A DNA stretch of 28,531 nucleotides from an uncultured archaeon (GTDB lineage Archaea; Nanohalarchaeota; Nanosalinia; Nanosalinales; Nanohalalkaliarchaeaceae). Location of the stretch: positions 2,836-31,366 of the forward strand of contig CAZAFX010000002.1 of assembly GCA_964484895.1 (NCBI GenBank). The letters are read 5' to 3'. The translations under genes were made by a program, and so were the position numbers. The notes under the pieces were generated by a model that saw nothing but the letters and a program-made list of their open reading frames with translations, made no database searches and was not told the DNA's origin. Shown here one piece after another: positions 1 through 28,531 of this stretch; the first letter of the stretch is position 1, and every line of letters begins with the position of its first letter.

Positions 1-168
1 CCCGCGCTGTGGAGCTGCGGGCACATCCACGAGGACTTCGGCCGGTTCTCCCTCATGCAGACCGTCGTCCTCAACGCCGCCGCCAAGGAGACCGGGAAAG
101 GCTGGGCCGTCGAGATGGGGGATGGCGGGGTTGAACAGGCCGACGAAGTGCAGCTCGTCGACCGGTGA
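1..168 (+). CDS. Calcineurin-like metallophosphoesterase, C-terminal fragment (5' end outside window)
   Basis: Frame 1 reads PALWSCGHIHEDFGRFSLMQTVVLNAAAKETGKGWAVEMGDGGVEQADEVQLVDR* with the GHxHE metallophosphoesterase motif; TGA at 166-168. Confidence 0.8.
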   Translation, partial: PALWSCGHIHEDFGRFSLMQTVVLNAAAKETGKGWAVEMGDGGVEQADEVQLVDR

Positions 169-185
169 CGCCGCGCGGCGAACGC

Positions 186-193
186 TTTTTAAT
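186..193 (+). promoter_or_regulatory. TATA box for tRNA-Ala
   Basis: TTTTTAAT about 25 nt upstream of the tRNA 5' end in a GC-rich background. Confidence 0.65.
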
Positions 194-217
194 GCTCTCT
201 GCCACGGACACCTACAG

Positions 218-291
218 GGGCTCGTAGTTCAGCCTGGCAGAACACCTCCTTGGCATGGAGGAGGCCCGGGGTTCAAATCCCCGCCGGTCCA
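218..291 (+). tRNA. tRNA-Ala(GGC)
   Basis: Cloverleaf: D stem GTTC/GAAC, anticodon stem CCTCC/GGAGG with loop TT-GGC-AT, T arm CGGGG-TTCAAAT-CCCCG, G3:U70, A73; no encoded CCA; one C6:C67 acceptor mismatch. Confidence 0.95.
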
Positions 292-314
292 TTTCGTTCC
301 CCGCATCTTCCGGT

Positions 315-647
315 TCAGGGCAGCGGCGCCGGGTCGACCGGTCCGTCGGTCTCCGTGACGTTGATGAGGTCGACACGGGGGCGGCTGCAGAAGCCGCTGA
401 GGATGGTGGTGTTGGCGGCAGCGATGCGCTGCTGCTGGACGGCACCGCCGGCGAACCGGTAGAACACCGCGACCGGGTGCGAGTTGGTGTTGCGGGCCTT
501 CGCCGCGCAGACGCCGCCGCGGGCCGGCCCGGTGAAGTCCTCCACATCCCAGACCGTGACGCCGCCGCGCTCCTGCGGCTGGAGGACGAGGAAGGCGGTG
601 CCGAGGAGGAACGCAGCCACGGTGGCGGCGGTGAGGAGGCGGCGCAT
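315..647 (-). CDS. Small secreted or membrane-anchored hypothetical protein (110 aa)
   Basis: ATG at 647: MRRLLTAATVAAFLLGTAFLVL signal/anchor, two Cys, sequons NTT and NVT. Confidence 0.65.
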   Translation of the reverse strand: MRRLLTAATVAAFLLGTAFLVLQPQERGGVTVWDVEDFTGPARGGVCAAKARNTNSHPVAVFYRFAGGAVQQQRIAAANTTILSGFCSRPRVDLINVTETDGPVDPAPLP

Positions 648-730
648 GCACCGTGGTGGGGGCAGCCATGTTAAAGGTGTGGCGGCCGGGCAGGGGAACG
701 TATTTGAACCGGGAGCGGGAACGTGGGTAC

Positions 731-1687
731 ATGCCGACGCTCGAGGAACTGCATGCGTTCGCCGTGGAGCGGGGGCGGGAGGCTGACCCGCGGAGCGAGG
801 AGGCGCTCGACCGCGTCCTGGAGCAGCGCCGGGAGGCGTACGAGGACGCGGAGGGCGTCCGGCGGGCACGGTTCGACGAGGATCGGCTTGACAACCCGTA
901 CGACGACTCCAAGGTGCTGCACGGCGGTGACGCCAACGTTGACACGGTGGCGGTGGGGATCGACATGGGGACGCAGGAGCTGCTGCTGGTGGACCGTCTG
1001 AACGAGCGCGGTGCCGGCATCGACGGCGTCGTCGCGCACCACCCCGAGGGCCGGGCGCTGGCGCGGCTGGCGGGCGTGATGGAGCTGAACGTGGACACGC
1101 TGCACGATGCCGGCATCCCAGTCTCGCAGGCGGAGGGCGTCGTCAGGGAGGCGTTCGGGCGTGTGCGGCAGAAGATGCACGCCGTCAACCACCCACGGGT
1201 GCCGCAGGCCGCCGAGCGGCTTGACCTGCCGCTGATGACGCTGCACACCGTGACGGACAACTTCGCGTACCGGTTCACGAGGGACTACGTGACCGAGGCG
1301 GAGCCGCAGCTGCTGGCGGACCTGGTGGACGCCCTGCTGGATATCCCGGAGTACGGCTGGGCGCTGGAGCACGGCGTCGAGCCCGAGGTGTTCGCCGGAC
1401 AGCCCGAGGCGCGGGCCGGGAAGATCGGGGTGCTCGGGTTCACCGGCGGGACAGACGTGGGAGCAGACCTGATCGAGACGATGGTGGACGCAGGGGTCGA
1501 CACGCTGCTGGCGATGCACGCGACGCTGGAGGAGATCGAGGCGGCGACGGAGCACAGCATCAACGTCGTCTCCGCCGGCCACATGGCGGCGGACTCGCTC
1601 GGGATGAACCTGCTACTTGACGAGCTACAGGACGAGTTCTCAATCAATGTCGAGGCGCTATCCGGGTTCACCCGCGTTGAGCGGTGA
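731..1687 (+). CDS. NIF3/DUF34-related protein, ~320-aa long-form family (318 aa)
   Basis: NPYDDS, VGID, AHHPEG, HTVTDN and AGHMAADSLGMN motifs typical of the long NIF3-like family; TTAAA upstream. Confidence 0.8.
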   Translation: MPTLEELHAFAVERGREADPRSEEALDRVLEQRREAYEDAEGVRRARFDEDRLDNPYDDSKVLHGGDANVDTVAVGIDMGTQELLLVDRLNERGAGIDGVVAHHPEGRALARLAGVMELNVDTLHDAGIPVSQAEGVVREAFGRVRQKMHAVNHPRVPQAAERLDLPLMTLHTVTDNFAYRFTRDYVTEAEPQLLADLVDALLDIPEYGWALEHGVEPEVFAGQPEARAGKIGVLGFTGGTDVGADLIETMVDAGVDTLLAMHATLEEIEAATEHSINVVSAGHMAADSLGMNLLLDELQDEFSINVEALSGFTRVER

Positions 1688-1694
1688 ACGCCTC

Positions 1695-2201
1695 TCAGTT
1701 GTCCTCGATGAGGTACCTGTCGGGGTTGTCGCCGAGGTCGATGAAGTTGTCGACGGCCTCGCGGAGTTCGCGGGCGGTCGACTTGCCGAACGCCATGGCC
1801 TCGACGCGGAGGCCCTGCGCCTGCAGGTGCTTGACGAGGGACTCGAAGTCGCCGTCACCGGTGACGAGGATGGCGGCGTCGATCTTGTCCGCCATGTTCA
1901 CCGCGTCGATGGCGATGCCCATGTCCCAGTCGCCCTTCTTGGCGCCGCCGGCGTACTCCTTCAGTTCCTTTGTCTTGACCTCGAACCCGATCTTCCGGAG
2001 TGCCTCGAAGAACTTTGGTTCGTCCGGGGTGTCCGCCTGGATGGCGTACGCGATCGCCCGGGTCAGCTTCCGGTCGTGGACGGCCGCGTCAAGCAGGTTG
2101 GTGAAATTGACCTTCTTGTCGTACAGGTTTTTGGACGAGTAGTACAGGTTCTGTACATCTACGAATACCGCTACGCGTTGGTCCGTGTGTATATTCGCCA
2201 T
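1695..2201 (-). CDS. NYN domain (LabA/DUF88, PIN-like) protein (168 aa)
   Basis: VFVDVQN, KKGDWDMGIAID and TGDGDF acidic catalytic motifs. Confidence 0.9.
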   Translation of the reverse strand: MANIHTDQRVAVFVDVQNLYYSSKNLYDKKVNFTNLLDAAVHDRKLTRAIAYAIQADTPDEPKFFEALRKIGFEVKTKELKEYAGGAKKGDWDMGIAIDAVNMADKIDAAILVTGDGDFESLVKHLQAQGLRVEAMAFGKSTARELREAVDNFIDLGDNPDRYLIEDN

Positions 2202-2242
2202 AGAGACCACTCATGATTGTGCTGCACCATACGTGCCAAGGA

Positions 2243-2278
2243 TTTAAAAGGCAGGCGGTGGCCCGGAAGCCTTTAAAT
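2243..2278. promoter_or_regulatory. Divergent TATA boxes (TTTAAAA 2243-2249; TTTAAAT 2272-2278)
   Basis: Two AT-rich boxes between the divergent NYN gene and the ORF at 2303. Confidence 0.6.
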
Positions 2279-2302
2279 GCGTCCACCGCGCATCAGGGCG
2301 TG

Positions 2303-2698
2303 ATGGCCCGGAAACGCATCCCGCTCGAGGCCGAGAGCGAGGACGATGCGGAGGATGCCGGCCCGTTCACCGCCGACACCGACGAGCTACGGGCGGAGAT
2401 GGACAAGTCGCACATGCCCGAGGGCGGCGAGGATGCGGCCGTGCCACGGGACAGCAGCAGGCCGGCGCCCCGGAACCAAGAGCAGCGCACCGCATCCGGC
2501 GGCGACCGTACGGCGGACCGGGATGCGGATGCCGGCCGCGGCCGGCGGGAAGGCCGGGCGTACATCGAGCAGCAGGCGGTCACGATGCTCGTGGACAAGC
2601 TGCGGGAGAAAGGTGTGTCGGACGCGTTCATCGAGGACAACATGGACACAATCCGGGAGAAGGCGCGGGAGCGGCTGTACGGTCAGGACCGTCGGTAG
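2303..2698 (+). CDS. Acidic, partly disordered hypothetical protein (131 aa)
   Basis: ATG 25 nt after a TATA box; D/E-rich N-terminus and helical C-terminal segment (AYIEQQAVTMLVDKLREKGVSDAFIEDNMDTIREKARERL). Confidence 0.75.
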   Translation: MARKRIPLEAESEDDAEDAGPFTADTDELRAEMDKSHMPEGGEDAAVPRDSSRPAPRNQEQRTASGGDRTADRDADAGRGRREGRAYIEQQAVTMLVDKLREKGVSDAFIEDNMDTIREKARERLYGQDRR

Positions 2699-2847
2699 GA
2701 GACGTGGCCGCACTCGGTGCAGACGCGGGCATGCACGTCGTCGCCGTCCAGATCCGGGTTGTGCTCCCTGATCTTCGCCTCCCTGTCGTCATCAATCTCC
2801 TGCTTCTCCGTCTCCCCGCCGCAGAGGGCGCATCCCTCGTCCGTCAT
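2683..2847 (-). CDS. Small zinc-finger protein (54 aa), not in ORF track
   Basis: MTDEGCALCGGETEKQEIDDDREAKIREHNPDLDGDDVHARVCTECGHVSYRRS*; two CxxCG knuckles; acidic; AT-rich box about 25 nt upstream. Confidence 0.8.
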   Translation of the reverse strand: MTDEGCALCGGETEKQEIDDDREAKIREHNPDLDGDDVHARVCTECGHVSYRRS

Positions 2848-2927
2848 ACGGCCGTGTGCGGGCGCCGGCTATTTATGGGTATCGGCGTGTCGGTACCGTT
2901 AAAAGCCGGGGGCGTCCATGCCGGCGT

Positions 2928-4130
2928 ATGAAGCGGGTGGAGGTCACCGTTCCAGCGGACCAGCAGGACGCGGTGGCGGAGGAAATCGAGGCGTTCACGG
3001 ACGACGCGGCCACGTCCGAGGTGGAGAAGGATGACCGTGCGTTCCGGCAGTTCGAGTTCGCACTGGAGTCCGGCGACATCGATGAGCTGACGGAGAACCT
3101 GAAGGGTATCACCGACCTGGAGACGGGCGACCTGACCATCGAGGTGCTGGAGGAGACGGCCCGCATCGAGAAGGGGAAACGGCGGGAGGGTGGCGACTCC
3201 AGCCTGTCCATCCAGGAGATGTACGCGAAGGCGTTCGAGTACGCGGCGTCCGGACGGGCGACGTGGGCGCTCATCGCGCTGGGCGCCGGTATCGCGGTGT
3301 TCGGGGCGGCGACGGAGAACGTGATGGTCGTCATCGGGTCGATGGTCATCACGCCGATGCTCGGACCGTTCATCGCGGCGTCGTTCGGCCTTGTCATCGG
3401 CGACCAGCAGCTTATCCAGGACAGCATATACTACGGCCTGTTCAGCATCGCGCTCGCTATCCTTGCCGGGTTCATCATCGCGCTGGCCATCCCCGTGCAG
3501 TCGAACCCGCTTATAGAGCTCATCGCGCACCCCGGGTTCGCCACCATCCCGCTGTCCCTGTTCGTCGGGGCGGCGGCCGCGCTGACTTTCACGACCGAGA
3601 TGCGGGAGTCGCTGGCCGGAGTGGCGGTGGCAATCGCGCTGGTGCCGCCGGCAGCGGTCGTCGGCATCGCGCTGTCGCTGGCGGATATCGCGCTGCTGGT
3701 GGATGTGCTGCTCGTGCTGGTGACAAATGTAATCTCACTGATCCTTGCCGGGTCGCTGACGTTCAAGGCGTTCGGTATCACGCCGTCCACCTACCACCGG
3801 CAGCAGGTGTCCGAGGCGCAGCTGCGGAAGGCGCTCATCATCTCCATCGCATCCATCACGGTCATCGGCGGCGCCGTGGCGTTCATCTCGTACAACGACC
3901 TGCAGAACACGTACCTCGAATCAGATGTCGAGCAACTGGTGGAGGCCCAGTTCAGTGACCGGGTGCTTGACAGCGAGGTCGTGGTGACAGGGAACCGGGT
4001 ATCCGTTGATCTGGCCGTCGTCAACCCCCGGATGGATGCTGACGCGTTCGAGGCACAGATCCGGGAGATCACGGACCGCGAGGTAACTGTTAAATTACTG
4101 GCGATACAAGGGGCGGTATCCGATGAGTGA
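2928..4130 (+). CDS. DUF389 / TIGR00341-type membrane protein (400 aa)
   Basis: VVIGSMVITPMLGP and AGVAVAIALVPPA motifs, about 7 TM helices, acidic N-terminal domain; TTAAAA upstream. Confidence 0.85.
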   Translation: MKRVEVTVPADQQDAVAEEIEAFTDDAATSEVEKDDRAFRQFEFALESGDIDELTENLKGITDLETGDLTIEVLEETARIEKGKRREGGDSSLSIQEMYAKAFEYAASGRATWALIALGAGIAVFGAATENVMVVIGSMVITPMLGPFIAASFGLVIGDQQLIQDSIYYGLFSIALAILAGFIIALAIPVQSNPLIELIAHPGFATIPLSLFVGAAAALTFTTEMRESLAGVAVAIALVPPAAVVGIALSLADIALLVDVLLVLVTNVISLILAGSLTFKAFGITPSTYHRQQVSEAQLRKALIISIASITVIGGAVAFISYNDLQNTYLESDVEQLVEAQFSDRVLDSEVVVTGNRVSVDLAVVNPRMDADAFEAQIREITDREVTVKLLAIQGAVSDE

Positions 4131-4254
4131 TGGAGCGGGGAAGCGGAAGAACCCGGAGCAAATCGAGGAGGAACTCGAAGAGGTCGAAAAGAAGCTGAAC
4201 GATCTTCTCGGCGCCGACAACCGTGAAAAAGAAGAGAGCGACACGCCTTCGTGA
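4123..4254 (+). CDS. Small acidic coiled-coil ORF (43 aa), not in ORF track
   Basis: MSDGAGKRKNPEQIEEELEEVEKKLNDLLGADNREKEESDTPS*; ATG overlaps the DUF389 stop region and TGA lies 4 nt before the next ATG. Confidence 0.6.
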   Translation: MSDGAGKRKNPEQIEEELEEVEKKLNDLLGADNREKEESDTPS

Positions 4255-4258
4255 TACC

Positions 4259-4522
4259 ATGGTCAACTTCGAGACGGTGAAGAGCGAGCAGATTGCCTTT
4301 GGGGACGACGAGTTCATCGAGATCGCCAAGAAGCGTGCCATCGGCGAGGAGGGCGAGGACGAGTTCATCTCGCTCTCCCGCGGATACTACGACGGCGACG
4401 ACCAGCGGTACAAGACCAACTTCTCCATCCCCATCGACGACGACGTCATCACGTTCCTGACAGAGCAACTCCCGGCGATGCTCGACAGCGCGACGGGCGC
4501 ACCGCGCGGCGATGACGGCTGA
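4259..4522 (+). CDS. PC4/PUR-like putative single-stranded nucleic acid binding protein (87 aa)
   Basis: Four beta strands plus C-terminal helix; FISLSRGYYDGDDQRYKTNFSIP resembles the PC4 core by eye; GTGA SD-like element upstream. Confidence 0.65.
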   Translation: MVNFETVKSEQIAFGDDEFIEIAKKRAIGEEGEDEFISLSRGYYDGDDQRYKTNFSIPIDDDVITFLTEQLPAMLDSATGAPRGDDG

Positions 4523-4528
4523 ACGCGG

Positions 4529-5707
4529 TCAGGACGAGTACTTGCCCTTCCGCTGCCGATCCCGCTTCTGGTCGACGCGCTTCTCCCGCTCCTTCTTCAC
4601 GACCGTCTCCAGGTTGTCCAGGCCCTCGTCGACCACGTCGAGAAGGGTCCAGCCATCCGCCTTGACCGAGGTCACGCCGTGCTTCCAGGACAGCTTGAAC
4701 CGGAGCGAGTACTTGTGCCGGTTCCCCTCCTTCTCGTACTGCTTCACGTGGATGGCGAGCTCCTCCGGCCGCACCAGCAGCCGGCCGAGGCCACCCTGCA
4801 GCGCGGTCTCCACCTTGTCCATGACCGCCTGCTGTTCCTCCGGGACATCCGGCCCCGTCAGCTGGACCTGGATGCCCTCGACAGCCTGCTGCCCGGCGAG
4901 GTGCGTGATGACATCCTTCAGCGTCAGGATGCCTGCCGGCGCGTCGTCGTCCAGCACCACGATTTCACGGGTGCCGGCCTCCCGCATCTGCTGCACGGCC
5001 GCGGGCAGCGTCATGTCTCCCTCCTCGCGCAGCGTCCGCTCGACCTGCTCCCGGTCCTCCATCAGCTCCCGGACCGGGATGTCGGACAGGCTCTCCTTGT
5101 GCCCCTTGTAGTCGCCCTCCTGCATCTGCTCGCGGGGCACCATCGCCCGCAGCGTATCAAGGCTCGATATCATGCCGACACAACGTCCGTCGCCGTCAAC
5201 CACCGGCAGCCGCGACACGTTCTCATCCATCATCCGGCGGCGCGCCGTCTCGAACGGCTCGTCGTCCCGCACCGTCACCAGTTCCGTGGTCATGAGGTCC
5301 GAGACGACAACGTTCTGCAGCTCCTCGGCGTCGTACGTGGGATAGACAAGCTCCCGCTCCCCGACCACGCCCTCCAGATGGTTGTGCTTGTCCAGCACTG
5401 CGAACTTCTTCCGGCCCGAGGCGATGCGCAGCGCGGACAGCTCCACGACGTTCTGGTCCTGCTCCACATCAGGCGGCGTGTGCACCAGCTTGTCGACCTT
5501 CGTCCGCCCCGGATCCGACCGGAGCTTCTCCATCAAGTCCCGGTAACCAAGCATCCCGACGAACTGCTTCCCGTCCACCACCGGCAGCGTCCGCAGCCGG
5601 TGCTCCTCGAAGACTGTGCGGGCCTTCGACAGCGGCTGCCCGATGTTCACCGTCGCCGGTTCCCCCTCCAGCACGTCACCGGCCGTCAGGTCGCGCGCAG
5701 ACGCCAT
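4529..5707 (-). CDS. CBS-domain (two pairs) plus C-terminal HPF/RaiA-like domain protein (392 aa); putative ribosome hibernation factor
   Basis: RTLPVVDG and SRLPVVDGDGRCVGMIS CBS motifs; C-terminal IQVQLTG...KADGWTLLDVVDEGLDNLETVVKKEREK matches the HPF beta-alpha-beta-beta-beta-alpha pattern. Confidence 0.8.
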   Translation of the reverse strand: MASARDLTAGDVLEGEPATVNIGQPLSKARTVFEEHRLRTLPVVDGKQFVGMLGYRDLMEKLRSDPGRTKVDKLVHTPPDVEQDQNVVELSALRIASGRKKFAVLDKHNHLEGVVGERELVYPTYDAEELQNVVVSDLMTTELVTVRDDEPFETARRRMMDENVSRLPVVDGDGRCVGMISSLDTLRAMVPREQMQEGDYKGHKESLSDIPVRELMEDREQVERTLREEGDMTLPAAVQQMREAGTREIVVLDDDAPAGILTLKDVITHLAGQQAVEGIQVQLTGPDVPEEQQAVMDKVETALQGGLGRLLVRPEELAIHVKQYEKEGNRHKYSLRFKLSWKHGVTSVKADGWTLLDVVDEGLDNLETVVKKEREKRVDQKRDRQRKGKYSS

Positions 5708-5798
5708 TCGTGGTGCACCGCACACCTGTTCCGCGGACACGCTTTTAAACCGTACGGTCCGGGCAACGCTTTTATGCCCGGCCGCCACACCGTGCGGT

Positions 5799-6707
5799 AT
5801 GGACTGCAAGCGATGCTTCACCACGTCCGGCATCGACCAAGCGTTCGTCGAGGAACGGGTGCGCGAGGTGGTAGAGAAGCTTGACCACACGGAGGACATC
5901 TCCGTGACGGTCGTGGCGGTGGCGGACGCCGACGAGTGCGGCGCGGTGCTGGATGAGATCGATGTAGCCGACGAGGAGGCGTTCCTGCGGAACTGCGAGG
6001 ACGCCGACACGTCCATCAGCTACCGGGCGGCCGACGAGGAGTTCGTCCTCATCAAGGCGGACAAGCCGTTCGTCCAGGAGAACGCCAGCGCGCTGCGTGG
6101 CCTGCTCGCCCACGAGATGATGCACACCGTCCAGCGGCGGCAGGGCATCGAGCAGGACATCGAGACCGTGGCCCGGTCCCACGAGGAGGAGGCCATCACC
6201 CGCCTCCGTGACCTCGGCATGGACGACCAGGAGATCGGCGGCTTCATCCGCACCGTCTTCCAGACCGCTATCTTCGCGCTGAAGGACCTGTACGCCAACA
6301 CGGAACTCATCCAGCAGTCGTTCGTCGCCGACCTCGAGGAGTACTACCATCACATGCTCGGCATCGACGAGTTCTGCCCCGCTCCCGACTTCTACGGGGA
6401 GGAAGCAGAGCTGTACGAGGTGCAGGAGGCGATCGCCTTCGAGCTCGGGCTGCTCCCGGCCTGGCTCCCGTTCGAAGCCCTCAGCCGGCCGGAGGCCGAC
6501 CGGCTCCGGCACCGCATCCAGGACTGCTACGAGCAAGATCTTCCCCAGGTCTCCTACCACATCCACGACATCCGCGACCTCTACCACGACCAGTACAACC
6601 AGCGCGACGAGTTCAAGAACCGGTTCTTCCAGGAGATCTTCACCAGCGCCAGCGACGTCATCGAGAAGAAAATCGCGCGCGTCGGCGACAACCTGAGCGA
6701 CGGATGA
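5799..6707 (+). CDS. HExxH zinc metallopeptidase-like protein, DUF5781-like (302 aa)
   Basis: LRGLLAHEMMH followed about 50 aa later by KDLYAN; acidic. Confidence 0.7.
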   Translation: MDCKRCFTTSGIDQAFVEERVREVVEKLDHTEDISVTVVAVADADECGAVLDEIDVADEEAFLRNCEDADTSISYRAADEEFVLIKADKPFVQENASALRGLLAHEMMHTVQRRQGIEQDIETVARSHEEEAITRLRDLGMDDQEIGGFIRTVFQTAIFALKDLYANTELIQQSFVADLEEYYHHMLGIDEFCPAPDFYGEEAELYEVQEAIAFELGLLPAWLPFEALSRPEADRLRHRIQDCYEQDLPQVSYHIHDIRDLYHDQYNQRDEFKNRFFQEIFTSASDVIEKKIARVGDNLSDG

Positions 6708-6729
6708 ACCGCCGCACCCCCGACCATGA

Positions 6730-6802
6730 TGGGTCCAGGCGGATTTGAACCGCCGACCTTCGCCGTGTGAAGGCGACGTCCTGACCACTAGACCATGGAC
6801 CC
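6730..6802 (-). tRNA. tRNA-Val(CAC)
   Basis: GGGTCCA/TGGACCC acceptor, TCGCC-TT-CAC-AC-GGCGA anticodon arm, GGCGG-TTCAAAT-CCGCC T arm, A73; TTAAAAG box about 26 nt upstream. Confidence 0.97.
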
Positions 6803-6866
6803 GTGCACGCGGAAGGGGGCGGCGAGGACTTTTAACTGTGACGTCCGCCGGTCGGTGGCGCGGCCG

Positions 6867-7268
6867 TCACCGGTGCAGCGGGTCGACATCGCCCAGGTAC
6901 CGGTCCGCGTACGCCACCATATCCTCCACCACGACCCGGACGGCGGGCGGCAGGTCGCCGGCGACGAGACAGTGGTCGATGCCGTCATCGTAGACGCGGT
7001 ATCCATGCAACCGACCGTCCGTGGCGCCGACGTAGCCCTGCGGGCAATCCGCATCCCGCAGCGCGCCCACCCACCGCTCCGCCCGGTCAGCGGGGACGCG
7101 CATGGCGTTGTACGTCTCGTCGCGGCCGCGCATCCGGTCGACCGGGTCGGGGACGGTGCGGAGGTGCAGGCGGTCGCCGGAGAGGTCCGTGGTCACGGCG
7201 AGGTGGAGTCCGTCGCTGCGGCCGTCGACCGGGCGGTCGTACCGGAGGCGGTGCCTGTGCTGCTGCAT
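6867..7268 (-). CDS. Hypothetical protein (133 aa)
   Basis: Fills the gap between the lipoprotein gene and the tRNA-Val promoter; AGGTGA SD-like motif upstream; no recognisable family. Confidence 0.55.
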   Translation of the reverse strand: MQQHRHRLRYDRPVDGRSDGLHLAVTTDLSGDRLHLRTVPDPVDRMRGRDETYNAMRVPADRAERWVGALRDADCPQGYVGATDGRLHGYRVYDDGIDHCLVAGDLPPAVRVVVEDMVAYADRYLGDVDPLHR

Positions 7269-7302
7269 GGGAGCTCGGATGGTCACCTGTGCGAAGCCGG
7301 TC

Positions 7303-8043
7303 TCACGGCGCCGTGCGAGACACCGCCGTATCATACCATTCCGGCCGTTTCACATCGTGTTCAAGCGCCGTCCGGTAGCTGATGGATGCTCTGCCGGTCG
7401 TGAATACGAAGGAGCGGATGATGCCATCTGTACTGACCAGCAGCGTCCGTGCCGTGATGTCATCGGCCGCATCAACGGTCCGGTTCTGTACCCGGGTGAC
7501 GCGGTACCGCCAGTGGGTCGTACCGTCATGGACCACCGTGCGGCCGTCCGCGAACGACATGGCGGGAACGAAGGTGCGTTGCGCGATGGGGCCGCCGTAG
7601 GAGAACCAGGAGAAGGCTTTCCGCAGCACGGTGTGGACGGTGCGACGCCGCCACTCCTGGATGACCGCCGGGAACCTCTCCTCCCCACGTGCGGGATGGC
7701 GGCGGTAGCGTGTCGTGCCGTTCGCGGTTTCACCACGGCTGTAGGCCGGTCCACCGCGGGTGGCGTAGATGGTTCCCGTCGAGGTTCTGACGAGCGCCTC
7801 GCCATCACGTCGGTCGATTGAGACAGACTGGTCGGCCCAGTCCGGAACGGTCCAGTTAATCCGGTAGCTATGTGCGGCAATCTCCCGTTCATGCGCTGCA
7901 AGGAGCTGCGTAAGGTTTGTCACACGGTCGCTATCGGCACCGGGCGGCGGGGTAACCTGTGTCCGACTCCCGCCCGTGACACCCGTGCAGCCAGCGGTCA
8001 CCGCAGCCAGGAACAGGATGACCGGCGCCCACCGCGGGGACAT
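7303..8043 (-). CDS. Haloarchaeal-type lipoprotein (DUF7537-like, 246 aa)
   Basis: Signal peptide with lipobox TAGC, PPPG linker, LLAAHE, C-terminal PEWYD; all 4 Asn lie in N-x-T sequons; TTTTAAA upstream. Confidence 0.75.
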   Translation of the reverse strand: MSPRWAPVILFLAAVTAGCTGVTGGSRTQVTPPPGADSDRVTNLTQLLAAHEREIAAHSYRINWTVPDWADQSVSIDRRDGEALVRTSTGTIYATRGGPAYSRGETANGTTRYRRHPARGEERFPAVIQEWRRRTVHTVLRKAFSWFSYGGPIAQRTFVPAMSFADGRTVVHDGTTHWRYRVTRVQNRTVDAADDITARTLLVSTDGIIRSFVFTTGRASISYRTALEHDVKRPEWYDTAVSRTAP

Positions 8044-8099
8044 ACCGCCGTGTTGTGGCCGTTCGTTTAAAACCGGTGCGGATACGGCGACCCCCAGAG

Positions 8100-8205
8100 C
8101 GGGCCCGGCGGGATTCGAACCCGCGACCTAGCGGTCTTCCTCGGTGCCGCCACCAGCGGCAGGCGGTAGGAACCGCTCGCTCTGTCCGGGCTGAGCCACG
8201 GGCCC
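8100..8205 (-). tRNA. tRNA-Arg(CCT) with 31-nt intron (8136-8166) at position 37/38
   Basis: GGGCCCG/CGGGCCC acceptor, GCTC/GAGC D stem, AGCGG/CCGCT anticodon stem, spliced loop TT-CCT-AA, GCGGG-TTCGAAT-CCCGC T arm, G73. Confidence 0.9.
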
Positions 8206-8228
8206 CGGTGACGTCGGCGGGCTCAACG

Positions 8229-8235
8229 TATAAAA
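8229..8235. promoter_or_regulatory. Shared bidirectional TATA element for tRNA-Arg (-) and the Ig-repeat gene (+)
   Basis: TATAAAA/TTTTATA lies about 24 nt from both the tRNA 5' end (8205) and the ATG at 8259. Confidence 0.6.
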
Positions 8236-8258
8236 TCATACGGCGCGCATGCGGGGAT

Positions 8259-10511
8259 ATGCGCGTGATGCGGTGGGGGCTGCTCCTCGTCCTGGCCGGG
8301 ATGCTGCCGGCCGTGGCGGCTGCCGCACCGCTCACCATCAACAGCCCGGCGGCGGAGACGTACACCGAGGACCCGGCGGTCTTCATCGACATCGAGACCG
8401 ACGGGGACTACCGGCTGCGGAACTACACCGTTGTCGGCACCGACTGTGCCCGGCAGTTCTCCGGCGACCGGACCACGGCAACGAACTCCTGCACGCTGGA
8501 GGACGGCGACCACCGGCTGACCGCGGCGGCGACGCTGCACAACAAGACCGTCCAGGAACACGTCTCGTTCACCGTCGACACCACGCCGCCAGCGGTCACG
8601 GCGGAGGGACCCCCCGATGTCGTGCTCGGCAGCTTGCACCCGCAGATCGCGTTCACCGTGGACGACACGTCGGCGGTGGCCGACCTCACGGTAACGCTCG
8701 ACGGCACGCCGCTGGAGAACGTGACAGCGGCGACCGGTCTGACCGCGGTGCGCCCAGGCAACCTCTCCGCCGGGAACCACACGGTGACCGTGAACGTGTC
8801 CGATGCACATGGCCACCGGACGGTCACGTCATGGCGGTTCCGAATCCCGGCAGCACCGGTCGTCAGCGGCGGCGTCCCGGACCGTGTCGTCGGCGAGCGA
8901 CCGACGGTGACCGCGCAGGCGGCCGCCCCCGGCGGGCTGGCCGGTGCCCGGCTGACGCTGGCACGTGGCGGGGAGACCATCGTGACGCGGCGGATGGACG
9001 CGGAGGGAAGCGACGGGACGTGGACGCTGTTCGCGGCACGCGGTGACGTGGCTGACGGGACCTACCGGGCGACGGTCAACGTGACCGACCGGCGCGACCG
9101 GTGGCGGACGCGGACATGGACGTTCACCGTCGACACCGGCTCACCCACGGTCGAGACGGTGTCGCACACGGCCGGAGATGTCGTGACGGGCGGGGAGCGG
9201 TTCGAGGTCGCGGCGGCGGACGCGACGAGCCGGGTGGTCAAGGTGAACCTGTCGCTCGGTGGCGCTGCCACGGTGGCTGCGCCGCGGCCCGGCGACCGGT
9301 ACTGGGCGACGATAGAGACGGCGGCCGCTGACGGCGGGCGTATCCCGCTCGTGGTGCAGGCTGTCGACGCGGCAGGGAACGTCGGTACGGGGCAGACGCC
9401 GCTCGTGGTCGACAACGCGGCGCCGACGGTGCAGGACCTCGCGGTCTTCCCCGACCCCTCGGCCGGCGTCGTATCAATCACCGGCACAGCGGTCGACGAG
9501 ACCACCAGCGTGGAGAACGTCTCGTACCGGGTCATCGGCGCCAACATGAGCGGCCTTATGCATGCGGCCGACGGTGCGTACGGTGACGCCGATGAACAGG
9601 TGCGGCGCCTGCTCGACGGTGTGCCGGACGGCGACCACACGGTCGAGCTGGTCGCGGCGGATGCAGCAGGCCACCGCAGCGGCGCGGTGCAGGAACAGGT
9701 GACGGTGGACCGGTCTCTGGCCACCGCGTTCCGTATCGATACGCCCTCACCGCCACGCGTCGTGGTCGGCGACACCGTCACGGTGCCTGTGCACGTGGCG
9801 AACACCGGCGCGGTCGGTGACATCGTCACAGTTGCCGCACGGTCCGACCTTGACGTGGCGGTCGGGCGGCCGGAGCGGCGGCTGGACACCAGGTCCCGGA
9901 AGCAGTTCCCCCTGTCGGTCGCCGTCCCCGCCGACACGGCGGCGGGTATGCATACCGTGACCGTCACCGTGGACGGCCTGACCGGGAACGCGACGCGGAC
10001 GATGGATGTCGTCGTGCAGCCGCCGCCGGCCGAGCAGCAGGCGCTGCGGGAGGAGGTGGCACGGCTGGAGGACCGGTTCGGCCGGATGCGGAACAACACC
10101 CGGAGCTACGTGGTCGCGGAGCAGCCGACCGTGCAGCGGTCGTTCAACGAGACCGCGGCCGCGTTCGACCGGATCGACCGACTGCTGGCGGATGGCCGGT
10201 ACGCCGCCGCGGCGGAGCTTCTCCCGGCCGTCGAGGAGCGGATGGCGATGTCACGCGCGAGCGCTACCGGGGCGATGACGCAGCACCAGGTGCGGACGCT
10301 GTCATCGCTCCTGCTGCGGCTTCTGGCGCTTGCCGCGGTCATCGCGGTTGTGTACGGGGCGTACCGGTTCGTGCCGCCGGAGGGCGGGTACGACACGGAG
10401 GCCGGGTTCGTCCACCGGCCGGACGGGAAGCACCCGCTGCGGCTGCACGCCGAGGACCGGGAGCGACGGCTGCGGGCGGCGTGGGACGCATGGCAGGAAG
10501 AGGGAAGATGA
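8259..10511 (+). CDS. Large membrane-anchored surface glycoprotein with tandem Ig-like domains (750 aa)
   Basis: Sec signal, Ig-repeat boundaries VDTTPP/VDTGSP/VDNAAP, NEW3-like domain, coiled coil, C-terminal TM; 13 of 19 Asn in sequons; possible +1 frameshift near the 3' end. Confidence 0.85.
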   Translation: MRVMRWGLLLVLAGMLPAVAAAAPLTINSPAAETYTEDPAVFIDIETDGDYRLRNYTVVGTDCARQFSGDRTTATNSCTLEDGDHRLTAAATLHNKTVQEHVSFTVDTTPPAVTAEGPPDVVLGSLHPQIAFTVDDTSAVADLTVTLDGTPLENVTAATGLTAVRPGNLSAGNHTVTVNVSDAHGHRTVTSWRFRIPAAPVVSGGVPDRVVGERPTVTAQAAAPGGLAGARLTLARGGETIVTRRMDAEGSDGTWTLFAARGDVADGTYRATVNVTDRRDRWRTRTWTFTVDTGSPTVETVSHTAGDVVTGGERFEVAAADATSRVVKVNLSLGGAATVAAPRPGDRYWATIETAAADGGRIPLVVQAVDAAGNVGTGQTPLVVDNAAPTVQDLAVFPDPSAGVVSITGTAVDETTSVENVSYRVIGANMSGLMHAADGAYGDADEQVRRLLDGVPDGDHTVELVAADAAGHRSGAVQEQVTVDRSLATAFRIDTPSPPRVVVGDTVTVPVHVANTGAVGDIVTVAARSDLDVAVGRPERRLDTRSRKQFPLSVAVPADTAAGMHTVTVTVDGLTGNATRTMDVVVQPPPAEQQALREEVARLEDRFGRMRNNTRSYVVAEQPTVQRSFNETAAAFDRIDRLLADGRYAAAAELLPAVEERMAMSRASATGAMTQHQVRTLSSLLLRLLALAAVIAVVYGAYRFVPPEGGYDTEAGFVHRPDGKHPLRLHAEDRERRLRAAWDAWQEEGR

Positions 10512-10581
10512 CAGAGGGTCGGATGCGGACGAGGGCCCGGTGCACGACGTTGACCGGTGGGACGGGTTCGACCGGTAGCGG

Positions 10582-10935
10582 TCACTCCGGAAGGCAGAGG
10601 TGTGCGGCTGACTCCGTCCGGGTGTCGAACAGGTCCTGGTCCCTGATGGTGGCGCAGACGTTGCAGAACTCACGGGAGAGGTCGGTGCGGCCGCGGTCGG
10701 CGAGGAGCGTGTCGATGAGTTCCGTGACAGCGCGGTAGGCCGCATCGTCCTCCTTGATGCGGCGGATCTTGGTGCCGCGGGAGGCGTTGAGATACTGGGA
10801 GACGGCAGGCTGGGTGACATCCAGCAGGTCCGCAATCTCCGTCTGGGTGTATCCCTTCTCCTGCAGTTCCTGTGCGATGAGCGACCGGAGGGCCGGCAGG
10901 ATTTCGTTGACCACCGTCTCGCATGCGAGCCGCAT
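10582..10935 (-). CDS. Archaeal HTH transcriptional regulator (COG2522-like, 117 aa)
   Basis: CETVVNEILPALRSLIA, YTQTEIADLLDVTQPAVSQYL..RG HTH, C-terminal CxxC. Confidence 0.85.
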   Translation of the reverse strand: MRLACETVVNEILPALRSLIAQELQEKGYTQTEIADLLDVTQPAVSQYLNASRGTKIRRIKEDDAAYRAVTELIDTLLADRGRTDLSREFCNVCATIRDQDLFDTRTESAAHLCLPE

Positions 10936-10958
10936 ACTGGGTCGTGGGGGCGGCGAGA

Positions 10959-10995
10959 TTTAAAACGCTCGTGCCCAGCGGCGCGTATTTAAAAA
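10959..10995. promoter_or_regulatory. Divergent TATA boxes for the HTH gene (-) and the glmU operon (+)
   Basis: TTTAAAA at 10959-10965 and TATTTAAAAA at 10986-10995. Confidence 0.65.
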
Positions 10996-11015
10996 TCGCG
11001 GCGGAGGGCGGCCGT

Positions 11016-12275
11016 ATGCAAGCCGTCATCCTCGCCGGCGGCCGGTCCTCCCGGTTCTGGCCGCTGAACACGCGGCACAAGTCGCTGGTGCAGGTGGCCG
11101 GCCGCAGCCTGCTCGAGCGGACGCTCGACGGGCTGGCAGCGGCCGGCGTCTCCGATGTCGTCATCGTGCAGGGCGCGGACCGGGCGGTGGCGGACGCAGT
11201 TGACGTTCCGGACGGCGTCTCGGTGTCGTTCGCCGTGCAGGACGAGCCGCACGGGATGGGGCATGCCCTGCGGCAGGCGCAGGACGCGCTGGACGAGCGG
11301 TTCGTGGTCACGAGCCCGTACCGTATCGATATCGCGGTGTTGCTCGCGCAGCTCCGGGATGCGGCGCAGGCGGACGGTGCCGTCGCCGGGACGGTGACGG
11401 ACCGGCCGGAGCGGTACGGGATGCTGGCGCTGGACGGTGACCGGGCGACCGGTATCGTGGAGAAGCCTGACCCGGGTGAGGCGCCGTCGGACGTCAAGGC
11501 GGTGAGCACCTATCTCCTCGACCCGGGGTTCTTCGATGCGCTGGACGCGGTGGAGCAGCATGAGTACAGCTTCGAGGACGCGCTCGACCGGTACATGGAC
11601 GGCGGGCGGGTGGGCGTGGCCAGGATCGACGCCGACCTGCCGTCGCTGAAATACCCGTGGGACCTGTTCACGTTCCGCGACCGCATCCTCACCGGGCAGG
11701 AGCCGCAGGTGGCGGAGAGCGCGGATGTGGCGGATACAGCGGTCCTTGATGGGAACGTGGTCGTGGCGGCGGACGCGACGGTATACGAGCACGCCGTGCT
11801 GCGCGGGCCCTGCTACGTCGGTCCCCGATGCACCGTCGGGAACGGTGCCGTGGTGCGGTCCGGGACGGTCATCGAGGCGGACGGAACGGTGGGAGCGCAC
11901 GCCGAGATCCGCGGCAGCATCATTCAGGACGGGTTCTCGTGTCATAGCGGGTTCATCGGCGACTCCATCATCGGCCGGGACGTGGCGGTCGGGGCCGGGA
12001 CCGTGACCGCGAACCGGCGGGTGCGCGACGGGGACGGCGGCCGGCCGGATATCAGCGTGCGGACGCCTGCGCAGGACGCACCCGTGGAGACAGGGATGGA
12101 CCGGCTTGGCGCGGTGGTCGGTGCCGGGACGGACATCGGGACGCAGGTGAACCTGATGCCCGGCGCATTGATCGGTGCCGGCAGCTTCGTCGGGCCGTCG
12201 ACGATGGTGCGCGGCGTGGTGGATGACGACACGACCGTGTACGCGCGGACGGAGACCGTGGAGCGGGAGCGGTGA
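11016..12275 (+). CDS. glmU: Bifunctional sugar-1-phosphate nucleotidyltransferase/acetyltransferase, archaeal GlmU type (419 aa)
   Basis: ILAGGRSSRFWPL...HKSL, EKP, YPWDL, hexapeptide left-handed beta helix, GAGTVTAN, LGAVVG. Confidence 0.88.
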   Translation: MQAVILAGGRSSRFWPLNTRHKSLVQVAGRSLLERTLDGLAAAGVSDVVIVQGADRAVADAVDVPDGVSVSFAVQDEPHGMGHALRQAQDALDERFVVTSPYRIDIAVLLAQLRDAAQADGAVAGTVTDRPERYGMLALDGDRATGIVEKPDPGEAPSDVKAVSTYLLDPGFFDALDAVEQHEYSFEDALDRYMDGGRVGVARIDADLPSLKYPWDLFTFRDRILTGQEPQVAESADVADTAVLDGNVVVAADATVYEHAVLRGPCYVGPRCTVGNGAVVRSGTVIEADGTVGAHAEIRGSIIQDGFSCHSGFIGDSIIGRDVAVGAGTVTANRRVRDGDGGRPDISVRTPAQDAPVETGMDRLGAVVGAGTDIGTQVNLMPGALIGAGSFVGPSTMVRGVVDDDTTVYARTETVERER

Positions 12276-12982
12276 TCACCATGGTCCGGTGCGTGATCTT
12301 CGACGCCGACCACACGCTCTACACGCCCCGTGCAGAGCGGGCGTACGACGAGCTTTTCGACTTCCTCGTGGCCGAGACCGGCGCCGACCGGGACGACCTC
12401 GAGGCGGCATGGGCGGACGCCGTCGAGGCGGCGAAGAGCAGCGACGCACCCGACGACCGGGCGCGAGACGCGGTGGTGCGGCGAGTGCTGGCAGCGGTCG
12501 ATGTCGACCCCGCTGACGCCCCCGTTGAAGCGGCCGTGGACCGGTTCTGGGACGCTGTCGTGGACGACCTCGCGTACCGCGACGCGGTCCGGGGCGTGGT
12601 GGACCGGCTGCGGGCGGCCGGTATCGCGGTCGTGGCCGTGGCGACCGACGAGTTCCCGGACCCGGTGCGCCGGAAGCTCGCCGTCCTGTTCGACGACCCC
12701 GAGGCGGTGTTCGACGATATCGTGACGCCACGGGATACCGGGACGATGAAGCCCGCGAAAGCGTTCTACCGTGAAGTGCTGGACGCCCACGGGGTGGCGC
12801 CCGGCGAGGCGGTCGTCGTGGGGGACTCGTGGGAGCGGGATCTTGCCCCGGCCGCCGACCTCGGGATGGTGACCGTCCTGCTCCGGCGGGACGGCAGCGA
12901 GCCGGTGGGAGCGCCGGACCACGTGGTGGACGCTGTGGAGGGGGTCGTGCCGCTCGTGGAGGGGATGCAGGATGGACGCTGA
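12272..12982 (+). CDS. HAD-superfamily hydrolase, subfamily IA (236 aa)
   Basis: IFDADHTL motif I, KP motif III, VGDSWERDL motif IV; GTGA overlap with glmU. Confidence 0.88.
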   Translation: MITMVRCVIFDADHTLYTPRAERAYDELFDFLVAETGADRDDLEAAWADAVEAAKSSDAPDDRARDAVVRRVLAAVDVDPADAPVEAAVDRFWDAVVDDLAYRDAVRGVVDRLRAAGIAVVAVATDEFPDPVRRKLAVLFDDPEAVFDDIVTPRDTGTMKPAKAFYREVLDAHGVAPGEAVVVGDSWERDLAPAADLGMVTVLLRRDGSEPVGAPDHVVDAVEGVVPLVEGMQDGR

Positions 12983-14264
12983 CGCCGTCTTCACCCGGTA
13001 CGACATCCGCGGCGACCATCCCGACGAAATCGATGCGGCGTTCGCCGAGCGGCTGGGCCGGGCGGCCGGCCGGTACGCGCAGGACGACGGCCGGGGACAG
13101 GTCGTCGTGGGTCGTGATGCGCGGGCGGCGTCGGAGGCGGTGTACGCCGCGTTCATCGACGGGATCCGGGCGGCGGACACGAACGTCGTCGACGTCGGCA
13201 CCGGGACGACCGACCGCGTCGCGGTGGGTGCCGGGCACTACGGCGGCATCGGGGTGATGGTGACGGCCTCGCATCACGCCTGGGAGCGGACCGGGTTCAA
13301 GTTCCTGTACGAGGAGGGGTACGGATTCTCCAACGACGACCTGGACACGGTGCGGGCACTGTTCCGGGACGACCCGGCTGGCGGCGGTGATGGCAGCGTG
13401 CTGCGGGCGCAACATGAGCACGATGAGCGATACATGGACGCGGTCGAGGCGTTCGCAGCGGACCGTACCGACGGGATCCAGGGCACGGTCCTGCTCGACG
13501 CGGTCGGCGGGGCGGAGCGGACCGCGGCGGCGGTGTTCGAGGCGTGCGGGGCGGATGTCATCGAGATGGAGCGGGACGGGCTGCCGGCGCCGGAGCCATC
13601 CGCGGAGACGCGACAGGATGTGGCGGAGGCGCTGGCAGCGGCGGAGGCGGACGTGGCGGTGGGGTGCGACCCCGACGGCGACCGGGTCTTCCTGGTCCAT
13701 CCCGAGCTGGGCTGGGTCGACGGAGACCGGCTGTTCTATCTGCTCGCGCGTATCACGGCGCCGGAGCGGATTGTGGCGTCGGTCGACACCGCCCCGTTCA
13801 TCGAGGAGACAGGTGCGGCCGTGTCGTACACGCGGGTCGGAGACATCTTCGTGGCCGCCGAGGGGGTGGAGCAGGACGCCGACCTGCTGGGGGAGCCGAA
13901 CGGCCACTACGCGTTCCCGTCCTTCTCGTGGTACAACTCCGGCATCGTCGCCGGTCTGCTGCTGGCGGCGCACCACGACCGTCTCCCGGCGATGCTGGAG
14001 CCTGTGCAGGACTACCGGTCGCACCGGTTCGTGGCCGCGTACGGGTCGATGGCGGAGCGGGACGACGCGATGCAGGACGTGAAGAAGCAGGTGGCGACGG
14101 CCGGGACCGTTGTTGATCGTGTCGACGGCGTGAAGTTCGAGATGGACGGGTGGACAGGGCTGGTGCGTCCATCCGGCACCGCGCCCAAGATCAGGCTTGC
14201 CCTGCACGGCCGGGACCCCGGGGAAGCAGCTGAAGCGGTGCGCGACCGCCTCCTCGGACCGTAG
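12972..14264 (+). CDS. glmM: Alpha-D-phosphohexomutase, probably phosphoglucosamine mutase (430 aa)
   Basis: YDIRG, VTASH phosphoserine, DPDGDR metal loop, GEPNGH, RPSGTAPKIR; operonic with glmU (substrate assignment from context). Confidence 0.8.
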   Translation: MDADAVFTRYDIRGDHPDEIDAAFAERLGRAAGRYAQDDGRGQVVVGRDARAASEAVYAAFIDGIRAADTNVVDVGTGTTDRVAVGAGHYGGIGVMVTASHHAWERTGFKFLYEEGYGFSNDDLDTVRALFRDDPAGGGDGSVLRAQHEHDERYMDAVEAFAADRTDGIQGTVLLDAVGGAERTAAAVFEACGADVIEMERDGLPAPEPSAETRQDVAEALAAAEADVAVGCDPDGDRVFLVHPELGWVDGDRLFYLLARITAPERIVASVDTAPFIEETGAAVSYTRVGDIFVAAEGVEQDADLLGEPNGHYAFPSFSWYNSGIVAGLLLAAHHDRLPAMLEPVQDYRSHRFVAAYGSMAERDDAMQDVKKQVATAGTVVDRVDGVKFEMDGWTGLVRPSGTAPKIRLALHGRDPGEAAEAVRDRLLGP

Positions 14265-14267
14265 GCA

Positions 14268-14621
14268 TCACGCCCATGCCGCCACGCCGTCGATGACGAC
14301 GAACACGGGGCCGAACAGGCACTGGAGGCAGCCGTACTGGAACCGGGAGGCAATACCTGCCGGCGGTGACAGGACGACCATAAACGCCGCGTGCGTTACG
14401 ATGACCGCCACGTAGAGGCCGAGCGCCAGTGGCGACAGGAGCGGCGCCTGGATGAGGAGCGCGTAGCCGGCGGCCGCGGGACTGATCCCGATCGCCACCG
14501 CGAGCAACACCACCGGGATCAGCGGCATCACCATACTGCCGGCGGCGGTCGTGGCGCCGGCCGCGGCCGACAGCCCGACCACGGCACCGCAGTAGAGCGC
14601 GGCGGCGCGGAGCCGGTCCAT
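14268..14621 (-). CDS. Small hydrophobic membrane protein (117 aa)
   Basis: 3-4 hydrophobic segments; stop 3 nt from the convergent glmM stop. Confidence 0.6.
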   Translation of the reverse strand: MDRLRAAALYCGAVVGLSAAAGATTAAGSMVMPLIPVVLLAVAIGISPAAAGYALLIQAPLLSPLALGLYVAVIVTHAAFMVVLSPPAGIASRFQYGCLQCLFGPVFVVIDGVAAWA

Positions 14622-14652
14622 ACCTGTGTATACGTCCGCTCCCTTATAACCG

Positions 14653-15591
14653 CTATTCGAGGATGTCGATGTCATCGACGGTGCCGTCCCCGTCCATATC
14701 CTTGCCGCGGACCACCGCCCCCCACTTCTCCTCACCATCATAGCCGTCGAGTACGGTGTCGTGGTACTGGGTGAGCCCGAGGACAGCAGCGCGCGTCCCG
14801 GCGAGGCGGACACCGGCCAGCACCATCACCGCACGCTCCGGAGCGTCCGGGTGCGGCGTCCGGGCGATGAATCCGACCGTGTCATCCGTATACGTGGTGC
14901 CGGTCACGTCCGAGACGAGGCTGCGGAACGGGAACTCCTCCGTGTCGAACCGGACCGGGAGGTGAGCGTTGACCTCCGCAGTCACCATGTTGGTGAGCGG
15001 TCCACCGAGCAGGACCATGCTGTCCGGGTCGTCGCCCGGCGTGACATCCACGTCCAGCCGGGTCCTCGGTCCCTGGTAGGCGCCGTACTGCCCGAGGAAC
15101 ATGGTCAGGTCGGCGGCGAGGTGGGCGTCCCGCGCCCGCACCTGGTGCGGGCCGTGCGGGTCCGGCGAGCCGACCACGATATCAGCCGCGACCGCGCCGT
15201 TCCGGACGAACGGATGCAGGAACGACCGGAGCGCCTCCGGGGCCGCCGCGACCCCGACATCGGCGAGCTGTTCGCCGCCGTACGGGAGCGCGAGCGCGTA
15301 GCCGTCATCGACTGTCTCGTAGTACTTGGCGACGCCGCCCCCCTGTTCACGCCGCTCCGCGACACGGATGAATCCAGCCTCCTCCAGCTGGCGGACGTGG
15401 TAGTAGACGTTCTGCTCGTGGACATCAAGCTCCGCCGCAAGCTCCGCCGGGTACCGTGGGCGCTCCGCGCAGCGGGTCAGGATCTGCCACCGCGTCTCGT
15501 TGAGGACCGGCTGCAGGTCCGCGGGGTCGTCAGCGAGCCGGACGTTCCGGGCGTACGTGTCGCCATCACGGTCGGAGAGGAGCCGCGCCAT
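14653..15591 (-). CDS. ArsR-like winged-HTH regulator fused to an uncharacterised C-terminal domain (312 aa)
   Basis: TRWQIL...YPAELAAELDVHEQNVYYHVRQLEEAG; C-domain with VLLGGPLTN and terminal DMDGDGTVDD. Confidence 0.8.
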   Translation of the reverse strand: MARLLSDRDGDTYARNVRLADDPADLQPVLNETRWQILTRCAERPRYPAELAAELDVHEQNVYYHVRQLEEAGFIRVAERREQGGGVAKYYETVDDGYALALPYGGEQLADVGVAAAPEALRSFLHPFVRNGAVAADIVVGSPDPHGPHQVRARDAHLAADLTMFLGQYGAYQGPRTRLDVDVTPGDDPDSMVLLGGPLTNMVTAEVNAHLPVRFDTEEFPFRSLVSDVTGTTYTDDTVGFIARTPHPDAPERAVMVLAGVRLAGTRAAVLGLTQYHDTVLDGYDGEEKWGAVVRGKDMDGDGTVDDIDILE

Positions 15592-15636
15592 CGACACCAC
15601 TATGGTCGTGATTATAGCTTATTATTGATGGTGGAC

Positions 15637-15666
15637 AGGAAGAAGAGAAAAAAGGGAAGAAAGAGG
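15637..15666 (-). terminator. Oligo-pyrimidine (U-rich) terminator after the MscS-like gene
   Basis: Minus strand reads CCTCTTTCTTCCCTTTTTTCTCTTCTTCCT immediately after the TAA stop. Confidence 0.7.
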
Positions 15667-15669
15667 CGG

Positions 15670-16302
15670 TTACTCCTCCATGTACTTCTCGGCCTCCTGC
15701 CTGAACACGTCCTTGAGCCCCCATCCTGCCGCGATCGCGAAGGCAAGCCCCACGGATGCGACGATGATGAGGAGGATGTTGTTCAGGAGCTCGGCGCCGA
15801 TACCCGCAAGGGGCAGCGCGGTCGAGACCGCGATGTACAGCACGAAGAAGAAGATCGTCTTCCCCAAGAGGTCCGCGTAGAACGTCTCGGAGCCGACGAT
15901 GTGGTCCTTCGTGTAGATCGCGATGCCGTAGCCGGCCAGGAAGACCGCGATGGCGCCAATCACACCAGGAATCCAGGAGACGATATCCTCGATGAGCGAT
16001 TTGAACGCCGAGACCTCTAGGATGAGTGCCGCCTGCTGCAGGAAGGCGAAGTAGACGATCCACTTGCCCAGCTCCGCGAACAGCTCGCTGAGCTGCAGCT
16101 CAAGGTGACCCTCCTCCTCGAAGTACTCATCGACGCGCGTGTGCTCCAGGAGGCGCAGGATGGCCGAGAACGTGACCCTGCCGAGGATGTAGCCGACGAT
16201 CAACAGGACGACGGCGAAGAACAGCTTCGGCAGGAACTGCTGCGTCGCGTCCCAGATGGGTGCGAACGCGGCAGTCACGGCTGTCTGCACCATGGCTATC
16301 AT
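15670..16302 (-). CDS. CmpX-like membrane protein of the mechanosensitive channel TM-helix family (210 aa; alternative start 16293)
   Basis: QFLPKLFFAVVLLIVG and SWIPGVIGAIAVFLAG TM-helix repeats; AFAIAAGWGLKD ending; lacks the MscS beta domain. Confidence 0.75.
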   Translation of the reverse strand: MIAMVQTAVTAAFAPIWDATQQFLPKLFFAVVLLIVGYILGRVTFSAILRLLEHTRVDEYFEEEGHLELQLSELFAELGKWIVYFAFLQQAALILEVSAFKSLIEDIVSWIPGVIGAIAVFLAGYGIAIYTKDHIVGSETFYADLLGKTIFFFVLYIAVSTALPLAGIGAELLNNILLIIVASVGLAFAIAAGWGLKDVFRQEAEKYMEE

Positions 16303-16346
16303 GTTGAGTTTTGCCGGGCTGTTTAATAAAGGTTTGCGGATATCAC

Positions 16347-16362
16347 TATGAATCTATTCATA
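16347..16362. promoter_or_regulatory. Inverted repeat TATGAAT-CT-ATTCATA, candidate operator
   Basis: Perfect 7-2-7 AT-rich dyad between divergent promoters. Confidence 0.5.
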
Positions 16363-16420
16363 CCGGTTCCGGCGTCGTTTTACACCGGTTTCATATAGGT
16401 TGGGTGCGTGATGGGCGGGT

Positions 16421-18154
16421 ATGTGCGGAATCATCGGGTACAGCGGGGACGCGCAGGCGGCACCACGCATCCTGGACGGGCTGAAGGCGCTGGAGTACCG
16501 GGGATACGACTCCTCCGGGCTGGTCGTGCTGGATGATGACAGCCTGTCCGTGCGGAAGGCTGCTGACGAGCTGGACACGCTCGAGGAGCAGCACGATATC
16601 GTGGCGATGGACGGGCGGGTCGGCATCGGGCACACGCGGTGGGCGACCCACGGCGGCGTGACCGAGGCGAACGCGCATCCGCACACCTGCTGCACCGGCC
16701 GCGTCGCCATCGTCCACAACGGCATCCTGGAGAACTTCGAGGCGATGCGGGACGAGCTCGGCGACCACGATTTCACGTCCGAGACCGACTCCGAGGTCAT
16801 CGCCCATTTCCTCGGCGAGCGGCTTGAACAGGGGGAGGCGCCGGCGGAGGCGATCGCCGCGTTCATGGACCGGGCGGAGGGCACGCTCGCGGTCGTGGCG
16901 CTCGACCGGGAGACGGGGACGCTGTACGGGTTCAAGCGCGGGTCGCCGCTCGCGGTCGGCGTCGCGGATGGGGAGCACTACGTCGCGTCAGATGTGCACG
17001 CGTTCCTCGACCGGACCTCCGACGCGGTGTTCCTGCACGAGGACGAGTGCGTCGTCATCGATGGCGACGACGCCACCTACTTCCACGTGGAGGACGGGCG
17101 CGTGGAGAAGGAGGTGCGGGAGCTCGACGACGACCGCGCCGGGACCGGGAAGCAGGGGTACGACCACCATATGCACAAGGAGATCATGGAGCAGCCGGAC
17201 GCACTGCGGCGGGCGGCGGCGTCGCTCGACAACGCGCAGGCGGAGACGGTCGACCGGTTCGCGGCGCTGCTGGAGGACCACAGCAAGGTCATCTTCACCG
17301 CCGCCGGCACCTCGTACCACGCGTCGCTGCTCGGCGTCTACTTCCTGCAGAAGGCGGGCATCGAGGCGCAGACACTGATCGCGTCCGAGTTCCAACACTA
17401 CGAGCGCGTGGACGACGACACGCTCCTCGTCGCGGTGTCGCAGAGCGGGGAGACCCGGGACACGCTGGACGCCATCGACTACTCCAAGGAACGGGGCGCG
17501 ACGGTCGCATCCATCGTCAACATGCCGCACTCCTCCATCCAGCGGGAGAGCGCGGTGTCGCTGGAAATCCAGGCCGGGCAGGAGACCTGCGTCGCGGCCA
17601 CGAAGACCTATACCAACACCGTCTACACGCTGCTCCGGCTCGCCGCCGCGGCCGGCTACGACGCCGACCTCGACGGCGTGGCCGACAACCTGCAGCGGGT
17701 CATCGACGACAACGAGGAGACCGTGGCAGCGCTCGCCGCAGACCTGGCCGACCAGGACGACATGTACGTCATCGGCCGCGGCGCCACCTACCCCGTGTCG
17801 CGGGAGATCGCACTGAAGCTGAAGGAGATTCCATACGTCCACGCCGAGGGGATGATGGGCGGCGAACTGAAGCACGGCACGCTCGCGCTCATCGAGGACG
17901 GCACACCCGTCTTCGCGCTCGTCCCGGAGGCAGACGACGACATCGTGTCGAACGTCCACGAGATCGAGGCCCGCGGCGGCAACGTCATCCAGATCTCGCC
18001 GTACCACGGCCGGTTCGACCTGCCGGAGGACCGGGATGGCTTCCCGCTGTACGCCACTACCATCGGCTTCCTGCTGGCGTACCATCTCGGCGTCGAGCGG
18101 GGCTGCCCGATCGACAAGCCGCGGAACCTTGCGAAGACCGTCACCGTCCGCTGA
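16421..18154 (+). CDS. glmS: Glutamine--fructose-6-phosphate aminotransferase (577 aa)
   Basis: MCGIIG with catalytic Cys, HTRWATHG, HNGI, ETDSEV, SQSGET, ELKHG, PRNLAKTVTV. Confidence 0.97.
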   Translation: MCGIIGYSGDAQAAPRILDGLKALEYRGYDSSGLVVLDDDSLSVRKAADELDTLEEQHDIVAMDGRVGIGHTRWATHGGVTEANAHPHTCCTGRVAIVHNGILENFEAMRDELGDHDFTSETDSEVIAHFLGERLEQGEAPAEAIAAFMDRAEGTLAVVALDRETGTLYGFKRGSPLAVGVADGEHYVASDVHAFLDRTSDAVFLHEDECVVIDGDDATYFHVEDGRVEKEVRELDDDRAGTGKQGYDHHMHKEIMEQPDALRRAAASLDNAQAETVDRFAALLEDHSKVIFTAAGTSYHASLLGVYFLQKAGIEAQTLIASEFQHYERVDDDTLLVAVSQSGETRDTLDAIDYSKERGATVASIVNMPHSSIQRESAVSLEIQAGQETCVAATKTYTNTVYTLLRLAAAAGYDADLDGVADNLQRVIDDNEETVAALAADLADQDDMYVIGRGATYPVSREIALKLKEIPYVHAEGMMGGELKHGTLALIEDGTPVFALVPEADDDIVSNVHEIEARGGNVIQISPYHGRFDLPEDRDGFPLYATTIGFLLAYHLGVERGCPIDKPRNLAKTVTVR

Positions 18155-18156
18155 GC

Positions 18157-18504
18157 CTACTCACCGAGCACGACCGCGGCACCGACCGCCTTCACGTTCA
18201 TCATGCCGCCGTTCCCGACGACCTCGTCCTCCAGCTCCACACCGATGACCGCGTCCGCACCGCGGTCCTGCGCCTCGTTCACGAGCTCGCGGAGCGCCTG
18301 CTCCTGCGCATCCTGCAGCGTGTTCTCCCACGACCGCGATCGACCCCCGAAGAAGTTCCGGAGGCTTGCGAGGAAGTCCTTGCCCACGTGGCGGCCCGCC
18401 GTCACGTCCGACACCACCACGCCGAGATGCTCCGTAACGGTTTCGTCGAGATCGTGCGCCGCCGTCACCACCAGTTCCGTGTCATCGAAGCTGAACGCGG
18501 ACAT
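18157..18504 (-). CDS. YbjQ/UPF0145 family protein (115 aa)
   Basis: GRHVGKDFLASLRNFFGGRS, ADAVIGV, GAAV motifs. Confidence 0.9.
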   Translation of the reverse strand: MSAFSFDDTELVVTAAHDLDETVTEHLGVVVSDVTAGRHVGKDFLASLRNFFGGRSRSWENTLQDAQEQALRELVNEAQDRGADAVIGVELEDEVVGNGGMMNVKAVGAAVVLGE

Positions 18505-18557
18505 GGCGGCAGCCGCGGACGCATGCTATAAAAACCTGCCGACGGAAGCCCGCAGTG

Positions 18558-19235
18558 ATGGCCGAGCCGGATGCCGCGGAGCGGAACTACATCCTGCGGA
18601 AGGATGCCGCCGGCGTGCCGCCAAAGGAGATCGCTGACGGGCTGGACCGGGAGGACGCGATGGAGACCGTGGAATCGGTGCTGGCGGCGGAGTGGTACGG
18701 TGCATACCGCCTCGACGACGCCTCCCCCGTCGAACAGTACGAGGTCCTGCTCCGGGCGGTGTACGGCATCGAATCAGGATACTTCACCAGCATCGCCCAG
18801 CAGCCGTTCAGCCGCCTCCTGTCCTTCACCACGGTCAACGCCGCGCTCCCCGCGCTCGTCATCGCGCTCGTGCTCGCGCCGTTCATGTCAGAGATTGCGG
18901 CCGGCCCGCTCCCGGCCGTCACCGGACCCGCGCTACCGTTCCTCGGCGTCACAGCCGCGCTCCTCGGCTGGACCGCTGTCACGGCCGGGGTCGGCACCGT
19001 CCTCGTCCACCTGTTCGGCGGCCGCGACCCCCGGACGACGGTGAAGCTGTTCCTGAGCCTGTCCGCGTTCTACACCGCGTACTGGATCCCGGTGCTCAAC
19101 GCGTTCGCCCTCCTCTACAGCGGCATCGCCACGGTCCGCGGCATCGAAATCGCGCACGGCCTCGACTTCCCGCGCGCCCTCGCCGTCACCGTCCTCACGC
19201 CGCTCACCCCGGTCATCGTCCTCGCCGCGCTGTGA
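18558..19235 (+). CDS. Yip1-like membrane protein with acidic N-terminal domain (225 aa)
   Basis: HLFGG, WIPVLN and GIEIAHGL..RA pattern; about 5 TM helices. Confidence 0.65.
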   Translation: MAEPDAAERNYILRKDAAGVPPKEIADGLDREDAMETVESVLAAEWYGAYRLDDASPVEQYEVLLRAVYGIESGYFTSIAQQPFSRLLSFTTVNAALPALVIALVLAPFMSEIAAGPLPAVTGPALPFLGVTAALLGWTAVTAGVGTVLVHLFGGRDPRTTVKLFLSLSAFYTAYWIPVLNAFALLYSGIATVRGIEIAHGLDFPRALAVTVLTPLTPVIVLAAL

Positions 19236-19305
19236 CCACCGGCACGGTTTTAAAGCATCGGCCGACCTTTCAACACCACGCGCCACCCGGCGCTGCTACA
19301 CGCAT

Positions 19306-19388
<83 letters not shown>

Positions 19389-19390
19389 CT

Positions 19391-19735
19391 ATGGAGCTGT
19401 ACGACCTGCCGCAGGGCGCCATCTCCATCGCGCACTGCGACGCGGAGCTGTGCATCGGGACGCTTGAACTCGACCCGGACAGTGCGCTCGACCGGCATAA
19501 CCGGCCGGTCGACGAGGAGCTCATCCAGCTGCATGGCAGCTGCGTGATGACGCTGTGGTAGGACGGGGAGAGCCGGGATGTCCGGCTCGAGCCAGGCGAC
19601 ACGCTGACCATCCCTGCCTACTAGGACCACCAGCATACCAACCCGACCGACAGCACGTCGGTCACGATGTGGCGGTTCGACGGAGACATCCGCGGCATCA
19701 TCAACGATATCCGGGACGGGTTCGAGCAGACGTAG
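19391..19735 (+). pseudogene. Cupin-domain gene (114 codons) interrupted by two in-frame TAG codons (19559-19561, 19622-19624); pseudogene or readthrough gene
   Basis: MELYDLPQGAISIAHCDAELCIGTLELDPDSALDRHNRPVDEELIQLHGSCVMTLW*DGESRDVRLEPGDTLTIPAY*DHQHTNPTDSTSVTMWRFDGDIRGIINDIRDGFEQT*; both cupin motifs stay in one frame. Confidence 0.8.
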
Positions 19736-19806
19736 CCTGAACGTGTTTTTAGCGCATTTCACTCTGCGGTGCAGTGCTTAAAAGCTTAGATGCAGGCTGT
19801 AGCGCT

Positions 19807-20169
19807 ATGCAGGAGACATACCGCGGGGATCGGACTGGTATCGAGGCCGATGTCACAGAAACCAGCGCCCCTGACGGGACGTACGCTATCGAGATTACAT
19901 TTTCCGAGGATTTCGATGGGTCGCTCTATCCCGGTGTGGCCGGGACGGAGATGCAGGAGCTGGCCGAAGAGCTGTACACTGAGGAAGACCATTTCGAGGC
20001 ACTGTACGTGAGCGACGGCGAGGCAGTGCTCCTGTTTCCGGATGACGACCCCGAGAAAGCTGCGCAGGTTGTTGAAGGCGTCGTTGAGAATGTTGATCGG
20101 TACTTCGCTCAACTTGGTGATGCTCCTCTCGAGGAGTATCTGGCTGAACTCGATATGGACGGAATCTAA
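19807..20169 (+). CDS. Very acidic hypothetical protein (120 aa), lower GC
   Basis: CTTAAAAG box about 23 nt upstream; about 56% GC by hand count; many A/T-ending codons. Confidence 0.7.
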   Translation: MQETYRGDRTGIEADVTETSAPDGTYAIEITFSEDFDGSLYPGVAGTEMQELAEELYTEEDHFEALYVSDGEAVLLFPDDDPEKAAQVVEGVVENVDRYFAQLGDAPLEEYLAELDMDGI

Positions 20170-20217
20170 CTGACACATCCCCCAACCTATTTGTAGGCGC
20201 GGCGCGCCTGTACCGGT

Positions 20218-20625
20218 ATGGCGGACGACGGGGAGCGGCATCCGGCGCTGGCGCACGCGTACATCGGGCTGTGGTTCCTCGCTGGTATCGGGTTCGCCCT
20301 GGCGGTGCTGCTGGACATGCCGTTCATCGGGAGTGGCGTTTTCGCTGCGCTCGTGCTGGGTGCGGCCGGGCTGGAGTACTACAACACCGGCGAGCTGTTC
20401 ACCGAGGAGGACCGCGTGCTGCACGAGGAGGTCAGCGGACATACGACCGCGGTGCTTGGTGTCGTGGCGGCGGTCACGTTCCCGGCGCTCGCGGCCGCGG
20501 ACGTGCTGGGCGTGGTCCCGTGGCCGGCGGGGGCTGGCGTCGCGGCGCTCGTGGTGGCCGCGGTGTTCATCGCGTACGGCCTCGTCTCGTTCGTGATGGT
20601 CGGCGACCACGATACGGAGCTGTGA
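20218..20625 (+). CDS. DUF2178-like membrane protein (135 aa)
   Basis: LFTEEDRVLHEEVSG followed by VTFPAL; 4 TM helices. Confidence 0.65.
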   Translation: MADDGERHPALAHAYIGLWFLAGIGFALAVLLDMPFIGSGVFAALVLGAAGLEYYNTGELFTEEDRVLHEEVSGHTTAVLGVVAAVTFPALAAADVLGVVPWPAGAGVAALVVAAVFIAYGLVSFVMVGDHDTEL

Positions 20626-20682
20626 CGGTGATGGCCAGTTACAGGTGGTACCCTGGCTGATATCGTATCGGTACTGACGGGG

Positions 20683-21303
20683 ATGGGGCTGTCGCAGGCG
20701 GCCGCTGTCGCGGTGTGGCGGCCGTTCCTCATCCATCTCGTGGGTCTCGTCCTGTACAGCGTGTTCGTGTTCGAGTTCTACCGGTTCATCGCGCGGAAGG
20801 ACATCTTCACGGTCCGGCTGGAGCAGTACGCCGGGGTGCTCTCCGTCCTTGAGAACGCGGTGCGGGTCGTGCTGTACGTCGGCGAGTACGTGGTCCTGTT
20901 CCCGCTGTTCACGGTTGCTTGGTTCCTCGTGTTCACCGTGCTGCTCGCGTTGCTCGGTACCGGGCAGGGGATTGACACCCTTCTCCTCACCAGCATGACG
21001 GTCGTCACCGCCATCCGGGCGACGGCGTACTACCACGAGTCGCTCTCCCAGGACATCGCCAAGATGCTGCCGTTCGCCCTGCTCGGCGGGTTCCTCGTTG
21101 ATGGAGGCCAGGCGGCGTCGGTCGCCGATATCGCCGCGGTTATCACCGGGCTGCCGGGCATGTGGGTGACCGTGGTCTACTACCTCGTGTTCCTCATCGT
21201 GATGGAGTTCCTGCTCCGTATCCTAGATGTCGTGCGCGGCGGCACGTTCGGCGCGGCCCCGGAACGGGGGACGGACGAGGCAGGGACGCCGGATGCGCAC
21301 TGA
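20683..21303 (+). CDS. Conserved hypothetical membrane protein (206 aa)
   Basis: FYRFIARKDIF and IRATAYYHESLSQDIAKMLPFALL motifs; 5-6 TM helices. Confidence 0.75.
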   Translation: MGLSQAAAVAVWRPFLIHLVGLVLYSVFVFEFYRFIARKDIFTVRLEQYAGVLSVLENAVRVVLYVGEYVVLFPLFTVAWFLVFTVLLALLGTGQGIDTLLLTSMTVVTAIRATAYYHESLSQDIAKMLPFALLGGFLVDGGQAASVADIAAVITGLPGMWVTVVYYLVFLIVMEFLLRILDVVRGGTFGAAPERGTDEAGTPDAH

Positions 21304-21308
21304 CCGTG

Positions 21309-21977
21309 CTACCGGGTGTATGCCACGAGGAGCGACCCGGTGAAGACGGCGAGCCCGACCTCCGAGGGGACGCGCATCCCGAACTGGGAGAGCGCGATGG
21401 TGAGCACCGCGGCCGCGCCGCCACGGCGGACGTAGCCGAGCGTGAGCTGCTCCGCGTTGAGGTAGGTGGCCGCGTACAGGCCGACCACCGCGACCGCTGC
21501 CGTGACAAGGGCCGGCGCGACGTAGGCGAGGCTGAACCGGAGCGCCTCCGGATTCTTCACCGAGAGCACGAACCCGGTGAGGAGGATGCCTGCCGTGGAG
21601 AGCTTGCCGGACGCCGGCAGGTCCGCGAGCTGGGCGGCGATGACGAGGAGTGCGAGCCCGGCAGCGTACTGGAGCCGGTGGACGTGGAACGCCTGCTCGA
21701 ACGCGGGCGCCACGAGCGCGACCGCCACGGCACCCACCACGAGCACCGGGGCCGCCTGCATCACGATGCGGCGGGCCTCGCGCCGGGTCTCCGCGTGGCT
21801 GTAGAGTACGGCGAGTGCGCCGGCCCCGGTGAAGACCGTGAGGGCAATGGCGACCACGTCGCTGAACGTCTCGATCGCCCCGGTGACGAGGAGCGTGGCG
21901 AACACACCGTCCACCAGCGGGAGGCAAAGGACCACCACAAGCCGTTTGGCGCCGTCGTTATACTCGTCCAGAACCAT
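21309..21977 (-). CDS. DUF5794-like membrane protein (222 aa)
   Basis: LCLPLVDGVFATL N-terminal motif as in haloarchaeal DUF5794; about 7 TM helices. Confidence 0.7.
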   Translation of the reverse strand: MVLDEYNDGAKRLVVVLCLPLVDGVFATLLVTGAIETFSDVVAIALTVFTGAGALAVLYSHAETRREARRIVMQAAPVLVVGAVAVALVAPAFEQAFHVHRLQYAAGLALLVIAAQLADLPASGKLSTAGILLTGFVLSVKNPEALRFSLAYVAPALVTAAVAVVGLYAATYLNAEQLTLGYVRRGGAAAVLTIALSQFGMRVPSEVGLAVFTGSLLVAYTR

Positions 21978-22019
21978 GGAGAGAGAACACCCGCGCAGGA
22001 GGCGGCCGAGAAACGCATG

Positions 22020-22144
22020 GTCCTGGACTTCAACCCCAGAGCGGCTTAATATCCGCCCTGACATCGAAGCCCAGCGGCAGCGTGACGACTGTATGCATCA
22101 GAGAACCGAACCGTTGCATCGTCGCCGAACCGGCGGACGCTGCC
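22020..22144 (-). ncRNA. Unassigned structured RNA or 5' leader (two helical domains)
   Basis: Begins about 25 nt after the CTTATAAA box; GGCAGCG/CGCTGCC closing stem; 12-bp and 8-bp stems with G:U pairs on the minus strand. Confidence 0.55.
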
Positions 22145-22168
22145 ATACCGTAACAGTCCCTGTACAGC

Positions 22169-22176
22169 TTTATAAG
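22169..22176 (-). promoter_or_regulatory. TATA box CTTATAAA overlapping the last codons (TTA TAA) of the coiled-coil gene
   Basis: A rare TTA codon plus the TAA stop create a TATA box 25 nt upstream of the structured RNA. Confidence 0.6.
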
Positions 22177-23297
22177 TCCTTCCGTTGGTCCGCGTCAGCA
22201 TCGGCGACGAGGGAGACGACAAGATCGGAGAGTTCGACCGCGTCACTGCGCAGGTCTCCCAGCTCCTCGGCGACCGTTCGCAGCCGTTCCTCCGTGGTAT
22301 CGAGGCGGTCGTCGACGGCCGTGAGCTGCTCGGCGAACTCCTGCTCGTCCCGCAGCGTGTCGGCGTCGAGCTCGTCAAGCCGCATCTTGACGCCCTCCAG
22401 TTCGCTCTGGAGTGTGTCGACGTCCTCCTGTACGGCGCCAATGTCCGGGAGCCGTTCCGCGATGTCCTCGCGGAGGGCGGCGATTCTGCTGTCGAGCTCC
22501 GTGGCGTCGACCGTATCCTGCTCGAGCGTCGCGATGCGGGATTCGATATCTGTGCGGAGGTCAACGACCGTCTCCGCAAGCTCATCACCCGCGACCAGCG
22601 ACTCCGTGGCGGCCTCGATGCGGTCGCCGAGCGCGTCCCGGAGCTCGTTCAGTCGTGAATCGATCTCCTCTGCGTGGAGCATCCGGTCGAGCTCCGCGCC
22701 CACCATCGTCTTCATCTCCTGCTCCAGCTCGTTCACCGCGTCGTACAGCTGCTCCTCTGTCGCGTGCGCCTCCTGGGCGGCGTCGAGCCGATCCTCCAGC
22801 GCGTCCACCCGCTCCGCCATCTGTTCGCGGACCGCTGCGACTCGGTCGTCGACGGTCGCCTCCATTGCGTCGAGCCGGTCCTCGGTCCGGGTGTCCATGG
22901 CCGAGATGCGGTCGTCGAGGTCGGCGAGGTCCTCCTCTATCTGGACCTGTTCCTCGTTGAGCCGTTCGACCGCGTCGCTGATCCTGTCCTGGAGCTCCTG
23001 CCGGGCCTGCGTCAGCTCCTGCTCCAGGATGGCATCCTCCACCGTCTCCTCCATCTCCACCTCCTGCAGGCGGTTGATGATGCCGGAAACGTCGACCTCG
23101 TCCTCCTCGACATCGAGGATGTCCTCGCGCAGCTGTGCGGCGTCGACCTTCCCCTCGATGGCGACATGGGTGAGCAGCTTGCTGATCTCCTTCATGGCCG
23201 TATTGAGTTGGTACTGGTTCCGGCGCAGCACCTCCAGCTGCTCCTCGAGCCCCTCGAACTCGGGGGACGGTCCGTCGGAAGATCGTAGCAGCCCCAT
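22170..23297 (-). CDS. Long acidic coiled-coil protein (375 aa)
   Basis: Continuous amphipathic helical repeats (LEDRLD, LDSRIAAL, VDDRLD); no TM or signal peptide; TTTTAAG box upstream. Confidence 0.85.
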   Translation of the reverse strand: MGLLRSSDGPSPEFEGLEEQLEVLRRNQYQLNTAMKEISKLLTHVAIEGKVDAAQLREDILDVEEDEVDVSGIINRLQEVEMEETVEDAILEQELTQARQELQDRISDAVERLNEEQVQIEEDLADLDDRISAMDTRTEDRLDAMEATVDDRVAAVREQMAERVDALEDRLDAAQEAHATEEQLYDAVNELEQEMKTMVGAELDRMLHAEEIDSRLNELRDALGDRIEAATESLVAGDELAETVVDLRTDIESRIATLEQDTVDATELDSRIAALREDIAERLPDIGAVQEDVDTLQSELEGVKMRLDELDADTLRDEQEFAEQLTAVDDRLDTTEERLRTVAEELGDLRSDAVELSDLVVSLVADADADQRKDL

Positions 23298-23349
23298 CGT
23301 CGCACCCTTCGGATGTACGTTACGCGGCCTCCTTAAAATAGATGCGGCC

Positions 23350-24306
23350 CTACCGGGCGCGGAACACCGGTTCGCCGGCATCGATGACCGTGGTGCCGTC
23401 GAACGTGACCGTCGGCTCCTCGCAGACCGTGTCCCAGTGGACGTCGCAGTCCACGGCATGGTCGTCGCCGTCCGGCACCATCGACGAGCTGTCCCCGAAC
23501 GCGACATGGACCGTGCCCAGCACCTTCTCATCCTGCAGCGTCTGCCCGATCAGCGTCGCCGCCGGGTTCGTCCCGACGCCGAACTCCGCCACGGTCCGCG
23601 CGCCCGCGACCTCGTCGAACGCCGCCGCCAGCTCGGAGCCCGCATCGCCCGGGTGCTCGACGGCGACCGCCTCGTTCCCCTCAATCTCCACGACCGTGCC
23701 CGACGGTGCGTGCGGGAAATGATCGATGACGAGCGTGCCCGATGCAGCGACCGGAGCGCCGAACGCCTCCCCGGCCGGCAGGTTCCCGAACGCCCCGGGG
23801 TCGTGGATGATGCCGGTGTCGGTGTGGAAGTAGCCGGGCCGGACGTCGAACGTGAGATCTGTGCCGGACGGCGTCTCCACGTGCACCTCCGACGTGTCCC
23901 GCAGTAGGTCGTACACCGCCTCCGACAGCCGCTTCACCTCGTCGTAGTCCGCGAGCAGCGACGCCGTCCAGATCTCGCGCGTGATGCCTGGCATCGTCGC
24001 GCCGCGGGCGCCGGCGGCGCAGGCGTCGCGGCGGGAGCGAGTGTGGCTCAGCGACTTCCGCGTGGGAGCGATGAAGACATCGGCCTCGCGCATCGCCTCC
24101 GCCACGGCCTCCGGCGGCTCCATCCCGCTGCGCTCCGGCTCCGGGTAGGTGTGGTAGTCGAACGTGACCGGGCGGTCACCCAGCACGGTGAGGAGAGCGT
24201 CGATGAGATCCTCGTCGTTCCCATCGTTGATCACGGCGATGTGCTCGCCCGCCTGCACGGCGAGGCACTGGTCAATCACGGTCTCGGCACCGGCCTGGAG
24301 CGACAT
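23350..24306 (-). CDS. M29-type aminopeptidase (AmpS/PepT-like, COG2309; 318 aa)
   Basis: GNLPAGE, AEFGVGTN, DEKVLGTVHVAFG and HWD motifs. Confidence 0.88.
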   Translation of the reverse strand: MSLQAGAETVIDQCLAVQAGEHIAVINDGNDEDLIDALLTVLGDRPVTFDYHTYPEPERSGMEPPEAVAEAMREADVFIAPTRKSLSHTRSRRDACAAGARGATMPGITREIWTASLLADYDEVKRLSEAVYDLLRDTSEVHVETPSGTDLTFDVRPGYFHTDTGIIHDPGAFGNLPAGEAFGAPVAASGTLVIDHFPHAPSGTVVEIEGNEAVAVEHPGDAGSELAAAFDEVAGARTVAEFGVGTNPAATLIGQTLQDEKVLGTVHVAFGDSSSMVPDGDDHAVDCDVHWDTVCEEPTVTFDGTTVIDAGEPVFRAR

Positions 24307-24380
24307 GCCTGCCTGTTGCTGGCGACGCCATAAAAACGACACGGTAAGGTTTACATACCGCGGCGGGCAAGGCGTGCCGC

Positions 24381-25448
24381 ATGGGTCACGCCAGCCGCGT
24401 CGACGCGGTGCAGGAGCACCTCCGGGAGAGCGGCATGGACGCCATGGTGGTGACGGGGCCGCAGGACTGCTTCTACCTGTCCGGCTTCCGCGCCACCGGC
24501 GACCACGTCACCTACCCGGTGATGGTGGTGCCGGACGAGGGTGACCCGGTGCTATACGTCTCCGCGCTGGACGATGAGGTCGCGCAGCGCAAGGCTGCTC
24601 TCACGGTGGAGACGCCGGAGAACGGGTTCGCGGCCGCGGTCCGTGACCGACTGCCGGCGGATGCGGACGTGGCGGTGACCGGGCAGATGAGCGTCGGGCT
24701 GTACCACCGGCTGGGAGGCGATATCACACTGCACATCGATGACGGCATCCTCAGCGAGATGCGGGCGGTGAAGGAGCCGGACGAGGTCGCGGCCATCGCG
24801 GATGCGTACGACATCGTCGAGAACGCGGTCGGCGCCGCCGTCACCGCGGACACGGCGGGGGACACGGAGCGGGCGGTGGCGGCCGAGATCGAGTACGAGA
24901 TGCGGGTGCGTGGCGGGGATGAGACCGCCTTCCCTACCATCGTCGGGACCGGGGCGTTCACGGCGCTCCCGCACCACGTCGCGACCGACACCACCATCGA
25001 GGACGGGCCGCTGCTCGTGGACGCGGGCGTCCGGGCGAACGGCTACCGCAGCGACTTTTCCCGGGTCTTCCACGTCGGGGAGCCGACGGACGCGTTCCTG
25101 GATGTGTACCGGGCGGTGCAGCGGGCACAGGAGGCGGCTGCCGACCGGCTGGCGGCCGGGGTGGCGTACAGCGATGTGGCACATGCTGCCCGGGCGGTCA
25201 TCGAGGAGGCGGGGTACGGTGACAGCTTCCCGCACTCCGCGGGCCACGGCGTCGGCATCGATATCCACGAGGCCCCGAACCTGTCCACGGCGGCCGACGG
25301 CACGCTCCAGGCCGGGATGGTGGTCACGGTGGAGCCGGGCATCTACCTGCGCGGCGAGTACGGCGTCCGCATCGAGGACGCCTACCACGTCACAGAGGAC
25401 GGCGCCGAGCGGCTCACGGCGTCGAACCGCGACCTCACCATCCTCTGA
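24381..25448 (+). CDS. M24B Xaa-Pro aminopeptidase/prolidase (355 aa)
   Basis: Creatinase N-domain; DAG...SDFSR, HGVGIDIHE, TVEPGIY and RIED metal ligands. Confidence 0.92.
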   Translation: MGHASRVDAVQEHLRESGMDAMVVTGPQDCFYLSGFRATGDHVTYPVMVVPDEGDPVLYVSALDDEVAQRKAALTVETPENGFAAAVRDRLPADADVAVTGQMSVGLYHRLGGDITLHIDDGILSEMRAVKEPDEVAAIADAYDIVENAVGAAVTADTAGDTERAVAAEIEYEMRVRGGDETAFPTIVGTGAFTALPHHVATDTTIEDGPLLVDAGVRANGYRSDFSRVFHVGEPTDAFLDVYRAVQRAQEAAADRLAAGVAYSDVAHAARAVIEEAGYGDSFPHSAGHGVGIDIHEAPNLSTAADGTLQAGMVVTVEPGIYLRGEYGVRIEDAYHVTEDGAERLTASNRDLTIL

Positions 25449-25475
25449 CATAAAAGTCCGTTCCGATAACAGCAT

Positions 25476-25612
25476 GGCAGACAGTCTGCGGGGGTAACCA
25501 GCTGGCTTGCCAACCCCCGTACCACCAGGGGCAAGCCGCGGCCGGCGATCTGTCAACCAGATTGCCAGCCAGTTGCGGGGATCGGAGACCCGTACCGGGT
25601 CTTCTCGGTCCC
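25476..25612 (+). ncRNA. Unassigned structured RNA upstream of tRNA-Leu(TAG): pseudoknot plus two hairpins
   Basis: ATAAAA box at 25450-25455; 8+8-bp pseudoknot, 9-bp hairpin and 15-bp hairpin; G:U pairs favour the plus strand. Confidence 0.6.
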
Positions 25613-25625
25613 AGCACGGACACAT

Positions 25626-25776
25626 GCGGGGGTAGCCAAGTGGCCAAAGGCGCAGGGCTTAGGTCCCGGACACCGGAACGCGAGTGACGGTGTGCGGCGA
25701 GGAAAATCCGCCAGGATTTTCGTTGGGAGATACCCTGTCCCGAAGGGGTTCGCAGGTTCAAATCCTGTCCCCCGCA
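25626..25776 (+). tRNA. tRNA-Leu(TAG) with 68-nt intron (25664-25731) at position 37/38
   Basis: First 30 nt identical to tRNA-Leu(GAG); CAGGG/CCCTG anticodon stem, spliced loop CT-TAG-GA; the spliced length of 83 nt equals that of the other tRNA-Leu. Confidence 0.92.
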
Positions 25777-25836
25777 TCACGTCGCTCCGGGAAGTGCTGC
25801 TGCGGCCCGCATCCCAGCGGCGGTGCAGGCGGGGGC

Positions 25837-28143
25837 CTACTCCTCCGCGTGTTTCCGGTAAACGGCCAGACCGGTGTTGGCCTGCGCCCACGTCAGGTGT
25901 CGCGCGTCGTTGTAGGCACCGTCGTCCCCGATGCGTTCCGGCATGGCACCGTGCTTCTTCAGACACCGCAGCCGGTCCATGAACACGTCCCCGGCGTCAT
26001 CGCGGCCCGCGGTGTAGAGCCCTTTCGCGCGTTCGGCCTGGGACGGCGTCCATGTCCGCCTGCCGCATTCCTTTGTCCCGTCCTCCCTGGTGACGGCGTC
26101 GAGATCGCCGAGCCAGTCGATGCGGGCGATGCGCTCGGCGGCCATGCCGTTCGCCTTGTACGACACATCGCCGTCCCATGACACGCTCCGTGCCCACCGC
26201 TCGCCGTCCTTGAGGACGTCTTCCATCGCGGCGCGGAGTTCCGCTGCCTCCTCCCGGTAGTCGCCGTCAACCCTGTCGTCGGCCGAGACGCGCATGAACG
26301 CGTTGTACGCGGATGCGTTCGTCCACAGGCTCTGGGTCACGTCCATCGGCTGTTCCTTGTAGTCGTGCGATGCCGCGATGAGCCCGTTGTCACCGAAGGC
26401 ATCCGCCATGTAGGCGGTCGCGTCCGCGACCGCCGCCTGCACCGCTGACTCCGCCAGAAGGTCGTGGTCGATGGCGGCGTCGACGCGGTATGCCGTCTCG
26501 ACGAATATCGGCATCTGGTCCATCTCCACCCCGACGAGGCCGGCGTACTCCCCGTCCGGGCTGTAGCACTGGCCGAAGGACGCTCCCGCCTCGCCCGGCT
26601 CCAGCAGCCCGGAGAGGTACCTGATCGTGTCGGCCGATACCGCCTCCATCCCGGCCTCGGCGGCGAACTCCGCCGCGTAGCAGGCGTCGCGCGGCCATAT
26701 CCGGTTGTAGTTGGGCTGGATGTGCGGTGCGGCGAGCCACCGCCCGCCGCCGATATGGGTCTTGACAGCCGTGGCCGCCATCTCCTCGACCAGCCTGCGG
26801 TCCTGTTCCGGGAGCCCGTCGGTCGCGAGTCCGCTGCGCCAGTCCGCCCAGGCAGCGCGGGCCCGGTCCGCCGAGCCGCGCGGCGCCGTCCGCCCGTTCC
26901 CGGGGGAGATGGTCACCGTCACGTCACCGTCCATCGTGGTCTCGTGGACCGCGGCCAGATACCGGCCGCGCGCAGCGGCATCATCGGCCTGGAGGAGCTC
27001 GTCAAGGTCGTGGCCGGGGGTCATGTCCGCCATGTCCTCGCGGTCCACGACATCCGCAAGCATCCAGTCCGCGAGCAGGTCGCCCAGTTCGCCGCCGACA
27101 TCCGCGACCATGCCGAGCGGGTTGAACAGGTTCTCGTACGCGGACCGCAGCGGGTCGACCCGTGTCCTGTCGATTGCATCACGCCGGTCCGCGTCCGTGA
27201 TGGGGGCGCGTCCGAGCCTGGTGCGGTCGGCATCCTCGAGCGTGACCGCCATGGCGGTGTCGTCCACCAGACTCGCGAACCGCGCCGTCCGGCCGTAGTC
27301 CGTTTCCCGGGACGTGAGGGTGTTCGGGGCTGTCTCGAAGACCATGGAGTTCTGTAGGGTGCTGTTCGCGTTCCCCATCAGGTAGTAGATGAACGTGCCC
27401 TCCAGCTCCCCGTCGATCCTGTAGTCCATCACGAGCTGGTCGGTGCCGAACAGGACGTAGGTGTGACGTTCGATGTCGGCCCCGGTCTCCGGGTCGCGGA
27501 AGACGTGCCGGTAGATACCGTCATCGCGGCCGGCCGCCACGGTGTCGAAGTCAGGGCCGAGCCAGTCAACCGCCCCGTTCCTTCTGACGCCGGCGAACCC
27601 GCCCTCAGGGAGATATGCCGCGTCCGACGGATGTCCCTGCCGCGAGAACGGGATGTTGTGGCTCTCCCCATCGTGGAACCCGGTGAGATGCCCATCTTCG
27701 TGAAACAGGCCCATGATGCTGTCCTCCGGGCTCCCGACAAGGTATTCGTCGGGGCAGTACTCCTGGAACGACCGCGGGCGGCCGGTGTCGATGAGCGGGA
27801 TACGGGTCGTGACCGCGTCCGTCACCATCTCATGGATCCGGCCGACGGCGCGGCCGTCCTGGTACGCCCAGTCCGTCGTCGTCGAGCCGGATAGCAGCTC
27901 CTTCGCGTCATCGAGGACCGGCTCATAGAACCGCTTGTACTGTGCATACAGGCTGGCGCCGACGTGCGCGCCGCCGGCAACACCAAGCGCCGCCAACGCC
28001 GTGCCCGCCCGCATGAACGACCGACGGTCCGCCACGAGCGACCGCGGCTGCTCCGCGGCCCCCGCATCATCCTCGGCGCCATCACCGTCAGTTCCGCCCA
28101 TCTCCCGGACTGACTCCGGAATCCACCGTTCCTTCCACCCCAT
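25837..28143 (-). CDS. GH15-like six-hairpin glycosidase (glucoamylase type) with twin-arginine signal (768 aa)
   Basis: DRRSFMRAG plus hydrophobic helix; YNRIWPRD, EMDQ, YKEQ and AMPER...LTWAQA motifs of GH15-type catalytic barrels. Confidence 0.8.
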   Translation of the reverse strand: MGWKERWIPESVREMGGTDGDGAEDDAGAAEQPRSLVADRRSFMRAGTALAALGVAGGAHVGASLYAQYKRFYEPVLDDAKELLSGSTTTDWAYQDGRAVGRIHEMVTDAVTTRIPLIDTGRPRSFQEYCPDEYLVGSPEDSIMGLFHEDGHLTGFHDGESHNIPFSRQGHPSDAAYLPEGGFAGVRRNGAVDWLGPDFDTVAAGRDDGIYRHVFRDPETGADIERHTYVLFGTDQLVMDYRIDGELEGTFIYYLMGNANSTLQNSMVFETAPNTLTSRETDYGRTARFASLVDDTAMAVTLEDADRTRLGRAPITDADRRDAIDRTRVDPLRSAYENLFNPLGMVADVGGELGDLLADWMLADVVDREDMADMTPGHDLDELLQADDAAARGRYLAAVHETTMDGDVTVTISPGNGRTAPRGSADRARAAWADWRSGLATDGLPEQDRRLVEEMAATAVKTHIGGGRWLAAPHIQPNYNRIWPRDACYAAEFAAEAGMEAVSADTIRYLSGLLEPGEAGASFGQCYSPDGEYAGLVGVEMDQMPIFVETAYRVDAAIDHDLLAESAVQAAVADATAYMADAFGDNGLIAASHDYKEQPMDVTQSLWTNASAYNAFMRVSADDRVDGDYREEAAELRAAMEDVLKDGERWARSVSWDGDVSYKANGMAAERIARIDWLGDLDAVTREDGTKECGRRTWTPSQAERAKGLYTAGRDDAGDVFMDRLRCLKKHGAMPERIGDDGAYNDARHLTWAQANTGLAVYRKHAEE

Positions 28144-28224
28144 CGCTGTACGCCCGCCATATAACGGCAGGAGGTTTAAAGATGGTGACTGCCGAGCCCC
28201 CTGACTGTGCGCTGTCGGACACGG

Positions 28225-28531
28225 TCAGTCCCGCATATGCCGCTCCTCCCACGCCTCGACGTCGACATCCACTGCGTCGACCCCCTGCCGCGCCTGGTGC
28301 CGCCGCGACCGGTCCGGCGGATGGTCCTGGCGGAGGATGTACCCGGCGATAGCACCATACGCGAGCCCGTAGAGGTGGGCCTCGAACGCGACGTTTCCGG
28401 GGCTTTTGAACCCAATCAGGTTGATGCCCGTCCAGCCCAGCAGCACCGCCCACATCGGTGCGGGGACGCCCCAGAGCAGGCCCATGGTCCGCGGACGGAG
28501 GACAGCGAGCGCTGCGACCACGCCGGAGATG
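28225..28531 (-). CDS. Rhomboid intramembrane serine protease, C-terminal fragment (5' end outside window)
   Basis: ISGVVAALAVLRP after the presumed GxSG, and VAFEAHLYG with the catalytic His. Confidence 0.85.
   Translation of the reverse strand, partial: ISGVVAALAVLRPRTMGLLWGVPAPMWAVLLGWTGINLIGFKSPGNVAFEAHLYGLAYGAIAGYILRQDHPPDRSRRHQARQGVDAVDVDVEAWEERHMRD

Follow-up and report, generated by a model that had tools for sequence, protein, structure and literature searches.

Upstream of the gene for a DUF5794 membrane protein in a nanohaloarchaeon lies a stretch of DNA which looks like the template of a regulatory RNA, and the question raised by this locus is what kind of regulator it encodes and which signal it reads. 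The window, which is the whole 28,531 nucleotide stretch analysed, is part of contig C2 of a genome of 1.19 Mb, available as an assembly which is 87% complete. A preliminary description made from the sequence had proposed a noncoding element of about 125 nucleotides ending at position 22020, with a promoter of its own, to be understood either as a riboswitch-like leader of a transporter-like protein or as an independent small RNA. Much of its anatomy proved to be correct. The TATA box was verified at its position across the end of the upstream gene, and GGCAGCG (22144–22138), its partner CGCTGCC (22082–22076) and the stem of the second domain are all located where they had been placed. The inner helices of the first domain are present at their positions as well; ATGCA/TGCAT is not part of the minimum-energy fold and is supported by a compensatory change in the relative L161, and the hairpin CGCCG/CGGCG is found in this genome only. 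The region from 22150 to 22000 folds with −71 kcal/mol (z −3.72), which was equalled by one of 200 shuffles. Also in agreement with the preliminary description, no Rfam model matched the leader in the window region (best E 1.3) or in 20 related loci, including the models for yybP-ykoY, fluoride, C/D and H/ACA RNAs.

What had to be revised was the noncoding character of the element and its downstream boundary. The predicted 5′ end of the RNA coincides with an AUG at 22146, the G of which is the first G of the element as originally delimited, and from this AUG a reading frame of 38 codons extends through most of the folded region. The functional unit runs beyond 22020 to the start of the DUF5794 gene (21966). 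The element is a conserved, structured, promoter-driven cis-leader of this gene without an Rfam family. The leader half of the original reading is thereby retained, while its riboswitch and small RNA halves are not supported; what 55 diverged homologs have conserved is an AUG at the start set by the promoter, the open frame, the frame-specific codon motifs and the helices pairing with the start codon of the gene. The element occurs as a single copy in the genome, directly 5′ of DUF5794, a location which it always has and which is also found in relatives of the same family; a mobile hairpin element was discarded as an explanation on these grounds. The features are collected in Table 1.

Table 1. 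Features of the DUF5794 leader and gene (positions in the window).
Feature	Position	Strand	Basis or remark
Archaeal TATA box CTTATAAA	22169..22176	minus	Overlaps the last codon (Leu) and stop of the upstream coiled-coil gene
Leaderless upstream reading frame (leader peptide), 38 codons plus UGA	22030..22146	minus	Frame kept in homologous regions
Helix P1 (first domain of the preliminary description), from G of the leader AUG, codons 1–24	22076..22144	minus	Fold and RNAalifold
Hairpin P2 (second domain of the preliminary description), last 14 codons plus stop	22023..22074	minus	Two-sided changes
Single leader Trp codon, position −2	22036..22038	minus	One-Trp rule in homologs
Anti-start segment, 13 nt (5′ strand of P3)	22016..22028	minus	Complementary to the DUF5794 start region, just 3′ of the leader stop
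Spacer hairpin P4, with SD-like GGGUG (21992–21988) at its end, then pyrimidine tract (21987–21978)	21978..22004	minus	
DUF5794 start region (3′ strand of P3)	21966..21978	minus	Codons 2 and 3 nearly invariant in nucleotide sequence
DUF5794 membrane protein gene, 222 amino acids, regulated gene	21309..21977	minus	Pfam PF19107, E 3e-14

Among 73 distinct nanohaloarchaeal regions upstream of DUF5794, 67 carry a leader of 29–44 codons by rule, and as the open frame belonged to the selection rule, weight is placed on this frequency and on controls. One further leader was recognised by eye and five regions have none; all five of these DUF5794 copies depart from the start motif, and four are second copies in their genomes. 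The control set consisted of 55 leaders less than 80% identical to each other, in which the length varies over the same 29–44 codons while the frame stays conserved. The two other frames of the same span are open in just five and three of the 55, compared to about seven expected from shuffles, and a codon pair of Lys or Asn followed by Phe or Ile occurs 109 times in the leader frame and seven and five times in frames 1 and 2. An independent gene caller predicts the leader as a gene in L161 and L243. In the homologs an AT-rich box is found about 25–37 nt (mostly 29–33) 5′ of the leader AUG, which is the distance expected for a leaderless start from a TATA box, and the frame stops shortly 5′ of a conserved word. 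A translational attenuator with a leader peptide is expected to begin with such a short reading frame, in which the frame itself is conserved.

The composition of the frame is peculiar. The last 16 codons of the 55 leaders consist of 18% Phe, 15% Lys, 10% Asn, and 10% Thr, and Tyr is found once in 880 tract codons; the bias is weaker in the family to which the window belongs than in the larger family. Another finding was that exactly one Trp is encoded in 51 of 55 leaders (variance 0.08 of expected). This codon is mobile, ranging from position −1 to −33: when the terminal Trp is absent there is usually another one upstream, yielding 35 leaders with a terminal Trp only, 16 with an upstream Trp only and none with both (p 1.6e-10, although p-values overstate here since the homologs are kin). 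Some 11 separate relocations were counted on a DUF5794 tree, which came from a quick, unfinished search with one row of uncertain start omitted. Three further relatives follow the one-Trp rule too, in one of which UGG has become CGG at position −2 and a new Trp has appeared at codon 14.

In 144 tract codons 4 synonymous and 20 nonsynonymous changes were counted, as compared to 266 synonymous and 69 nonsynonymous changes in 765 codons of DUF5794 in the same pairs. The excess of nonsynonymous changes in the tract means that the leader peptide is not under purifying selection of the protein type. With synonymous change suppressed and no protein-like conservation of the peptide, selection acts on the codons and the RNA, which favours a sensor of decoding over an arrest peptide or a microprotein. 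Three modes of sensing tRNA maturation were discarded: t6A37, as AGY and AGR codons are not enriched; U34 modification, as neither GAA nor CAA shows enrichment and AAG and ACC are preferred in nanohaloarchaea; and tRNA splicing, as intron-bearing tRNAs include those for Lys, Asn, Thr, Trp, and Met but also those for Tyr and Ile(UAU), the codons of which are avoided.

The helices are arranged around this frame in a manner which suggests a switch. P1 is more stable than codon shuffles (z < −2) in 23 of 55 homologs. P2 is formed by strands 22074–22063 and 22034–22023 with an inner stem around ATATTAAG at 22052–22045; two-sided change occurs in 5 of 11 pairs, which bears out the second hairpin of the preliminary description, and the duplex with its own partner has a median of −15.0 kcal/mol versus −8.8 with permuted partners. 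Its outer 3′ strand shares 6 nt with the anti-start segment, so that P2 and the start-hiding helix P3 compete. For P3 the median is −15.9 kcal/mol versus −7.6 when shuffled, significant in 48 of 55 homologs. Among the 55 homologs, 45 have GUU as codon 2 of DUF5794 and 49 have CUG as codon 3, compared to about 30% of the Val and 25% of the Leu codons in the gene body. The preliminary description had suggested looking for covariation in regions upstream of DUF5794, and compensatory changes were found in P2 as well as in P3, in the latter at start positions 4–10 (e.g., L072, L078, L131, L150, and L066), where U positions take A or G partners in turn and a changed gene start often comes with a changed partner. 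All three helices were recovered unguided by RNAalifold in seven close relatives. A start-hiding helix with covariation and, in computed folds, a competing helix overlapping the reading frame are further hallmarks of a leader attenuator. Pyrimidine tracts precede the DUF5794 start in most homologs, and GGGUG may serve as a Shine-Dalgarno sequence. A reading of the ATATTAAG loop as TATA box for an AUG at 22017 was rejected, as this AUG lies within the anti-start segment and does not share the frame of DUF5794.

The effect of a ribosome on these helices was modelled by equilibrium calculations with the footprint of 27 nt taken from Haloferax volcanii (PMC7261190), an organism in which translation can be regulated by masking the Shine-Dalgarno sequence and AUG (PMC8241225). 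Opening the start was calculated to cost about 6 kcal/mol both in naked RNA and with a ribosome at the stop, as compared to 11–12 kcal/mol when the ribosome occupies the final ten codons. The modelled median occupancy of P3 is 0.54 in naked RNA, 1.00 with a ribosome on the late tract, and 0.48 at the stop, and 0.81, 1.00, and 0.16, respectively, in this window; start pairing above 0.5 is predicted in 30, 52, and 23 of 55 leaders in the same three states. In about six of the 55 the anti-start segment begins at least 10 nt past the stop, and a terminating ribosome would miss it. The gap from leader stop to DUF5794 start is 27–91 nt in nanohaloarchaea, and as re-initiation coupling is limited to about 30 nt (PMC12548453), the mostly longer gaps fit a need for an RNA switch.

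Sequence comparison establishes the promoter, the AUG where the transcript is expected to begin, the conserved open frame, the three helices and the overlap of P2 with the anti-start segment. Together they make it likely that the leader is a ribosome-coupled translational attenuator of the upstream reading frame type for DUF5794, a view in which translation of the leader and its regulatory effect are deduced from comparison and modelled folds. In naked RNA, P2 and P3 would be nearly balanced. P2 would be removed and P3 locked, with the start hidden, by a ribosome which occupies the last ten or so codons, and P3 would be loosened by a ribosome at the stop, which would cover the anti-start segment at its 5′ end. 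DUF5794 would then be translated only if ribosomes reach the leader stop, slow decoding would keep the start hidden, and the untranslated RNA might be shortened by polarity of the FttA type. The signal would be the supply of several charged tRNAs, sensed via the obligatory Trp codon and the Phe/Lys/Asn/Thr tract, and DUF5794 would be on when these amino acids are plentiful, as might be expected if the protein is linked to growth or exports amino acids in surplus. Provided that the leader is an attenuator, sensing at the level of codons or tRNAs is rather probable, and stalling as the off state is favoured by a somewhat smaller degree. Predicted stalled folds differ between leaders with early and late Trp, and a single direction of the response therefore needs an argument from flux or coupling.

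Further light on the signal comes from Halobacteria, where DUF5794 was found in all 121 genomes searched. The gene is located between guaB and DUF5795, and next comes a long tRNA gene which, by its length, is probably that of the intron-containing tRNA-Trp. The family is present in Haloferax volcanii, where the gene is probably HVO_1274, judging from the order TrmB-guaB-DUF5794 and from HVO_1272 being TrmB. A leaderless frame of about 54–85 codons precedes DUF5794 in 70 of 72 halobacterial loci examined, and in two loci this frame corresponds to Pfam DUF8099 (PF26401), which Pfam classes as a protein of unknown function. These leaders resemble the nanohaloarchaeal ones in position, leaderless start, a 5′ helix beginning at the AUG and a central tract in which Phe, Thr, Lys, Asn, and Trp are abundant and Tyr is lacking. 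They differ in their length and in their stop, which in 69 of 70 falls in the range from 6 nt before the start of DUF5794 to 4 nt inside it, and an anti-start switch was rejected for them as the position of the ribosome left start accessibility unchanged in the calculations. Their tract is written in locally rare codons (ACA makes up 124 of 212 Thr codons as compared to 4 of 610 in the gene). The amino acid bias is common to both groups while the favoured codons differ, ACA and AAA in Halobacteria and ACC and AAG in nanohaloarchaea. Starvation-sensing leaders likewise use the same amino acids in differing, lineage-specific codons, a pattern which both groups resemble. No Trp is found in 19 of 70 halobacterial leaders. 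Halobacteria would appear to reach the same coupling through a leader stop placed at the DUF5794 start. A tentative generalisation, somewhat less likely to be right than wrong, is a multi-input amino acid sufficiency gate in nearly all extreme halophiles examined, where one leader would test several charged tRNAs together, by the movable single Trp and the Phe/Lys/Asn/Thr tract in its lineage-specific codons, and all of these must pass before a core membrane gene is translated, by stop-start coupling in Halobacteria and by an anti-start switch in their DPANN symbionts.

Some observations on individual loci may be added. In 56 of 70 halobacterial loci (L172–L241) the leader stop and the DUF5794 start share a reading frame (gap of 0, 3, or 6 nt), which could reflect in-frame re-initiation or read-through. 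A word CACACAA or CACGCAA is located directly 5′ of the leader TATA box in most halobacterial loci (e.g., L163:3700–3760), in a promoter region shared with the divergent guaB, and is possibly a BRE or a regulator site. At L170:3788–3988 a distant DUF5794 homolog (28% identical) is preceded by a leaderless frame of 66 codons, containing Phe, Lys, Asn, Thr, and one Trp, which ends 12 nt 5′ of the gene start. No leader is present at L169, L219, and L229.

The alternative which survives best, itself unlikely, keeps leader and helices and replaces the trigger by arrest through the nascent peptide or by a physical effect on decoding (K+, Mg2+, a polyamine, an antibiotic, or a transported solute), as in MgtL/MgtQ, TnaC, and eukaryotic arrest upstream frames, with DUF5794 as a halophile-specific ion or solute transporter. 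A C-terminal pattern of aromatic-x-Trp-Lys/Asn/Arg-stop is indeed common, the tract has a basic and aromatic character with few Asp, Glu, Tyr, and His, opposite to the halophile proteome, and it prefers weak A/U-rich codons; DUF5794 itself was found by the searches run in salt-in archaea only and carries an invariant Asp-Gly inside a broken first helix. However, arrest peptides require fixed residues at fixed distances under purifying selection, which is not what the wandering Trp and the unsuppressed nonsynonymous change in the tract present, and the peptides of the two groups have no common profile: a profile of 70 halobacterial leaders scores nanohaloarchaeal ones at a median of 1.5 bits, as compared to 0.5 bits for shuffles.

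Still less probable is a functional microprotein, e.g., a partner of DUF5794, with helices that set a fixed stoichiometry without sensing anything. The halobacterial version being a Pfam family would fit such a product, and a single Trp with alternating aromatic residues could suit a membrane-binding peptide. Yet the peptide lacks purifying selection and has 29–44 codons in one group and 54–85 in the other, and suppressed synonymous change together with the rare codon skew points to decoding and not to a product.

A riboswitch with P1 and P2 as the binding site of a metabolite or ion, P3 as the expression platform and an incidental open frame has a very low probability. It would account for the strong fold, the real covariation, the alternative start-hiding helix and the strong conservation at the nucleotide level, and some short words in the element resemble yybP-ykoY. 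This likeness is one of short words only, and readings as yybP-ykoY, tRNA, 5S, SRP, or C/D guide RNA were all discarded for lack of a model match. Against an aptamer speak the missing Rfam match in window and related loci and the inner architecture of the first domain, which varies freely. No pocket of invariant unpaired nucleotides was found in the 55 homologs; loop and junction bases vary, and even in close relatives the invariant columns belong to strands that pair, to codons, or to the start region. An aptamer also leaves the AUG at the transcript start, the frame-specific motifs and the one-Trp rule unexplained. An independent small RNA which merely happens to be 5′ of DUF5794 would have a promoter and compact fold of its own and a weak terminator-like hairpin (22004–21988; one candidate found, 0.4 expected by chance), and is the least probable of all, as there is covariation in cis between the element and the region of the DUF5794 start codon, and the element is a single copy always directly 5′ of this gene.

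The attenuator proposed here has well-known counterparts. In trpL, pheL/pheM, thrL, ilvL, ermC, and cat-86 a short reading frame enriched in certain codons, with nonrandom synonymous choice, is located within mutually exclusive helices, as is the case for the DUF5794 leader. The latter differs in having an archaeal TATA promoter, a leaderless start and no clear intrinsic terminator; archaeal transcription termination requires no hairpin. In addition, the gene which it precedes encodes neither a cognate synthesis enzyme nor a synthetase or resistance protein, and the sensing codons overlap the protector helix and are not upstream of it. Coupling to an upstream reading frame is also known from uof-fur of Escherichia coli, a comparable system unrelated in sequence. 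Salmonella mgtQ-mgtB (PMC8092293) works alike as such a switch, again with unrelated sequence, and requires acidic residues, which are avoided in the DUF5794 leader tract. A similar layout is found in the mycobacterial polycysteine attenuators (Ms5788A; 10.1101/834739), where a leaderless short frame comes first, a duplex hides the downstream initiation site and the ribosome on the short frame is the sensor. That system is bacterial and senses one amino acid in a run, and stalling blocks the sequestering helix and turns the genes on, whereas the DUF5794 leader has a tract of several amino acids, one mobile Trp, a helix hiding the AUG and codons 2–4, and a modelled stall which turns the gene off. 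The fluoride riboswitch is named in one paper as the only natural archaeal riboswitch shown experimentally (PMC8241225), and a literature search, which was incomplete, yielded no description of an archaeal leader peptide attenuator and no mention of DUF5794, DUF8099, or HVO_1274. The leader thus provides an anatomy backed by covariation for ribosome-mediated control in a DPANN symbiont, with similar leaders in nearly all salt-loving archaea examined; DUF8099 can be recast as a probable regulatory leader, and as Haloferax volcanii has the family, the idea is testable with existing genetics and Ribo-seq data.

The leader is also the first clue to the signal of DUF5794. The predicted structure of this protein is all-helical and of membrane type (pLDDT 94). 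Searches with Pfam, NCBIfam, PDB sequences, two AlphaFold models, Foldseek, VIA-align, and Atlas returned no family other than DUF5794, apart from helical bundles of a generic kind, and the designation as transporter-like in the preliminary description found no backing there. A kinship to VIT1, which the protein may resemble, or to LysE-type proteins would be compatible with these searches, and an exporter or growth-linked protein would fit the proposed direction of regulation. Genes for M29 and M24 peptidases often adjoin DUF5794 in nanohaloarchaea (23350–25448 in the window; L160, L161, L243, and L244), a neighbourhood which may reflect a link to peptide or amino acid supply or, alternatively, plain synteny.

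Several further observations concern tRNA genes. An intron-containing tRNA-Leu(UAG) gene at 25625–25778 of the plus strand was missed by the default tRNA scan and found with an intron search; it lies just 5′ of a minus-strand frame of 357 amino acids (25625–24552) without Pfam match, possibly a shadow frame of the M24 peptidase gene, which is located on the opposite strand. Just outside the window, at C2:572–692, a tRNA-Ile with UAU anticodon and a canonical intron is predicted, and AUA is the commonest Ile codon in the DUF5794 genes of relatives, unlike in Halobacteria. Introns at or near position 37/38 are found in the tRNAs of this genome for Lys (two), Asn, Thr (two to three), Trp, Tyr, elongator Met, Arg (three), and Leu UAG, and no convincing tRNA-Phe gene was detected in the 87% complete assembly. 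Two contigs titled Colwellia polaris (L126 and L128) contain nanohaloarchaeal DUF5794 loci and are probably mislabelled or mis-binned records. Elsewhere in the window, a cluster at 10923–18154 of the plus strand encodes a GlmU-like nucleotidyltransferase/hexapeptide protein, a GlmM-like phosphomutase, and a GlmS-like glutamine amidotransferase-SIS protein, i.e., amino-sugar synthesis.

Follow-up and report, generated by a model that had tools for sequence, protein, structure and literature searches.

A gene-less cassette of 138 nt lies between the promoter and the gene of an intron-containing tRNA-Leu(TAG) in the window, the whole 28,531-nt stretch of archaeal DNA analysed here. The cassette is composed of three structured modules in the order A-B-C, and a partial copy of the tRNA 5′ end stands at the start of each module or directly next to it (Table 1). 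The minimum free energy of the stretch 25476–25625 was −72.9 kcal/mol, compared with −58.1 ± 3.8 kcal/mol for shuffled sequences (z = −3.9), and none of 200 shuffles reached a value as good. Taken together with a second copy that is 93% identical and with phylum-wide recurrence accompanied by covariation, this value places the structure in the window beyond chance.

Direct reading of the sequence confirmed the structural description of this stretch given in an earlier sequence-only reading, namely the promoter box, the two stems of a pseudoknot and its loops of 8, 1 and 9 nt, the ACCACCA at 25521–27, two further hairpins (one of 9 bp at 25544–66 and a long one at 25578–25612) and a possible alternative pairing of 25499–507 with 25567–75. 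The start of tRNA-Leu and positions 25488–25506 are identical at 16 of 19 positions. The interpretation built on this description was partly supported. Its proposal of an undescribed pseudoknotted element with a tRNA-Leu-like 5′ strand was borne out: the Rfam 15 covariance models gave no family for 25476–25625 at the gathering cut-off or at E ≤ 10, tRNA being the sole family matched. The module A pseudoknot is absent from Rfam and from the literature searched and is apparently undescribed.

Table 1. Features of the cassette and of the tRNA-Leu(TAG) gene, in window coordinates
Feature	Position	Strand	Basis and remarks
TATA-like promoter box ATAAAA	25450–25455	+	Direct reading; ~33–40 nt 5′ of the upstream tRNA-start copy
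Upstream decayed tRNA-Leu start copy, positions −1 to 19	25487–25506	+	17/20 versus 25625–25644; holds the 5′ strand of S1
Module A, H-type pseudoknot	25488–25537	+	Covariance model R2, 54.6 bits
S1, GCGGGGGT with ACCCCCGT	25488–95 with 25513–20	+	Direct reading
Conserved S1 core of module A	25490–95 with 25513–18	+	
S2, GGCTTGCC with GGCAAGCC	25504–11 with 25530–37	+	Direct reading
Conserved S2 core of module A	25506–11 with 25530–35	+	
Loop 3 of module A	25519/21–25529	+	
Module B, two overlapping hairpins	25545–25574	+	Covariance model R1, 48.6 bits
Module B, hairpin (a)	25544–52 with 25558–66	+	
Module B, hairpin (b), loop and 3′ strand with CCAGTTG tail	Tail 25569–75	+	Weakened in the window copy
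Module C	25575–25625	+	tRNA-start copy GCGGGGA 25575–81, hairpin 25582–25608, tail ending ACACAT
tRNA-Leu(TAG) gene, intron in the anticodon loop, no encoded CCA	25626–25776	+	Rfam RF00005, 46 bits; ARAGORN intron mode

The host genome assembly comprises 191 contigs that total 1.19 Mb, its GC-content is 67%, and its crude set of long ORFs, spurious frames included, has a median pI of ~5. For comparison, 70 genomes of the phylum, here represented by a single order, were used (0.5–1.7 Mb; 28 of high quality; individual genomes are denoted by G numbers, the host being G000). The single order and the genome sizes of the phylum, the GC-content of the host and its median pI suggest that the host belongs to the Nanohaloarchaeota. 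Absences of modules in this set are soft, since it includes many incomplete MAGs. In the host, archaeal RNase P RNA was matched over its full length at G000:C86:4085–4490 (− strand); with 56.9 bits this match scores below the Rfam cut-off of 84 bits, and the RNase P RNA of this lineage therefore looks divergent. According to ARAGORN, a tRNA-Arg(TCT) gene with an intron adjoins this candidate.

Module A, a phylum-wide pseudoknot family specific to tRNA-Leu

Old and phylum-wide in distribution, the module A family is specific to tRNA-Leu. In each unit of 50–60 nt, a copy of nucleotides 1–15/19 of tRNA-Leu is followed by an insert that pairs back to the copy; the parts follow one another in the order tRNA-Leu nucleotides 1–15, a spacer of 4–6 nt, CTTGCCAA, a C-run, a loop of 10–25 nt and GGCAAG. 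Copy and insert fold as an H-type pseudoknot with an A-rich third loop. The covariance model (E ≤ 10−4) recovered 35 copies, distributed over 23 of the 70 genomes (roughly one third), and 12 of the 28 high-quality genomes carried the module, as did complete single-contig genomes. All 24 copies with downstream sequence available lay 5′ of a tRNA-Leu gene, mostly at a distance of 3–12 nt and in one case of up to 217 nt. In most copies of other genomes, a TATA-like 8-mer starts 36–47 nt 5′ of the module.

The sequence-only reading had proposed that the element is co-transcribed with the intron-containing TAG gene. A promoter box upstream of the element is suitably placed for co-transcription, but the tie to this particular gene did not hold, as module A was found before all five tRNA-Leu isoacceptors (that is, with all five anticodons represented downstream of its copies), whether or not the gene has an intron. 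In the host genome, the second copy of the stretch 25476–25625 is carried by a different contig, where it has other flanks and a separate TATTAAAA box. This paralogue precedes an intronless tRNA-Leu(CAG) gene, and its first 20 nt repeat the start of that gene at 20 of 20 positions. The host tRNA-Leu genes with anticodons GAG, CAA and TAA are without module A.

Covariation was assessed in 29 copies of module A aligned to a model that knew S2 only, with S1 outside the search model. In the stems, 94.9% of the cells were paired (94.4% in S1 and 95.3% in S2), and six of the 12 pairs, three in each stem, changed on both sides; these pairing and covariation values were reached by none of 500 shuffles, a statistic that overstates independence because the copies are related to one another. 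With slid partners as a control, pairing fell to 35–64%. Module A is an H-type pseudoknot, with two crossing helices that are conserved and carry compensatory changes. The covariation and conservation in relatives on which the sequence-only reading had made its pseudoknot depend were thus found for S1 and S2 alike.

Most of the changes in S1 follow the local tRNA acceptor (GCGAGGG/CCCTC, GCCGGGG/CCCCG and GCGGAGG/CCTCC). The upstream copies of G034 and G019 are unlike the local tRNA, and the insert nonetheless compensates. An exception is G047, where the C-run fits the real tRNA better than the decoy, which counts against the reading preferred below. The insert core matches the reverse complement of tRNA-Leu nucleotides 1–15 at about 12 of 15 positions, which suggests that module A may have originated in an old inverted duplication.

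Across three families, S2 hardly differs in sequence, in contrast to the diverging loops. Such conservation exceeds what pairing or insulation alone would need and hints at recognition by some factor. With a junction of 1–2 nt, S1 (6 bp) and S2 (6–8 bp) could stack coaxially into a helix of ~12 bp. Loop 3 consists of 53% A and 8% G, and an A-rich, G-poor third loop resembles those of pseudoknots in which loop 3 lies in the minor groove of stem 1. The likeness of module A loops was 0.81 within genomes versus 0.56 between genomes (95th percentile 0.71).

The element had also been read as an acceptor minihelix with a discriminator A and an encoded CCA, and this part of the interpretation failed in the comparison. 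Loop 3 varies freely and is A-rich: its sequence is ACCACCA in the window copy only, ACCAACA in the paralogue and unrelated, though A-rich, elsewhere, so that the discriminator A and the CCA-CCA belong to the window copy alone. Among the copies, the first two pairs of the presumed acceptor helix mostly do not form, and the discriminator base is unconserved. Module A therefore lacks the conservation from pair 1 onward, of the discriminator and of the 3′ CCA, that would characterize a tRNA-like or aminoacylatable minihelix.

Modules B and C and the turnover of the cassette

Module B is a 32-nt double hairpin with the consensus GATCTGC CAACTGG ATCG, 0–4 nt, CCAGTTG, and 21 copies of it were found in 17 genomes. 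Hairpin (b), which was outside the search model, has three of its seven pairs changed on both sides, a result that none of 500 shuffles reached. In the window, module B borders at its 3′ end on the next tRNA-start copy. Elsewhere, this end lies flush with +1 of tRNA-Leu, tRNA-Ser or another tRNA in some copies; in antisense copies it meets the canonical intron site of tRNA-Met or tRNA-Arg, and in others it lies next to tRNA 3′ fragments. Two introns contain the module in sense orientation. Module B thus occurs in introns of tRNA-Met, tRNA-Arg and tRNA-Thr as well as in leaders. Exact scans for its core motif in viral contigs and in JGI metagenome contigs gave no matches in either set.

Three loci of module B outside tRNA leaders had features of their own. 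At L158 (G005:C20:4652–4682, − strand), the module is flanked on both sides by diverged copies of the final 23 codons of a protein gene (FVRFGF...HP*); of these, the upstream one shares the reading frame of the gene, and the downstream one starts right after the module B motif. At L042/L132 (G001:C81, ~1040–1340, − strand), a row of tRNA 3′-end pieces, including a copy of the T-arm and acceptor, lies 3′ of tRNA-Gly(TCC), and a 12-nt micro-helix, GCGG AGG CCGC A, comes right after the module B copy. At L140 (G028:C2, ~1350–1590), a tRNA-Thr(TGT) intron of ~170 nt contains module B in sense orientation, followed directly by the C-box-like GTGATGA, with CTGA near the start of the intron; this intron could be a circularly arranged C/D guide RNA.

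The tRNA-start copy of module C spans 6–7 nt, and its hairpin is conserved at the base but variable and covarying at the tip. In G025, G037 and G013, a hairpin of this family likewise comes after a short copy of the tRNA-Leu start and lies upstream of module A; hence, module order varies among genomes. Similarly, G007 has module B upstream of module A (B-A), as opposed to A-B-C in the window. In many genomes module A stands alone before tRNA-Leu, at a gap of 3–12 nt, and module B occurs alone at varied sites. The alternative pairing of 25499–507 with 25567–75, which had been put forward as a regulatory switch, would bridge modules A and B, two independent modules, and it is not conserved: the paralogue retains eight of the nine pairs, G018 lacks the helix, and G007 has the two modules in the opposite order.

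Filled and empty sites were found at orthologous loci of related genomes. Within one genus, the tRNA-Leu(GAG) locus consists of a plain promoter and gene in G027, has one hairpin insert with an 8-nt duplication in G058, and carries an insert of the G058 type together with module A in G013. At the locus of G001 that is syntenic with the window, with the same M24 peptidase gene upstream, modules A and C are missing, and a diverged B-like hairpin is all that is present. Because such filled and empty sites exist in sister genomes, gain and loss of the modules are directly open to study.

The duplication of the tRNA start amounts to 17 of 20 positions in the window, 20 of 20 in the paralogue and 25 nt, native leader included, in G025. 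A second G025 locus carries the leader of the first locus inside its insert, which indicates that the unit was copied between the two loci. Module A forms tandem arrays with a period of 56–58 nt in G007 and G014. Among the 52 tRNA genes of the host genome, 5′ copies were found upstream of three and 3′ copies downstream of three, compared with 0 and 1 in wrong-side controls.

Two further host loci have an architecture like that of the cassette, at other tRNA genes. A 17-nt copy of the start of tRNA-Ser(TGA) (G000:C3:10650–10730) lies 59 nt upstream of the gene with a 42-nt insert between, and a 22-nt copy of the 3′ end of tRNA-Pro(CGG) (G000:C47:857–950) lies 56 nt downstream.

Origin and role of the cassette

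On balance, the cassette is probably recombining or mobile tRNA-Leu leader DNA, tolerated or selfish, that insulates itself by its own fold and does not act as a sensor. The dedicated sensor or decoy suggested by the sequence-only reading fits less readily, since three separable modules that are variably present at orthologous loci suit recombining or mobile cassettes better. Transcription would start at the tRNA promoter, now located 5′ of the upstream copy, and the whole cassette would be made as a long 5′ leader, from which RNase P would release the tRNA by cutting at the true +1; the position of the promoter ahead of the upstream copy and the presence of a full-length candidate RNase P RNA point to such co-transcription and removal. 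The modules would pass from one tRNA-Leu paralogue to another and be gained and lost between relatives, possibly by recombination via the shared tRNA start or by another insertion process. Selection would hold the decoy 5′ strand and the C-run paired together, because either of them, if left free, would compete with the real acceptor stem in folding. Against this reading, no enzyme or insertion mechanism for the modules was found, and the strict specificity for tRNA-Leu, the occurrence at all five isoacceptors and the persistence in streamlined genomes of 1 Mb would fit a real function too.

Such a function is rather unlikely in our judgement. Module A would then be a tRNA-Leu-specific RNA, either a mimic of the acceptor/T arm acting in cis on the maturation of pre-tRNA-Leu or a stable small RNA. 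A single strand would exit the ~12-bp stack of S1 and S2 where the 3′ tail of a tRNA would; in cis, one possibility is that the module gives RNase P or tRNase Z an entry or timing site, and in trans a released small RNA might bind a factor that handles tRNA-Leu. A functional RNA would account for a phylum-wide family in which both stems covary, for the near-invariance of S2, for a loop 3 that is A-rich and G-poor as in triplex-forming pseudoknots, for the exclusive association with tRNA-Leu genes of all five anticodons, and for the suitably placed promoter and the persistence in very small genomes. It is harder to reconcile with the absence of module A from two thirds of the genomes, complete ones included, and from some tRNA-Leu genes of carrier genomes, such as the three in the host, as well as with gain and loss between congeners, tandem arrays and the lack of conservation of the CCA, the discriminator base and pairs 1–2. 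Also missing from module A is the long variable arm, a known identity element of archaeal LeuRS that Soma et al. reportedly described in 1999.

Two kinds of tRNA-like RNA bear on a possible role as a mimic. TYMV-type viral tRNA-like structures have a pseudoknotted acceptor arm, and the pseudoknot of module A could give a coaxial helix of ~12 bp resembling the acceptor/T arm. The 5′ processing of Haloferax volcanii 5S rRNA reportedly uses a tRNA-like element (work by Hoelzle et al. in 2008), and by analogy a tRNA-like fold within a precursor could recruit tRNA end-processing enzymes. Module A, in contrast, is without a free 3′ CCA end and without aminoacylation identity elements, and its top two pairs are unconserved.

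The duplicated tRNA starts might alternatively be attL/attR scars left by pNOB8-, pTN3- or SSV-like elements that integrated in the 5′ half of tRNA-Leu and were later mostly deleted, with the conserved motifs as arm sites. This is improbable, although direct repeats of tRNA ends do flank the inserts (15–25 nt elsewhere), module B is always on one side of the repeated piece, and in one case a diverged duplicate of a 23-codon gene end recalls attP-borne gene ends. A precedent exists in Caldiarchaeum subterraneum, where the 5′ fragment of tRNA-Thr(GGU) is split from the gene by a recombinase element and lies 1.8 kb upstream of it (Sugahara et al. 2012, PMC3293823). Nevertheless, the inserts measure 40–140 nt and contain no genes, no integrase adjoins any copy, and no second tRNA-Leu fragment occurs within ~10 kb upstream of the tRNA-Leu(TAG) copy of G018. 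Duplication lengths vary (0, 6–9, 15–19 and 25 nt), and the targets of module B are diverse. Moreover, compensatory changes indicate base pairing rather than protein half-sites, and independent deletions would not yield the same 40-nt insert at ~35 sites.

Very improbable is a non-canonical D-loop intron, in which the upstream copy would be exon 1 and be spliced to the matching position of the downstream copy. The promoter does lie at a normal distance from the upstream copy, the host genome is rich in tRNA introns, and module B occurs inside true introns as well. However, at positions 10, 14 and 15 the upstream copy in the window carries A, G and C in place of the G, A and G of the gene, and A14 varies hardly at all among tRNAs. 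Other upstream copies show D-arm insertions, deletions and substitutions, and their downstream counterparts remain canonical. This drift at near-invariant tRNA positions identifies the upstream copy as leader rather than exon. Att scars and a D-loop intron both fit the data less well than mobile leader DNA or a functional RNA.

Two other candidates were considered and set aside. As judged by eye, the cassette has no pseudouridylation pocket, K-turn, or C or D boxes of an H/ACA or C/D box guide RNA, and an IS200/IS605 end or TnpB guide-RNA scaffold would leave the target duplications unexplained.

Returning to recombining leader DNA, several known systems are comparable. The cassette shares with the Caldiarchaeum tRNA-Thr locus a partial 5′ copy upstream of an intact gene, foreign DNA between the two and a locus state that varies among relatives; att duplications made by SSV, pNOB8 or pTN3-type integrating elements are likewise comparable. 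It differs in being 40–140 nt long and gene-less instead of 1.8 kb with a recombinase gene, in having a module A that is specific to tRNA-Leu and present at ~35 sites, and in its conserved, covarying pseudoknot, which uses the duplicated piece as one strand. For Thermoproteales, PMC4090602 summarises an unexplained transposition of introns among tRNA genes (Fujishima 2010), which resembles our case in that near-identical short non-coding sequences occupy different positions of different tRNA genes. The Thermoproteales cases are BHB introns only, in contrast to module B, which is found in leaders flush with +1, in introns in both orientations, at tRNA fragments and at one protein-gene end. Neither PMC3293823 nor PMC4090602 contains a gene-less 40–140-nt cassette with a conserved pseudoknot in which the duplicated tRNA start forms one strand.

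The modules share with MITEs, REP/BIME and RPE a small size, a folded structure, multiple copies, the lack of genes and a presence that differs among relatives. Unlike these elements, they have long and variable target duplications, and module A is restricted to a single tRNA family. Inspection of the aligned module copies by eye revealed no terminal inverted repeats. A 2026 survey of archaeal transposons mentions SINE-like repeats and nowhere tRNA (PMC13343696).

A broader proposal, speculative and as a whole rather doubtful, would make modules A, B and C a new class of self-insulating structured mini-cassettes of DPANN archaea. All of its points would have to hold jointly: the modules would enter tRNA genes precisely where RNA processing sets its boundaries (at the RNase P site, the canonical intron site and the D-loop) and would rebuild the interrupted end; movement would be RNA-linked or of a fold-back type, with leaders, introns and orphan fragments as outcomes of one process; and the pseudoknot before tRNA-Leu would in addition have been recruited to mimic the acceptor arm during the maturation of pre-tRNA-Leu. 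If true, this would amount to a living source of archaeal tRNA introns.

For the origin of archaeal tRNA introns, splits and orphan fragments, the known cases are kilobase elements or come without any mechanism. The locus in the window is part of one compact system, whose folded modules of 30–60 nt are shared by 5′ leaders, introns and the neighbourhoods of tRNA fragments. Module A itself is a clean candidate for a new RNA family, in which a duplicated tRNA start becomes a strand of its own fold.

tRNA annotation and the intron of tRNA-Leu(TAG)

The annotation of such genomes is affected, as tRNA finders and promoter calls will set the 5′ ends of tRNA-Leu genes at wrong positions. In the window, the default mode of ARAGORN overlooks two intron-containing tRNA genes that were found by Rfam, at 8100–8205 (− strand) and 25626–25776 (+ strand). 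With introns allowed, ARAGORN called introns in well over half of the host tRNA genes, and several very long ones look spurious.

The intron of tRNA-Leu(TAG) occupies positions 25663–25733 of the window and contains a hairpin, GAAAATCC GCCA GGATTTTC, and a tail, GAGATACCCTG. Both the hairpin and the tail are kept in the orthologous introns of G018 and G001, and the hairpin bears a likeness to the first hairpin of module B.
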